Virus record (IMG/VR): IMGVR_UViG_3300045988_006728 | Source of the DNA: a virus | Taxonomy: Duplodnaviria; Heunggongvirae; Uroviricota; Caudoviricetes | Strand: one strand, 5' to 3' | DNA length: 64,000 nt | In this document: positions 1-64,000 of the stretch, one piece after another | Layout of the letters: the number at the start of each line of letters is the position of its first letter | How positions within the stretch are numbered: position 1 is the first letter of the stretch | Notes under the pieces: generated by a model | Seen by the model: the letters and a program-made list of their open reading frames with translations, nothing else | Told to the model about the DNA's origin: nothing | Databases searched by the model: none | Translations under genes and position numbers: made by a program

Positions 1-190
1 TTAAAAAAGTTGTTGACAAAGTACTTGACAAGGTGTAGGCTTCTAAATACTTAGAAGATAACTTAAAAGGTTCCTCTAAAAAGGCTATTTAAACAGATAT
101 CTTTCTGGATATCTATCTTTTATCTTAAAAGCCTTTTAAGAGGTCTTATAAGAGGCATACCAATGAAAAACAGAACAAACAAAGGCCAGT
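1..190. repeat. Tandem direct repeat, copy 1 (190-bp unit)
   Basis: Positions 1-190 are identical to 191-380; the unit carries two TTGACA hexamers, palindromes CTTCTAA-ATAC-TTAGAAG and AGATATC-N6-GATATCT, and the first 12 codons of the ORF at 353. Confidence 0.9.
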
Positions 191-389
191 TTAAAAAAGT
201 TGTTGACAAAGTACTTGACAAGGTGTAGGCTTCTAAATACTTAGAAGATAACTTAAAAGGTTCCTCTAAAAAGGCTATTTAAACAGATATCTTTCTGGAT
301 ATCTATCTTTTATCTTAAAAGCCTTTTAAGAGGTCTTATAAGAGGCATACCAATGAAAAACAGAACAAACAAAGGCCAGTTTAAAAAAG
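191..389. repeat. Tandem direct repeat, copy 2 plus 9-nt start of a third copy
   Basis: Exact repetition of 1-190; sequence diverges after ttaaaaaag at 381-389. Confidence 0.9.
203..243 (+). promoter_or_regulatory. Sigma70-like promoter with duplicated -35 (TTGACA-N6-TTGACA); identical copy at 13-53
   Basis: TTGACA at 203-208 and 215-220 inside the conserved 12-mer CTTGACAAGGTG; the -10 region is weak (TAGGCT/TACTTA). Confidence 0.4.
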
Positions 390-724
390 GCCAATCTGGA
401 AACCCATCTGGAAGACCAAAAGGCTCTCGTAACAAAAGCTCACTTGTAAAAGCTCAACTGACCATTGATAATTCTGCTGAGTTTGCTGCAAAACTGTTTG
501 AGGCGATTGTTACAAGAGATGCTGCTAAGCTTGCAGAGTTCGGGTTAAACACAGACGACGTAACCATCAAGAGCATGATTGAGGTCGGTAAAACTATCAT
601 GACTCACTCAGCAGGTGAGATGAAAGCGATTGCAGCAGACACTAAGAAGACACCTGATAATGGTGGTCAGTCTCAGACAGATAACAAACCAACGTTCTCT
701 GCTGTAGCGATTCTCAAAAAATAA
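353..724 (+). CDS. Hypothetical basic protein with N-terminal Gly/Pro/Arg-rich motif (GNPSGRPKGSRN)
   Basis: 123-aa ORF; its start codon and first 12 codons lie inside the tandem repeat. Confidence 0.5.
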   Translation: MKNRTNKGQFKKGQSGNPSGRPKGSRNKSSLVKAQLTIDNSAEFAAKLFEAIVTRDAAKLAEFGLNTDDVTIKSMIEVGKTIMTHSAGEMKAIAADTKKTPDNGGQSQTDNKPTFSAVAILKK

Positions 725-736
725 TTTTAAAAGGTG

Positions 737-771
737 TTGACAGACTCTACAAAGTTGCTCTAAAGTCTGTC
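737..771 (+). promoter_or_regulatory. Promoter overlapped by an 8-bp inverted repeat (GACAGACT-N17-AGTCTGTC)
   Basis: TTGACA at 737-742; perfect inverted repeat 739-746/764-771 spans the spacer and -10 region upstream of the ORF at 807. Confidence 0.45.
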
Positions 772-806
772 ACATCAACAAACAAAATGAGAGAAGAGAG
801 TAAAAT

Positions 807-2222
807 ATGAGCGAATTATTCAAACATGCGCACCTTCATGCAGGTCGAACTGAAAATGGTGCTGTAAACCATACTTCATCAATGTCTGCTCTTGTAGACT
901 TTTACAAAGCTGCTGGTTCAAGCCGTAGCAACGTAGAAATCTTACCAGACCTGTTCTACAAAGCTTTGCGTGAGGATGTTGATGTTGCAGTTCGTATTTT
1001 GCTTCATATGCGAGATGTACGAGAAGGTATGGGTGAGCGTAAAGCCTTCAGAACTGTTTTACTTCAAGCGATTGAAGACAAAGTTTTAGAGCCTACGCAG
1101 GTTCTTCGCATTATGGATAAGATTGCAGAACTTGGTCGTTTTGATGACTTCAAAATCTTCGTAGGTACTCGTTTCGAGACAGATGCCTTCAAACATCTAG
1201 AAGCAGCATTACTAGACCCTGCAACAGCAGGTTTGGCGGCTAAGTGGTTACCACGAGTCAAACCACGTCATAAGCAGTTTGTAAAACGTTTCTGCAAGTT
1301 TGCCAACTTGAGTGAGAAAGAGTACCGCACACTGTTGTCTGCACTATCTGATACAGTTGAGCAAAAAATCTCTGCTAATGAGTTTGGTAAGATTGACTAC
1401 AGTAAGATTCCTTCACTTGCTGCTGCACGTTACCAAAAACTGTTTAACCGCAAAGATGGAGAACGCTACAAAGCTTACATCGAGTCCTTATCAAAGGGTG
1501 AGGCTAAGATTAATGCTGGTGCTGTTTACCCATACGATGTAATTAAATCTGTTAAGCATGGTAATGCAGATGTTGCTAATGAGCAGTGGAAAGCACTACC
1601 AAACTGGATGGCAGAGGGTGAAAACATCTTGTGTATGTCTGATGTTTCAAGCTCAATGTCTTGGGTGAATTTTGGTTCAATTACTGCTCTTGATATTGGT
1701 GTTTCACTTGCATTGTATGTAGCAGAACGTAATACAGGTTGCTTTAAGAATGAGTTGATGGTTTATTCAACAAACCCTCACTTCATCGAACTGAGTGGTG
1801 ATTTACGAAACCGTAATCGTCAGGTGATGCGACACGTTGAATATGGCTCAACTAACTTACAAGCAGCTTTTGACCGCATTCTTGAGATAGGTAAGAGAAA
1901 CAACTTGACTCAGAAAGATATGCCAAGTAAGCTTATCATCTTCTCCGATATGGAGTTCAATCAGGTTGATGGGGCTAACGGTCGTACAAACTTTGAAGCA
2001 ATTCAGAGTAAGTACAAAAAAGCTGGATACGAAATGCCTCAACTGGTATTCTGGTACTTAGCAAACCGTAATGGTACTTGCGAAGTGTCTGTTAAGGATA
2101 ACGGTGTAGCAATGGTATCTGGTTTTTCTCCAGCTACTTTAAAAGCTCTGCTTGGTGGTGAGAAGTTTGACCCAATCAGCGTAATGCTCAAAGCAGTAAT
2201 GATTGACCGTTATATCTGGTAA
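807..2222 (+). CDS. vWA-domain protein with MIDAS motif (D-V-S-S-S); possible TROVE/Ro60-like RNA-binding protein
   Basis: 471-aa ORF; DxSxS at ILCMSDVSSSMS about residue 276 with hydrophobic beta-strand context; helical N-terminal domain beginning TENGAV...LVDFYKAAGS, loosely like the Ro60 N-terminus as recalled. Confidence 0.45.
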   Translation: MSELFKHAHLHAGRTENGAVNHTSSMSALVDFYKAAGSSRSNVEILPDLFYKALREDVDVAVRILLHMRDVREGMGERKAFRTVLLQAIEDKVLEPTQVLRIMDKIAELGRFDDFKIFVGTRFETDAFKHLEAALLDPATAGLAAKWLPRVKPRHKQFVKRFCKFANLSEKEYRTLLSALSDTVEQKISANEFGKIDYSKIPSLAAARYQKLFNRKDGERYKAYIESLSKGEAKINAGAVYPYDVIKSVKHGNADVANEQWKALPNWMAEGENILCMSDVSSSMSWVNFGSITALDIGVSLALYVAERNTGCFKNELMVYSTNPHFIELSGDLRNRNRQVMRHVEYGSTNLQAAFDRILEIGKRNNLTQKDMPSKLIIFSDMEFNQVDGANGRTNFEAIQSKYKKAGYEMPQLVFWYLANRNGTCEVSVKDNGVAMVSGFSPATLKALLGGEKFDPISVMLKAVMIDRYIW

Positions 2223-2237
2223 AAAGTTTTAAAAAGG

Positions 2238-2275
2238 GTATTGACAATGTGTTTGATACCCTTTAATATGTTCTA
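2238..2275 (+). promoter_or_regulatory. Sigma70-like promoter (TTGACA-17-TAATAT)
   Basis: Good -35/-10 match with 17-bp spacer upstream of the tRNA array. Confidence 0.5.
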
Positions 2276-2330
2276 CATAGAAACGAAACGAGAGCTTTTC
2301 TAAGATACTGAAAAATATTTTAAAAAAGTT

Positions 2331-2368
2331 CTTGACAATCACTAAAAAATAATGTTAAAGTGGTTACA
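2331..2368 (+). promoter_or_regulatory. Sigma70-like promoter (TTGACA-17-TTAAAG)
   Basis: Second promoter in tandem directly upstream of the first tRNA. Confidence 0.4.
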
Positions 2369-2387
2369 TAGAGTTTGAAAAGTTTAT

Positions 2388-2464
2388 CTCTGTTTAGCTC
2401 AGCTTGGTAGAGCGTTCCGTTTGGGGCGGTAAGGCCGGAGGTTCAAGTCCTCCAACAGAGACCA
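2388..2464 (+). tRNA. tRNA-Pro (anticodon TGG)
   Basis: Acceptor ctctgtt/aacagag, D-arm gctc-agcttggta-gagc, T-arm ggagg-ttcaagt-cctcc, anticodon loop tttgggg, encoded CCA. Confidence 0.7.
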
Positions 2465-2471
2465 AATTAAT

Positions 2472-2549
2472 GTTCCAGTAGACAAAATGGTAAAGTCACC
2501 ACTCTTTCAAAGTGGATATCTGAGGGTTCAAATCCCTTCTGGAACGCCA
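2472..2549 (+). tRNA. tRNA-Glu (anticodon TTC)
   Basis: Acceptor gttccag/ctggaac, anticodon stem ccact/agtgg with loop ctttcaa, T-loop ttcaaat, CCA. Confidence 0.7.
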
Positions 2550-2556
2550 GTTTTGA

Positions 2557-2628
2557 CAGAAGACCAATTACAGCAAACTTAATCTACTCATCTGACACGA
2601 AATCGGACAAAGAAGATATTTGGTCTGG
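2557..2628 (+). ncRNA. Structured inter-tRNA element, unit 1 (A box CAGAAGACC ... B box GGTCTGG); candidate Y RNA-like stem-loop
   Basis: AGACC of the A box pairs with GGTCT of the B box; conserved TaCAGCAA follows the A box; same framing repeated at three other sites. Confidence 0.35.
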
Positions 2629-2639
2629 TCATTGAGAAT

Positions 2640-2716
2640 TGCGGGTATAGAGAAAGGGCGTCTCACATGTCTCATTAGCATGGTATCGGCAGGTTCGACT
2701 CCTGCACCCGCCTCCA
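2640..2716 (+). tRNA. tRNA-Met (anticodon CAT)
   Basis: Anticodon stem catgt/gcatg with loop ctcatta, T-arm gcagg-ttcgact-cctgc, CCA; first acceptor pair mismatched and position 37 is T. Confidence 0.55.
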
Positions 2717-2722
2717 ATTTTG

Positions 2723-2782
2723 CAGAAGACCGTATTCAGCAACAAAATACTTTTTGCGGATAAAAGAAAAAACACGGTCTGG
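2723..2782 (+). ncRNA. Structured inter-tRNA element, unit 2 (A/B box framed)
   Basis: CAGAAGACCgtaTtCAGCAA at 2723 and GGTCTGG at 2776; the inner helix shows compensatory changes relative to unit 1. Confidence 0.35.
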
Positions 2783-2793
2783 CAATGTATTAA

Positions 2794-2870
2794 GGTTAGG
2801 AAGCACATAAGGTATGTGCGGTCGCCTGTTAAGCGAATGGCACAGGGTTCGAATCCCTGACTAACCGCCA
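2794..2870 (+). tRNA. tRNA-Asn (anticodon GTT)
   Basis: Anticodon loop ctgttaa, T-arm caggg-ttcgaat-ccctg, acceptor 3' strand actaacc, CCA. Confidence 0.65.
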
Positions 2871-2879
2871 AATTTAAAT

Positions 2880-2967
2880 GTGTCGTTATCCCGTAGATGG
2901 TAGCGGTGGGGACTGTAAATCCCTTGTCATTGAGACTCGGTAGGTTCGACTCCTACACGGCACACCA
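2880..2967 (+). tRNA. tRNA-Tyr (anticodon GTA), class II with long variable arm
   Basis: 88 nt; anticodon stem gggga/tccct with loop ctgtaaa; T-arm gtagg-ttcgact-cctac; CCA. Confidence 0.65.
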
Positions 2968-2972
2968 ATAAA

Positions 2973-3050
2973 GGTTATGTAGTTTAATTTGGTTAAAATA
3001 CTCCCCTGTCACGGGAGATGATGAGGGTTCAAATCCCTTCGTAACCGCCA
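2973..3050 (+). tRNA. tRNA-Asp (anticodon GTC)
   Basis: Anticodon stem ctccc/gggag with loop ctgtcac; T-loop ttcaaat; CCA. Confidence 0.65.
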
Positions 3051-3111
3051 ATTTTGAGAGGGCTATTTAGCCCCTCCCTTAAAGGGTTCTTACGAGTATC
3101 CTTTAAAGGAG

Positions 3112-3184
3112 CAGAAGACCAAATACAGCAAGAACGTATGAAATTTCAAGCCAATTTAATTTTGAAAATTTAAACTTGGTCTGG
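3112..3184 (+). ncRNA. Structured inter-tRNA element, unit 3a (A/B box framed)
   Basis: CAGAAGACCaaaTaCAGCAA at 3112 and GGTCTGG at 3178. Confidence 0.35.
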
Positions 3185-3197
3185 CTCAACAAATTTA

Positions 3198-3329
3198 CAG
3201 AAGACCGTTTACAGCAAAACTTAAACAATCTATTTCTCCGGTAAAGAAAAGGCGAAGGTTCGATTCCTTCACTCGGCAGATGTCGAGTTGGTGTAATGGT
3301 AGCACTTAAGATGATAAACAACGGTCTGG
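3198..3329 (+). ncRNA. Structured element, unit 3b, with internal tRNA-mimic domain; candidate YrlA-like Y RNA
   Basis: A box at 3198 and B box at 3323 frame a T-arm (gaagg-ttcgatt-ccttc, 3254-3270), a 7-bp acceptor-like helix closed by a 4-nt loop (actcggc-agat-gtcgagt, 3271-3288) and a D-arm (gtg-taatggtag-cac); there is no anticodon arm. Confidence 0.4.
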
Positions 3330-3330
3330 T

Positions 3331-3474
3331 AATTATCTTTGTAGATAAGTTATTAAGCTTACCTGTGAGTATGCGACCACAAAGGGTGAAAGGGTAAATT
3401 CTAGATTTAAACCCAAAAAGGCACATCGCTACAGACCTTAAGCAAGTCTGGGTAGCTTATCTACAAAGATAATT
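3331..3474 (+). repeat. Perfect 19-bp inverted repeat (AATTATCTTTGTAGATAAG) flanking a 106-bp structured segment
   Basis: 3331-3349 is the exact reverse complement of 3456-3474; the interior holds further hairpins (cagac-N8-gtctg); ends 4 nt before tRNA-Lys. Confidence 0.6.
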
Positions 3475-3478
3475 TAAT

Positions 3479-3554
3479 GGAAGTGTAGCAGAATGGTGAT
3501 GCGGCAGACTTTTAATCTGACAGGCGATGGGTTCGAATCCCTCCACTTCTACCA
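3479..3554 (+). tRNA. tRNA-Lys (anticodon TTT)
   Basis: Anticodon loop cttttaa, D-loop aatggtga, T-loop ttcgaat, acceptor ggaagtg/cacttct, CCA; paralog of the tRNA at 5201. Confidence 0.7.
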
Positions 3555-3558
3555 ATAT

Positions 3559-3635
3559 GGTTCAGTCGCAGATAAGGTAATGCAGGGGTCTCATAAGCCC
3601 TATGAATGTGGGTTCGATTCCCATCTGAACCTCCA
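3559..3635 (+). tRNA. tRNA with anticodon CAT (Met, fMet or Ile2)
   Basis: Perfect acceptor ggttcag/ctgaacc, anticodon loop ctcataa, T-loop ttcgatt, CCA. Confidence 0.7.
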
Positions 3636-3636
3636 A

Positions 3637-3712
3637 GCTGGTATAGTTAAGAAGGTTATAACACTCCCCTGATAAGGGAACATCGGTGGTTCGATTCCAC
3701 CTACCAGTACCA
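3637..3712 (+). tRNA. tRNA-Ile (anticodon GAT)
   Basis: Anticodon loop ctgataa, T-arm ggtgg-ttcgatt-ccacc, CCA. Confidence 0.7.
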
Positions 3713-3723
3713 ATTTCAATAAA

Positions 3724-3759
3724 GTTGTTGACATTGAGATGTGACTACTTTATAGTAAC
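3724..3759 (+). promoter_or_regulatory. Sigma70-like promoter (TTGACA-17-TATAGT)
   Basis: Strong -35/-10 match; followed by about 230 nt of structured non-coding sequence before tRNA-Arg. Confidence 0.5.
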
Positions 3760-3987
3760 CTTAGTTTTCGTTGCGTAGCGTCTATTTTGCAAATTTAAAA
3801 TAAATGCAAACGACAATGTTTTTCTGGCAGTAGCTTGATAGGCTAAACACCAGTGAGGTCTTCCAATCCCTCATCAAAGAATTTGGCGTACTCGCCCACG
3901 GTATGATTAATAATGTGGGCAACACTCTAAAGGGTATCCCTTATGGGTCTTGGCTTAAATGCAATAAGTACCCTTTAAAATGTTAAT

Positions 3988-4064
3988 GCACCCTTAGTTC
4001 AATTGGATAGAGCAACGGTCTTCTAAATCGTTAGTTACAGGTTCGAATCCTGTAGGGTGTGCCA
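3988..4064 (+). tRNA. tRNA-Arg (anticodon TCT)
   Basis: Anticodon stem acggt/atcgt with loop cttctaa; T-loop ttcgaat; acceptor gcaccct/agggtgt; CCA. Confidence 0.7.
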
Positions 4065-4207
4065 ATTTAGTTAGCAGATTGCTTAGACGACCTTATCGGG
4101 TCTCCGTGTAAGGAGGTGGTCTGTATCTCATGTTTTCCAGAACATGTAAATAATCTGAGAAGGTGCTTTACAGTGTTGAGATAATACGGTAAGCTTCGAA
4201 TTATAGT

Positions 4208-4290
4208 GTGGGACGATGTTAAGACTCTAAGGCATGAGCAACGGCCTCCAAAACCGTTTCAAAGTGGTTCAACTCCTCCGTCCCATGCCA
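4208..4290 (+). tRNA. Atypical tRNA-like gene, anticodon loop ctCCAaa (Trp?), 8-bp acceptor helix
   Basis: 8-bp helix gtgggacg/cgtcccat, discriminator G, CCA and T-loop ttcaact are present, but the D-region is about 8 nt too long for a canonical fold. Confidence 0.35.
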
Positions 4291-4303
4291 AAGTCTTATT
4301 AGG

Positions 4304-4393
4304 GGTAGGTAGCGGCTAATGGTAGCCAAACTGTCTTGAAAACAGTTGCCACTGTAGAGATACGGTGAGGGTTCGACTCCTTTACTTACCGCC
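4304..4393 (+). tRNA. tRNA-Ser (anticodon TGA), class II
   Basis: 90 nt; anticodon stem actgt/acagt with loop cttgaaa; long variable arm; T-loop ttcgact; discriminator G; only CC of CCA encoded. Confidence 0.65.
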
Positions 4394-4662
4394 TAATAAG
4401 ATTTAAAGCCAAGCTTCATTCGGATGTTGCTTTGGTATCCCTCGTGTATTGTCGTACACGCACAGTAAAGCACCTAGTAGGTGTCACGGAGAAGAGATAA
4501 TATCAAGCTCTCCAAAGGTTCTAGTCACCGGATTAAACAAGACTATGCAAAGACCTTTTTAGGTCTTTTTAGAGGGCTTCTAAGGTTATTACAGCTTGTT
4601 GTGGAACCTTGTTGCTTAGGTTCTTAGAAGTTCTCTAAAAAGATTTAATGGGAGATTGACAT

Positions 4663-5115
4663 ATGGCACGTAGCAGTTTGACTAAAGATATTCTTGAACC
4701 TTTAGTAAAGGGTTCAGTATCATTCAGAGAAGTGCTTATAAAGCTTGGGAGAAAACCATCAGGTGGTTCTCAGTCACATCTAAAGCGTGTTATAGAGAAG
4801 TTTGAAATAGACACTTCTCATTTCCTCGGACAAAAGGCTGGTAAGATTAAAACTGTACCAAAAAGAAAGCCTGAAGAAATCTTAATTCTACGTGAATCTG
4901 GTGAAAGAGCAAGGTCTTCACAACTAAGAAGAGCTTTAATAGCATCTGGTATCGAATACAAATGCTCTAAATGCGGTCAGTTACCGGAGTGGTTGGGCAA
5001 CCCTCTAACTCTTGATGTTGACCACATTAATGAGAACTGGTTAGATGATAGAAAAGAGAATCTTCGGTTCTTATGTCCAAATTGCCACAGTCAATTCTCA
5101 AGGCATTTGATTTAA
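4663..5115 (+). CDS. HNH homing endonuclease inside the tRNA array
   Basis: 150-aa ORF with C-terminal HNH signature DVDHINENW...RFLCPNCHSQ; stop codon lies 2 nt before the next tRNA. Confidence 0.7.
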   Translation: MARSSLTKDILEPLVKGSVSFREVLIKLGRKPSGGSQSHLKRVIEKFEIDTSHFLGQKAGKIKTVPKRKPEEILILRESGERARSSQLRRALIASGIEYKCSKCGQLPEWLGNPLTLDVDHINENWLDDRKENLRFLCPNCHSQFSRHLI

Positions 5116-5116
5116 T

Positions 5117-5193
5117 GCACCTATAGCCCAACTGGTAGAGGCAGCAGACTTAGAATCTGCTCAGTGTGAGTTCGAATCTCTCTAGGTGTACCA
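5117..5193 (+). tRNA. tRNA with anticodon TAG (decodes Leu CUA) but class I, short-variable-arm fold
   Basis: Acceptor gcaccta/taggtgt, anticodon stem gcaga/tctgc with loop cttagaa, T-loop ttcgaat, CCA; variable arm only 5 nt. Confidence 0.55.
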
Positions 5194-5200
5194 AATTAAT

Positions 5201-5276
5201 GCAGGTGTAGCAAAATGGTTATGCGGCTGACTCTTAATCAGTAAGACGATGGGTTCAATTCCCTCCACCTGTACCA
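5201..5276 (+). tRNA. tRNA-Lys (anticodon CTT)
   Basis: Paralog of tRNA-Lys(TTT) at 3479 with a compensatory change in the anticodon stem; loop ctcttaa; CCA. Confidence 0.65.
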
Positions 5277-5282
5277 GACATT

Positions 5283-5358
5283 GGGGATGTAGTTTACATG
5301 GTTAAAACATAAGTTTTGCAAACTTAAGTACAGGGTTCAATTCCCTGCTTCTCCACCA
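5283..5358 (+). tRNA. tRNA-Ala (anticodon TGC)
   Basis: G3-U70 wobble pair in the acceptor stem (ggggatg/cttctcc), anticodon loop tttgcaa, T-arm caggg-ttcaatt-ccctg, CCA. Confidence 0.7.
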
Positions 5359-5364
5359 ATTAGT

Positions 5365-5439
5365 GCATCCATAGTTTAAACGGGAAAATTACAGTCTTCC
5401 AAACTGAGGTTGAGGGTTCGAGTCCCTTCGGATTCTCCA
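5365..5439 (+). tRNA. tRNA-Gly (anticodon TCC), acceptor stem imperfect
   Basis: Anticodon loop cttccaa, T-arm gaggg-ttcgagt-ccctt, CCA; two mismatches in the acceptor helix. Confidence 0.5.
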
Positions 5440-5477
5440 AGTTATTTTACTCTCTCTCAATTAAAATAATAATAATG

Positions 5478-5528
5478 CCCTGCTATAAGTATTCTTCCTT
5501 TCGCTACCGAAGAGTATTTTTAGACAGG
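5478..5528 (+). terminator. Hairpin plus T-run at the end of the tRNA array
   Basis: gccctg...cagggc followed by tttttt. Confidence 0.35.
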
Positions 5529-5661
5529 GCTTTTTTACAGAGTTATACTTTATAGGAAGACTTATACAGTATGTCTCTGACGTACATTGTGGTTTCTCCT
5601 TGACGGTCTCTGTGCCGTCTTTTTTAAGGGGAAACATGGTTAATTATTTGGAGAAAACATA

Positions 5662-5862
5662 ATGAGTGAGACCGTTTACAAAGAACTTTATGAAGCTAAT
5701 AAAAAGCTAGAATTTATGCAGAACACTATCATGGCAATTGCAGATAGATTATCTGTAGCAACAGGTATTGATATTAAAGAAGCATCTATGGATGCACTTC
5801 TTGATGCTGTTGATGCAAAGTTCGAAGTTAAGAAAGAAGAGACTGCTACAGACTCTGAATAA
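5662..5862 (+). CDS. Hypothetical small protein upstream of the large terminase (small terminase role unproven)
   Basis: 66-aa ORF tightly coupled to the terminase gene. Confidence 0.35.
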   Translation: MSETVYKELYEANKKLEFMQNTIMAIADRLSVATGIDIKEASMDALLDAVDAKFEVKKEETATDSE

Positions 5863-5883
5863 TTCTATTTGCGGAGGCGCTTA

Positions 5884-7485
5884 ATGGACTTAAATGCTGT
5901 TAAGCAGAAGCGAGTGGAAGATGTTAGGAAAGTCCTAGCTGGAGAGTTGGGGCTTTCTGATGAAGTAAAAGAAATTATTAAATCATTCGGTAAAGACCCC
6001 TCTAAATTCCTTCCAACTCAAATTCTGACTTTATTAAGATACACACCAGACCAAGTTCGCCTTATCTTTAAATTGATGACTGATAAGAACTATGTAGCCC
6101 CTCAGCCGGGTTCTCAAGAGGTCTTTTTAAATACTAATGCTGACTTGGTTCTCTATGGTGGTGCTGCTGGTGCTGGTAAGACTGCCGCATTGTTAATGGA
6201 CTCTTTAAGATTTATTGAAGACCCTAACTATAATGCTGTATATTTCCGTCGAAATACAACACAGTTACAAGGTGGTTTATGGCCTGCTGCAAAGAAACTA
6301 TTTGGTAAGTTTGGTGGGATTCCTCACGAGCAGAAAATGACTATCACATTCCCTTCTGGGGCAACTATCAAGTTTACCTACCTAGAACTTGAAAAGCACG
6401 CTGAAGGTCATCAGGGTATTGAATACTCAGCTATTTACTTTGACGAAGGTACACACTTCTCTGCTTCACAGATTTCATACCTACAAACCCGTCTACGTTC
6501 TGGTGCTGAAGGCGATTCATACATGAAGATTTCCATGAACCCAGACAGAGACCACTTTATTTACGATTGGGTAGAGCCATTCTTAGATGAAGAAGGCTAC
6601 CCAGACCCTGAAAAATGTGGTCGTATTCGTTGGTATGTAATGAACGATGGCGTGATGGTTTCTGATTGGGAGAGAGACAAGATTCTTGAAATGTTCCCCC
6701 TTGAGATTCCTCAAACATACACCTTTATTTCTGGTACGATTGATGATAACCCAATCCTTGACTTCTTAGAGCCTAAGTACCGTGGTAAGCTGGAAAACAA
6801 CACTCCTTTAAACGTTGCAAGACTTCGTTTCGGTAACTGGAAGGCTCGTGCAGAAGGTTCAAACTATTGGCAAAGACAATGGTGTGAAATTGTTGATTCA
6901 CTCCCAGAAGATGTATTTGATGTTAGAGCATGGGACTTAGCAGCAACTTTACCATCTGAGATTAACCCTAATCCAGACTGGACAGCAGGTGTTAAGATGG
7001 GTAAATCTAAAAAAGACGGTTGCTATTATATCATTGATGTAGTAAGATTTAGAGATAGACCCTCTGGAGTCGAAACACAAATTAATTTGACTGCTGAAAG
7101 TGACGGTAAGCGAACTGGTATTTTTATCCCTCAAGACCCAGGCGCTGCTGGTAAATCCTACGCAACATCCCTCATCAGGAAACTTGCCGAGAAAGGTTAT
7201 CGAGCAAGAGCCAAACCAACAAATAAAGATAAAGTTACCCGCTTTGCGGGATTTTCTGCTGCTTCTGAAGCTGGACTTGTAAAAGTCTTGAGAGGTAGTT
7301 GGAATGAAGCTTACTTTCAAGAGCTTGAAGGCTTTTGTGGTGATGGCAAAACTAAAGATGACCAAGTGGATGCTACCAGTGATGCTTTCAACAGTCTTAA
7401 CGAAGTTAAATTATTCAAGCCACCATCAATGGGCGCTCACACAGACTTAGTGAGGGGAAACCCATATGAGGGGCTTAGACGTTGA
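5884..7485 (+). CDS. Terminase large subunit
   Basis: Walker A LYGGAAGAGKT and a C-terminal nuclease-like region; GGAGG RBS before ATG at 5884 (the track ORF begins at 5869). Confidence 0.8.
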   Translation: MDLNAVKQKRVEDVRKVLAGELGLSDEVKEIIKSFGKDPSKFLPTQILTLLRYTPDQVRLIFKLMTDKNYVAPQPGSQEVFLNTNADLVLYGGAAGAGKTAALLMDSLRFIEDPNYNAVYFRRNTTQLQGGLWPAAKKLFGKFGGIPHEQKMTITFPSGATIKFTYLELEKHAEGHQGIEYSAIYFDEGTHFSASQISYLQTRLRSGAEGDSYMKISMNPDRDHFIYDWVEPFLDEEGYPDPEKCGRIRWYVMNDGVMVSDWERDKILEMFPLEIPQTYTFISGTIDDNPILDFLEPKYRGKLENNTPLNVARLRFGNWKARAEGSNYWQRQWCEIVDSLPEDVFDVRAWDLAATLPSEINPNPDWTAGVKMGKSKKDGCYYIIDVVRFRDRPSGVETQINLTAESDGKRTGIFIPQDPGAAGKSYATSLIRKLAEKGYRARAKPTNKDKVTRFAGFSAASEAGLVKVLRGSWNEAYFQELEGFCGDGKTKDDQVDATSDAFNSLNEVKLFKPPSMGAHTDLVRGNPYEGLRR

Positions 7486-7492
7486 TAGCTAG

Positions 7493-8968
7493 GTGAGAAG
7501 AATGGCAGATATTACAGAAACACAAGAAAGCTTACCACCATTTAGGATGGGTGAAGTAGGTTCTTTGGGTCTGAAGGTTAAGAATGGAAGAATCTATGAA
7601 GAACCTCGTCAGGCACTAAGGTTCCCTGAAAGTATTAAAACTTTCCAATTAATGATGCGTGACCCCGCTGTAGCAGCATCTGTAAATATTATTAAGATGT
7701 TTGTCAGAAAAGTCAACTGGAGATTCGTACCTCCAAAGGGAAAAGAGCAAGACCCTAAAATGCTTGAAAGAGCAGACTTCTTTAATTCTTTAATGGATGA
7801 CATGGAGCATGATTGGGCAGATTTTATTAACTCTGTAATGTCATTCTGCACTTATGGGTTCTGTGTTAATGAAAAGGTTTATAAGAAGCGTCAGGGTAAG
7901 AAAGGAAAGTACCAGTCTAAATTTGATGATGGTCTAATTGGATGGGCTAAATTACCAATCAGAAACCAATCAACACTTGATAAGTGGTATTTTGACGAAG
8001 ACTTTAGAAAAGTTACTGGTGTTAGACAGAATCTGAGAAATGTTTCACATATTGCTGGAGCAATTAATCTTGGAGAAAGACCACTAACAAGAAAACTCCC
8101 ACGAGCTAAATTCATGCTGTTTAAGTATGACGATGAATATGGAAACCCAGAAGGTCGTTCACCATTACTTAATGCCTATGTGCCGTGGAAGTATAAAGTT
8201 CAGATTGAAGAGTACGAAGCAGTCGGTGTTTCAAGAGACTTGGTAGGTATGCCAAAAATTGGTTTACCACCAGATTATCTGGATGAAAATGCAGAACCTG
8301 AAAAGAAAGCTTTCGTACAATACTGCAAAACTGTTGTTAACGATATGATTGCTAATGATAGAGCAGGTTTAATCTGGCCTAGATATATCGACCCAGATAC
8401 TAAAGAGGATATTTTTGAGTTCTCATTAGTTTCTAGACAGGGTGCTAAAGCATACGATACAGGTTCTATTATTGACAGATATTCCAAGCAGATTATGATG
8501 GCATTTATGTCAGATGTTCTTGCTATGGGTCAGTCAAAATATGGTTCATTCTCTCTTGCAGATTCTAAGACAAGCTTACTAGCAATGTCAGTAGATATTC
8601 TGCTGAAGCAAATTAAGAACGTAATTAACCGTGATTTAGTTGCACAGACTTATGCTCTTAATATGTGGGACGATGAAGAACATGTGCAAATCACATATGA
8701 TGATATCGAAACCCCAGACCTTGAAGTAATTGGTTCTTATATCCAGAAGACTGTTGCAGTAGGTGCTTTGGAAGTTGACAAAGAGCTATCTAACAAGCTT
8801 AGAGAGCATATTGGTCTTCCTCCTGCTGATGAGTCTCAGCCAGTATCTGAAAAGCTTTCTCCAAATAGCCAAAGCCGTTCAGGAGATGGTTATAAGACCG
8901 CTGGAGAAGGTACTGCAAAGACACCTTCAGCGAAAGACCCAAGCACAGCAAATAAGGCAAATAAATAA
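7493..8968 (+). CDS. Portal protein
   Basis: 491-aa ORF immediately after the terminase, acidic/Gly-rich C-terminus; call rests on position and size. Confidence 0.6.
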   Translation: MRRMADITETQESLPPFRMGEVGSLGLKVKNGRIYEEPRQALRFPESIKTFQLMMRDPAVAASVNIIKMFVRKVNWRFVPPKGKEQDPKMLERADFFNSLMDDMEHDWADFINSVMSFCTYGFCVNEKVYKKRQGKKGKYQSKFDDGLIGWAKLPIRNQSTLDKWYFDEDFRKVTGVRQNLRNVSHIAGAINLGERPLTRKLPRAKFMLFKYDDEYGNPEGRSPLLNAYVPWKYKVQIEEYEAVGVSRDLVGMPKIGLPPDYLDENAEPEKKAFVQYCKTVVNDMIANDRAGLIWPRYIDPDTKEDIFEFSLVSRQGAKAYDTGSIIDRYSKQIMMAFMSDVLAMGQSKYGSFSLADSKTSLLAMSVDILLKQIKNVINRDLVAQTYALNMWDDEEHVQITYDDIETPDLEVIGSYIQKTVAVGALEVDKELSNKLREHIGLPPADESQPVSEKLSPNSQSRSGDGYKTAGEGTAKTPSAKDPSTANKANK

Positions 8969-9468
8969 TGGCTGAAGTTATCTCTATTTCAAATGCTACA
9001 CGAGTGCATTCGTATAGAGGTGTTCTTATTATCACTGACAAATTATCTGTAGAGGCTGGCTCAAGGGTCAGCCTTTCAGGTTATGTAAGTGATGGTGGAA
9101 CCTCTGACGTTTTCACTATTTGCAGGTTACTTGATGCACCAATGAGTGGAAAACCGTTTATTTTAGGAAATTGTAGTGAAATTGTTAAAATTCCATTTGA
9201 CAGTTCATGCCTTTTGGGTGTAAAGTTATATAACTGCGAGAATAAACGTATCAATGTTAATAGCATTGAAGCCGCTTTCATTACCCTCGACACTGCATTT
9301 CAATCTCCAATGACAGTTAATAAAGAAACAAACAGACTTGAATACATTTTTTCACAAAATGATTACAAAGTACTTGTCAAAGGCAAAGTATATGATATGA
9401 TTGTAAATGTGGTAGATGAATCTGGTAACCATTCAACAGTCCTTAAACAAAAAGTAAGGTTTAATTAA
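8968..9468 (+). CDS. Hypothetical head-module protein
   Basis: 166-aa ORF, start overlaps portal stop. Confidence 0.4.
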   Translation: MAEVISISNATRVHSYRGVLIITDKLSVEAGSRVSLSGYVSDGGTSDVFTICRLLDAPMSGKPFILGNCSEIVKIPFDSSCLLGVKLYNCENKRINVNSIEAAFITLDTAFQSPMTVNKETNRLEYIFSQNDYKVLVKGKVYDMIVNVVDESGNHSTVLKQKVRFN

Positions 9469-9800
9469 TGGGAACATTAACTATTGATGGTAAGAATAAA
9501 ATCCTCGCCACGCTAACCCCAACGACTATTATTTTACACAATGTAGACCCAACGGCAGACCCTACAGCAAATAAGGTTACTCAGCCAGTGGCTATTTATT
9601 TTTCTGAACCGGATAATGGCTTAATTGCCTCAGAAGATACAGTTAATATTACTGTTCCAGCTTCTGCAACGGTCTCACACTATAGCTTGTGGGATGCTAA
9701 CGATAAATGCGTGGCAACTGGTGCTCTTAGCAAACCTCAATTCTTCGCTGAAGAAGGTATCTATGTTATCTCTTCAGTCTCTGTAGATTTAAACAAATAG
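9468..9800 (+). CDS. Hypothetical head-module protein
   Basis: 110-aa ORF, start overlaps previous stop. Confidence 0.4.
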   Translation: MGTLTIDGKNKILATLTPTTIILHNVDPTADPTANKVTQPVAIYFSEPDNGLIASEDTVNITVPASATVSHYSLWDANDKCVATGALSKPQFFAEEGIYVISSVSVDLNK

Positions 9801-9811
9801 GGTGAGTAAAA

Positions 9812-11158
9812 ATGAGTTCGAATATCTTCAGACTTGCTGATAGATTATTCAACCAACCTTTACTAGCCACTGAATCATTAGCTCACTCAGCAGCAACTTA
9901 TGTGAATAACAGATTGCTGGGTGATGTCCAAGCAGCAGTAAACTTTGATAAACCCAAAGGTGAAGCAAGAAGTCTTTTAAAAGTGAAAGATGACATTGCT
10001 ATTATCCCTATTATGGGTGGTTTAACCCATCGTATGACATTCATTGATGCAATGTGTACAGGTGGATTAAGCTCTTATGAAGGTTTGCGTAGAGGCTTTG
10101 ACGAAGCTTTAGCAGATGAGTCAATCAAGACTATTGTTCTGCACATCGATTCTGGTGGTGGTGAAGCTTCAGGTTGCTTTGAATTAGCACGTCACATTAT
10201 GGCTTCAAGAGGCCAAAAGAAAATTATTGCTTATGTAGATGAGTTCGCTTGTTCCGCTGCATACGCTCTTGCATCTTCTGCTGAAGAAATTATTGCATCA
10301 CCAGATGCAGATGTTGGTTCTATCGGTGTAATCATGGTTCATCAGGAATTAACTAAGGCATTTGAAAAGAATGGCGTAACAATTAACGTCATCAAAGCTG
10401 GTGAGTTTAAAGGTATGGGTTCACCATTCCAAGCACTCTCAGAAGAAAGCAAAGAAAGACTTCAAAAGAGAATTAATGATACCTACGCAACCTTTACAGG
10501 TTTTGTAGCTGAATCTCGTAATCTCTCTGAAGAAGCTGTAAAGAATACTGAGGCGAATGTTTATTCTGCTCAGGAAGCTCTTGAACTTGGTTTAATTAAC
10601 TCAATCATGTCTCAAGATGATTTCTTAAATTACTTACAAGGTTCTGAAGAGGCTCCTGTAAGTTTAAACGTTAACAATTCAGGTGAAGAAATGACTGAAC
10701 AAGAAAAGCAAGAACTAGAAGCTTTGCGTCTTCAGGTTGCTCAAATGAAAGCTAAAGAACAGGAAGCTGCTTTGTCAGATTTGACTAATAAGATTTCTGC
10801 TTCTGCTGAAGCTTTTGGATTTGATGCAAAAGAAGCTGCAACGACTATTTTAGGTGCTGGTCTTGATAACCCTCTGAGTGTTCTGTTTATGAATGCTATG
10901 GAAGGTGCTAACCAGAAACTTAATGAAACTATCGCGTCCCATGCTTCTGCAATGGAAGAAAAAGAATCAGAAATTACCAAGCTGAAAGAAACTGCTGGTG
11001 CTGTTCTTGAACATTCTAATGCTATGGAAGAAATGGGTAATGACGGCGAAGCTGATTTGGTTGAAGAAGAAAAAGAACCAGCTAAGAATGCTTCCGAAGA
11101 CACCGCTGAACAACGCAAACTGGCTCTCCAGAATGCTCTAAAATCTCTTATCAAATAA
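9812..11158 (+). CDS. Prohead serine protease (S49/ClpP-like) fused to a scaffold-like C-terminal domain
   Basis: IVLHIDSGGGEASG motif in the N-terminal half; C-terminal 150 aa are Ala/Glu/Lys-rich and coiled-coil-like. Confidence 0.6.
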   Translation: MSSNIFRLADRLFNQPLLATESLAHSAATYVNNRLLGDVQAAVNFDKPKGEARSLLKVKDDIAIIPIMGGLTHRMTFIDAMCTGGLSSYEGLRRGFDEALADESIKTIVLHIDSGGGEASGCFELARHIMASRGQKKIIAYVDEFACSAAYALASSAEEIIASPDADVGSIGVIMVHQELTKAFEKNGVTINVIKAGEFKGMGSPFQALSEESKERLQKRINDTYATFTGFVAESRNLSEEAVKNTEANVYSAQEALELGLINSIMSQDDFLNYLQGSEEAPVSLNVNNSGEEMTEQEKQELEALRLQVAQMKAKEQEAALSDLTNKISASAEAFGFDAKEAATTILGAGLDNPLSVLFMNAMEGANQKLNETIASHASAMEEKESEITKLKETAGAVLEHSNAMEEMGNDGEADLVEEEKEPAKNASEDTAEQRKLALQNALKSLIK

Positions 11159-11169
11159 GGAACACAATA

Positions 11170-11547
11170 ATGGCATATCAAGGTTTTACTAAGTTAGGTA
11201 ACAGAGAACCTCTGAATGATATCATTCTTTGGGAACAGATTACCCCAACAGGCCACTCTCGTAAAGAGTACACTCCACAGGCATCTACAGAGTATCGTGT
11301 AGGTGAAGTTCTGAAAGCAGATGGTACTAAGGTACAAGCTGGAGAAGAAGCCCAAGCAGACTCTGTATGTATCGTTAATTTCTACGCAGACCTGCAACTG
11401 TCTTATCATGGTCAGTTGAAAGTAGTAGGTATCCACCGTGATGCAGAACTGAAAGACCTGCTAACTCTTGAATCAAGAGTTGATGCTACTAAAGTCAAGA
11501 AAGCTCTGGCTGCTAAAGGTATTGATTTCGTACCAACTGGCCTGTAA
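11170..11547 (+). CDS. Hypothetical head protein (decoration-like position)
   Basis: 125-aa ORF between protease and capsid genes. Confidence 0.4.
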   Translation: MAYQGFTKLGNREPLNDIILWEQITPTGHSRKEYTPQASTEYRVGEVLKADGTKVQAGEEAQADSVCIVNFYADLQLSYHGQLKVVGIHRDAELKDLLTLESRVDATKVKKALAAKGIDFVPTGL

Positions 11548-11580
11548 TAACAATAATAAGACATTCTGGAGAATTTTACA

Positions 11581-12687
11581 ATGTTGACTAATTCTGAAAA
11601 AAGCAGATTTTTCCTTGCTGACCTGACTGGTGAAGTCCAGTCTATCCCAAATACTTATGGGTATATTTCCAACTTAGGTCTGTTCCGTTCAGCACCAATC
11701 ACCCAAACTACTTTCCTTATGGACTTGACTGATTGGGATGTTAGCTTGCTTGATGCGGTAGACCGTGATAGCCGTAAAGCAGAGACTAGCGCACCTGAGC
11801 GTGTTCGTCAAATCAGCTTCCCAATGATGTACTTCAAAGAAGTTGAAAGCATCACTCCTGATGAAATTCAGGGTGTACGTCAGCCAGGCACTGCAAACGA
11901 ACTGACTACTGAAGCTGTAGTACGTGCTAAGAAGCTGATGAAGATTCGTACCAAGTTCGATATTACTCGTGAGTTCCTGTTTATGCAAGCTCTGAAGGGT
12001 AAAGTTGTTGATGCTCGTGGTACTCTGTACGCTGACCTGTACAAGCAGTTCGACGTTGAGAAGAAGACTATTTACTTCGACCTTGACAATCCTAATGCTG
12101 ATATCGACGCTTCTATTGAAGAACTGCGTATGCACATGGAAGATGAAGCTAAGACTGGCACTGTAATCAACGGTGAAGAGATTCACGTAGTTGTTGACCG
12201 TGTATTCTTCAGCAAACTGGTTAAGCATCCTAAGATTCGTGACGCTTATCTTGCACAGCAGACTCCACTGGCTTGGCAACAGATTACTGGTTCTCTGAGA
12301 ACTGGTGGTGCTGACGGCGTTCAGGCTCATATGAATACTTTCTACTACGGTGGTGTTAAGTTTGTCCAGTACAACGGTAAGTTCAAAGACAAGCGTGGTA
12401 AGGTTCACACTCTGGTTAGCATTGACAGCGTAGCAGACACTGTTGGTGTTGGTCATGCTTTCCCTAACGTAGCTATGCTGGGTGAAGCTAACAACATCTT
12501 CGAAGTTGCATATGGTCCATGTCCTAAGATGGGTTACGCAAATACACTTGGTCAGGAACTGTACGTATTCGAATACGAAAAAGACCGTGACGAAGGTATT
12601 GACTTCGAAGCTCACTCTTACATGCTGCCATACTGTACTCGTCCTCAGTTGCTGGTAGATGTTCGCGCTGACGCTAAAGGCGAATGA
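11581..12687 (+). CDS. Major capsid protein
   Basis: 368-aa ORF following the protease/scaffold gene; identified by order and size. Confidence 0.6.
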   Translation: MLTNSEKSRFFLADLTGEVQSIPNTYGYISNLGLFRSAPITQTTFLMDLTDWDVSLLDAVDRDSRKAETSAPERVRQISFPMMYFKEVESITPDEIQGVRQPGTANELTTEAVVRAKKLMKIRTKFDITREFLFMQALKGKVVDARGTLYADLYKQFDVEKKTIYFDLDNPNADIDASIEELRMHMEDEAKTGTVINGEEIHVVVDRVFFSKLVKHPKIRDAYLAQQTPLAWQQITGSLRTGGADGVQAHMNTFYYGGVKFVQYNGKFKDKRGKVHTLVSIDSVADTVGVGHAFPNVAMLGEANNIFEVAYGPCPKMGYANTLGQELYVFEYEKDRDEGIDFEAHSYMLPYCTRPQLLVDVRADAKGE

Positions 12688-12708
12688 TATTCTTAAGGAG
12701 GGTTATGA

Positions 12709-13158
12709 ATGTGTTATACAGGCGCCCCAGCCAATAACCCTCTTGATAGAGTAAGAATCCTCTGCACAGACACCAATAATGATGAAATTCTTATTGAACA
12801 GTCTGTGCTAGAGTGGTTCTATCTAGAATCTGGAAAGGATGAAAAGAAAGCAGCCATCAAAGCTCTTAAATATTTACTCTTTCAAGTAGCCAAGATGGGA
12901 GATGAGAAGGTTGGTGGTGTTTATTTACGTAATTCTTCCAGATTCAAATCTCTGAAAGCTGTTTATGACGACCTTGTTAAAAGCTCTGTTTCAGGACTAC
13001 CCTATGCAGGTGGTATTAATCAGTGTGATATTGACATGCGTCGTCAGAATCCTTGCTCTGTCAAGAAATACACAGAATATGGTGATGCTGCCAGATACGA
13101 AGGCAGAGATTACTGCAACCGTGTTAATGGCGTATTTATTATCGAGCGAGATGAATAA
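12709..13158 (+). CDS. Head-tail connector/neck protein (hypothetical)
   Basis: 149-aa ORF in the morphogenesis operon. Confidence 0.4.
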   Translation: MCYTGAPANNPLDRVRILCTDTNNDEILIEQSVLEWFYLESGKDEKKAAIKALKYLLFQVAKMGDEKVGGVYLRNSSRFKSLKAVYDDLVKSSVSGLPYAGGINQCDIDMRRQNPCSVKKYTEYGDAARYEGRDYCNRVNGVFIIERDE

Positions 13159-13640
13159 TGGTTAAAAGGGTTATTCACCCCGCGAGAGCAAAATTAGTCG
13201 GGGCTATGAAGAACTTGCAAACGGCTAATGCTCAAGTTGGGTATTTTCAAGAACAAGGTCAACATAGCTCTGGTTTTTCTTATCCTGCTTTAATGTATTT
13301 ACAAGAAGTTATTGGGGTTCCTTCAGCTTCTGGTAAAGTATATCGTAGGTTGTTTGAAATCACTATGATGCTAAACAAACAGACCTTGTTAGAGCAGACT
13401 AAGAAGAATCTATATAAGCAACTTAGCAGTCTCAACACAGACCCTTCAAATACCTTAGAAGCATTTGCAAAGAATGCTCAAAAGGCAATTAAAAGAGGTT
13501 TTGGTAATTCTGCTATCCTCCCTCCTAACGCACCTTCCACAGTCAAGAAAAAAGGCTTTAACGCACCTCTTGTTGAGACAGGTGACTTAAGAGATAACCT
13601 TGCTTATAAAATTTCTACTAAGAAGGGTATTAAAAAATGA
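13158..13640 (+). CDS. Head-tail joining protein (hypothetical)
   Basis: 160-aa ORF, translationally coupled. Confidence 0.4.
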   Translation: MVKRVIHPARAKLVGAMKNLQTANAQVGYFQEQGQHSSGFSYPALMYLQEVIGVPSASGKVYRRLFEITMMLNKQTLLEQTKKNLYKQLSSLNTDPSNTLEAFAKNAQKAIKRGFGNSAILPPNAPSTVKKKGFNAPLVETGDLRDNLAYKISTKKGIKK

Positions 13641-14038
13641 GACTCTTAAACAGACACAGCTTTGTAGTAAAGCGTAAAGTCTCTGAAGATGGTTATTATA
13701 ATGCTGATGGTGATTGGGTAGCTTCACAAGATATTGTAGAGGTTAACTGTAAAGGTAATATTCAGCCATATATCAAAGGTTCTGTAAAGAATGGTACACA
13801 GATTGCTTTACCGGAAGGTATTAGGCTTACCGATACAAGAATCCTGTATACCACATATAAACTTAGAACTTCAGATGATGTAGAGTGGAATGAGTCTGAT
13901 ATTGTTATGATTGATGGTCATGAGTATGAAGTATTTATGACTATGGATTGGTCACAGCAATTAGCCCATACGTCCCATTATGAATATATCATTATTAGAA
14001 GGGATAAAATGAATGCAGTTAGAAACAGCAGAACTTGA
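13637..14038 (+). CDS. Neck/tail completion protein (hypothetical)
   Basis: 133-aa ORF, overlapping stop/start. Confidence 0.4.
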   Translation: MRLLNRHSFVVKRKVSEDGYYNADGDWVASQDIVEVNCKGNIQPYIKGSVKNGTQIALPEGIRLTDTRILYTTYKLRTSDDVEWNESDIVMIDGHEYEVFMTMDWSQQLAHTSHYEYIIIRRDKMNAVRNSRT

Positions 14039-14612
14039 AAAAGGTCTAGTTAGAACCTTAGTGGATGTTATTGGTCACAGACTAGCTCGTGATAAAAATA
14101 ATAGACCAAATGTAATTAGAGCTTACCCTTCTGATAACTCAAATGACAAAGGTTTAAAACCTGACCAGCCATTTATTACCGTATATTGTCAAGATGCTGC
14201 AACACCTTATGGTTGGGTTCTTGATAAGTTTGTTGAGGATGATGTAGTTTGCTACAGAATTGCTTTTCAGATTCCAGTATTAATTACGGTGAATGGTAAA
14301 GGTGCTCACAGTATTATGCTTGAGCTTAAACAACGATTAGAGATGAGTTCAGTCAGGGATTTAATTCTTGAAGAGACAGGAGCTACAGTACTAGACACTG
14401 GAGCCATCCCAAATGACTACACTTATCTCAATACAGATTTCGAAAATTCTGCGCCTCTTGTTGTAACTCTTGTAAAAAATTCAGTCCTGAAAGATGAACG
14501 TGGAAGTATTATTGAGCGTGTCATTGTTGATGGTGAGTTGGTTTATGAAGAAGGACAAGAGCCACCAGAATATACTATCCATCTAGATGTAGACTCCAAA
14601 GGGGTAAAATAA
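14013..14612 (+). CDS. Tail completion protein (hypothetical)
   Basis: 199-aa ORF. Confidence 0.4.
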   Translation: MQLETAELEKGLVRTLVDVIGHRLARDKNNRPNVIRAYPSDNSNDKGLKPDQPFITVYCQDAATPYGWVLDKFVEDDVVCYRIAFQIPVLITVNGKGAHSIMLELKQRLEMSSVRDLILEETGATVLDTGAIPNDYTYLNTDFENSAPLVVTLVKNSVLKDERGSIIERVIVDGELVYEEGQEPPEYTIHLDVDSKGVK

Positions 14613-15965
14613 ATGTGGAATCCAATTGTTAATGTAGATATTACATTGAACACCGCAGGAACTACAAGAGAAGGTTTTGGTTTGCCACTATTCTTAGCTT
14701 CAACAGATAACTTTGAAGAAAGAGTCCGTGGTTACACTTCCTTAACTGAAGTTGCTGAAGATTTCGATGAAAACTCTGCTGCATATAAGGCTGCTAAACA
14801 ACTTTGGAGTCAGACTCCTAAAGTAACTCAGCTTTATATTGGTAGACGTGCTATGCAGTACACTGTATCAATTCCTAATGCCGTTGCTGAAAGTACAGAC
14901 TACTCAATTACTGTAGCTGCTGGCGGTGGAATTTCTCAACCATATCAGTATACAGCGCAAGCTGAAGACACTGCTGAAAACGTGTTGCAACAGTTTAAAA
15001 CACAGATTGAAGCTGACCCAACAATCAAAGATAAGGTTTCTGTGAACGTAACTGGTAGCAATGGCTCTGCCACAATGATTATTACCAAAGCTGGTGATAA
15101 TGACTTTGTGAAAGTAACAACTACAGCACAGACTGTGTATATTGCAAGTACAACTGCCGATACAGCATCAACTGCTCTGGCAGCTATCGAAGCTTACTCT
15201 ACTGACTGGTATTTCATTGCAGCAGAAGACAGAACTCAACAGTTTGTCTTAGCAATGGCTTCTGAGATTCAGGCTCGCAAGAAAATCTTCTTTACAGCTA
15301 ACTCCGATGTAACAGCCCTGCAAGGTACAGAATTAGCCAGTGCAAATGATGTTCCAGCACAGCTTGCTAAGAGTATGTACACTCGTACAGTTTGCTTGTG
15401 GCATCACGCAGCAGCAGAAGACTACCCAGAGATGGCATACATTGCTTATGGTGCTCCATATGATGCAGGTTCAATTGCTTGGGGTAATGCTCAGCTAACT
15501 GGTGTAGCAGCTTCTCTACAACCATCTAATCAGAGACCTCTGACAAGTATTCAGAAGTCTGCTTTAGATGTACGTCACTGTAACTTTATTGACCTTGATG
15601 GTGGTGTTCCAGTGGTTCGTAGAGGGATTACTTCTGGTGGGGAATGGATTGATATCGTCCGTGGCGTTGACTGGTTAGAATCAGACCTGAAAACTTCTCT
15701 GAGAGACTTGCTAATTAACCAGAAGGGTGGTAAGATTACTTATGATGATACTGGTATTACCCGTATTCGTCAAGTCATTGAAACCTCTCTACAAAGAGCA
15801 GTCAACAGAAACTTCCTGTCATCTTACACAGTTAATGTTCCTAAAGCCTCTCAAGTTGCTTTGGCAGACAAGAAAGCTCGTATCCTGAAAGATGTTACCT
15901 TCGCAGGTATCTTAGCAGGGGCTATCTTGGATGTTGACTTGAAAGGTACAGTGGCTTACGAATAA
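14613..15965 (+). CDS. Tail sheath protein (putative)
   Basis: 450-aa ORF directly before a 148-aa tube-sized gene; a P2-like baseplate set downstream supports a contractile tail. Confidence 0.5.
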   Translation: MWNPIVNVDITLNTAGTTREGFGLPLFLASTDNFEERVRGYTSLTEVAEDFDENSAAYKAAKQLWSQTPKVTQLYIGRRAMQYTVSIPNAVAESTDYSITVAAGGGISQPYQYTAQAEDTAENVLQQFKTQIEADPTIKDKVSVNVTGSNGSATMIITKAGDNDFVKVTTTAQTVYIASTTADTASTALAAIEAYSTDWYFIAAEDRTQQFVLAMASEIQARKKIFFTANSDVTALQGTELASANDVPAQLAKSMYTRTVCLWHHAAAEDYPEMAYIAYGAPYDAGSIAWGNAQLTGVAASLQPSNQRPLTSIQKSALDVRHCNFIDLDGGVPVVRRGITSGGEWIDIVRGVDWLESDLKTSLRDLLINQKGGKITYDDTGITRIRQVIETSLQRAVNRNFLSSYTVNVPKASQVALADKKARILKDVTFAGILAGAILDVDLKGTVAYE

Positions 15966-15980
15966 TAGAGGTAAATTGGA

Positions 15981-16427
15981 ATGGCTATGTATCAGCAATA
16001 TTCCCCTAAAGACGTTGTATGTAGCTGGAATGGTATTGCCATTGAAGGCTTTGCCCCAGATTCATTCTTGCGTCTACAGAGAACATCACCGCTTGTGACA
16101 CCAGTTGTTGGTGCAGGTGGTCAAGTTGCTCTGACAAGAAATGCAGACAAGACAGGTACTATTGAGATTGAGTTAATGCAGACTTCTCTCTCTAACCAGA
16201 TGCTTTCTGCAATTCAAGCTAAACAAGACAATATGGAACTTGAAGAAGATATCTCTTCTAACTTCGTAATCTACGACCCATCAGGCTCTGTTCTGGCAAC
16301 TGGTATTAATGCTTGGTTGCAGGAATTACCACAGATTGAACTTGGTCGTGACCAGAACTCTAAAACTTGGATTTTTGGTTGTGAGAAGCTAGACTACACT
16401 TCTACAATTCCAGCGTCAAGTGTTTAA
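15981..16427 (+). CDS. Tail tube protein (putative)
   Basis: 148-aa ORF followed by a rho-independent terminator. Confidence 0.5.
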   Translation: MAMYQQYSPKDVVCSWNGIAIEGFAPDSFLRLQRTSPLVTPVVGAGGQVALTRNADKTGTIEIELMQTSLSNQMLSAIQAKQDNMELEEDISSNFVIYDPSGSVLATGINAWLQELPQIELGRDQNSKTWIFGCEKLDYTSTIPASSV

Positions 16428-16438
16428 TAAATCCTATA

Positions 16439-16476
16439 AGGGGGAGACTTTAAAAGGTCTTCCCCTTTTTTGTTTC
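16439..16476 (+). terminator. Rho-independent terminator
   Basis: ggggagac-tttaaaag-gtcttcccc hairpin followed by tttttt. Confidence 0.6.
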
Positions 16477-16500
16477 TTTTAAAAGTATTAAGGAATCACA

Positions 16501-16899
16501 ATGAAAACAGAATCTAGAGTAATTAATGGTAAGAAAGTAAATATCGTTCTGCTTGGGGCAAGAGATGGTATTAAGATGTCTATGAAGTTGGGTAAAATTG
16601 TTGTTCCAACTTTTGCACAGATGCTGTCAAGTCTGACTGACAAGGGTAAGAAAGAAGCTCCAATGGTTCCATTTAAAGAACTTGTTGAAGCTTGTTTTGA
16701 CAGAATTGAAGAAATTAACCTTGAAGAAATGGCTACCCTGTTATTTCAAGGAGCAACTGTTGATGACTTCCCACTTAATATTGATACATACTTCCAAGCA
16801 AACTATGGTGAATTTATTGATTACTTAGCATTTGCGCTGGAGGCAAACTTCGGAAGTTTTTTCGAAGCAAGCATTTTCAAAAGCCTAACTTCTCAGTAA
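16501..16899 (+). CDS. Tail assembly chaperone (G-like), upstream frame
   Basis: 132-aa ORF immediately before the tape measure gene; contains the slippery heptamer near its 3' end. Confidence 0.6.
   Translation: MKTESRVINGKKVNIVLLGARDGIKMSMKLGKIVVPTFAQMLSSLTDKGKKEAPMVPFKELVEACFDRIEEINLEEMATLLFQGATVDDFPLNIDTYFQANYGEFIDYLAFALEANFGSFFEASIFKSLTSQ
16857..16863 (+). promoter_or_regulatory. Programmed -1 ribosomal frameshift slippery site T_TTT_TTC
   Basis: Heptamer sits in the zero frame (agt ttt ttc) 12 codons before the stop; a -1 shift reads into the 16902-17141 ORF. Confidence 0.6.
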
Positions 16900-16901
16900 A
16901 C

Positions 16902-17140
16902 ATGGGTAACACTCTACAGACACCACTGACTGATGCTGCTGTAGAGGCAACCTATGAAGAAGCAGACGAGATGAAATTTGTGCTTGCTATTTATGGTATG
17001 GAAGGGTGTAAAGAAACACTTGACCAACTCTTTGCTATGACATTCTCTGATTTATTATCATTGAGACAATTTCTTGAAATTCAGAGGTCGTATAAAGAGG
17101 AAATTGCTTACAACGAACTTAGAAGAGCAGGAAAAATGTA

Positions 17141-17141
<1 letters not shown>
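16902..17141 (+). CDS. Tail assembly chaperone extension (GT-like), reached by -1 frameshift
   Basis: 79-aa ORF in the -1 frame relative to 16501-16899; ends at the tape measure start. Confidence 0.55.
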
Positions 17142-25157
<8,016 letters not shown>

Positions 25158-25159
25158 TA

Positions 25160-26347
25160 ATGGCGGTAGGTGAAATTCAAATTAGTGCCTTGCCTCAAGC
25201 AGCCTTACCAATTGACCTTAGTGATATCTTCCATCTTAAGCAGGGTATTGAGGATAAGAGATGTACTCTTGAGCAATTACTTGCTCCACACTCAAGCCTA
25301 AGAAATAACCCTCATGGTGTTACTAAAACACAAATTGGTTTAGATAACGTTATCAATGCTCTTCAGTTAGTTGCTGCAAATAACTTATCAGACGTTACTA
25401 ATGTAGCTCAGGCAAGAGCAAATCTACAGATTATGTCTTCAGAAGAGGTTAATAATCTTGTTCAACAGCATATTCAGGACAAGAGCAACCCACATAATAC
25501 AACTAAGGTACAGGTAGGATTGAGTAATGTTCAGAACTGGACAACATCTAACCTTTATAACGAAGATGCAGATAAGTATGCTACAGCAAGAGCAGTAAAT
25601 AACTTGTACAAGGCTGTTCAGGCTTCCTATCCAGTAGGTACTATCCATCTTTCCATGAACTCTGCAAACCCTTCTACATATTTAATTTGTGGAGGAACTT
25701 GGGAGTTAGTTTCAAAAGGTAGAGCATTGGTTGGTTATGACTCTGATACAAGACCAACAGGCTCTGTATTTGGTGCTTCAACTGTCACTTTGTCAGTTAA
25801 TAACATGCCACAACACTCACACTCTGTGTCTCTTAGTGGTGGTGGTCACACCCATAATGCAACGGTGTCAATTTCAGCTTTTGATTATGGAACTAAGACT
25901 ACCAACTCTTTTGACTATGGAACAAAGACCACTAACACGACTGGTAACCACAACCATGTGGGCAGTGGGTCAACAAATGCGGCTGGTGCTCACAACCATA
26001 GATTGACCTATGAAGCAGGTGGTGGTTTATCGGAAAGACCTGCAATGGTTTGGTCTACAAGGAATGACCAATCATGGTACTCAGCAGATGCTGTCTGTGA
26101 AGTCGCTGGTTCACACACTCACTCTTTCAGTGTTACCACTAACACGACTGGTAACCACAGCCACACGGTTGGTATTGGTGCTCACAGCCACACGGTTGGT
26201 ATTGGTTCACATACACACAATGGTACTGTAACAGTTTCTTCTTCTGAGCATACGCATAGCGGGAACACTAACAGTATTGGTGGTGGACAAGCTTTTAACA
26301 TTGAGCAGCCATCCTTCGTACTGTATGTATGGCAGAGAACAGCTTAA
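25160..26347 (+). CDS. Tail fiber protein with His-X-His repeat tip domain
   Basis: 395 aa; repeated HTHS/HSHT motifs and in-frame tandem DNA repeats; C-terminal motif shared with the next gene. Confidence 0.65.
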   Translation: MAVGEIQISALPQAALPIDLSDIFHLKQGIEDKRCTLEQLLAPHSSLRNNPHGVTKTQIGLDNVINALQLVAANNLSDVTNVAQARANLQIMSSEEVNNLVQQHIQDKSNPHNTTKVQVGLSNVQNWTTSNLYNEDADKYATARAVNNLYKAVQASYPVGTIHLSMNSANPSTYLICGGTWELVSKGRALVGYDSDTRPTGSVFGASTVTLSVNNMPQHSHSVSLSGGGHTHNATVSISAFDYGTKTTNSFDYGTKTTNTTGNHNHVGSGSTNAAGAHNHRLTYEAGGGLSERPAMVWSTRNDQSWYSADAVCEVAGSHTHSFSVTTNTTGNHSHTVGIGAHSHTVGIGSHTHNGTVTVSSSEHTHSGNTNSIGGGQAFNIEQPSFVLYVWQRTA

Positions 26348-26393
26348 TTTCTTTACAGGGGCTTGATAGCCCCTTTTAAGAGGAAAATTTATA

Positions 26394-28781
26394 ATGGCAG
26401 ATTACAAGTTGAGTGAATTAAACTCAATCAATACAATCCGTTCAGATGACCTTCTTCATGTCAGAGTTAAAAAGAGACCTGAAATGCTGGGTGATGAAGA
26501 CCGTCGAATGACCTATCAAGACTTCTTAGCATCTTTTAAACTTGAAAGGTTTGTTCAGATTGCTGGTAGCACTATGACGGGTGACTTAGGAATTGTTAAG
26601 TTACTTTATGGTGGTAAGGTAGTATTTAACCCAACAGGCTCTTCTGAGATTACTATTGGGGATGTTTTAAAGACTTTTAAAATCAACGCAAACGGCCTTA
26701 GATTAACTATTGCAGATGCTTCAAGGTCGGCAACTGTTTATCATACTCTGAATAAGCCAAGCCCTAATGAGCTTGGGATGAGAACTAATGAAGAGAATGA
26801 TGCAAGATATGCAAGGTTGGCTGTAAATAACACCTTTAGAGGCACTCAAGCTATTCTCTCTGACAATGAAGCTCTTATTGCTAAGAATATTACACAAGGG
26901 ATGCCACTCTATATTCGTGGTCAAGATGCAGATGGTACTAACAGGTGGTATCTAGGTAATGATAACAAGGGTACAGACAATCTTGTTTTAAAAAACGTTA
27001 AATCTGGTGCATATGTAGCTATTTTAGCTAACCTAATCTCCGTGAACAAATCAATCCAAATCACTGGGCAAGTTCAACCTTCTGATTGGACTAACTTAGA
27101 TGCTAGGTATTTTACTCAGACAGCAGCTAATCAGAGGTTTGCACAGTTAGCTGGTAATAATACCTTTAGAGGCGTGAATACATTTAATCAAATCCTATCA
27201 ATTAAGACGAATAGTGCAGCCTTAAGGTTAAAAAACACTGTAGCTAATGGTGCACTGTACATTAAAGCCGAAGCTAATGATGGCTCTGGTAAGTGGTATG
27301 TAGGTAATGGTGATAATACACCTGCTGTATTAATCCACAACTATACGTATGGTTCTAATCTTAGACTCGACAATGGTTATGTTGAGGTTAATAAGCAACT
27401 TAAAGTCGTTGGTCAAGTTCAACCTTCTGATTGGACTAACATTGACTCTAGATATATTCCGGCAGGAACTTTGAGTAATCTTGCCAAGCTGAGTGATGCA
27501 AACACTTTCAGGTCTACACAGGTTATCAATCTGAATGGCTCATTGTTACAGCTAAAGAACACTACACAAGACAGAGAGCTTTACTTTGCTGGCCATAATG
27601 CTGATGGTGTTAGAAGGTGGTACATCGGTAATGGGGAACCATCCAACCCAACAAGATTTACTATCCGCAACGACAGAACTGCAACTACGCTTTATATGCA
27701 AGACGATTTCTTGTTGGATAAAACTGTCAGAATTACTGGTCAAGTTCAACCTTCAGATTTCTCTAACTTAGATGCTAGATATTTCTTAAAAACAAAACTG
27801 TTAAACCAATCTTTAATGACAAGGACAGCTAATAGACTGGATGACCCATCATCATTCAACAAAGATTGTTCAGGGTTTGTAAGAAACAACGCTATTGAGC
27901 AGGGTCTGAAAGATTTAGCCATCCATGTAGCACATTCTGCTGGTATTGCTCATGCCAGAGGTATTGCTTTTACATATGGGTCTAAAGGTCTTGATGTCTT
28001 CACATACGCTTATGGGTCAGATGGAGCATATGTTGGAGAGGCACAGTTGTATTCAACGGCATTTAAACCAACCCCTTCAGGTATTGGTGCATATACTAAA
28101 GCTGAAACTGACCAGAAGATTGCACAGGCAGTAAGTGACTCTACAGACCTTAATAAAATCTATCCAGTAGGTATTGTGACATGGTTTAACAGCAATGTTG
28201 ACCCTAATACAGCACTTCCTGGTCTAACTTGGACGTACCTGAACAATGGTGTTGGTAGAACTATCAGAATTGCAGCAGCAAACGGTTCAGATGTTGCTAC
28301 AACTGGTGGTTCAGATTCTGTAACGTTATCTGTTGGCAACTTACCATCACACACCCATAGTTTCTCTGCTACCACTTCATCTTTTGATTATGGTACGAAG
28401 AACACTAATAGCACTGGTGGTCATACTCACTCTGTAAGTGGCACAACAAGTGCTGCTGGTAAACACGCTCACCACTTAGGTCTGCTATTGGTTAATGGTG
28501 GTGATGCTCAGTACGGTTATACAACTGTTAGCAATAACAAGACGAGAACTCTTGACTGGCTTGACAGAACTGATAACAAGTTCCCTAACACTAACACAAC
28601 TGGTAACCATACACACACATGGTCTGGTACTACAAGTAACACTGGTGCTCACACCCACTCTGTAGGTATTGGTGCTCACACCCATACAGTTAGGGGTAAC
28701 ACTGGTGGTACAGGTTCTGGTTCAGCATTTAGTGTCACTAACCAGTTCTACAAGTTGATGGCTTGGGTGAGAACTGCTTAA
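26394..28781 (+). CDS. Long tail fiber protein with three internal repeats and His-X-His tip domain
   Basis: 795 aa; three roughly 100-aa repeats each containing NTFR...DG..RWY.GN...QVQPSDW(F)...LD(A/S)RY; C-terminal HTHS repeats. Confidence 0.7.
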
Positions 28782-28792
28782 TCCTTGTTGAC

Positions 28793-28830
28793 TGATTGTT
28801 AAGATGGTGTTAATATTCTTTATGGGTATT
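28793..28830 (+). promoter_or_regulatory. Sigma70-like promoter (TTGACT-17-TAATAT) overlapping a 9-bp inverted repeat
   Basis: aagatggtg ... caccatctt flank the -10 region upstream of the gene at 28860. Confidence 0.45.
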
Positions 28831-28859
28831 CTCACCATCTTGGCTGATGAGGTGATTAA

Positions 28860-29057
28860 ATGCCTACAATCCTAGCAATTCTTCTAAAAAATCTAGGTAG
28901 CTTCTTCTGGAAACTCATTTTATCCCTTCTAAGTGAATACATGATTGAGAAAGTGTTCTTTAGGCTTGCAAGATACCTTGCGAGTAAAACAGACACACCT
29001 ATTGATGATGAGTTCGTAGATAACTTAGAAAAAGCTTTTAAGGGGGAGAATAAATGA
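28860..29057 (+). CDS. Small hydrophobic protein (holin-like candidate)
   Basis: 65-aa ORF with a hydrophobic N-terminal segment at the end of the late operon. Confidence 0.35.
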   Translation: MPTILAILLKNLGSFFWKLILSLLSEYMIEKVFFRLARYLASKTDTPIDDEFVDNLEKAFKGENK

Positions 29058-29425
29058 AGTGGCTAGAGGAAGCTTTTAAAAATAATATTGGTGCAATTGT
29101 AGTTGGTATTTTTAGTGTTATTGGGATGTTTACCACGATGCAAGTTTCAAGTGGTAAACAAGAAGTGTCTGTCACAACAAAGTTACAGCAGCTAGATAAT
29201 TATTCCAAAAGTAACTATTCAGCTATTCGTGATTTACAGTCTGACATGAGACTGATTCAGCTAGGGATGGAGAACCAGAAAGTTCAGTTAGAGAATGTTA
29301 AGGGTGAAAACGCAAAACTTACCAAAACTCTTGATAAATTCTCTGACAGTGTGAATAATCTGGCTCAATCAGTATCAGCCCTCCAAGCTATTACTGAAAA
29401 GAACACAAAGAATACTGAAAAATAA
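29054..29425 (+). CDS. Membrane-anchored coiled-coil protein (spanin- or holin-like candidate)
   Basis: 123-aa ORF with one N-terminal TM helix (IGAIVVGIFSVIGMFTT) and a helical C-terminus. Confidence 0.35.
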   Translation: MKWLEEAFKNNIGAIVVGIFSVIGMFTTMQVSSGKQEVSVTTKLQQLDNYSKSNYSAIRDLQSDMRLIQLGMENQKVQLENVKGENAKLTKTLDKFSDSVNNLAQSVSALQAITEKNTKNTEK

Positions 29426-29430
29426 AGTTT

Positions 29431-29461
29431 AAGGCTCCTTTTTACGGGAGCCTTTTTTGTT
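29431..29461. terminator. Bidirectional rho-independent terminator
   Basis: aggctcc-tttttacg-ggagcct with T-runs on both sides, between convergent operons. Confidence 0.6.
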
Positions 29462-29462
29462 T

Positions 29463-30362
29463 TTACTTGCCTACTGACAGAGGTGCTTCAATCTTTCCTG
29501 CATGTTGGTAGTTGTTAATGCCACCAATAAAATCACTTGCAGTAAGATGTTTCAGGTCACTTAAAGTATTAAGTGGTAGACCAATCTCAAAAGTTGGTGC
29601 ATGGAACTCTTCATTGTTCAGTAGTTCATAAACCTGTTTCATGTGGTTCTGATAAATCTGAGTATCTCCAAAGACACCTATCAAGTACCGTGGAGTGTAT
29701 CCAGTCATCTTACAAAGAACTTCCAGAATAAAACCATAAGATGCAATATTAAACGGGAGTCCTAAAAAGGTGTCTACTGAACGCTGATACCATTGTAAGT
29801 CAACTTCACCCTCGTTAGTGATATAAATCTGAAACAGAACATGACAAGGTGCTAAAGCCATTGAGTTTGCTGCAATATCTGCTGCATTCCAAGCATTAAC
29901 AAGCATGTAACGGTCTGTGATATCACCCTTCATCTTCGTTACTAAGGTCTCTAGTTGGTCTACAACACAGCCATTATGACCTTCAAAGTTTCTCCACTGA
30001 ACCCCATAGATTCTTCCACCTGCATCCTCTAACCAATCTTGTTCAGAAGAATAATTAGAGCTTAACCAGCGTTTAAAATCATCTGACCAGATAGTCCAGC
30101 GTTCTCCGTCATTTTCACCCCAAGTACGGTAACGAAGTTCACCAAGCTTATTCTCGCCATTCAGGAACCATAAAGCTTCCCCAATAACTTGCCGTGTAAA
30201 CACCTGTTTAGATGTTAAGAGCGGGAAACCAGTTCGCATATCAAAACGAAACTGAGGTGGAGCAAATGCAGATATAACATCTCCAGTTCGTGTAGTACGC
30301 AGTTCACCAACGGATAAAACATGGTTCAGGATATTTTTGTAACTTGTATCTGCTTGTGACAT
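29463..30362 (-). CDS. thyA: Thymidylate synthase
   Basis: 299 aa; N-terminal TRTGDV...FDMRTGFPLLTSK and active-site LAPCH motif. Confidence 0.85.
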   Translation of the reverse strand: MSQADTSYKNILNHVLSVGELRTTRTGDVISAFAPPQFRFDMRTGFPLLTSKQVFTRQVIGEALWFLNGENKLGELRYRTWGENDGERWTIWSDDFKRWLSSNYSSEQDWLEDAGGRIYGVQWRNFEGHNGCVVDQLETLVTKMKGDITDRYMLVNAWNAADIAANSMALAPCHVLFQIYITNEGEVDLQWYQRSVDTFLGLPFNIASYGFILEVLCKMTGYTPRYLIGVFGDTQIYQNHMKQVYELLNNEEFHAPTFEIGLPLNTLSDLKHLTASDFIGGINNYQHAGKIEAPLSVGK

Positions 30363-30363
30363 A

Positions 30364-30909
30364 TCAAAAGTGTCCTTTCACTTGTGGAACATAAATTTCA
30401 AAAGTTGCTTTACCATCCTCTGATGGTTTTGACTGTACCTTTGTAAATACACGGTTATCATACAGCTTCTCAAAGAAGTTTTCAAAAGGTAAATGCACAG
30501 TGGCCTCTTCAGTAACTTTATGGAAAACTGTATGGAAAACTACACCAGCATACGGTAAAGCATTGACAAGGACACCTGCACCACCAATTACAAAGACATC
30601 TTCATCAATAGAGCTATCAAGATAGTTCAAAAATGCTCCAAATGACTCTTTACTGGCTTTAGCATACATTACATCATCTTTGCCAAAGTCTATACCTAAG
30701 TATGGTACAGAATTTGTTAAGATGAGGTTTGCACGTTCTGGTAGAGGTTTACTACCCAGAGTCTTAAAAGTCTCATTACCCATGACTACTAAGTTATTTT
30801 TAGTGAGTCTCTTAAACTCTTGCATGTCCTGTTTATGTCGAGGCCACGGCATACCAGTTGGAGTACCAAACTCCCCATTTTCACCACTTGCAAAGATTAA
30901 TTTAATCAT
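30364..30909 (-). CDS. frd: Dihydrofolate reductase
   Basis: 181 aa; IFASGENGEFG...MPW...VVMGNETFKTL pattern; adjacent to thyA. Confidence 0.75.
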   Translation of the reverse strand: MIKLIFASGENGEFGTPTGMPWPRHKQDMQEFKRLTKNNLVVMGNETFKTLGSKPLPERANLILTNSVPYLGIDFGKDDVMYAKASKESFGAFLNYLDSSIDEDVFVIGGAGVLVNALPYAGVVFHTVFHKVTEEATVHLPFENFFEKLYDNRVFTKVQSKPSEDGKATFEIYVPQVKGHF

Positions 30910-31166
30910 TTTGTAAATCCTTTCTTAATGAACCAGTTGATAACATTCTTCACAGCTTTATTGCTATGGTAGATTAAGTGTGGTGTAGGTTGGTATGAAC
31001 CATAAGCCCAGAAAGCAATGATTTCATTACATCCTGTACACCTTGTACTCTCTTCAGCAATATGACCGTTGACTATTTCACTTACCTCGCCTTGTAAGTC
31101 TGTACACCCACAATGTGGACATCGGATAGGTGTTCCATCAGACTCATAGCAGTGTTCAATTTTCAT
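30906..31166 (-). CDS. Zinc-ribbon protein (CxxC...CxxC)
   Basis: 86-aa ORF with CPHCGC and CTGC pairs. Confidence 0.45.
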   Translation of the reverse strand: MKIEHCYESDGTPIRCPHCGCTDLQGEVSEIVNGHIAEESTRCTGCNEIIAFWAYGSYQPTPHLIYHSNKAVKNVINWFIKKGFTK

Positions 31167-31682
31167 CTATTTAACCTCAAAAACTGGCTCAAGAACCAAT
31201 ATAAAGTCTACACAGTCATCTTCTTCATCCAGAATACCATCAAAGTTCTTAGGAACGAAGTCGAAGAGGCTCATCACAAAGCAGTCAGAAGTGACCTTGA
31301 TAGTTCCTCCCATGTTCTCTACAGTTAACACTGTACGACTTTCTTTTACCTCCCTCAGAAGATTACCCACAAAGTCATCTAAGAAGTACTTCATCAGTGA
31401 CTTAAAACCTTTAGGATAATCTGTACCAGAGTATGTTTCAATCTGAGGCACAAGCTTAACATTTATACTAGTCTTTGTTAAGAACGTGTTAGAGAACATA
31501 CTATCAGGTAACTTACAAACACTCTTTCCAGTACCTTCATGTTCAATCTCAACAAAACCAGCTTCGTCGCCACATGTAACTATTTTAAAAGATGCTTCAT
31601 TCTCATACTGTGAAGCCATAAACTTTTTAAGCATCTCTTTAAGGAAATCTGCATGAGCATCTTGTAAGTAGATATCAATCAT
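31167..31682 (-). CDS. Hypothetical protein
   Basis: 171-aa ORF in the minus-strand operon. Confidence 0.4.
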   Translation of the reverse strand: MIDIYLQDAHADFLKEMLKKFMASQYENEASFKIVTCGDEAGFVEIEHEGTGKSVCKLPDSMFSNTFLTKTSINVKLVPQIETYSGTDYPKGFKSLMKYFLDDFVGNLLREVKESRTVLTVENMGGTIKVTSDCFVMSLFDFVPKNFDGILDEEDDCVDFILVLEPVFEVK

Positions 31683-31695
31683 AGTTAATCACCTA

Positions 31696-32055
31696 TTATG
31701 GGAACAAACACTTAATGTCATCGTTTTTGAAAACGAAACTTGTGTAGTTATGACCATCAACATCCAACCAAACAGCCTGAACATCTACACCATCAAGATT
31801 CTGGTAAAGCTCTTTGATGAAGTGGTCTTTCACAATCTGGCTACTAGTGGTTTCCAGCTTGATGTTTGAGATTGCTGAACCTACAGCCATATAGCCCATG
31901 ACACGTTTCTTCTCAGTATGCTTAATCTTACCATCTTTGTAAGCCATAATGAGATTGGAAAGAATCTTTACACCATAATACTTTTCAAGGTGAGTAGGTA
32001 CACCATAAAAGCCTAATGCGAAGTTTTCAGAGTGGATAATGTTTTCACGTTTCAT
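31696..32055 (-). CDS. Hypothetical protein
   Basis: 119-aa ORF. Confidence 0.4.
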   Translation of the reverse strand: MKRENIIHSENFALGFYGVPTHLEKYYGVKILSNLIMAYKDGKIKHTEKKRVMGYMAVGSAISNIKLETTSSQIVKDHFIKELYQNLDGVDVQAVWLDVDGHNYTSFVFKNDDIKCLFP

Positions 32056-32056
32056 A

Positions 32057-32386
32057 TTAGTCTGCCAACCTTAAATTGAAATTAACACCAAATTTTTCAC
32101 ATACTTCCAACATATACTCAAGGGAAACATTACCAGTGAGGTGGATTATGTTGGATACACGAGCCTGAGAGATACCACAAATTTTAGCAACTTGCTCTTG
32201 AGAAAGACCTCTGGATTTAATCTCTCTCTTAAAACGATGTGCAACGAAGTCTCTCATTTCGTCTACATCCATTGGACAAATATAACTCTCCATTTCAGCC
32301 TCTCTATCAGCCTCCCAATCATCTTGTGGGGCATAAGGGTCAAAAACCTCATTCATCTTTCTTCTTCCGTTTGCGTGAAGTGTCAA
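32057..32386 (-). CDS. Helix-turn-helix DNA-binding protein (XRE-like)
   Basis: 109-aa ORF with LSQEQVAKICGISQARVSNI. Confidence 0.45.
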   Translation of the reverse strand: MTLHANGRRKMNEVFDPYAPQDDWEADREAEMESYICPMDVDEMRDFVAHRFKREIKSRGLSQEQVAKICGISQARVSNIIHLTGNVSLEYMLEVCEKFGVNFNLRLAD

Positions 32387-32562
32387 TCAATGAATCTATG
32401 TTTGTAGCCCTAACCTTTTCACGTTCATCATTAAGATAATCATCAAGAGCCTTTTCAATCTGTGAATCATCTTGACAGATAACTGTAAAGACTGTAAATC
32501 CGTCTGTATCGTCAATTATCTTACCATAACCGCTTCTGGGATGTAACTTTTTAAGAGCCATA

Positions 32563-32946
32563 TCAAATACCTGTGCAGCTTCTGTTTTCTAAGAAATACT
32601 CCACACCATACATAGCTTTTTGCATCAAATCTTCTTTAAACTGGATACGGTGGTTGAGCATCGCCTGTACATCAATATCGTCATGGTGTTTCTCTTTAAT
32701 GTTTGCAGATTGCAGGAAATACTCTGCAAGAACACGATACTGGTAGTCAGTCACCTTATCAGTCATCTCTGTCAAAGACTCTTCAGAGATGGGTTTCAGT
32801 AGCTCACCATTAGCTAGAGCAACACCTTTTACAATCTGGCAAGTATCTTCTGGAACACCTGACAAGTCCACATTTGGGAGTTCTGTTGCATTGACTGGTA
32901 AATTCATTGCCATAACCATTGCAGCAGCTAATAAAATCTTTTTCAT
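32563..32946 (-). CDS. Secreted protein with N-terminal signal peptide
   Basis: 127-aa ORF; MKKILLAAAMVMAMNLPVNA followed by an acidic mature region. Confidence 0.5.
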   Translation of the reverse strand: MKKILLAAAMVMAMNLPVNATELPNVDLSGVPEDTCQIVKGVALANGELLKPISEESLTEMTDKVTDYQYRVLAEYFLQSANIKEKHHDDIDVQAMLNHRIQFKEDLMQKAMYGVEYFLENRSCTGI

Positions 32947-33039
32947 AATGACCTCAAAGTTATATTAAATTTTGTATTACATTGAGTATAAAAATAAGCT
33001 ATAACACCTGACTTGTCAACAGATTTTATAGCTTATTTG

Positions 33040-33300
33040 GCAGATTTTTTATAAGGCTACTGCCATCCTTCCATACCAAACCTCACCTGACCTCGCCTAA
33101 CCCTACCTTACCCCACCATACAGCACCTTATTAAAACACCCTGTTTAAAGACCTTTTAAAAAGGTAAGTCTCATTTTAATGTAGCTGAGACTAACTACCC
33201 ATACCGAACCTCACCGCACCATACTACACCTGACACCACCTTACACCACCGCACCATACCTGACCGAGCTACACATCACTTAAAAACCCTTTTCAAAGAC
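33040..33300. repeat. G-depleted, CA-rich non-coding region with two similar blocks of about 60 bp
   Basis: Plus strand 33061-33120 and 33191-33270 are almost G-free; blocks begin ccataccaaacctcacc and cccataccgaacctcacc. Confidence 0.6.
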
Positions 33301-33554
33301 TCTTAAGTGATGCTGGTGAGTACCCGTTGGTTTATGCTGCTCAGCATACTCACCAAATTTTCTATGTCAACAACTTTCTAATAAAGTTTTATGAAGATTT
33401 TGCTTAACAACCCGCCTCACATGCCTGTGCTCTTTCTTAATAAAGAGTGACCTCTTCTTGATAGAGCGCCTATTCTTGTAAGTATTACTAGGATACTTAT
33501 CATGAACCGGACAACAGCTACCCGGATTGGTAAACTTGATAATCTCTCTTTTCA

Positions 33555-34655
33555 CTATTCATAATCCCTAATAACTAACCCGACAGGGAACTGTAAAGAA
33601 CCCTTACGAGTCATCTTCTGAAACTGAACCGTTAAAGGCTTCCCGATAAACTCTTCAGGATGTTCAGCAAGATACTGTTTCTTCTCGTGTGTAGTCTTCC
33701 ATGAGACATCTACAAAGACGTTAGGAAGCGTCTCTACAACGAACTTACCATGACCACGTTTATCGGTCTTGACACCAGTAACTTTAAACTCTTCAGTGTG
33801 CATCTTCTTGTGCTTAATCAAGAAGTATGAACGGTGACTACACTCGTAGAAAGATTCTTCAGAGATTGAACGGTACATTGCACCTTCAAACTTAGCTTCA
33901 ACCCACTTATCATGGGCTTCATCAAACTCTTCCCAAGAATTTACACGGATAGTCTGTACAGGAACAACTCTACAGGTATCCCCAAGCTCAACAATTGGTG
34001 AATTATCAATAACTTCACGACGCTCAGGCCAAGTTTTTGAATTGTCGCAGATATCATACCAGTAGAATTTAAGAAGGTGACGGTCTGGATTGTCAGCATT
34101 CTTAATCATAGATACAATATCTTCTAAGTCCCAACCATGAGCATAAATCTCTCCATCAAAGTCTTCCACTTGCGGATGTAATTTAAGCAACAAAAGCAAA
34201 TCTGGGATTAGTTCTGTTGGAACGTTGTAAACAGTATTCTCACGAGAATAGGCTGTGAAACTAACTGAATCAGCATCTCTTGAAATCCTACAACGTACAC
34301 CATCAAGTTTTGGTTGAGCATCAGCAGGGAACTTCAGATACTTTGCATGGCTAACCTTTGCAGCATCATGAGCAAGCTGTACACCTACCTTCTCAGTATT
34401 CTGTGCAGATTCTTTTGTATAAGCATAACCTTTACGGTCAACTTGCTTTTTATACTTAGCAGCAACTTCAAAGAGAGCTTGCTGTTCAGCGTTACGCTCA
34501 TTCTTTTTACCGATGTTCTTAGGCTCTGCTGTATACTCTTCAAACATCATCTTGCCATTCTCTTTACCGTAGGTTGTAATAACTTTGTCACCTACAGCAA
34601 CACATGACCAGACGTTAAAAGAGCCGTCTTTATTTTGTTTGTACAGAATTGTCAT
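33555..34655 (-). CDS. ATP-dependent DNA ligase
   Basis: 366 aa; adenylation motif I PKLDGVRC (KxDG). Confidence 0.7.
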   Translation of the reverse strand: MTILYKQNKDGSFNVWSCVAVGDKVITTYGKENGKMMFEEYTAEPKNIGKKNERNAEQQALFEVAAKYKKQVDRKGYAYTKESAQNTEKVGVQLAHDAAKVSHAKYLKFPADAQPKLDGVRCRISRDADSVSFTAYSRENTVYNVPTELIPDLLLLLKLHPQVEDFDGEIYAHGWDLEDIVSMIKNADNPDRHLLKFYWYDICDNSKTWPERREVIDNSPIVELGDTCRVVPVQTIRVNSWEEFDEAHDKWVEAKFEGAMYRSISEESFYECSHRSYFLIKHKKMHTEEFKVTGVKTDKRGHGKFVVETLPNVFVDVSWKTTHEKKQYLAEHPEEFIGKPLTVQFQKMTRKGSLQFPVGLVIRDYE

Positions 34656-34957
34656 TTTCTCTTACCACCAATCTCTACGTCGATAACTTGAACATCGCCA
34701 GCAACATCAAACTTATGTATGATGCTTTCCACAGTATAAGTCCAACCATCAATGCGAACCATCTCACCTTCTCGTGGAACTATTGGATTACGTTGAGCTA
34801 CAGTTGTAGTGGAGTGAACAACATCATAACGATAGATATAGTTTACTAGGACTTCCATCGTGAAAACCTCACTCAATAACCGTAGTATGTGATTGTCCAT
34901 TTTTGCCATAGCTGTAAGATGTTGTTGTTTGAGAGTTTGGACATCTGACAACAACAA
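34652..34957 (-). CDS. Hypothetical protein
   Basis: 101-aa ORF, start overlaps the next gene. Confidence 0.35.
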   Translation of the reverse strand: MLLSDVQTLKQQHLTAMAKMDNHILRLLSEVFTMEVLVNYIYRYDVVHSTTTVAQRNPIVPREGEMVRIDGWTYTVESIIHKFDVAGDVQVIDVEIGGKRK

Positions 34958-35105
34958 TATCTCTGCTTATAGCATCACCATGTAACTTGTATACTCTGCA
35001 ATCTTGCATCTCTGGTGGGAGGCTATAAGAAGCATTTTTATCTTCATAAGAAGGGTTGCAGCCAGATAGAAAAATAACACCAAGCGCAATTACCACTTTC
35101 CACAT
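34869..35105 (-). CDS. Small lipoprotein (signal peptide plus lipobox LSGC); candidate superinfection-exclusion protein
   Basis: 78 aa from the internal ATG preceded by an AGGAG RBS; MWKVVIALGVIFLSGCNP. Confidence 0.5.
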   Translation of the reverse strand: MWKVVIALGVIFLSGCNPSYEDKNASYSLPPEMQDCRVYKLHGDAISRDIVVVRCPNSQTTTSYSYGKNGQSHTTVIE

Positions 35106-35760
35106 AACACTACTCCTATTACTGTTCACGATGTTCTACTTCTCTGTACGTTCGTCGATAGTATATAATAAGCTGTGCTAACTCGTTGCTTTTAACATCT
35201 GAACGTAGCAGTTGCCAATCAAAACCTTTACCGACTCTTCCATATAAACTAAACAGTTTTACTTTGCGTTTCATTTTGGTATACCAATACTCAGAAGTCA
35301 ATATTAATACGTTCGCCCTTAAGGACTCCAGTACGGTCTCTTGCAATCTTGCCGTCAACAATAAGGATATGTGCAGCCCTTAAAGAGTCACTATTAAAAG
35401 CTTTTACGAACTTACTAGGCATCACTACAATGGGCATCTCCTGAATCAACTCTGGAGTATAGCAATTGTCGTGAAGTTGCTGAATAACGTCTGCAAGTGT
35501 CATTTTTGATGTCTCCAATACTCAATGTCAATAAGTTCTTGTGCAATGCTTTTAAGGTTACCTTTCAAGAAAACCTTCTCAGAACCTGAAAGAGATGAAT
35601 TGTCAATTAACCTGTTCATTCTCTCAAACAACTTCTGCTTACGATTTTTGATAGTCTCCTTTGAAGCACCTTTCATCATTGCTGCATGGGTTCTTCCACG
35701 ATGGCTCATAATCCCTCCTATACAAGATGTAGTATAAGGTACTCTTCCCTGAGCACCTTG

Positions 35761-36324
35761 TCAACTTAGTTTTGCAAACTCTCCGTGGAGTTTAATAGCA
35801 GCTTCACAGTAAGCTTTATGGGCTTCTTCTGGTGTGTCAAACATACCAAGATGATAGTTTTTACCTTGTAAACGTATCATTGCTCGAAACCTTTTACTTA
35901 TCTTCTGTACACCTTTTGGCAACCCAGATGGGGACTTTCTTGACCGATTGCAAGAGTTTTGTGAAGCTGTACAAACCCTTAAATTCAAGTACCTATTGTC
36001 CCAACCGTCCCCATTCTTATGGTCAACCTGTAAGTTTTTATCAGGCAGGTATCCATCCACATATAGTATTGCTAGACGGTTAGCTTGGTAGCCTTTACCA
36101 TCAAGCAATAACTGAACAGACTTGTGACCATCTGTGTTTATCCTATAATTTCCTGCCTTTTTACCTCCAAAACGAGAGTTGAAGTTCTTATTGCCTCGTG
36201 ATACCGGCTCTCTAAACTTCCAAGTAAAGACCCCTGTTTCGGGGTCGTAGTCCAATAGCTCCTTAAGACGAATTTCTGTAATCATTTCAACACCATCAAT
36301 GTACTTCCAACCAGCTCTTACCAA
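35761..36324 (-). CDS. HNH homing endonuclease with AP2-type DNA-binding domain
   Basis: 187 aa; HNH region QVDHKNGDGWDNRYLNLRVC...N.CN; overlaps the 3' end of the polymerase gene by 29 nt; paralog of 45864-46388. Confidence 0.7.
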   Translation of the reverse strand: MVRAGWKYIDGVEMITEIRLKELLDYDPETGVFTWKFREPVSRGNKNFNSRFGGKKAGNYRINTDGHKSVQLLLDGKGYQANRLAILYVDGYLPDKNLQVDHKNGDGWDNRYLNLRVCTASQNSCNRSRKSPSGLPKGVQKISKRFRAMIRLQGKNYHLGMFDTPEEAHKAYCEAAIKLHGEFAKLS

Positions 36325-38995
36325 CCTTACCTGTGCCAGTTACAAGCGTCTCACTCTTCAAACCTAAATTCTTAGATGCCTGACCATACATCCAGTCAGT
36401 TATGGCTTTCACTTCTTGAGTCATACTTTCTGGACATTCCCAACTGTTTTCATCGTGGTATGCCAGCAAAAGCCTAGCACCAATTGCTGGTTTTCGTCCA
36501 TTTAATTTTGTCAACCCTTCTTCACATGCTCTTCTACAAGCAAGGTTAATTGCCTCATTTTGAATCTGAGCCTCCGAACCCATGAGCAAATAATTCAATA
36601 ACTTATGTGGAGATTTACACCACAACCAAGCTCCAGCAACCTTTACAAAACCCCCTTTAGAGATTGCAGCAGTCTTACCAAACACCTCTTCAAGTGCCTT
36701 TTTAGTTGCTTTGTAGTCAGCTTCCAAGTCATCTAACAGCTTCTTAATTTTAGGCAAACGGATAAAGTAAGTCTGTTTAGTCAGCGCACCTTCCTGAGTA
36801 GTTGCAGCCTTAATCGTCTTAGCAAACTTCTCATCACCTGCACCGAACAGCAGTGCATAGATACCATTCTTAGCTTTCTTACGGCCTTTGCTAATCTCAT
36901 GAAGAAGATTCTCATCCTGAGTAGCTCGACAAGTCAAGATATCCTGCTCATCATTCAAGCTAAAGTAAATACTGTTCAATGTATGTGCATCAGTCCCTGA
37001 ATAGACAACGTACAGGTCATTCTCAGAGTCATAGCGAAGGTACTTATCAATCTCTGGGTTGAGGTACTCATCAAAATGTTTGCAGTAATAGCGTCCATCT
37101 TCTTGACGAATGAACTCAATTTCTTCTTTACCTTGCGTTACCGCTTTGGTGAAGTCTTTATCACCCATAAAGTTACAAAGAAGAACTAGCTGGGCTGAGT
37201 TCATATCTACAGAGACAACGTTAGTACCTTCCTCACAAATCCATACTGCCCTCATTGGTTCTCCATAGACAGCAGCACCAGACGGTACGTTTACAATACC
37301 ATACTGTGTCATACGTCCAGTTGAAGTACCAAACACCATTGCACCAGCACTAAGGCGACCATCAGGACGAATCTGGTTAAGCCAACCTTTTTCATCATCC
37401 TTTGAGTTCTCAATAGTTCTGCGTCGGTGCATCAAAGTATAGTACTTAGCAATCTTCTGTCCAAGCTCACCTTCAATCGTATCATAAGATGATTCAGTAA
37501 GTTTTGGTGAAGTACGGATTAAGCAAGGTTCAAGCAAATCTGTGTATTTCTTCACAGACCAGTTATGCTCGATGTACTGTACACCTTCATGTTCAACATA
37601 ACTCAAACCACACCGCTCAACCATTTCCTGCCACTTAGGATGCTTTGTAATCATCTTTTTATTGTCTTTGAAACGACAAACTTTGACAGGGCGACCATCT
37701 GAGTCTTTCTTGTAATTCCAGTCATCTGGAACCCAACCAACTGATTTCAAGTAGTCTTTAACAACTGCTACCTGAGTCATACGAGAAACTTCAAACTCAA
37801 TTGGTGTATATGGCGCATCAATCAAACCTGTGTAGCGACTTGACTCAAGTTCAAAGTGGTTAACAACGTGGCTGTTATAGTACTTCACAGTTTTGACTGT
37901 TTTTACTGGTTTCCAGTCTTTGCATTTCTTACCAATCTTTGCGTTCAACTCATTGCAAATTGCACGAGCATCCTTCATTGCTACAAAACCCTCCTTGTAC
38001 TCTTCACCAGTTACAGAGTTGGTTGGTGTATAGCAATTTCTCTTTTCAATGTTAAAAATCTTTGTAGTTGGCTTACCAAATGGTTTGATTTCATAAGTCT
38101 GCATCTCACCATTACGCACCTGCTGACGATACTTCGTCTTAGGGTACTTGGTAATTCTTTTCAGTCCATCTGCATGACCAAATGCTTCAACATACTCATT
38201 CCAAGCTTTTGCAAACTCTTCTCCAGTGACTTTACCTTTGGTCTTAATAGTTGGAGGTAGATGCGGTTCAACTTCTGAAGCAAGCTCATTAGTCAACTTG
38301 TCAAGTTCCTTTACATGGAACTCCATAAGCTCTTTATCAGCTTTCCAGCCATTGATAGCTTGTTGACTCATCCAGAAAGATGTTTCTTTAGCTCGCATGT
38401 AGGTTTCATAAGTGTCTATGCCACACTTCTTAAGCTTGAGATATTCATTATCAAGTGCCCGTTTAGTTTTGGCGTTAATACGGATATCTTCTACAACACG
38501 AGTGAAGATTTCTGCATTCCACACACCCCAATGTTCAATCTCTGGTTTACGAACACCAACACGAGCACCCCATGCAGCCAAACCATGAGCACCTTTATAG
38601 CCCTTTGGAGTTGGTCTATCCATCCACTGAACACGAGACTGGATAAGAGAATCCTGAAAGAAATTACTCCACGGTTTACACTTTGGATTATCAAAGTTCC
38701 ATAAATCAGGTGCAATGTGATTGAAAACCCACCAGTCATAACCGAGACCATTATGGATGCAAAGACGTTTTGCCTTTAACGCAAACTCAATGCCTTCACG
38801 TAAGCCACCCTTAATGTACTTGGTATACTTGTGACCGAGGATAGGCTCATCTGTAAAGACCCATACAGGCGGCTCTTCATCGTCAGATTTATAGTCTGCG
38901 AAAGCCATTACGTGCACTTTAGTGAACTCAAGGAGTAAACCATCAGTTTCTGTATCACCAACTAAATGTAAGTTTTTAAAATCTACGTTTTCCAT
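36296..38995 (-). CDS. DNA polymerase, family A, with 3'-5' exonuclease domain
   Basis: C-terminal motifs VVSVDMNSAQL (A), KKAKNGIYALLFGAG (B) and LLAYHDE (C); likely start at 38995 with a GAGGGAG RBS (track ORF extends to 39025). Confidence 0.8.
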   Translation of the reverse strand: MENVDFKNLHLVGDTETDGLLLEFTKVHVMAFADYKSDDEEPPVWVFTDEPILGHKYTKYIKGGLREGIEFALKAKRLCIHNGLGYDWWVFNHIAPDLWNFDNPKCKPWSNFFQDSLIQSRVQWMDRPTPKGYKGAHGLAAWGARVGVRKPEIEHWGVWNAEIFTRVVEDIRINAKTKRALDNEYLKLKKCGIDTYETYMRAKETSFWMSQQAINGWKADKELMEFHVKELDKLTNELASEVEPHLPPTIKTKGKVTGEEFAKAWNEYVEAFGHADGLKRITKYPKTKYRQQVRNGEMQTYEIKPFGKPTTKIFNIEKRNCYTPTNSVTGEEYKEGFVAMKDARAICNELNAKIGKKCKDWKPVKTVKTVKYYNSHVVNHFELESSRYTGLIDAPYTPIEFEVSRMTQVAVVKDYLKSVGWVPDDWNYKKDSDGRPVKVCRFKDNKKMITKHPKWQEMVERCGLSYVEHEGVQYIEHNWSVKKYTDLLEPCLIRTSPKLTESSYDTIEGELGQKIAKYYTLMHRRRTIENSKDDEKGWLNQIRPDGRLSAGAMVFGTSTGRMTQYGIVNVPSGAAVYGEPMRAVWICEEGTNVVSVDMNSAQLVLLCNFMGDKDFTKAVTQGKEEIEFIRQEDGRYYCKHFDEYLNPEIDKYLRYDSENDLYVVYSGTDAHTLNSIYFSLNDEQDILTCRATQDENLLHEISKGRKKAKNGIYALLFGAGDEKFAKTIKAATTQEGALTKQTYFIRLPKIKKLLDDLEADYKATKKALEEVFGKTAAISKGGFVKVAGAWLWCKSPHKLLNYLLMGSEAQIQNEAINLACRRACEEGLTKLNGRKPAIGARLLLAYHDENSWECPESMTQEVKAITDWMYGQASKNLGLKSETLVTGTGKVGKSWLEVH

Positions 38996-39054
38996 TTTTA
39001 CTCCCTCTAAAATCATTAACCTCATACATTACTGCAAAAAATTATAAAAAGCAA

Positions 39055-39095
39055 GTTGACAATGCACTTGACAAGGTGTTAATCTTTGCGAAGTG
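39055..39095 (+). promoter_or_regulatory. Promoter with duplicated TTGACA and conserved CTTGACAAGGTG 12-mer in a divergent AT-rich control region
   Basis: Same TTGACA-N6-TTGACA architecture as in the terminal repeat; ACTTAAAAGGTT motif follows at 39106. Confidence 0.45.
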
Positions 39096-39252
39096 GGTTT
39101 TTACTTAAAAGGTTACTTAACAGTTTAACTATACAGATACTTTAAAACTCTTAAAAGATTATTTAATAGCTTTTAAAAAGCTTTAAAGTATAACGTATAG
39201 AATACGTTAAGATAAAAGATTAAAACTTAATAGTTACTTAAAAGAGGCTTAC

Positions 39253-39675
39253 ATGCAGAAAATGTTTGTTCACCCAGACATAGCTGACTTTGTTAGAGCT
39301 TTGCAGAAGTTGGAAGAACTTGACATTGCTGCTCAACGGGAATATGCTCACCATCACAGGAGAATGGTTGATATACAACATGAAATAGAGTTGTCTGAAA
39401 ACTATGAAGATGACTTAAAATGCTCTGTATTTGAGCATATGAAAGATGTTGCTACAGCTAGACGTAAAGCTAAAGACACAGTTGCTTTACTAGATTCTCT
39501 TAAAAAGAGGTTGCAAAGTGGTACAGACTTGTGTAATCTAGCGTCACTGATTAACGATGTTGAAACTTCTTGGGATAGGCACTATTATCCACGTTCTGAA
39601 AAGACACTTGACTTTTCTTCATCAGAAAACTTAAAATGTTCTAGAAAGAAACTTAACCAACTGAGAGAGAAATAA
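39253..39675 (+). CDS. Hypothetical protein
   Basis: 140-aa ORF. Confidence 0.4.
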   Translation: MQKMFVHPDIADFVRALQKLEELDIAAQREYAHHHRRMVDIQHEIELSENYEDDLKCSVFEHMKDVATARRKAKDTVALLDSLKKRLQSGTDLCNLASLINDVETSWDRHYYPRSEKTLDFSSSENLKCSRKKLNQLREK

Positions 39676-39676
39676 T

Positions 39677-40477
39677 ATGAATATCAATGTAGAAAAGATG
39701 CTTGAAGAAAAAGGTATTAACGAAGCATTTTTAATCAATGCCGTAGAAAGCATGGCTATGATTCTTCGTGGGAACAACTACACAGAACAGTTTATGCCTG
39801 CAAGCTACAACTTGCCTGAAGACAAGTCTGATAACGGTGCTTTTGCAGAACAGGTCAACATGATGCTTTGTGACAAAAAACTTGCTTTAGCATCTATTGT
39901 TGTAGGTGTCGATGCTCTTGCAGAGTTCATTTTTTATGAGATGCAGAAAAATGACTATATTGCCATGACCTCTGAAGAAAAAGACTCACTACTGCTCTTA
40001 GATAATAATGAGCTAATTGACCTGTTAATTTCGTCAACGAGTGCTGTTATGGCTGCGCTTGAGAAGCGCATGGAAGAGAAACTTTCACGATATGAAAAAC
40101 TTGATTGGGGCGTAGAAGAATTAAACCCACGAATCAAAGAGATTATACAGCAAACTAAAGAGTCTTTGGAAGAAGCTGTTGAAAATGACTCTGTAGCTGA
40201 TATAGAACCACTTCAGGTGAAAGTTACACTGATGATTCCAGCTATCTCCACGATGATGAAAATCGTTGCACTAATCCAACTTTCACAGATGATGGGTGTG
40301 AGTATTGAGTTAATTGAGGAGATGACTGGTGGCGTTAGTATGCAAGCAATCAATGATGTTTTGGTGAACATTGGTGCTTCAATCATTGAAGAGAAACTAC
40401 GCATTAACTTCGGTGATGATTTTGTGAAGCAAATCTCAGCTATGGCTGAAAAAGAGTCTGCTGAGCAACTGCACTAA
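39677..40477 (+). CDS. Hypothetical protein
   Basis: 266-aa ORF followed by a terminator hairpin. Confidence 0.4.
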   Translation: MNINVEKMLEEKGINEAFLINAVESMAMILRGNNYTEQFMPASYNLPEDKSDNGAFAEQVNMMLCDKKLALASIVVGVDALAEFIFYEMQKNDYIAMTSEEKDSLLLLDNNELIDLLISSTSAVMAALEKRMEEKLSRYEKLDWGVEELNPRIKEIIQQTKESLEEAVENDSVADIEPLQVKVTLMIPAISTMMKIVALIQLSQMMGVSIELIEEMTGGVSMQAINDVLVNIGASIIEEKLRINFGDDFVKQISAMAEKESAEQLH

Positions 40478-40538
40478 GTCTTTATAAATCTTACAAGCCT
40501 CCTTAGTTGGGGGCTTTTTAGTAATTAAGGGAGATAAA

Positions 40539-41282
40539 ATGAGTAATATTATCGCATTTACTGGAAAGGCACGTTCTGGAAAAGACACCTCATGTTCTAT
40601 TGTGAAGAACATCTTAGAGGATGAGTATGGCTACAATGTTGCTGTAATGGCCTTTGCAGACAACCTTAAACTATCTGCATCAAAGATATTTGACTTGACT
40701 TGGAATGACCTGTACGGTGAAACTAAAGAGACTCCACAGGTTTTTGACTTATCATACTCTGAACTGATGTTTAAAGTTACGGAAGCTATGGAGTTCACCT
40801 TCAGAGATGAACGTTACCATATGGACTTCAAGCTTATGTCAGAGTTAACCGGACGATTAATCATGGAGCTTAAGAAGGTTGCTAAACCGACTCTATTGAC
40901 ACGTCTGGGGTTTAGTAAAAAGTATAAATTCTCATCAAGACAAATTCAACAGATTTGGGGTACTGAAGTTGTCCGTAAAGTAATGGGCGACAAGTTCTGG
41001 TCTAAAGACCTTGAAAAAAGAATGGTTAGATTCCATGAAATGTGCTCACTTAGAAATCAATATGGTTTTGTCTTAATCAGTGATTTAAGATTTGACTCTG
41101 AAGCTGAATGGCTGAGTAGATTTGCACACCAAACTATTGAAGTAAAAAGAGACAATGTGGACAAAGTTTCATCACATGTTTCAGAAAATGGGATTTCTAC
41201 AAAATATGAGCGTGACATTATTCATAATAATGGTACTCTTGCAGACCTTGAGAACAAGCTAAGAGCCATCATTAAAGTTTAA
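40539..41282 (+). CDS. Deoxynucleoside monophosphate kinase
   Basis: 247 aa; N-terminal P-loop AFTGKARSGKDT matches the phage dNMP kinase signature as recalled. Confidence 0.7.
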   Translation: MSNIIAFTGKARSGKDTSCSIVKNILEDEYGYNVAVMAFADNLKLSASKIFDLTWNDLYGETKETPQVFDLSYSELMFKVTEAMEFTFRDERYHMDFKLMSELTGRLIMELKKVAKPTLLTRLGFSKKYKFSSRQIQQIWGTEVVRKVMGDKFWSKDLEKRMVRFHEMCSLRNQYGFVLISDLRFDSEAEWLSRFAHQTIEVKRDNVDKVSSHVSENGISTKYERDIIHNNGTLADLENKLRAIIKV

Positions 41283-41477
41283 AAGAGAGAATGAAGATGA
41301 GAGTAAAAGACAATTTTAAAGTTATTGACCACCGTTTAGTGGAACTCTCATCTCTTTCCAATGAGGTAATGATTGAACGTCTTAAGAGAGTTGAATCACG
41401 AAGGAAAGAGATTGCAGATGAAATTCATGAACTGGACAAGATTGAAAATGGATTGAAGGCAGAACTACAACGAAGAG

Positions 41478-43469
41478 GTGCTAATGTCTAAAGGTCGTAA
41501 ATTGAAAGAGGCTGGTCAGTTTGTTGGTCATTGCGCATGTCCACGTTGTGGTTCATCAGATGCTGGTTCAATCTATCATCATGACGATGATTCTTATTCA
41601 ATGACTTGCTTTAGTTGTAACAAAGGTTTCCCAGAGTGGGATTTTGATAAAGGACAAATCGTGAGCACTTATTCTACTGGTTCAGACAATAAAAACCGTA
41701 CTTTCCGTGGAATGGATTTAGACGATGTGAAAGAAAACCTTGAAGCAATGGACTTAAAGGATAGGAAGATTCCTGCAAAAGTCCTTGAACGCTTAGGTAT
41801 CAAGGTTGACATTGACAGTGACGGTGAAATTGATGCGCACTTCTATCCAACTTACAAACGTAATGAAGATGGTAAGCTAGAACATGTTGGCTACCGTGTT
41901 CGTCACCGTTACCCAGAAGACCATCCAAAAGAGCACCTACGTGGTAAGTTAAAAGACTTTTCTGGTGGTGTTGGAGACATTAAAGGTGAACTAGCAATGT
42001 TCGGTTCATGGATTGCTCCAGAAGGTGGTAACCGTCTATTCATCTGGGAAGGTGAGATGGAATGTGCGACAGCAATCTATATGACTTCTCTTGCGATTAA
42101 GGACAAGTCTCGTCGTAAGAATTACTGTCACGTATCTGTTCCATCAGGTGCAAACATTAAGTCTATCAAAGACAACTATCAGTACATCACATCATTTGAT
42201 GAGATTTACTTGTGCTTTGATAACGATGAAGCAGGTGCTAAAGCTACCAAAGAGGCTGCTGGTATCCTACCTATTGAGAAGGTTCGCTTATTCCAGTATC
42301 CAGAAGGTGTAAAAGACCTTAACGAGTGGTGGACAAAGTTCTATAAAGAGAAAGATACAGTTCTGGAAGGATTTAAGCAGCGTATCTACAATGCACCTCG
42401 TTACTGTCCTGCTGGTATCAAGAACTTTGCAGACGGTTTTGAGGCAATGAAGAATCGTGGTCAGATTCCATTGATTCCTTTCCCAGAATCTTTCGGGGAT
42501 TTGAACAGGCTGACTTATGGTGGTTACGGTTTAGGTGAGATTACAACTCTGGCAGCACCATCTTCAGTGGGTAAATCTGCATACACTCGTGAAATGATTT
42601 ATACTGCTTGGAAGGAAACCGATTACAATATTGGTGTAATTCCAGTTGAAGATACCTATGAAGAGTTGATGGAGATGCTCTGTGCAATTCACCTGAGCAA
42701 GCAGATTTCTGAGATTCCTTATGACGAACGTGATTGGGATGAATTGAAGGAAGCACACGCAGAACTATCTAAAGGTCGTCGTATCCACATCGTAGACCAT
42801 CAAGGGGCAATTGACCAAGATAACTTGCTGGAGTTTGTTGACTATCTTGTTAATAGTTTAGACTGTAAGATTATTATTCTTGACCCTATTACATTGGCCC
42901 TGTCACGTTCAGATACGGATGAAGAGGAAGTTTTATCTGAGCTATTGCGTCGTTGCAAACGCTACCAGTACGCACAGGTGAACGTCTGTCACGTTCGTAA
43001 GAGTGCAGGTGGTCAGAAGGCTAACTCCGAAGGTGGAGATATCTCTGAAGAGGATATTAAAGGTTCTGGTGCGTATTTCCAGATTTCTATGAACAACATT
43101 CTGTTAATGCGTAACAAGGTTGACCCAGACCCTGTTAAGAAAAACTTGACAAAAATCAAGTTAACTAAGTGTCGTCGTCATGGTAAGTCAACAGGTATTG
43201 CTGGTCATACTTGGTACAATCCAGATACAGGACGTCTTATCAAAGCTTCTGGATGTGGTGTTGATATTGATGGTGCAGCAGAAAATATTCGCCAGCAGTT
43301 TGGTATTGGTGAAGCTGAAGACCATTACGATGACTCTTTGCCACATTATGAGGACGAAGTGTTTGACCGTGAGACTGGTGAAGTCTATACTGAAGAGCAG
43401 CGTCAAAGCTCAACGATTCCACCTGTATTAAGTGAGGATGCAGATGACTGCCCGTTCGAAACTGAGTGA
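41478..43469 (+). CDS. Bifunctional DNA primase-helicase (T7 gp4-like)
   Basis: Zn-binding CACPRCG...CFSCN, TOPRIM region (FIWEGEMECATAI, CFDNDEAGAKA), helicase Walker A APSSVGKS and Walker B IIILD. Confidence 0.8.
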   Translation: MLMSKGRKLKEAGQFVGHCACPRCGSSDAGSIYHHDDDSYSMTCFSCNKGFPEWDFDKGQIVSTYSTGSDNKNRTFRGMDLDDVKENLEAMDLKDRKIPAKVLERLGIKVDIDSDGEIDAHFYPTYKRNEDGKLEHVGYRVRHRYPEDHPKEHLRGKLKDFSGGVGDIKGELAMFGSWIAPEGGNRLFIWEGEMECATAIYMTSLAIKDKSRRKNYCHVSVPSGANIKSIKDNYQYITSFDEIYLCFDNDEAGAKATKEAAGILPIEKVRLFQYPEGVKDLNEWWTKFYKEKDTVLEGFKQRIYNAPRYCPAGIKNFADGFEAMKNRGQIPLIPFPESFGDLNRLTYGGYGLGEITTLAAPSSVGKSAYTREMIYTAWKETDYNIGVIPVEDTYEELMEMLCAIHLSKQISEIPYDERDWDELKEAHAELSKGRRIHIVDHQGAIDQDNLLEFVDYLVNSLDCKIIILDPITLALSRSDTDEEEVLSELLRRCKRYQYAQVNVCHVRKSAGGQKANSEGGDISEEDIKGSGAYFQISMNNILLMRNKVDPDPVKKNLTKIKLTKCRRHGKSTGIAGHTWYNPDTGRLIKASGCGVDIDGAAENIRQQFGIGEAEDHYDDSLPHYEDEVFDRETGEVYTEEQRQSSTIPPVLSEDADDCPFETE

Positions 43470-43943
43470 TAGCTATAAAAGAGAGGGGTTCACACCCTTC
43501 TTTGAAGAAAAAAGTTTAAATAAATTTCATGAAGAGTGTTTGACAAAGATTGATAGGTTCTATAGAATGCTCCACATGAAATGCGATGGAGAAGTTGAAA
43601 TAGAACAACAGTTCCATCAAAGTATGATTACAGTCATCATTACACTGCCTCAGCATAATATTGGTTGGCTGTTTATAATGAAAGAAAATGTGTTTGAATA
43701 TCAAGTATATCGGAGAATATCATGAAACACTCTAAAGCATTTGAAAAAGTTTTTGGGGATTCCTTAAAAGCCACTGCTGGAAAACCAGCAAAATACTATG
43801 AAGAAAAACGTGTAAGAACTGGAAAAACTGCACGTAAAGCAGCTTCTAAAGATAAGCACAACTTCCAGTAATTAGTATTTGACAATAGAGTATCAACAAA
43901 TTAGAATTGGTACTCTTCATAAATTGAGATAGAGGTTTAAATA

Positions 43944-44801
43944 ATGTCTAAAGTTGTTAAAATGAAAGCTCCGGTAGAGAAGTACAACGGTACTGAACGT
44001 CAAACTCTGCGTTACCTGCTGAAAGATGTCTGGTTTTATTACCTGAACACTTCACCACGTCCGGGTAAAGGTAAATCTATTGACAAGAAATTCCCAGGAA
44101 AAGATTGTAACTACAGCGTATCAATTCTGGCAGAAGACGGTAACAAACTCTTTAAAGAGTTTACTAAGTCTAAGAAGAACCCAGAAGGTTGGGATAAAGT
44201 TACTACTGAAGCAGTTGATGCAGATGACTTCGAAGAGAAGTTTGGTTGCAAACCACCTTTTGAAGCAGACACTTACTACATCTTGAAAGTAAGTCGTGCA
44301 GCAGCTTATAAAGATGGTGCTGTATGGACAGCTAAACAGTCATTCCCTGTTATGCTTATTGAAGAAGTAAATGGTAAGCGTGTAGCTGTTAAACAGCCGA
44401 TGAAGAAAATTAAAGCTCAAGCATCTGATAAACACGAAGATGACAAGAACTATGATGTAATTCATCCAGATATTGCAGTTGGTAACGGTTCTTTTGGTAG
44501 TGTGATTCTTTCTACTCACTTCTACACTTTTGAGAACAATGTTCTGACAAAACCTATTCAGGAACAGTTTATCATTGATACTCTTGTACCTTACACTGGT
44601 GGTAACGGTGCTAATGGTGAACCTGAACTGGATGAAGATGAACTGGCTATGCTTGGTCTTGATGGTGTTGAAGATAACGGTGAAATCACTGAAGAAGACG
44701 CAACAGACCATAAATCTTCGAATGATTCTGATGATGGTGATGATGAAGACTTGCCAGACCCAGATGACGAAGAAGATGAAGACTTCGATACAGAAGACTA
44801 A
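43944..44801 (+). CDS. Single-stranded DNA-binding protein (putative) with acidic C-terminal tail
   Basis: 285 aa; C-terminus DDGDDEDLPDPDDEEDEDFDTED; preceded by a strong promoter (TTGACA-17-TAGAAT). Confidence 0.45.
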   Translation: MSKVVKMKAPVEKYNGTERQTLRYLLKDVWFYYLNTSPRPGKGKSIDKKFPGKDCNYSVSILAEDGNKLFKEFTKSKKNPEGWDKVTTEAVDADDFEEKFGCKPPFEADTYYILKVSRAAAYKDGAVWTAKQSFPVMLIEEVNGKRVAVKQPMKKIKAQASDKHEDDKNYDVIHPDIAVGNGSFGSVILSTHFYTFENNVLTKPIQEQFIIDTLVPYTGGNGANGEPELDEDELAMLGLDGVEDNGEITEEDATDHKSSNDSDDGDDEDLPDPDDEEDEDFDTED

Positions 44802-44863
44802 TCTCTAAAAGTTACTTTAAAGCCCTGTACTTAGTATGGGGCTTTTTCATATGGAGAGCCATA

Positions 44864-45910
44864 ATGGAGAAGTACACATTAACAAAACTTCCCGATTCAG
44901 TTACACATGTTTTTATTGACTCTGACAGTATTGCCTATAAAGGCGCTTGTGTAGTTGAGAAAGCAAAATATAAATATGTCAATAAACTCACAGCAGAAGA
45001 ATCTGAATCATTTGATAATGCAAAAGATGCTGCAAGATGGTTAGCAGACCAGAGAATCCTTGTGGAAGAGCTTGGCCTGACATTTGATGAAGATGAATGG
45101 GAAAGACAGACTTGGAAAGAAGCTAAGAGTGAAAAAGAAGCTATCATGGCTACTCAACAGGTGCTTCAGGAATGGCTTAAGATTGTTGGTAAAGAGAGAA
45201 CTTGGGTAGGTTATTTAACAGAGAAAGGTGTGCATAAACATAAAGACATTAAAGGTCTTGAGCACCAATATCAAGGTAACCGCAAAGATGCTGTCACACC
45301 AACACACTTAGTTGCTTGTCGTGAGTATCTTCTGTCAAGACCAGAGTTTAAATTGATTCTTGATGGATTTGAAGCTGACTCTATCGTTATCGCTAAAGCT
45401 GAAAAGATGGGAAAAAAGGCTGCCTTAATGAGTATTGATAAAGACCTTCGCCAAGCTGAAGGTACTTACTGCATTGATATGACCTATGAAAAATCACCTT
45501 TAATTTTCATTGCTGATAACAACGTTGGTGAAATTTGGGATTGTCCAATAAAATCGACACCAAAAGCTAAGAAGACAGTTGGTGTAGGTTTTAAATTTCT
45601 TTGTTATCAAGCTGTGGCTGGTGATAATGCGGATAATTACTTTGGTTTAAAGGGTGTTGGCAAAGCTGCTGTGATGAAGGCTCTTGAAGGGAAAACAACT
45701 TACAAAGAGTGTCTTGATGCAATTTACGAGCTATATGCTAAGAAAGACTCCTACACTTATGTATCATGGGATGGTCAAACAATTACCAGAACACCTTTAG
45801 AATTAATGCAGCAACACTTTTTCTTAGCTTATCAGGAAAGAAATAAAAAAGACGATTTTACTTTTGATAAGTATGGGTGGACACCAAATGTTAACTCAAC
45901 AAACTCTTAA
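44864..45910 (+). CDS. RNase H / flap endonuclease-like 5'-3' exonuclease
   Basis: 348 aa; segments HVFIDSDSIAYKGA and GFEADSIVIA...MSIDKDL resemble the T4 RNase H acidic clusters as recalled. Confidence 0.5.
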   Translation: MEKYTLTKLPDSVTHVFIDSDSIAYKGACVVEKAKYKYVNKLTAEESESFDNAKDAARWLADQRILVEELGLTFDEDEWERQTWKEAKSEKEAIMATQQVLQEWLKIVGKERTWVGYLTEKGVHKHKDIKGLEHQYQGNRKDAVTPTHLVACREYLLSRPEFKLILDGFEADSIVIAKAEKMGKKAALMSIDKDLRQAEGTYCIDMTYEKSPLIFIADNNVGEIWDCPIKSTPKAKKTVGVGFKFLCYQAVAGDNADNYFGLKGVGKAAVMKALEGKTTYKECLDAIYELYAKKDSYTYVSWDGQTITRTPLELMQQHFFLAYQERNKKDDFTFDKYGWTPNVNSTNS

Positions 45911-46388
45911 AGAATACCTGCACTATGACCCCGAAACAGGGGTCTTTACTTGGTTAGTTGGTAGAAGAGGTAAGGCCAAAGCTGGCTCAGTAGCAGGTCT
46001 TAAACACCATAGTGGTTATATCTATATAAAACTCTTCGGAAAAAGATATGCAGCACACAGACTGGCAGTCTTGTATATGAAAGGCTACCTCCCAAAATTT
46101 GTTGACCACAAGAATGGTATCAGGCACGACAACTGGTTCGACAATTTGAGAGAGTGTAGCAGGTCAGACAACAACTGCAATGCAGTCAAAAGAAAAGATA
46201 ATAAGTCTGGTGTGAAGGGTGTATATTACCACAAGCAAAGAGGTAGATGGGCTGCACAAGTCAAGCATAATAAAGTATGCTACCATCTAGGTTTATTTGA
46301 CTCTATCACTGAGGCTGAATCAGTTGTCAAAAAGAAAAGAGAAGAACTACATAAAGAGTTTTCAAATCACGGAGAAGCTTATGAATGA
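45864..46388 (+). CDS. HNH homing endonuclease with AP2-type domain
   Basis: 174 aa; VDHKNGIRHDNWFDNLRECSRSDNNCN; shares the N-terminal motif YDPETGVFTW with 35761-36324. Confidence 0.7.
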   Translation: MISMGGHQMLTQQTLKEYLHYDPETGVFTWLVGRRGKAKAGSVAGLKHHSGYIYIKLFGKRYAAHRLAVLYMKGYLPKFVDHKNGIRHDNWFDNLRECSRSDNNCNAVKRKDNKSGVKGVYYHKQRGRWAAQVKHNKVCYHLGLFDSITEAESVVKKKREELHKEFSNHGEAYE

Positions 46389-46882
46389 AGATTAAAGGAT
46401 TTGGCAATTGCCCTACCTATGGTCATTGGGTGTCTTTATGTGGGGAAGTTGACCCCACTAAACATTTTGGCTTTGTCTATTTAGTGCACTGTAAGAAGAC
46501 TGGACAATATTATATCGGAAAGAAACAGCTTAACAGTGTGACCAAAAGAAAAGTTGCTGGGAAGACTCGGAAGAAGGTAGTCACTAAGGAAAGTGATTGG
46601 ATGACTTACGAAACCTCTTCTGAGTATATTAAAAAAGATATTGAGAGCTTTGGAAAAGAATTTTTTGACTTTTACATTATCCAAACCTACTACACAAAAG
46701 GTGGCCTAGTCTATGGTGAAGCAAACCTTCAACATAAATTCGATGTAATGACAAAAAGGATTGACTCTAAGCTCAGACTCTTCTACAATGCCAATATTGC
46801 AGCAATTAAGTTTATTACTAAAGAAACTTATGAAGATGCTGAAAAAAGAATCCATAAGGTAATGAAAGCAAATTGTGCTTGA
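46385..46882 (+). CDS. GIY-YIG-like nuclease (putative homing endonuclease)
   Basis: 165 aa; N-terminal FGFVYLVHCKKTGQYYIGKK fits the GIY...YIG pattern. Confidence 0.4.
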   Translation: MKIKGFGNCPTYGHWVSLCGEVDPTKHFGFVYLVHCKKTGQYYIGKKQLNSVTKRKVAGKTRKKVVTKESDWMTYETSSEYIKKDIESFGKEFFDFYIIQTYYTKGGLVYGEANLQHKFDVMTKRIDSKLRLFYNANIAAIKFITKETYEDAEKRIHKVMKANCA

Positions 46883-46888
46883 TAACTA

Positions 46889-47134
46889 TTGAGAGAGAAT
46901 AAAATGTTTAACAAAAGCAAAGCTGTGAGTCATGTAGCAAAAGTTGACAGTAAGATTGAAGAACTTGAGCGCATTCTTGCAAATGCTAGAGAGTCAATAA
47001 TTAAAGAAGTTGAAGCTGTTGAATCACAAATGCAGCATCTAATACTTAAACGCCAAGAGCTACGTGAGCATCTGGAATATATTGAAACACGAGAGCTAAA
47101 GGTTAACAGATTTTTAAGGAGTCCAAATGTTTAA
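46889..47134 (+). CDS. Hypothetical coiled-coil protein
   Basis: 81-aa ORF. Confidence 0.35.
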   Translation: MRENKMFNKSKAVSHVAKVDSKIEELERILANARESIIKEVEAVESQMQHLILKRQELREHLEYIETRELKVNRFLRSPNV

Positions 47135-47882
47135 CTCAAGAGAAGCAGTAAAAAACTGGAATCTTCGTTGTGGAAACACTCAAAAGCAACCTTACAGTGA
47201 TGAGTATTGGGAATCTTTAAAATCCCAGTCTCTGTGTATGCTGGAAGAAGCAAAAGAGCTTGTAAAAGCAATTGAAGAGAAAGACCCCATTGAGACACTG
47301 GATGCTCAGGCAGATTTGCAATATGTTCTTGACGGTTTGATTTACCTGTCACAACATGACCATAACGGTGCTATGAAAGCTGTTTGCCGTAATAATGACC
47401 TGAAGTACACAGATGACTATGAAGAAGCTTTAAAACGTCTTGCAGATATTGAGAAGCGTACTGGTCAAGAGTGTATTATCAGAATGTCAGTAGTTGATGG
47501 TAAAGAGTGGTATGCCATTGTTCGTGCAGCAGATGGGAAGATTATGAAGCAATCGAATCTCCCTAAAGTACAGCTTGGTGAATACATTGTAGAACTTGAA
47601 AGCCAAGAACTTTTTGTGGTAGTATCTGAGACATGCGTTATCTGCAAAGGTATTGTAGATAGTTTAAAGGATTTAGGTGTAGATGGTTTTGTAGAAGTTA
47701 ATCCAATTACCTCTAAAGCAGATAAAGACTTCTGTAAAGAGAATGGACTATGGATTGCAGACATTATCTACTATGATGGTGAGCAGTTCCATGTAACCTC
47801 ATACCCGAAACTGAATTATGATGCTAATAACCTGAAGTGCTGGTTAAAAGGGGTTGGTTATAATGGATTCACAGAACATTAA
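47127..47882 (+). CDS. MazG-like nucleotide pyrophosphohydrolase domain protein (putative)
   Basis: 251 aa; N-terminal helical EE..E...D motif cluster (LEEAKELVKAIEE...DAQADLQYVL). Confidence 0.35.
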   Translation: MFNSREAVKNWNLRCGNTQKQPYSDEYWESLKSQSLCMLEEAKELVKAIEEKDPIETLDAQADLQYVLDGLIYLSQHDHNGAMKAVCRNNDLKYTDDYEEALKRLADIEKRTGQECIIRMSVVDGKEWYAIVRAADGKIMKQSNLPKVQLGEYIVELESQELFVVVSETCVICKGIVDSLKDLGVDGFVEVNPITSKADKDFCKENGLWIADIIYYDGEQFHVTSYPKLNYDANNLKCWLKGVGYNGFTEH

Positions 47883-48186
47883 TAAAGAGGGTGTGGCTCA
47901 GAAGAGCCACTTCTCAAACTACAATATTTCTATGACGGTGTTTATGAATGACCCGTTACTAGAAAAATATGGTGAGACTCCAGATACACTTCTGGACAAT
48001 GAACAAGTTTTAAAAGCAGTCCTGTACAAATACGGGATTGATATTGAGAAAGAATATTCCTTTGAAATCTGCCAACACAGGAATACTTTCGGTAAAGTTG
48101 TGATGGCTCCACTCTTTATGGGTGTAGAAAGGACTGACTATGGTTGGTTGTATCTAAAAAGAAACTTGGAGAAATACCGTGTCTAA
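47854..48186 (+). CDS. Hypothetical protein
   Basis: 110-aa ORF. Confidence 0.35.
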   Translation: MVIMDSQNINKEGVAQKSHFSNYNISMTVFMNDPLLEKYGETPDTLLDNEQVLKAVLYKYGIDIEKEYSFEICQHRNTFGKVVMAPLFMGVERTDYGWLYLKRNLEKYRV

Positions 48187-48517
48187 AGCAAAAAAGCTAT
48201 CTTATGATGATATTGTCTCAGGTGCTAAGTTAGGCGTTGACAGCCTCGGACAAGATGTTAAGCACGGGGACACAGTTATGTACTGTGATGACCGAAGAGG
48301 TAGAAGTGCAATCTTGTTTGGAAGAATTGTTTGCAAGATGCGAGGCAATTACGTTGTTGCAGACATGGATGTGAACGTTACACAAAAACTTGAAACACTT
48401 ATGGATGATAATACATCATCATGGTTCTCCCTGAATTGTATGCACACTTCTTCAGTCACAAAAGTAAGTGATAAGTTTTACGATATGTGGCAGAATGAGC
48501 AAATTTTCAAGATTTAA
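48179..48517 (+). CDS. Hypothetical protein
   Basis: 112-aa ORF followed by a terminator (ggagcctc-ttcg-gaggctc). Confidence 0.4.
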   Translation: MSKAKKLSYDDIVSGAKLGVDSLGQDVKHGDTVMYCDDRRGRSAILFGRIVCKMRGNYVVADMDVNVTQKLETLMDDNTSSWFSLNCMHTSSVTKVSDKFYDMWQNEQIFKI

Positions 48518-48563
48518 ACTAGGGAGCCTCTTCGGAGGCTCTTTTCATCTGTAGGATTCAAAA

Positions 48564-50798
48564 ATGATTAAGACAATTAAAAAATCAAACGGTACAGTAG
48601 TAAGCTTTGACCCAGAAAGACTGAATAAGTGGGCATCATGGGCAGATAAACGTGGAATTATCTGGTCAGAAGTCACTATGGAAGCTATGAAACGTGTCTA
48701 TGAGGGTTGCACTACAAAAGAGATGCACCAAGCCATGATTGATGTTTGTGTTGATAAACAAACTCAAGAGTACTCAGATATGGCTGGACGGCTACTTCTA
48801 GGAATTATCTACAAAGAAGCCTTTGGAGGCTTTACTAAGGTTCCTACGCTGGTTACCTTCGTTAAAAATATGGAGAGAGCAGGACTTTGGGAGAAGATGG
48901 ACTATTCCCAGGAAGAGCTTGAATACCTGCAAGGGTACATTGTGCACTCAAAAGATATCTCTTATGGTTATGCAGTCCTGAAACAGTTCAGAGACAAGTA
49001 TGGTATCCGTGATATTAAAACGGGAAGACTTTTTGAGTCACCACAGTTTATGTTTATGGGTATGGCTATGAAAGCCTTTGAGAAGCAACCAAAGCACCGT
49101 AGACTGCAAGATGTTATCAAGCTGTACACTTACCTATCTGACCTGAAGATTAACGCTCCTACGCCTTATTTAAACGGTTTGAGGGCAACTAAATCAGGTT
49201 ATGCGTCATGCTGCTTGATTAAGGCAAACGATACTGCTGAATCACTTGGTATTGCTGCAAAGGTTGCTTATGATATGACTACAAAGCAAGCTGGTATCGG
49301 TATGCTGATGGAGACTCGCACTATTGGTGATGGTATCCGTCAAAACACTATCGAACACATGGGTAAACTGCCTTATTACAAGCTTGTACGTTCATCTGTA
49401 GAGGCAAACAAACAGAAGAGTCGTGGTGGTTCAGCTAATAACTTCTACACTGCTCTAGACCCGCAGATTGAAGATTTACTGCGTTTGAAGCACCCTACAA
49501 CGGTTCCTTCTAAACGTATTAATGAGATGGACTACTCATTCGGCACAAACGATTATTTCTGGCAGTGTGTTCAGTATGATACAGATTGGTTGCTATTCTC
49601 TTACAAAGATGCACCAAAACTCTATGACATGTTCTACACAGCATCTGCTGATGAGTTTGCTATGGCAGTTGGTCACGCAGTACATTCAGGAGTTAAGCAC
49701 AGACGAGTCAAGGCTCGTGAAATTGCTAAGCTGTTTATTCAACAGCGTTATGCTACAGGTCGTGTGTATCCATTCTTCACTAACAACGCAAACACACATA
49801 CACCATTTAAAGAACCATTGAAGATGTCAAATCTTTGTATGGAAATTGTATTGCCAGTGTATGGTTTTGAGAAAGAGACAGACCTTTACAGAGACGATGC
49901 TGTGAAAGAGGATGGTGAGGTGGCTCTTTGCTTCCTAGCTAGTTTGGTTGCAGGGAGAATTTCAGAAGATGAATACGCTGACGTTGCTTATTATGCTCTT
50001 GCAATGGTTGACTCCGTTATTGACCTTATGGATTATCCGTATCCGTCGATGCGTAACCATGTTCAGAAGCGTCGTTCTGTTGGGATTGGCCTTACAAATG
50101 TGGCTCATTACCTTGCGAAGAACTACGTGAACTACTCTTCACGAGCAGGTAAAACGAAACTCCATGAACTGGCAGAGATGCACTCTTACTACTTACACGA
50201 AGCTTCTTTAAGACTTGCTAAAGAACGTGGTGTACCTGAGTATATGCAGTTCACTAAGTACCCTGAAGGTTGGGTTCCTCCAAAGACAGCCAACAAGAAG
50301 ATTGATGAGAAGCATGATGCAAAACTAAGATATGATTGGGATGACTTAGCACAACGTATCAAAGAAAATGGTGGAATCCGAAACTCTGTATTAGAAGCTT
50401 ACATGCCTAATGAGAGTTCTTCACTAGCAACTAATACGACAAACGGCTTGTACCCAATTCGTGACTTTATTTTAACTAAAAAGTCTGCAACTGGTAACGT
50501 GCTGTTTATTGTTCCAGATTATGAAGAGTTGAAGTATGTATATGAAATTGCTTGGGGTATTGACACCTTTGACCTGATTGATTGTTATGCAATTGTTCAA
50601 AAGTTCACTGGTCAAGCTATCTCTTCAGATTTCTATGTTGACTACGCAAAAGCTAAGAAGGTATCATTGGCTCAAGCTTTGAAGTACATGATTTATGCCA
50701 ACTCGGTAGGTATGAAAACCATGTACTACCTTAACAGTCGCATTGGTGTAGGTAAATCTGCACTGCAAGATGCTTATTGCGAGGGTTGTGGTGTTTAG
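48564..50798 (+). CDS. nrdA: Ribonucleotide reductase class I, alpha subunit
   Basis: 744 aa; N-terminal ATP-cone-like region, NLCMEI active-site segment, C-terminal CEGCGV redox pair. Confidence 0.85.
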   Translation: MIKTIKKSNGTVVSFDPERLNKWASWADKRGIIWSEVTMEAMKRVYEGCTTKEMHQAMIDVCVDKQTQEYSDMAGRLLLGIIYKEAFGGFTKVPTLVTFVKNMERAGLWEKMDYSQEELEYLQGYIVHSKDISYGYAVLKQFRDKYGIRDIKTGRLFESPQFMFMGMAMKAFEKQPKHRRLQDVIKLYTYLSDLKINAPTPYLNGLRATKSGYASCCLIKANDTAESLGIAAKVAYDMTTKQAGIGMLMETRTIGDGIRQNTIEHMGKLPYYKLVRSSVEANKQKSRGGSANNFYTALDPQIEDLLRLKHPTTVPSKRINEMDYSFGTNDYFWQCVQYDTDWLLFSYKDAPKLYDMFYTASADEFAMAVGHAVHSGVKHRRVKAREIAKLFIQQRYATGRVYPFFTNNANTHTPFKEPLKMSNLCMEIVLPVYGFEKETDLYRDDAVKEDGEVALCFLASLVAGRISEDEYADVAYYALAMVDSVIDLMDYPYPSMRNHVQKRRSVGIGLTNVAHYLAKNYVNYSSRAGKTKLHELAEMHSYYLHEASLRLAKERGVPEYMQFTKYPEGWVPPKTANKKIDEKHDAKLRYDWDDLAQRIKENGGIRNSVLEAYMPNESSSLATNTTNGLYPIRDFILTKKSATGNVLFIVPDYEELKYVYEIAWGIDTFDLIDCYAIVQKFTGQAISSDFYVDYAKAKKVSLAQALKYMIYANSVGMKTMYYLNSRIGVGKSALQDAYCEGCGV

Positions 50799-50853
50799 TT
50801 TTAACAATTATGAGGGTCGTAAAAGACCCTCTAAAAATAACTTTGGAGAGACC

Positions 50854-51111
50854 ATGAAAGATTTAATAGAAAAACATGAGCGACCTATATACTTGCTCCA
50901 CAAGCCTCGGAAAACGATGTACTATGTGAGTAGCACAGACATGATGATAAAACAAAATGATGACTCATGGGTTGCTGGTATCTCTTACATCTCTACAGCA
51001 GATGGTAAAATCTACGCAAGACCTTATGAGATGTTTAACAAAGAAAATTGGGAAGTTTTAGACAGAAAACAAGCCTTAGAAATGATAAAGAAAGGAGAAA
51101 TCACGCTATGA
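50854..51111 (+). CDS. Hypothetical small protein between nrdA and nrdB
   Basis: About 85 aa from the ATG at 50854 (track ORF 50770-51111). Confidence 0.35.
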   Translation: MKDLIEKHERPIYLLHKPRKTMYYVSSTDMMIKQNDDSWVAGISYISTADGKIYARPYEMFNKENWEVLDRKQALEMIKKGEITL

Positions 51112-52181
51112 TTAACCAGCACCCAATCTTTTTAGGTGGTGAGAGAAAAACTTTTGACTCACTTAATAAACACTACCCAAAAATCTTTGAACTTTATAAA
51201 CAACAAAAAGCACAAGACTGGTCAGAAGATGAGTTTCCTTTTGAACAATCACGTCTTGATTTTGAGAGTGTTCCAGCATCAATGTCAGGTGTAATGCTTG
51301 AGATTCTTAAGTGGCAATGGGAAGCAGACACTCAAGTTGCTAAGAGCTTGGCATTTGCCTTTGCACCTTTTATCTCTGATGACATTTATGCAACTGCAAT
51401 TATGAAGCAGTCTGAGATTGAAAACCTACATGCTCTTACTTACTCAGAGATTGTAAGACAATGTATTAAAAACCCTGAAACAATCTTAGATGAGATTAAC
51501 CAGAATGTTGCTGTGCAAGACCGATTAAAAACTGTGAATCGTGTTCTTGAAGAATTACTGGATGAAGGGATAAACTACCGACTGAGTTATGTCCGTGATT
51601 CACTTCTGGACAAAGACCCTTTACACTTCCATAAAGTGATTTTAAAAGGTCTATTTGCAGTGACTGCACTTGAAGGTATATCTTTTATGGCATCCTTTGC
51701 ATGTACTTTTGCACTTGATGCTCAAGATAAATTTCAGGGTATTGCTCAAGCTGTCCAGAAAATTATGCTTGACGAAATCCTTCACACTAAAATTGATATT
51801 GAAGTTTTAAAAGAAACTTTAAGAGATGATGAGTGGCAGAAAGCTTTTCAACAAATTCTTCCAGAGATTAAAGTAATCTTAGATGAAGTAGTTGAAAGTG
51901 AAGAGAAATGGTCGTATTATATCTTCTCCGAAGGACGTGCTGTAGTTGGCTTAAATACAAAGCTTCTCCATGAGTGGGTTTACTATAATGCTGCCCCACT
52001 GTATGACATGTTTGGCATTCCCAGAGATTTTGTAGCTCCTAAAGAACCACCTTTGAAGTACATGATTAAGAAGATGGAAATTGATAAAGAGCAGAATGCT
52101 AATCAGGAGCAACAGAACGGTGCGTACCTGTTGAATACTGTTGTAGATGATTTGAATAGTGGATTTTTAGAGGTTCCTTAA
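51108..52181 (+). CDS. nrdB: Ribonucleotide reductase class I, beta subunit
   Basis: Start taken at the ATG after AAAGGAGA RBS (track ORF starts at 51048); ferritin-like helices with E/H-rich metal-site segments. Confidence 0.75.
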   Translation: MINQHPIFLGGERKTFDSLNKHYPKIFELYKQQKAQDWSEDEFPFEQSRLDFESVPASMSGVMLEILKWQWEADTQVAKSLAFAFAPFISDDIYATAIMKQSEIENLHALTYSEIVRQCIKNPETILDEINQNVAVQDRLKTVNRVLEELLDEGINYRLSYVRDSLLDKDPLHFHKVILKGLFAVTALEGISFMASFACTFALDAQDKFQGIAQAVQKIMLDEILHTKIDIEVLKETLRDDEWQKAFQQILPEIKVILDEVVESEEKWSYYIFSEGRAVVGLNTKLLHEWVYYNAAPLYDMFGIPRDFVAPKEPPLKYMIKKMEIDKEQNANQEQQNGAYLLNTVVDDLNSGFLEVP

Positions 52182-52423
52182 TGACTTATGTAATTTACTC
52201 CAAAACTGGATGCCCTCAGTGTGAGACTGCAAAGAATTTTGCAAAAGCTCGTGGTATTGACCATGTTGTGAGAATGTTAGGGCAGGACTATGAACTATCA
52301 GACCTGATGGATATTGCACAGATGCCAGTTCGTCAGATGCCGTTCATCATGAAAACTGATGGACAAAACCTAAAACCTGTTGGGACGCTACAGAATTTTA
52401 TGGCAGAGGTGAATAATGCTTAA
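52181..52423 (+). CDS. Glutaredoxin/NrdH-like redoxin
   Basis: 80 aa; CPQC active site near the N-terminus; immediately downstream of nrdB. Confidence 0.65.
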   Translation: MTYVIYSKTGCPQCETAKNFAKARGIDHVVRMLGQDYELSDLMDIAQMPVRQMPFIMKTDGQNLKPVGTLQNFMAEVNNA

Positions 52424-52670
52424 ACGCATTTGGGAAGGTTTGGTTGTCGATGCACCAGCTATTGTGATTGGTATGCTGATTGTTAACCTATTTACTGATT
52501 TTGAACAAGGTTCATTGTTTGGGGCCATGTTACTATGGGTTATCTTTGAAATATTAGAGATACAGCTAGGCATCACTGAAAAACTGAGAAAACTCGTTTC
52601 TAAGTTTTCTAAAAAGATTTAAAATGAAAGGGTCTCTTCGGAGACCTTTTTAGCATGTAAAGGGGCAATA

Positions 52671-54815
52671 ATGAACAAAGTACAGATTATTAAAAAGAAT
52701 GGCTCACTTGAAGAACCTAATATCAAAAAAGTTTTAGCAGCAGTCACAAAGTCAGCTAACAGAGTTGGTTATAAAGAGCTTCCACCAGATGTTACTCAAG
52801 CTCTTGAGTCAGCATTTATGAGGATTCTGGTAAAGTCCACTAAGCAGAATAATTTGCTAATTTCGGTAAATGATATTCACAGTATTGTTGAGGGTGCTTT
52901 GGCAGAAGTCAATCACGAGATTTATGAGTCTTACTCAACATATAGAAATTACCGTAAAGAGGTTGCTCAAAATTGGGATGAGCTTTACAAAAAGACTAGA
53001 GACACGCTCTTCTTAGGTGACCGTGAAAACGCTAACTTTGACAGCAGTTTAATTTCTACAAAAGGTTCAATTATTCGTGGTTACCTGACTAAAGAAATCT
53101 TTAAGCAGTACCATTTAACACCAGAGGAACTTGAAGCCATTGAAAAAGGGTTTATCTATATCCACGATTTAAGAGACCTGATTTTTGGCGGCATTAACTG
53201 TTGCTTGTTTGACATTGGTAAAGTACTGAAAGGTGGCTTTGAGATGTCTGGCATCGAATACTGTGAACCGAAGTCTGTGCTGTCAGCCTTACAGGTTATT
53301 GGTGATGTAGTTCTTTCAGCAACTGCACAGCAATTTGGTGGATTTACTTTAGCAGAGATTGATAAGGTGCTTGTACCGTATGCTAAAAAGTCTCTACGCT
53401 ACCATGCTGAGAAAGCAGCATCTTACGGTATTCCTAAAGAACATTACCACAATTATGTCATGGAGCAGCTACAGCTTGAATTAACTCAGGGTTTCCAGTC
53501 ACTCGAAATGAAACTGAACACTGTACCTTGTAGCCGTGGTGATTTTGCATTTACAACTTTGACATTTGGATTACTTGACTCAGATATGTCTAATGAAGAC
53601 AACCGACTGCAATACATGATTGCAAACACCATTCTTGATGTTCGCATGAATGGACAAGGTAAGAGTAAGAAGCCTGTTGTATTCCCTAAACTGGTTTATA
53701 TTCATGACCAGAAGAGACACGATGAGAATATCTGTCAAGGCCAACTGTACAGCAAAGCTATTGAGTGTTGCTCTAAAGCGATGTATCCAGATTTCTTAAG
53801 TGTATCTGGTCATGGTGCTGTAGCAGAAGCTTTTGAGCGTTCTGGCAAGGTAATTTCACCGATGGGTTGCAGAGCTTTCTTATCCCCATATCTTAACGAG
53901 AATGGAGAAGAGTTCTACGTTGGTCGTGCTAATATTGGTGCTGTATCTTTGAACTTACCAATGATTTACCAGTATTCTAAAGAGAATGGTTTAGATTTCT
54001 GGAAAGAGCTTGATAAGTACCTAGAAATGATTCGCAGCTTCCATAAGAAACGTTACGAAATGATTGCCAATATGCCAGCAAGTTCTAACCCTCTTGCATT
54101 CACACAAGGTGGTCTGTATAAAGGGACTAAGAAGCCTACTGACAAGGTTGGTTGGGATATTGTGAAGTCCTTCACAGCTTCTTTTGGGGTTACTGCTCTT
54201 GATGAGTTATCTGTTCTTGCTGAAGGTAAACGACTTCATGAAGTTGGAAGTTCCAGTTTTGCATACGATGTTCTGGCATACATTAACATGAAAACTGAAG
54301 AGTTTAAGAATGAAGATGGCTTCCTGTATGCAGTATATGGCACTCCAGCAGAGTCATTGTGTGGAACTCAGCTAAAACAGTTCAGAGATATGTTTGGTGT
54401 TATTAAAGGCGTTTCTGACAAGGAATACTTTACAAACAGTTTCCATATGAATGTTGCAGCAAACATCTCACCATTTGAGAAGCAGGACTTAGAAGAGCCA
54501 TTCTTCCATATCTGTAGAGGTGGCAGAATCCAGTATGTAAGGGTAGCTAACCCAGAAAACTTACCAGCACTTAAAAGTTGTATTACCAGAGGGATGTTGA
54601 AGGGTTTTTATCAGGGGCTTAACTTTGACTTAGCAATCTGTGAACATTGTGGTAACAGACCAAAGGCTGATGTTGAAGAATGTGAGGTTTGTCATTCACA
54701 TGATATCTCTGTGATTAACAGGGTGTGCGGATATCTGGGATGGACTAAGATTAAAGGTGAATCCCGAATGAACGATGCAAAAATCGCTGAGATTCGTGAT
54801 AGAATATCTATGTAA
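52671..54815 (+). CDS. nrdD: Anaerobic ribonucleotide reductase (class III)
   Basis: 714 aa; C-terminal Zn site CEHCG...CEVCH and glycyl-radical motif RVCGYLG. Confidence 0.8.
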   Translation: MNKVQIIKKNGSLEEPNIKKVLAAVTKSANRVGYKELPPDVTQALESAFMRILVKSTKQNNLLISVNDIHSIVEGALAEVNHEIYESYSTYRNYRKEVAQNWDELYKKTRDTLFLGDRENANFDSSLISTKGSIIRGYLTKEIFKQYHLTPEELEAIEKGFIYIHDLRDLIFGGINCCLFDIGKVLKGGFEMSGIEYCEPKSVLSALQVIGDVVLSATAQQFGGFTLAEIDKVLVPYAKKSLRYHAEKAASYGIPKEHYHNYVMEQLQLELTQGFQSLEMKLNTVPCSRGDFAFTTLTFGLLDSDMSNEDNRLQYMIANTILDVRMNGQGKSKKPVVFPKLVYIHDQKRHDENICQGQLYSKAIECCSKAMYPDFLSVSGHGAVAEAFERSGKVISPMGCRAFLSPYLNENGEEFYVGRANIGAVSLNLPMIYQYSKENGLDFWKELDKYLEMIRSFHKKRYEMIANMPASSNPLAFTQGGLYKGTKKPTDKVGWDIVKSFTASFGVTALDELSVLAEGKRLHEVGSSSFAYDVLAYINMKTEEFKNEDGFLYAVYGTPAESLCGTQLKQFRDMFGVIKGVSDKEYFTNSFHMNVAANISPFEKQDLEEPFFHICRGGRIQYVRVANPENLPALKSCITRGMLKGFYQGLNFDLAICEHCGNRPKADVEECEVCHSHDISVINRVCGYLGWTKIKGESRMNDAKIAEIRDRISM

Positions 54816-54816
54816 A

Positions 54817-54862
54817 ACTTGACAAGGTGATGTAGGTCTTGATAGGCTTACATCACCTTTTT
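54817..54862 (+). promoter_or_regulatory. CTTGACAAGGTG promoter-like 12-mer followed by hairpin and T-run
   Basis: ggtgatgtagg ... cttacatcacc inverted repeat then tttttt, immediately after nrdD. Confidence 0.4.
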
Positions 54863-54969
54863 TATTGGATGTTAGATATGGCAGAGAGTATTATTGGATT
54901 GTTCATAGGTTCTGTCTTACTAGGGTTCTTTTTAGGACTCTCTTATTGTGAATTGAAAGGTAAGTTAAA

Positions 54970-55170
54970 ATGTTTAAGATATCAAAAGCGTTGATATACA
55001 TACTCCATATTCTAGTCTTCTTCTTTGGGGTTAGCGTTATGGTATGGGGCTTTTCAGACCCACAATGGGGTTTCTCATATCATGGTCAGATGGATTTATG
55101 GTCATGCTTCAAACCATTTTTAGGGTTAGCTATAGCATTCAGTGCATTACCAACTAAGGTGAAATTATGA
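54970..55170 (+). CDS. Small membrane protein
   Basis: 66-aa ORF with two hydrophobic segments. Confidence 0.4.
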   Translation: MFKISKALIYILHILVFFFGVSVMVWGFSDPQWGFSYHGQMDLWSCFKPFLGLAIAFSALPTKVKL

Positions 55171-55562
55171 TTAAGTTGAGCCAAAAACAGTTAGAGTGGA
55201 TTAAAGATTACGCCTCAGAGTGTGGCTCTTGCGAAAAGAATCACGTAAGATACTCAACATTCCACACGACCTTCACATTGTATATTGGCGACAATGTTCT
55301 AAGTGATTCTGTAGAAGATGGCGTAGCATTGCCTAACGAATTGCTTGACAAATTAGCTGTAGTCACTGGAACTTGGTCTGAAGAAGACGGTCATGAACTA
55401 TCTAATGATATTGTCTTCTACAGTCTTGAAAACATTATGAATCCAGAGTACATTATGCTAATGACTTGTGCACAAGACTGTGTGCCATTACAAAGCTTCA
55501 TTAAAGAGCACTGCGAAGAGTTTATTACTAAACAGGTTCCCTGTCAGGTGGTGTTTGAATGA
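55167..55562 (+). CDS. Hypothetical protein
   Basis: 131-aa ORF. Confidence 0.4.
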   Translation: MIKLSQKQLEWIKDYASECGSCEKNHVRYSTFHTTFTLYIGDNVLSDSVEDGVALPNELLDKLAVVTGTWSEEDGHELSNDIVFYSLENIMNPEYIMLMTCAQDCVPLQSFIKEHCEEFITKQVPCQVVFE

Positions 55563-55858
55563 GTAAAACAATTCGAAGAAAAGGTTTAAAGAACGTTCAT
55601 GGACTCTATGAGTGGAGAAATGAGGTACGTAACAGAGAAAATGCTTCAGATGTCTACTTCCATTCTGATATGATGTCCAGAAAAGGTGGCTCTTACGACT
55701 TCACAAGCCAGCCTTGTAGAGAGATTAAGAAGGCCACTAAACGTCTTACAAGAACACAAATAAGGCAGCTTTCTAAGACATCCTTCTTAGATGAAGACTT
55801 TGATATTGATAGCAAGTCTCCAAAGAAAGCCGCTAAGAACACTTATATGTATTGGTGA
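55559..55858 (+). CDS. Hypothetical basic protein
   Basis: 99-aa ORF. Confidence 0.35.
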   Translation: MSKTIRRKGLKNVHGLYEWRNEVRNRENASDVYFHSDMMSRKGGSYDFTSQPCREIKKATKRLTRTQIRQLSKTSFLDEDFDIDSKSPKKAAKNTYMYW

Positions 55859-55867
55859 GGTAACTAG

Positions 55868-56353
55868 ATGAATTACATGGAGATTAGGCCATTTGACACA
55901 GCTAATGGTGAAGGGGTTCGTGTAAGCCTCTTCGTAGCTGGTTGTAAGCATCACTGTGAAGGCTGCTTTAACAGGGAGTCTTGGAAGTTTAATGCTGGTA
56001 AAGTATTTACTTATGCAAACCTCTACGGCATCATTAAGCTAATGGATGATGAGGCCATCAGTGGGTTGTCAATACTTGGTGGGGAGCCTCTGGATGATAG
56101 AAACATTCAAGAGGTCACCAACATATGCAAGCGTATTAAAACTGTTTATCCAGAAAAGTCTATATGGCTTTGGACAGGTTTTCAACTGCACGAAAAAATC
56201 CACTTAGATGTGATGAAATATGTTGACGTGGTGATTGATGGTAAGTATGATTCATCTAAACCAACAGTTAAACCATATCGTGGTTCTGATAACCAAAACC
56301 TCTGGAGAAAAGAGTATGGGTGGCAAGGTGATTGCCAATGGCGAGCAGAATGA
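55868..56353 (+). CDS. nrdG: Anaerobic ribonucleotide reductase activating protein (radical SAM)
   Basis: 161 aa; CKHHCEGC cluster near the N-terminus. Confidence 0.7.
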   Translation: MNYMEIRPFDTANGEGVRVSLFVAGCKHHCEGCFNRESWKFNAGKVFTYANLYGIIKLMDDEAISGLSILGGEPLDDRNIQEVTNICKRIKTVYPEKSIWLWTGFQLHEKIHLDVMKYVDVVIDGKYDSSKPTVKPYRGSDNQNLWRKEYGWQGDCQWRAE

Positions 56354-56590
56354 TTATTCTGGTAAGTGGACTTATGACATCAACAAGTTAGATGCCTGGA
56401 TGATTTATACGAGAGAAAAATTTGGTGCACGTTCATTATGTGCTCTTGCAACGATGGTGAAGAACGTTACCTTTGAAATTCATGAATCAGATAAGTTTGG
56501 AGACTTCTACAGGATTCAAAACATCAGAGAAGGTATAACTCCAATCGGTATCACTGAAGAAGAACTTCATAAGTTCTGTATTAAACTTTA

Positions 56591-56872
56591 ATGAGAGAGA
56601 CTAAAATGGGAATTTTAGGCAATATTAAAGCTGGCTTTTTGAAGGCACTGGCAAAAGCAGCAGCAATCATTTCTATGACTGGGAAGCAGGTTGGTGTAGA
56701 TGCTTCAGCAATTGCACAGGTTCTTGCAAGCCAAATTGAACAGCAGCCTTACATCCACGTTGGACGTGGTAAAGGTGGTAAAAAACAAGCACATCGACCA
56801 ACTGGTGCAGCAGCAATTAAACGTGCAGCTAAGAAAGCTCGTAACCGTAAACGTAATAAGAAGGCTAAATAA
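56591..56872 (+). CDS. Small protein with highly basic C-terminal tail
   Basis: 93 aa ending RAAKKARNRKRNKKAK. Confidence 0.4.
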   Translation: MRETKMGILGNIKAGFLKALAKAAAIISMTGKQVGVDASAIAQVLASQIEQQPYIHVGRGKGGKKQAHRPTGAAAIKRAAKKARNRKRNKKAK

Positions 56873-56874
56873 TC

Positions 56875-57186
56875 ATGAGCAAAGTTTATAACACTCGTAA
56901 GATTCAGATTGCAGTTCTGTGTCAGTTTATGGTTGAGCAACATAACGCACATTATTGTGGTACGGGATTTCTAACCTTTGGTGGCGAACACATCCCATTT
57001 AAGAAAGCTGTGAAGATGTACAACGAATCTCTTGATGGTAGTAAAGAGCTAGAACAGCTTAAACTAACTTACAATAAGAAAGACAAGAAGATTGTATGTC
57101 TAAACCACTCTATTAAACCTACAAATTACATTATAAGCAACATTGGCGAAGAAGGCTTCCTCAAAGTGTTGAAAATCTCACAGTAA
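56875..57186 (+). CDS. Hypothetical protein
   Basis: 103-aa ORF followed by a terminator (gggaac-tgtaaag-gttccc). Confidence 0.4.
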   Translation: MSKVYNTRKIQIAVLCQFMVEQHNAHYCGTGFLTFGGEHIPFKKAVKMYNESLDGSKELEQLKLTYNKKDKKIVCLNHSIKPTNYIISNIGEEGFLKVLKISQ

Positions 57187-57237
57187 TATTATATGATTAG
57201 GGAACTGTAAAGGTTCCCTTTTTATTTTGGAGATAAC

Positions 57238-57753
57238 ATGTATCTGTCAAACCTGAAACGTTCGGCTGCAATGTCAGTTCTAAGACTCAGCTTTGAGGAA
57301 CGTCAAGAATTTATAGACTCCCACAAATATGACCCTTCAAATTCTAATCACATGGTTCTTTGGAATCGTGATAACTTCCGTGAAAGAGCACTTGTCCGTT
57401 ATTACCCACACTACACAATAGATAACCTGTATGAATGGTGTGTTGTGAAGAACACCATTGCAACACTGAACAATCTTTGCAGGTATACGGGTAAGCAAAC
57501 ATTTACACTAGGCCACCACAAACCTGTTACAAAAGGTGGTGAACATCACTGTGCGAACTGGTTTATCCAAACTAAAGCTGATAACCAGAAGCAAGGAGAT
57601 AGCCTCCTAAGTATCCCTAAGATGACCTATGAAGAGCAAGAGAAATATATCAAAAATAATATGCCAGATGTGCTTGACAACAACTATACAGATTTGGCAA
57701 TATCTCTCCTGTTGAAGTTCGAGACAGTTTATAGGGCAACTTATAATGGCTAA
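57238..57753 (+). CDS. Hypothetical protein with possible HNH-like His/Asn cluster
   Basis: 171 aa; GHHKPVTKGGEHHCANW segment; weak. Confidence 0.3.
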   Translation: MYLSNLKRSAAMSVLRLSFEERQEFIDSHKYDPSNSNHMVLWNRDNFRERALVRYYPHYTIDNLYEWCVVKNTIATLNNLCRYTGKQTFTLGHHKPVTKGGEHHCANWFIQTKADNQKQGDSLLSIPKMTYEEQEKYIKNNMPDVLDNNYTDLAISLLLKFETVYRATYNG

Positions 57754-58020
57754 AGAAAAGTGGGAGATTTTACCATTAGTCAGTGAAGGAGGTAATGGTT
57801 GTGAAATGTACATGATACGTGGTCATGTTCCAGAGCCAATTGCACTTGAGATGGTAAACAACTTTACAGATGGTTCTTACAAAGACTTAGGCGAACCAAC
57901 TGTCAAGCAACAATGGGTTAAACCTGTACCAGACAGCACAGGTAACTGTAGTGTACTTTATCACGTTGTAGACCCTGCAAAATGCAAATCTGCAATGGCA
58001 GTAACAAACGTAACTTTTGA

Positions 58021-58371
58021 TTGAGAGAGAAAACTATGAAAATCAAAGAGATGAACATCAACATTGTCTTAGAAGAACGTTGGGAGAACATCAAGAAGCC
58101 TGAAGATGGCCATAAGTTTCTTAACAAAATTTTAGTAGCAGCTAAAGAAGAACTAACTGGCAAGGTCGCAGCAGCAATTACAATAAAGGTCTGTGTAAAA
58201 GGTCTTCCAGATAATCACCAATTTGCACTTGACGAGTTTAAAGAAAGCTTCTACAATCCAAACAAACAGATGCTTGAAAGTAACTTTGCAGTGTCTACAA
58301 GTATCGTCCATGACAGAAGCTTTATCCTTTACAAGAATATGAGAGGTGAGTCATGCAAGCATATTGGATAG
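58021..58371 (+). CDS. Hypothetical protein
   Basis: 116-aa ORF. Confidence 0.35.
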   Translation: MREKTMKIKEMNINIVLEERWENIKKPEDGHKFLNKILVAAKEELTGKVAAAITIKVCVKGLPDNHQFALDEFKESFYNPNKQMLESNFAVSTSIVHDRSFILYKNMRGESCKHIG

Positions 58372-58557
58372 AAATTTTACTGTCACTTGGTAGTGTAGCA
58401 GTATTTGTCTACCTCCTTTGTAAGTACTTTGCAGAGCACAAAAAATGTGACTACTGTAATGGAGAGGGGTACATAAGGGCAGGTTGTTGCCCTATGTGTG
58501 GTGGTTCTGGTAAAATGTTTAATAAGTAATTTAACAGTAAACTAAGAGGAAAGTATT

Positions 58558-60924
58558 ATGCGCATGGTAAACGACCACGCAGAAGTGATTAAGAGTTCAA
58601 CTTCTTTAGAGACGTCTCAAGCACAGATTACAATGACACCTGAAATGTTCAGCCTTTTGAGTTCCGGTGTATACACATTTAAAGAAAGGGCAGTGATTCG
58701 TGAACTGTCATGTAACGCAGTAGATGCTCAAAAAGAAGCTGGAAAAGAGAACATCCCGTTCCATGTGCATTTACCTACTCGATTTGAGCCTTACTTTGAA
58801 GTCCGTGACTTTGGAACTGGTTTAACCCATGACAAAGTAATGAGTTTGTATCTGAACTATGGGGCTTCTACGAAGAATGACTCTAATGACTACATTGGTG
58901 CAATGGGTATCGGCTCAAAGTCACCGTTTGCGATTGCTCAGTCATTCACAGTGTCTAGCTATGTTGATGGTGTTGTTAATAAGTACTCTGTTTACCTTGA
59001 GAATGGTATTCCTCAAGTAACTAAGCTTACTACTAACCAAACAAATGAACCTAATGGTTTAGCTGTACGTGTGGCAGTTGCTGACCACCGTATTTCAAAG
59101 TTCTTTGAAGAGGCTGGTAATGTATACTCATACTTTGCTGTAAAACCAGAGAGTAATGTGGAGTATAATGATATATTAGCAGATATGGATGTGATTGCTC
59201 GTGAAGAAGGTGTCTATGATGCCATGACTCATAAGCATAGCTGGCGTTCAAGCAGCAATAGAACAGAGTTTAACGTGGTTATGGGTAATATTGCCTACCC
59301 AGTTAATATGGAGGTATTACTTGGTGATGATTTCTTCAAAGTATTACCAGAATTTTTCCGCAGGAGCATAGACCTTGTAAACATCTACATGCCTATTGGT
59401 TCAGTTGCTTTTGCAGCTTCTCGTGAAGCATTGCAGATGAATGACACGACAAAAAATGTTATCATCGAGGCTACTAAAAAGATAACTGAAGCAATTACAA
59501 AGGATGTTATCAAGAAAGTTAATAGTCAACCTACACTCATGGATGCTGCACAGGCTTATGCTGAGTTACGCTTGAACTCACGAGAGATGTTTAATGTTGT
59601 GTGTCCAAAGCTAGAGTGGGGAGGTGTTAAGCTTGATTCTCTGGAAGAAGAATTACTAAACATTCGTTGTGGAATTATCTACGCAGAGGACGGCTCAGTC
59701 ATCTATGAACGTGACGGCAAAGGTAATATTAAGGTTGACAGTAAAGGAAACAACATTCCTAAAGTGGACTACCTATACAATCCAGTTGCTTATGTTAAGT
59801 TCAACTCTTTAGAGAGTAAGATTCGTGCAACAGCACTTTCCTACACTCAAGAGGCGAGCATGTTCAATATCTTTGGTGCAATGCGTAAAAGCCAAATTGA
59901 ACAGTTTTTGTTCGTGATTAATGACCGTCGCAATAAAAACGGTACTGAAAAGACTGTAGGCCGCAATCAGATTCTGCGTGATGCATGTCGAGACTACGCC
60001 AGTGAGTCAAGTCTGTTTCACAGATATAATGGTATTGTGTTTGTATTCTCGACTGAAAAAGAGTTAGACGACCTAATCAATCTACACAAACTTGATAAAA
60101 GCTTGTTAAAGATTGTGAAGATGTCTGATAAGGAACATTACTATCAGCGTAAAGAAGCTGTAAGGGGTGTTGTAAAACTCTGGAAAGCTGTTCCAGCAGA
60201 AGGTGTAGCTTCCTATAAAGAGGTTTCAGAGGACTTCGATACAATTGAAGAACCTCAGCTTTACATTAAGGCAGTTGGTGATACAGTTGATGGCGAATGT
60301 TTTTGCTCATCTCCAGAAGATGTAGCCAAGTCAGTTGCTAATGTTACAGGGAAGACAGTCTATGTTTTCCGAAAAGCAAATTGGAAAAAGATACCAGAAG
60401 ACTGGATTGAAGTAGATGAGAAGCTCTTGAACGACAGCTTAACTGATGTTCACTGGATTAATCATAACAGGTATATGACACGTATCTATATGAATGGTGT
60501 TCTTGACCTTACAAGCAGTTGGATTATCGCCAGAAACTTTACATTCAATAACAGGAAGATTTCTCGTGGTTATTGCTATTCACGAGATACTAACAAAACT
60601 ATCTTCCTAGAAGGCAATGAAGATGCTGTAGAGGCAATGTTCGGTAAAATCCAATACGTTGCTGCACCATTTGCATACACTTATACTGTTAGTGTATTGA
60701 AAACTTTGAAAGACTGTCTTGACAATGATACAAAGCTTTACAAGAAAATTAAGAAAGCTGGTGACCGCATGGTCATTAAGGTGACAAACTACCTTTCAAA
60801 AAGAAAACAAGAAAACTTCTTGCTTTCTCATTTAGATTGGAATAAAGTGTCACCTATCGAAGTGAGTAAGTTCTTAGGCTTTGATGTGAAGTGTGTTCCA
60901 GAAGGGACTACAATTTTCGATTAA
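58558..60924 (+). CDS. rIIA: rIIA-like protein (GHKL ATPase fold)
   Basis: 788 aa; N-terminal block RELSCNAVDA, RDFGTGL, DYIGAMGIGSKSPF...SY closely follows the T4 rIIA N-terminal pattern as recalled. Confidence 0.8.
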   Translation: MRMVNDHAEVIKSSTSLETSQAQITMTPEMFSLLSSGVYTFKERAVIRELSCNAVDAQKEAGKENIPFHVHLPTRFEPYFEVRDFGTGLTHDKVMSLYLNYGASTKNDSNDYIGAMGIGSKSPFAIAQSFTVSSYVDGVVNKYSVYLENGIPQVTKLTTNQTNEPNGLAVRVAVADHRISKFFEEAGNVYSYFAVKPESNVEYNDILADMDVIAREEGVYDAMTHKHSWRSSSNRTEFNVVMGNIAYPVNMEVLLGDDFFKVLPEFFRRSIDLVNIYMPIGSVAFAASREALQMNDTTKNVIIEATKKITEAITKDVIKKVNSQPTLMDAAQAYAELRLNSREMFNVVCPKLEWGGVKLDSLEEELLNIRCGIIYAEDGSVIYERDGKGNIKVDSKGNNIPKVDYLYNPVAYVKFNSLESKIRATALSYTQEASMFNIFGAMRKSQIEQFLFVINDRRNKNGTEKTVGRNQILRDACRDYASESSLFHRYNGIVFVFSTEKELDDLINLHKLDKSLLKIVKMSDKEHYYQRKEAVRGVVKLWKAVPAEGVASYKEVSEDFDTIEEPQLYIKAVGDTVDGECFCSSPEDVAKSVANVTGKTVYVFRKANWKKIPEDWIEVDEKLLNDSLTDVHWINHNRYMTRIYMNGVLDLTSSWIIARNFTFNNRKISRGYCYSRDTNKTIFLEGNEDAVEAMFGKIQYVAAPFAYTYTVSVLKTLKDCLDNDTKLYKKIKKAGDRMVIKVTNYLSKRKQENFLLSHLDWNKVSPIEVSKFLGFDVKCVPEGTTIFD

Positions 60925-61003
60925 AGTGTTTGACAAGGGGCTTCAAAACCCCTTAGAATAGCATCACAAAATGATTTATTAACTAACAAGAGAGAGTAAT
61001 AAG

Positions 61004-62113
61004 ATGACTACCAAAACTAAAGCACAGATTGACGCAGAAATTTACAAACTGGTTAAAGAAGGTAAGTTGACTAAAACAGCTATTGCACAGAAATTTAATA
61101 CTTCAACCCGTTCAGTCGGTCGTGCTGTAGAGCGTCATGAAGCAACCTTAAAAGGGAATAAGAAGGCAACTTCTACACCAGCTACGAAGACTTTGAAGCA
61201 AGTTGCTAAGACCTTTAAAAAGAAAGCTGACAAACCAGTTGAAAAGGTTGTTAAAGATGCTGTACAGAAAGCTCCGGTAAATAAACTGCATGAAGCTATG
61301 CAGAAAGATGACAAGATTGAGTACATGATTACTGGTGACTCTGTAATTATGACTTATGGTTCAGAATCTGAAATTGTTGAGTCTACTCATCCGAACTATC
61401 AAGAGATTGTAGTTCATGTTGTGAAAGGTGAGTTCAAAAAAGCCTTTGAATTGATGAACATTCGTAAGTCTATCGAAAACTTCACTCAGGGCGCTATCAC
61501 AATCAAAGGTGACAAGTTATTCTACGGTGCTGTTGAGATGCGTTCTACTCTGGTTGACCGTATTCTTCACATGATGAAGACTGGAGATAAAGGTTTCGAA
61601 CGCCTTGTGATGTTCTTCGAAAAACTGATGGAAAACCCATCTAAAGACTCTGTAGAGCAACTTTGGGGCTTCGTATCTCACCTTGATGTTGAAATTGATG
61701 AAGAAGGCTACATCATTGGTTGGAAGAAAGTATCTACTCGTGAAGGCAAGCTGGTTGACTCCCACACCTACAGAGTACCTAATGATTTGGGTAACATTGT
61801 AGAAATGCCACGTTGGATGGTTGATAATAACCGTAACGTGACTTGCTCTCAAGGTCTTCATGTTGGTGCTTGGGATTATGTTCGTTGCTTCTCAGGTGAT
61901 ACAATTCTGAAGGTTCGTGTCCATCCACGAGACGTTGTATCCGTACCAACTGATTACAACGATATGAAGATGCGCTCGTCTCGTTATGAAGTTGCAGCAA
62001 TCGTTGATAATCAACGTAAAGTACTGAAAGCATGGGATGGCAAGACTGAAGCTTTGCATGTCATCGTTGGCACTGCTGGGGAACTTATCTCTCAGCGTAA
62101 ACGTGAAATCTAA
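61004..62113 (+). CDS. rIIB: rIIB-like protein
   Basis: 369 aa; blocks LFYGAVEMRSTLVDRIL, FEKLMENPSK, CSQGLHVGAW, KVRVHPRDVVSVPTDYNDMKMR match the T4 rIIB pattern as recalled; directly downstream of rIIA. Confidence 0.8.
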   Translation: MTTKTKAQIDAEIYKLVKEGKLTKTAIAQKFNTSTRSVGRAVERHEATLKGNKKATSTPATKTLKQVAKTFKKKADKPVEKVVKDAVQKAPVNKLHEAMQKDDKIEYMITGDSVIMTYGSESEIVESTHPNYQEIVVHVVKGEFKKAFELMNIRKSIENFTQGAITIKGDKLFYGAVEMRSTLVDRILHMMKTGDKGFERLVMFFEKLMENPSKDSVEQLWGFVSHLDVEIDEEGYIIGWKKVSTREGKLVDSHTYRVPNDLGNIVEMPRWMVDNNRNVTCSQGLHVGAWDYVRCFSGDTILKVRVHPRDVVSVPTDYNDMKMRSSRYEVAAIVDNQRKVLKAWDGKTEALHVIVGTAGELISQRKREI

Positions 62114-62122
62114 TAAGTAATT

Positions 62123-62148
62123 TCTTAAAAGGCTGCTTCGGCGGCCTT
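62123..62148 (+). terminator. Rho-independent terminator
   Basis: aggctgc-ttcg-gcggcct followed by tttttt. Confidence 0.55.
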
Positions 62149-62213
62149 TTTTATTTGTATTTTGTGCAGAGTGCTGTATAATTGTTTTCACGATAAACTA
62201 AACAGGAGAACCA

Positions 62214-62762
62214 ATGAAGAAATTGATTCTAGGTTTGTGCTTAATGTTTACAGCACACTTATCTTATGCAGTTGACTGCCCAGAGCTATCAATTAGCCAA
62301 AAAGTAAACATGTTAAAAGCTTACCAGTATGGTGAGAATAACATGGGTAAAGGTTGGGGTATCACTCTAGCTGCTATAGCCTTACAAGAGTCAGAGTTAG
62401 GTCTGAAGGTAGAGAATAAAAAGACCCATGACTATGGTATCTTCCAGAATCACTTGAAGACTGTTGTAAAGCGTAACAAAATTAGTCCTAATGTGGCTAA
62501 AAAGAAACTCTTAAAAGACTTTGACTATGCTGCGAAGGAAACTCACAAAGAGCTTGAGTTTTGGACAAAGGTGCATGGTCAGCCAAAGTCAAAGAAGACT
62601 TTACAAAAAGTTTTAGCATCATATAATGCTGGGTATTCGTACAGAATCCCTAAAGCTAAGAAATATTCTCAAGATGTCTATAACAACATGAAAGTTATTG
62701 CTCAATGTGAATTTGCAACAAACATTTCTAAGGTAAACCATGAAAAAATTAAAAAAGTCTGA
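62214..62762 (+). CDS. Secreted lytic transglycosylase (SLT-domain muramidase)
   Basis: 182 aa; signal peptide MKKLILGLCLMFTAHLSYA; catalytic E-S (ALQESELG), YGIFQ and SYNAGYS motifs. Confidence 0.5.
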   Translation: MKKLILGLCLMFTAHLSYAVDCPELSISQKVNMLKAYQYGENNMGKGWGITLAAIALQESELGLKVENKKTHDYGIFQNHLKTVVKRNKISPNVAKKKLLKDFDYAAKETHKELEFWTKVHGQPKSKKTLQKVLASYNAGYSYRIPKAKKYSQDVYNNMKVIAQCEFATNISKVNHEKIKKV

Positions 62763-63435
62763 TGAAGTACTGTGTCATGCTTACGACTTACATCCTCATG
62801 AGTTAGGTCTTGATTCCTGTGTATGGACTCCAGAACAGTGTAGGGATTTTGAAGACACTGCAAGAGAAGTTGTATGTTCACTCGAAGAGTTCCACACATC
62901 AGAACCAATTGTGAATGTTGTAGATAAAGAGACTGGACAAACTATAGGTGTAAGTCGTGATAGCTTAGTCATAGTCAATAAAGACCTTGTAGAAAAAGGG
63001 AATCTCATCTTAGCAGATATTGATGGTGTTCTTACAAATTTTAATCACGAAGATTGTTCAACGGAATTGACTGACGGTTCATTCTCGCAGTACACTAATC
63101 TTCTTGACTCTGTAAGAGCAAAACCAACGTATGTTTTCAATATCATTGATGCAATTGCTAATCATGCTGCTGTTGGACTCTTGACAGCGAGAGGTGAATC
63201 TCAGAGAATACCTACTGAGATGTTTTTAAGGCATAACACAGAGCATGACTACATGCTTTTTATGCGTGGTTTTGGGACTAACTCTATAAGCGCAGAAAGT
63301 TTGAAAGTGAGGATGATTCAGTCTTGCATTCTGCCTTACTTTAATATAGTATGTTTTATAGAAGACACAGAGAAGAATGTGCAGAAGGTGAACAGAATCC
63401 TTCCACACATTAAAACCATGTTAGTTAAACATTGA
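62740..63435 (+). CDS. HAD-family hydrolase (putative nucleotidase/phosphatase)
   Basis: 231 aa; HAD motif I LADIDGVL. Confidence 0.4.
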   Translation: MKKLKKSDEVLCHAYDLHPHELGLDSCVWTPEQCRDFEDTAREVVCSLEEFHTSEPIVNVVDKETGQTIGVSRDSLVIVNKDLVEKGNLILADIDGVLTNFNHEDCSTELTDGSFSQYTNLLDSVRAKPTYVFNIIDAIANHAAVGLLTARGESQRIPTEMFLRHNTEHDYMLFMRGFGTNSISAESLKVRMIQSCILPYFNIVCFIEDTEKNVQKVNRILPHIKTMLVKH

Positions 63436-63445
63436 GAGAAAACTT

Positions 63446-63910
63446 ATGAACAATATCATTACGGTAGCACTGGACGATACGGTAAACAAATCTGCAATAG
63501 TTCGTAAAATGATTCAAGGTAACTTTGAAGGTAAAATTTTTCGTGCTGTTAATGTAAAAGCTGATGGCAGCATTCGTGAATATCGTGCATTATTGAATGT
63601 TAAAAAACACGTAAAAGGTGCTGGTTCAACGACTGCACACAAAGAAAACCTGATGACTATCTATGATATGGGTAAGGCTTCAGAGTTAGGTGCTGAAGGT
63701 ATCGTTAAAGAAGGTGCTCCGTATCGCTCTTTCAATCTGGAAACTACTCTTATGCTTTCCTTTACAAGTGGTTCTAAAACAATCACTTATCTCTTTACTG
63801 ATGCTGCAACGGTATCTGCTATTAAGGATAGCACTGTCAAAGCTGGCGTAGTTGCTGCTGCAAAAGCTTCTTCGATGGCTGCGAATATCCTTGCTAAAGT
63901 CCTCGGTTAA
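63446..63910 (+). CDS. Hypothetical protein
   Basis: 154-aa ORF followed by a terminator (ggctcc-ttcg-ggagcc, T-run). Confidence 0.4.
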   Translation: MNNIITVALDDTVNKSAIVRKMIQGNFEGKIFRAVNVKADGSIREYRALLNVKKHVKGAGSTTAHKENLMTIYDMGKASELGAEGIVKEGAPYRSFNLETTLMLSFTSGSKTITYLFTDAATVSAIKDSTVKAGVVAAAKASSMAANILAKVLG

Positions 63911-64000
63911 GGTTAAGATACAGGCTCCTTCGGGAGCCTTTTTCATTTTAGGAGATTGTTAAATGACATTTAAAGAGTTCTGTCAAGCTACTTTCATAAT

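What the first reader, a model, noticed from the sequence alone, without database searches (positions are those of the whole stretch)
62214..62762. SLT-type muramidase with a cleavable signal peptide, located away from the late lysis region
The protein has a signal peptide followed by E-S, YGIFQ and YNAG motifs typical of lytic transglycosylases. It is encoded next to rIIB rather than with the holin-like genes at 28860-29425. It may be a secreted endolysin or a periplasmic enzyme used during infection.
Basis: partly seen in the sequence, partly recalled or inferred. Interest (0 to 1): 0.35.

Follow-up and report, generated by a model that had tools for sequence, protein, structure and literature searches.

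The report
Phage T4 Vs.1-like periplasmic murein glycosidase
This gene of a Felix O1-like phage encodes an exported, SLT/goose-lysozyme-type cell-wall-cutting enzyme that belongs to the long-annotated but never characterised phage T4 Vs.1 family. It is a second wall enzyme, not the phage's main lysis enzyme, which sits elsewhere in the genome.

Summary
ORF 62214-62762 (+, 182 aa) is real, has a Shine-Dalgarno site, and is under purifying selection. It carries a classical Sec signal peptide (predicted cut A19|V20) and the motifs E59-S60, Y74-G-I-F-Q78 and Y137-N-A-G140.

The window is a Felixounavirus, 99.7% identical to phage LinBro in this region. The protein is 100% identical to LinBro's copy and 99.5% identical to Felix O1 ORF3. 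It falls in PHROG 600 together with T4 Vs.1.

The query alone misses Pfam SLT by 2 bits, but 14 of 15 relatives hit it. The AlphaFold model (core pLDDT above 95) matches GH23 folds: g-type lysozymes, EtgA and Slt-type transglycosylases. E59 is invariant in 170 relatives.

Felixounaviruses carry a separate soluble GH24 endolysin (Felix O1 gp35), which lies just outside this window.

"Away from the lysis genes" is only half true. The i-spanin gene starts at 63963, 1.2 kb downstream, and lysis genes are scattered in this genus.

Most likely this is an early or middle, holin-independent periplasmic murein glycosidase with an auxiliary role. That role is untested. The family and its SLT resemblance are already in the literature and in annotations.

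The parts
62127..62150 (+). Intrinsic terminator-like hairpin plus T-run after rIIB
   Evidence: The scan gives 10 pairs, 5 of them GC, and loop TTCG. The same element is annotated as a terminator in phage ASO1A.
62154..62182 (+). Weak sigma-70-like promoter candidate: -35 TTTGTA, 17-nt spacer, perfect -10 TATAAT at 62177-62182
   Evidence: Read from the sequence. The homologous site is annotated in ASO1A as a promoter with 3 mismatches. The consensus scan does not list it because the -35 matches only 3 of 6. Function is not shown; read-through from rIIB is equally possible.
62204..62208 (+). Shine-Dalgarno AGGAG, 5 nt before the ATG
   Evidence: Sequence.
62214..62762 (+). CDS of the Vs.1-family GH23 murein glycosidase precursor: 182 aa, 20.8 kDa, stop codon included
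62214..62270 (+). Predicted Sec signal peptide, residues 1-19 (MKKLILGLCLMFTAHLSYA), with predicted SPase I cut A19|V20
   Evidence: The n/h/c architecture and the -3/-1 rule are read from the sequence. In the family, 151 of 167 members have an N-terminal hydrophobic 10-mer, and the median uncharged stretch is 12 aa. pLDDT is below 50 for residues 1-19 of the model. Export and cleavage are not shown experimentally.
62271..62759 (+). Predicted mature enzyme, residues 20-182 (18.7 kDa, pI 9.7); the GH23 domain spans about residues 21-167
   Evidence: One search gives mass and pI. One search gives pLDDT 84-98 for residues 21-160. Searches give GH23 fold matches.
62388..62393 (+). E59-S60, the predicted catalytic Glu in the family-1 'E-S' motif
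   Evidence: E is invariant in 170 of 170 relatives and S is present in 164 of 170. It aligns with EtgA E42 and goose lysozyme E73 in the profile alignments.
62430..62447 (+). D73 plus the Y74-G-I-F-Q78 motif. D73 aligns with EtgA D60, which is the equivalent of hen lysozyme D52
   Evidence: Alignment to 8urn. The role of EtgA D60 is described in PMC10880428. Asp is present in only 57 of 170 relatives (Ser 94, Ala 15; T4 Vs.1 has Ala).
62622..62633 (+). Y137-N138-A139-G140 motif
   Evidence: Y and G are invariant, and N is present in 160 of 170 relatives. The motif is equivalent to EtgA Y116-N117-x-G119 (PMC10880428).
62664..62666 (+). Y151, an invariant active-site tyrosine
   Evidence: Present in 170 of 170 relatives. 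It aligns with the Tyr of EtgA 'RRQYAMKIY' in the profile alignment; PMC10880428 lists Y133 as a conserved EtgA active-site residue, and that these are the same residue is assumed, not checked.
62740..63435 (+). Downstream polynucleotide kinase/phosphatase-like gene (PseT-like), overlapping the glycosidase gene by 23 nt
   Evidence: phrog_3970, E 1e-134. The overlap follows from the coordinates.
63446..63910 (+). Third gene of the apparent unit, function unknown (phrog_2267)
63922..63939 (+). Terminator-like hairpin closing the three-gene unit
   Evidence: It is annotated as a terminator in ASO1A.
63963..64000 (+). First 38 nt of the i-spanin (Rz-like) gene, which runs off the window
   Evidence: Identical to the start of LinBro CDS0092. 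That protein matches phrog_1152, Rz-like spanin, E 1.1e-41. It is annotated as i-spanin in ekra.

Best explanation
**What it is.** The gene encodes a small GH23 (SLT / goose-lysozyme superfamily) peptidoglycan glycan-strand-cleaving enzyme. It is the Felixounavirus orthologue of phage T4 Vs.1.

**How it most likely works (all steps inferred).**
- It is made as a precursor with a classical Sec signal peptide.
- It is exported across the inner membrane and cut by signal peptidase I after Ala19.
- It is released as a soluble, basic, 18.7-kDa periplasmic enzyme. Glu59, in the E-S motif, acts as the general acid on the MurNAc-GlcNAc bond.
- It therefore reaches the murein without a holin and before lysis. 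It belongs to the rIIB-proximal early/middle transcription unit together with a PseT-like polynucleotide kinase.

**Role.** It is not the lysis endolysin, which is a separate soluble GH24 lysozyme. Its most likely role is auxiliary. It nicks or loosens the sacculus from the periplasmic side during infection, so the wall fails faster and more completely once the holin, GH24 endolysin and spanins act. This would parallel the secreted second lysin Tgl of staphylococcal kayviruses.

**Confidence by sub-claim.**
- Exported GH23 enzyme of the Vs.1 family: about 0.9.
- Not the main endolysin: about 0.9.
- Auxiliary wall-weakening role: about 0.4.
For: **Family**
- PHROG 600 gives E 1e-57 for the query and 2.1e-68 for T4 Vs.1.
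- BLASTP to T4 Vs.1 gives 32% identity, E 3e-16.
- The Felix O1 ORF3 GenBank note already names the T4 vs-regB ORF.

**Enzyme class**
- 14 of 15 relatives hit Pfam SLT, best E 8.2e-12.
- The family profile hits EtgA (8urn, E 7e-4) and goose lysozyme (153l, E 7e-3) in the PDB.
- The AF2 model has mean pLDDT 84.8 with a core above 95.
- Foldseek gives probability 1.00 to g-type lysozymes and a GH23 chitinase and 0.96-0.99 to EtgA and Cj0843. It also matches viral 'SLT domain' proteins with TM 0.66-0.76.
- E59, Y137, G140 and Y151 are invariant in 170 relatives.

**Export**
- The signal-peptide architecture is conserved across the family.
- Cys near position 22 and Cys near position 165 tend to co-occur (43 both, 86 neither, 41 one only). 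Eighty-four of 170 proteins have exactly two Cys after residue 20. This fits a periplasmic disulfide.

**Timing and location**
- Felix O1 ORF3 transcript peaks at 25 min, and ORF3 is absent from the virion proteome (PMC3185647).
- T4 vs.1 is classed as early RNA / middle protein, so the protein is detected (PMC9697503 supplement).
- In Kuttervirus, Vibrio and Colwellia phages the homologue sits among early and DNA-metabolism genes, not in lysis cassettes.

**Separate endolysin:**; PMC3185647, PMC9156722, PMC4319497.

**Functional precedent:** Kayvirus Tgl (PMC7150955).
Against: - No experiment on any member of the family was found.
- The query alone is below the Pfam SLT gathering score.
- Structural matches to solved GH23 enzymes are modest: TM 0.45-0.53, and no Foldseek E<=1e-3 against the PDB.
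- Export, cleavage and activity are all inferred.
- An active, unregulated periplasmic murein glycosidase made before lysis might be expected to cause premature lysis. Some restraint must therefore be assumed: low dose, repair by the living cell, or a partner.
- The Felix O1 RT-PCR puts ORF3 in the same 'middle' class as the lysin gp35. Timing therefore does not clearly separate the two genes in this genus.
- No conserved neighbour across phage families points to a role.
Confidence: 0.6

Rival explanations
1. It is the phage's real, Sec-secreted endolysin, in the style of Lys44 of Oenococcus phage fOg44. It would accumulate in the periplasm and be unleashed when the holin collapses the membrane potential.
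For: It has a signal peptide plus a murein-glycosidase domain. Some records label it 'putative lysin'. Spanin genes lie 1.2 kb downstream.
Against: - Every close relative carries a soluble GH24 endolysin (Pfam Phage_lysozyme, E 6.7e-41; phrog_7 endolysin, E 2.1e-57).
- That protein is the recognised Felix O1 lysin gp35 (PMC3185647), and a Felixounavirus lysin of this type was shown to be muralytic (PMC9156722).
- T4 also has both gpe and Vs.1.
- In other phage families the homologue lies among early genes.
Confidence: 0.05
2. It is a 'specialised' hole-puncher like EtgA, IpgF or VirB1. It would locally open the murein so that a phage-encoded trans-envelope structure can assemble. One candidate is the i-spanin/o-spanin bridges encoded just downstream.
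For: - The best solved-structure sequence match is EtgA.
- It has the same build: about 150-190 aa, a Sec signal and a single GH23 domain.
- It has the same E / D / Q / Y-N-x-G / Y residue pattern, including Asp73, equivalent to EtgA Asp60 (PMC10880428).
- The spanin genes are 1.2 kb downstream on the same strand.
Against: - The match to EtgA is weak (E 7e-4; TM 0.45).
- There is no tblastn match in 72,556 plasmids at E<=0.01, so it has no BLAST-detectable homologue among plasmid-borne genes, including any conjugation transglycosylases there.
- In T4, vs.1 (61.7-62.3 kb) is far from the spanin genes pseT.2/pseT.3 (135 kb).
- Phages without such an enzyme, such as lambda, assemble spanins (established knowledge).
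- No docking partner is identifiable.
Confidence: 0.1
3. It is a periplasmic enzyme with a role unrelated to lysis. Candidates are altering the murein to hinder superinfecting phages, resisting lysis-from-without, or releasing anhydromuropeptides for recycling or signalling during infection.
For: - Expression is early or middle (PMC9697503 supplement).
- It lies next to rIIA/rIIB, which are membrane-associated exclusion and lysis-inhibition-related genes. That synteny persists in a relative with only 38% identity.
- It is conserved very widely in large virulent myoviruses that also carry their own endolysins.
Against: This is purely circumstantial. The rII adjacency is absent in T4, Kuttervirus and Vibrio phages. 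No phenotype has been reported.
Confidence: 0.15
4. It is a SAR (signal-anchor-release) endolysin or a membrane- or lipid-anchored enzyme, not a soluble periplasmic one.
For: It has an N-terminal hydrophobic segment directly ahead of the catalytic domain. Cys9 is conserved within the segment in Felixounavirus.
Against: - The uncharged core is only 11 residues and rich in Leu/Ile/Phe, with 3 of 11 Gly/Ala/Thr. SAR domains are longer and rich in Gly/Ala/Ser (general knowledge, not checked here).
- A clean S-Y-A|V SPase I site follows, and relatives keep A-x-A-type sites.
- Leu at -1 of Cys9 violates the lipobox, and distant relatives lack the Cys.
Confidence: 0.03
5. It is a catalytically dead murein-binding protein, or a decayed remnant.
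For: The Pfam score is sub-threshold. No function is known.
Against: The catalytic Glu and all motif residues are invariant in 170 relatives. pN/pS is 0.02-0.15. The T4 homologue is detected as protein.
Confidence: 0.03

Closest known systems
Phage T4 Vs.1 (NP_049725; 'hypothetical 20.7 kDa protein in vs-regB intergenic region'), PHROG 600
   Same: - Same PHROG, with full-length matches.
- 32% identity, E 3e-16.
- Same length (181 vs 182 aa), an N-terminal signal peptide, and E-S / G-x-F-Q-N / S-Y-N-x-G motifs.
- Encoded among pre-late genes, in a phage that has its own endolysin.
- The marginal SLT similarity is already published (PMC1524935).
   Different: - T4 Vs.1 has Ala where this protein has Asp73.
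- T4 Vs.1 lacks the C22/C165 pair.
- Its neighbours are regB and vs, not rIIB and a polynucleotide kinase.
- Neither protein has been characterised.
EtgA (EPEC T3SS peptidoglycan glycosidase; PDB 4XP8, 8URN) and its relatives IpgF and IagB
   Same: - Best sequence-profile hit in the PDB.
- A small Sec-exported single-domain GH23 enzyme.
- Shares E, D (EtgA D60), Q, Y-N-x-G and Y active-site residues.
- Described as a 'hybrid' of lysozyme and lytic transglycosylase whose product type is unresolved (PMC10880428). The same ambiguity applies here.
   Different: - The relationship is distant (E 7e-4, about 17% identity, TM 0.45).
- EtgA is targeted and activated by the T3SS rod protein EscI. No such partner or machine is encoded nearby here.
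Kayvirus Tgl (staphylococcal phage secreted lytic-transglycosylase-like second lysin)
   Same: It is phage-encoded, carries an A-x-A signal peptide and is exported by the host. It is transcribed from a host-type early promoter and co-exists with a canonical holin-dependent endolysin. It has been proposed as an auxiliary endolysin (PMC7150955).
   Different: - Its catalytic domain belongs to a different family (pfam06737, IsaA/SceD-like).
- Its host is Gram-positive.
- It lies a few genes from lysK.
- Its activity was shown experimentally, which is not the case here.
Goose-type lysozymes and the GH23 chitinase of Ralstonia (PDB 3GXK, 153L, 3W6F)
   Same: These are the top structural matches, with probability 1.00. 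They have the same fold and the same position of the catalytic Glu.
   Different: They are hydrolases with additional acidic residues. Identity is only 14-17% and TM about 0.5. They are eukaryotic or bacterial secreted enzymes with unrelated biology.
Felix O1 gp35 / LysO1-type GH24 endolysin (the canonical endolysin of this genus)
   Same: It has the same substrate, the murein glycan strand, and is encoded by the same phage genomes.
   Different: - It has an unrelated sequence family (Pfam Phage_lysozyme).
- It has no signal peptide; a relative's version is described as a soluble lysozyme (PMC4319497).
- It lies about 14 kb away and outside the window.

Membership tests
T4 Vs.1 family (PHROG 600) | Significant, near full-length match to the family profile | tested here: met
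   E 1e-57, residues 1-170 against profile positions 1-176 of 178.
T4 Vs.1 family (PHROG 600) | T4 Vs.1 itself belongs to the same profile family and aligns pairwise | tested here: met
   T4 Vs.1 matches phrog_600 with E 2.1e-68. BLASTP gives 32% identity, E 3e-16.
T4 Vs.1 family (PHROG 600) | N-terminal Sec-type signal peptide ahead of a single catalytic domain, total length about 165-195 aa | tested here: met
   Heuristic hydrophobicity analysis: 151 of 167 family members qualify, as do the query and T4. No dedicated signal-peptide predictor was available.
GH23 / Pfam SLT (PF01464), family-1 lytic transglycosylases | Score at or above Pfam's gathering threshold | tested here: inconclusive
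   The query scores 19.2 bits against a 21.3 cutoff, E 9e-4. Fourteen of 15 relatives match at E<=0.01, best 8.2e-12.
GH23 / Pfam SLT (PF01464), family-1 lytic transglycosylases | Catalytic Glu in an E-S motif, plus G-x-x-Q and (A/S)-Y-N-x-G motifs and a downstream Tyr | tested here: met
   E59-S60, G75-I-F-Q78, S136-Y-N-A-G140 and Y151 are present. E, Y137, G140 and Y151 are invariant in 170 sequences.
GH23 / Pfam SLT (PF01464), family-1 lytic transglycosylases | Lysozyme-like GH23 fold | tested here: met
   The AF2 core has pLDDT above 95. All top 11 PDB matches are GH23 enzymes with probability 0.99-1.00, but TM is only 0.45-0.53. Viral SLT proteins match with TM up to 0.76.
GH23 / Pfam SLT (PF01464), family-1 lytic transglycosylases | Non-hydrolytic cleavage giving 1,6-anhydroMurNAc, the feature that separates a lytic transglycosylase from a muramidase | not testable with these tools
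   Asp73 sits at the EtgA D60 / hen lysozyme D52 position, which hints at possible hydrolysis. That position is Ser or Ala in most of the family (PMC10880428). Muropeptide mass spectrometry is needed.
Canonical holin-dependent endolysin | It is the phage's principal murein-degrading lysis enzyme | tested here: not met
   A separate GH24 endolysin is present in the near-identical genome LinBro and in Felix O1 (PMC3185647, PMC9156722).
Canonical holin-dependent endolysin | Cytoplasmic accumulation, with no export signal | tested here: not met
   A predicted cleavable signal peptide is present.
SAR endolysins | An uncleaved, weakly hydrophobic, Gly/Ala/Ser-rich N-terminal transmembrane domain long enough to span the membrane | tested here: not met
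   The core is 11 residues and rich in Leu/Ile/Phe, and is followed by an S-Y-A|V cleavage motif.
Specialised transglycosylases of secretion and conjugation systems (EtgA, IpgF, VirB1, P19) | Encoded within a trans-envelope machine locus and recruited by a component of that machine | tested here: not met
   The neighbours are rIIA, rIIB, a polynucleotide kinase and an unknown ORF. There is no plasmid homologue. Physical recruitment is not testable here.
Virion-associated peptidoglycan hydrolases (entry enzymes) | Present in the virion, usually as a domain of a tail or internal protein | tested here: not met
   It is a stand-alone protein with a signal peptide. The Felix O1 virion proteome lists 17 proteins and does not include ORF3 (PMC3185647). 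This row rests on the literature, not on a test of this phage.

The most novel reading that the evidence does not exclude
The Vs.1 family is found in at least 1,900 sequenced phages, including T4, Felix O1-like and Vi01-like myoviruses, and a chimallin-encoding Campylobacter jumbo phage. The novel reading is that it is a dedicated pre-lysis, holin-independent periplasmic murein-remodelling factor with a role distinct from lysis. Candidate roles are blocking superinfection, resisting lysis-from-without, or gating assembly of envelope-spanning phage complexes. In the Felixounavirus branch, Asp73 would make the enzyme a true hydrolase, while the T4 branch (Ala) would be a lytic transglycosylase.
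Probability: 0.2. Interest if true: 0.55.

Novelty: already known. Interest (0 to 1): 0.25.

Why it matters
**For this window.** The finding corrects a tempting mis-assignment. This gene is not the endolysin. It should be labelled a Vs.1-family exported GH23 murein glycosidase, not 'putative lysin', 'hypothetical protein' or, as in some Kuttervirus records, 'RegB'.

**More generally.** The family is one of the most widespread uncharacterised conserved genes of large virulent phages of Gram-negative bacteria. It is small, easy to express and easy to knock out.

**If the role were shown.** Knowing why phages that already have an endolysin export a second wall-cutting enzyme before lysis would add a step to the textbook holin-endolysin-spanin lysis model. 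It could also supply a naturally exportable, basic muralytic enzyme for enzybiotic work. As it stands, the result is an ordinary, already-annotated gene with an open functional question.

Tried and rejected
- **Single-sequence phmmer against the PDB:** no hit even at E 10. A family profile was needed.
- **tblastn against 72,556 plasmids:** no match. Close kinship with conjugation-system transglycosylases was therefore dropped.
- **Conserved neighbour across phage families:** I compared T4, Kuttervirus, Vibrio SUMAE and Colwellia 9A and found none. Only the Ounavirinae-like lineage keeps the order rIIB, this gene, polynucleotide kinase.
- **A second conserved catalytic acid, to decide hydrolase versus transglycosylase:** position 73 is Asp in only 57 of 170 sequences. 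The question is undecided.
- **Disulfide C22-C165:** only co-occurrence statistics were possible.
- **Literature on Vs.1 function:** four searches found only the 2006 comparative-genomics note. The T4 genome review (PMC150520) is not held. One search returned mostly irrelevant dengue and clinical papers.
- **Lipoprotein reading of Cys9:** rejected. The -1 residue is Leu, and the Cys is absent in distant relatives.
- **NCBIfam:** no meaningful hit for the query.
- fetched the wrong T4 region. One search was the right one.
Full report
**1. What the window is**

The 3 kb around the finding is 99.7% identical to Escherichia phage LinBro. It is 97-98% identical to many Felixounavirus genomes, including VpaE1, UAB_Phi87, ekra and FSL SP-107. 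Megablast of the whole window against LinBro shows that the window covers LinBro from about 78.2 kb to its end, and then 1 to 61.6 kb.

**2. Checking the observation**

- The ORF listing returns an ORF at exactly 62214..62762 on the + strand, 182 aa with an ATG start. AGGAG lies 5 nt upstream of the ATG.
- The N-terminus is MKK-LILGLCLMFTA-HLSYA|VD. It has two basic residues, an 11-residue uncharged hydrophobic core, and Ser at -3 and Ala at -1. That is the textbook architecture of a signal peptidase I substrate.
- The N-terminus is not a lipoprotein signal, because the residue before Cys9 is Leu. It is also too short and too hydrophobic for a SAR domain.
- The gene is under purifying selection: pN/pS is 0.02-0.15 against Felix O1, ekra and ASO1A.
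- The protein is 100% identical to the LinBro protein and to the FSL SP-010 protein, and 99.5% identical to Felix O1 ORF3.

**3. What it is**

*Family.*
- PHROGs places the protein in phrog_600 ('unknown function') with E 1e-57 over its full length.
- T4 Vs.1, translated from NC_000866, falls in the same PHROG with E 2.1e-68. It aligns with the query at 32% identity, E 3e-16.
- The GenBank note on Felix O1 ORF3 already reads 'hypothetical 20.7 KD protein in vs-regB intergenic region'.
- A 2006 comparison of T4-like genomes reported that vs.1 orthologues match the SLT domain marginally (E 0.012-0.74) and corroborated earlier PSI-BLAST matches to lysozyme (PMC1524935).

*Enzyme class.*
- The query alone is just below Pfam's SLT threshold: 19.2 vs 21.3 bits. 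Fourteen of 15 diverse relatives match SLT, best E 8.2e-12.
- A profile of those relatives hits the T3SS glycosidase EtgA (8urn, E 7e-4) and goose lysozyme (E 7e-3) in the PDB.
- The AlphaFold2 model has mean pLDDT 84.8. It is 84 or higher, mostly above 95, for residues 21-160 and below 50 for residues 1-19 and 168-182.
- Its best PDB matches are all GH23 enzymes: g-type lysozymes, the Ralstonia GH23 chitinase, EtgA, Cj0843, MltF, Slt and phiKZ gp144. The top hits have probability 1.00, but TM is only about 0.5.
- Against predicted viral structures it matches 'transglycosylase SLT domain' proteins of Aeromonas, Pseudoalteromonas and T4-like phages, with TM 0.66-0.76.

*Conservation.*
- An exhaustive profile search finds 1265 clusters (50% identity) at E<=1e-3. 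tblastn finds the gene in 1899 phage records.
- In an alignment of 170 family members, E59, Y137, G140 and Y151 are invariant. S60 is present in 164 of 170.
- The protein is therefore a bona fide, presumably active, GH23 murein glycosidase of the Vs.1 family.

**4. Lytic transglycosylase or muramidase?**

- In the profile alignment, Asp73 of the query lines up with EtgA Asp60.
- EtgA Asp60 is the equivalent of hen lysozyme Asp52. It is important for EtgA activity, and it is the position at which muramidases differ from lytic transglycosylases.
- The EtgA authors themselves could not decide which reaction EtgA performs (PMC10880428).
- Across the Vs.1 family this position is Asp in only 57 of 170 sequences, Ser in 94 and Ala in 15. 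T4 Vs.1 has Ala, as Slt70 does.
- The chemistry is therefore open. It may even differ between the Felixounavirus branch and the T4 branch.

**5. Location of the protein**

- An N-terminal basic plus hydrophobic segment is present in 151 of 167 Met-starting members. The median uncharged stretch is 12 residues, which is signal-peptide length and not anchor length.
- Relatives keep A-x-A-type sites such as AVA|S, ATA|S, AIA|D and TFA|E.
- Cys near position 22 and Cys near position 165 tend to occur together: 43 sequences have both, 86 have neither, and 41 have only one. Half of the proteins have exactly two Cys in the mature part. This is compatible with a periplasmic disulfide, but the sequences are not phylogenetically independent.
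- I infer a soluble periplasmic enzyme of 163 aa, 18.7 kDa and pI 9.7. Export and cleavage have not been demonstrated for any member.

**6. Genomic context and timing**

- Upstream lie rIIA (58558-60924) and rIIB (61004-62113), followed by a strong terminator-like hairpin at 62127-62150.
- A perfect TATAAT at 62177-62182, paired with a poor -35, is annotated as a promoter in ASO1A.
- The gene overlaps the next gene, a PseT-like polynucleotide kinase (62740-63435, phrog_3970), by 23 nt.
- An unknown ORF (63446-63910) and a terminator (63922-63939) close the apparent unit.
- Immediately after that, at 63963, the Rz-like i-spanin gene starts and runs off the window. Next to it, two records place different ORFs: ekra an ORF labelled o-spanin, LinBro a hypothetical protein.
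- A relative with only 38% identity keeps the order rIIA, rIIB, (small ORF), SLT, PNKP..., Macro.
- Outside this lineage the neighbours differ. They are regB and vs in T4, the gp46/47-like recombination nuclease and NrdA.1 in Kuttervirus, and dexA in Vibrio phage SUMAE. These are always pre-late or DNA-metabolism regions, never a lysis cassette.
- Published RT-PCR for Felix O1 places ORF3 among genes maximally expressed at 25 min ('middle'). The virion proteome does not contain it (PMC3185647).
- Time-resolved omics of T4 classifies vs.1 as early RNA / middle protein, so the protein is really made (PMC9697503 supplement).

**7. Is it the endolysin?**

No.
- LinBro encodes a 154-aa protein at 75587-76051 that matches Pfam Phage_lysozyme (E 6.7e-41) and the endolysin phrog_7 (E 2.1e-57).
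- This is the Felix O1 lysin gp35 (PMC3185647). An endolysin_autolysin-type (cd00737) lysin of phages C600M2 and CL1 was purified and shown to be a muramidase (PMC9156722). UAB_Phi87 has the Felix O1-type lysin too (PMC4837284).
- The window does not include that segment and has no GH24 homologue; the best tblastn E is 0.77.
- The Moogle genome note states that in Felix O1-like phages the endolysin ('soluble lysozyme'), i-spanin, o-spanin and putative holin are scattered and do not form a cassette (PMC4319497).
The nearest recognised lysis genes, the spanins, are in fact 1.2 kb away.
- The ORFs at 28860-29425 match only PHROGs of unknown function.

**8. Most likely mechanism**

*Shown:*
- family membership;
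- the GH23 fold;
- an invariant catalytic Glu;
- conserved signal-peptide architecture;
- a separate canonical endolysin in the relatives;
- pre-late expression of homologues.

*Inferred:*
- Sec export and SPase I cleavage;
- a soluble periplasmic enzyme that cuts glycan strands independently of the holin, while the cell is still alive.

*Proposed role.*
- I propose an auxiliary wall-loosening role that potentiates the final holin, GH24 and spanin lysis.
- The best experimental precedent is Kayvirus Tgl (PMC7150955). It is a signal-peptide-bearing lytic-transglycosylase-like protein, transcribed from a host-type early promoter.
- Tgl lyses E. coli when expressed with its signal peptide. In S. 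aureus it needs membrane depolarisation to cause lysis. It was interpreted as a second endolysin.

*Rivals, all of low to moderate probability:*
- an EtgA-like local 'hole-puncher' for a phage envelope structure;
- a non-lysis role in superinfection, lysis-from-without or muropeptide turnover;
- the true secreted endolysin;
- a SAR or anchored form;
- a dead enzyme.

**9. Novelty and score**

- The protein sequence is already in GenBank many times.
- Its kinship to T4 Vs.1 was annotated in the Felix O1 record, and the SLT resemblance of Vs.1 is published.
- Several records already call it 'putative lysin' or 'transglycosylase SLT domain-containing protein'.
- What remains unknown is the biological role of the family. 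I found no study of it.
- The finding is therefore real but ordinary: already known as a kind, with a modestly interesting open question. Interest is 0.25.

Noticed in passing
window 62740-64000 (continues beyond the window; LinBro 60341-62074): A PseT-like polynucleotide kinase gene lies one ORF away from the i-spanin/o-spanin genes. In T4, pseT is likewise separated by one small ORF (pseT.1) from the spanin genes pseT.2 and pseT.3, although the gene order along the transcript is reversed. This kinase-spanin linkage seems conserved between two distantly related myovirus groups.
   Followed up: partly
window 62600-62627 (+): A near-consensus sigma-70-like site, TTTACA-16-TATAAT (11 of 12), lies inside the glycosidase gene, 113 nt upstream of the start of the kinase gene. 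It could be an internal promoter or a chance match in AT-rich DNA.
   Followed up: no
The 123-aa protein has an N-terminal hydrophobic segment followed by a coiled-coil-like region. The Felix O1 paper lists gp79, among others, as a possible holin, but none is established; whether gp79 corresponds to either of these ORFs was not checked.
   Followed up: partly
L010 (GCA_053226485.1 contig ACBEZJ010000004.1, 214,766 bp), gene at 8001-8582: The homologue P0020 is labelled 'Campylobacter coli'. It sits on a 215-kb contig that also encodes a PhiKZ-type chimallin (nuclear-shell protein) 1.4 kb away. The contig therefore looks like a jumbo phage genome deposited within a bacterial assembly.
   Followed up: no
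L007 3390-4004 (Salmonella phage maane) and hit H33 (phage Maynard): Kuttervirus homologues of this glycosidase are annotated as 'RegB' or 'RegB site-specific RNA endonuclease'. This looks like an annotation-transfer error, perhaps from the adjacent T4 genes regB and vs.1.
   Followed up: partly
L006 7130-7915 (Felix O1 ORF13); L012 9757-10497; T4 L005 3923-4390: A T4 Tk.4-like Macro/A1pp 'phosphatase' gene lies about 3 kb downstream of the Vs.1-like gene in Felix O1-like genomes. In T4, tk.4 is two genes from vs.1. This may be a remnant of shared synteny. It lies outside the window.
   Followed up: no
L001 9253-9474 (ekra 'o-spanin') vs L004 16877-17074 (LinBro hypothetical): The ORF annotated as o-spanin in ekra starts MSGCSTNK, with no visible signal sequence before the Cys. 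LinBro annotates a different ORF there, which matches only unknown-function PHROGs. The o-spanin call in this genus looks unsettled.
   Followed up: no
window about 26812-28065 and 25929-26278: Megablast against LinBro breaks within the 795-aa tail-fibre gene (26394-28781), while the flanks are 93-95% identical. This suggests the receptor-binding region has been exchanged relative to the closest relative.
   Followed up: no
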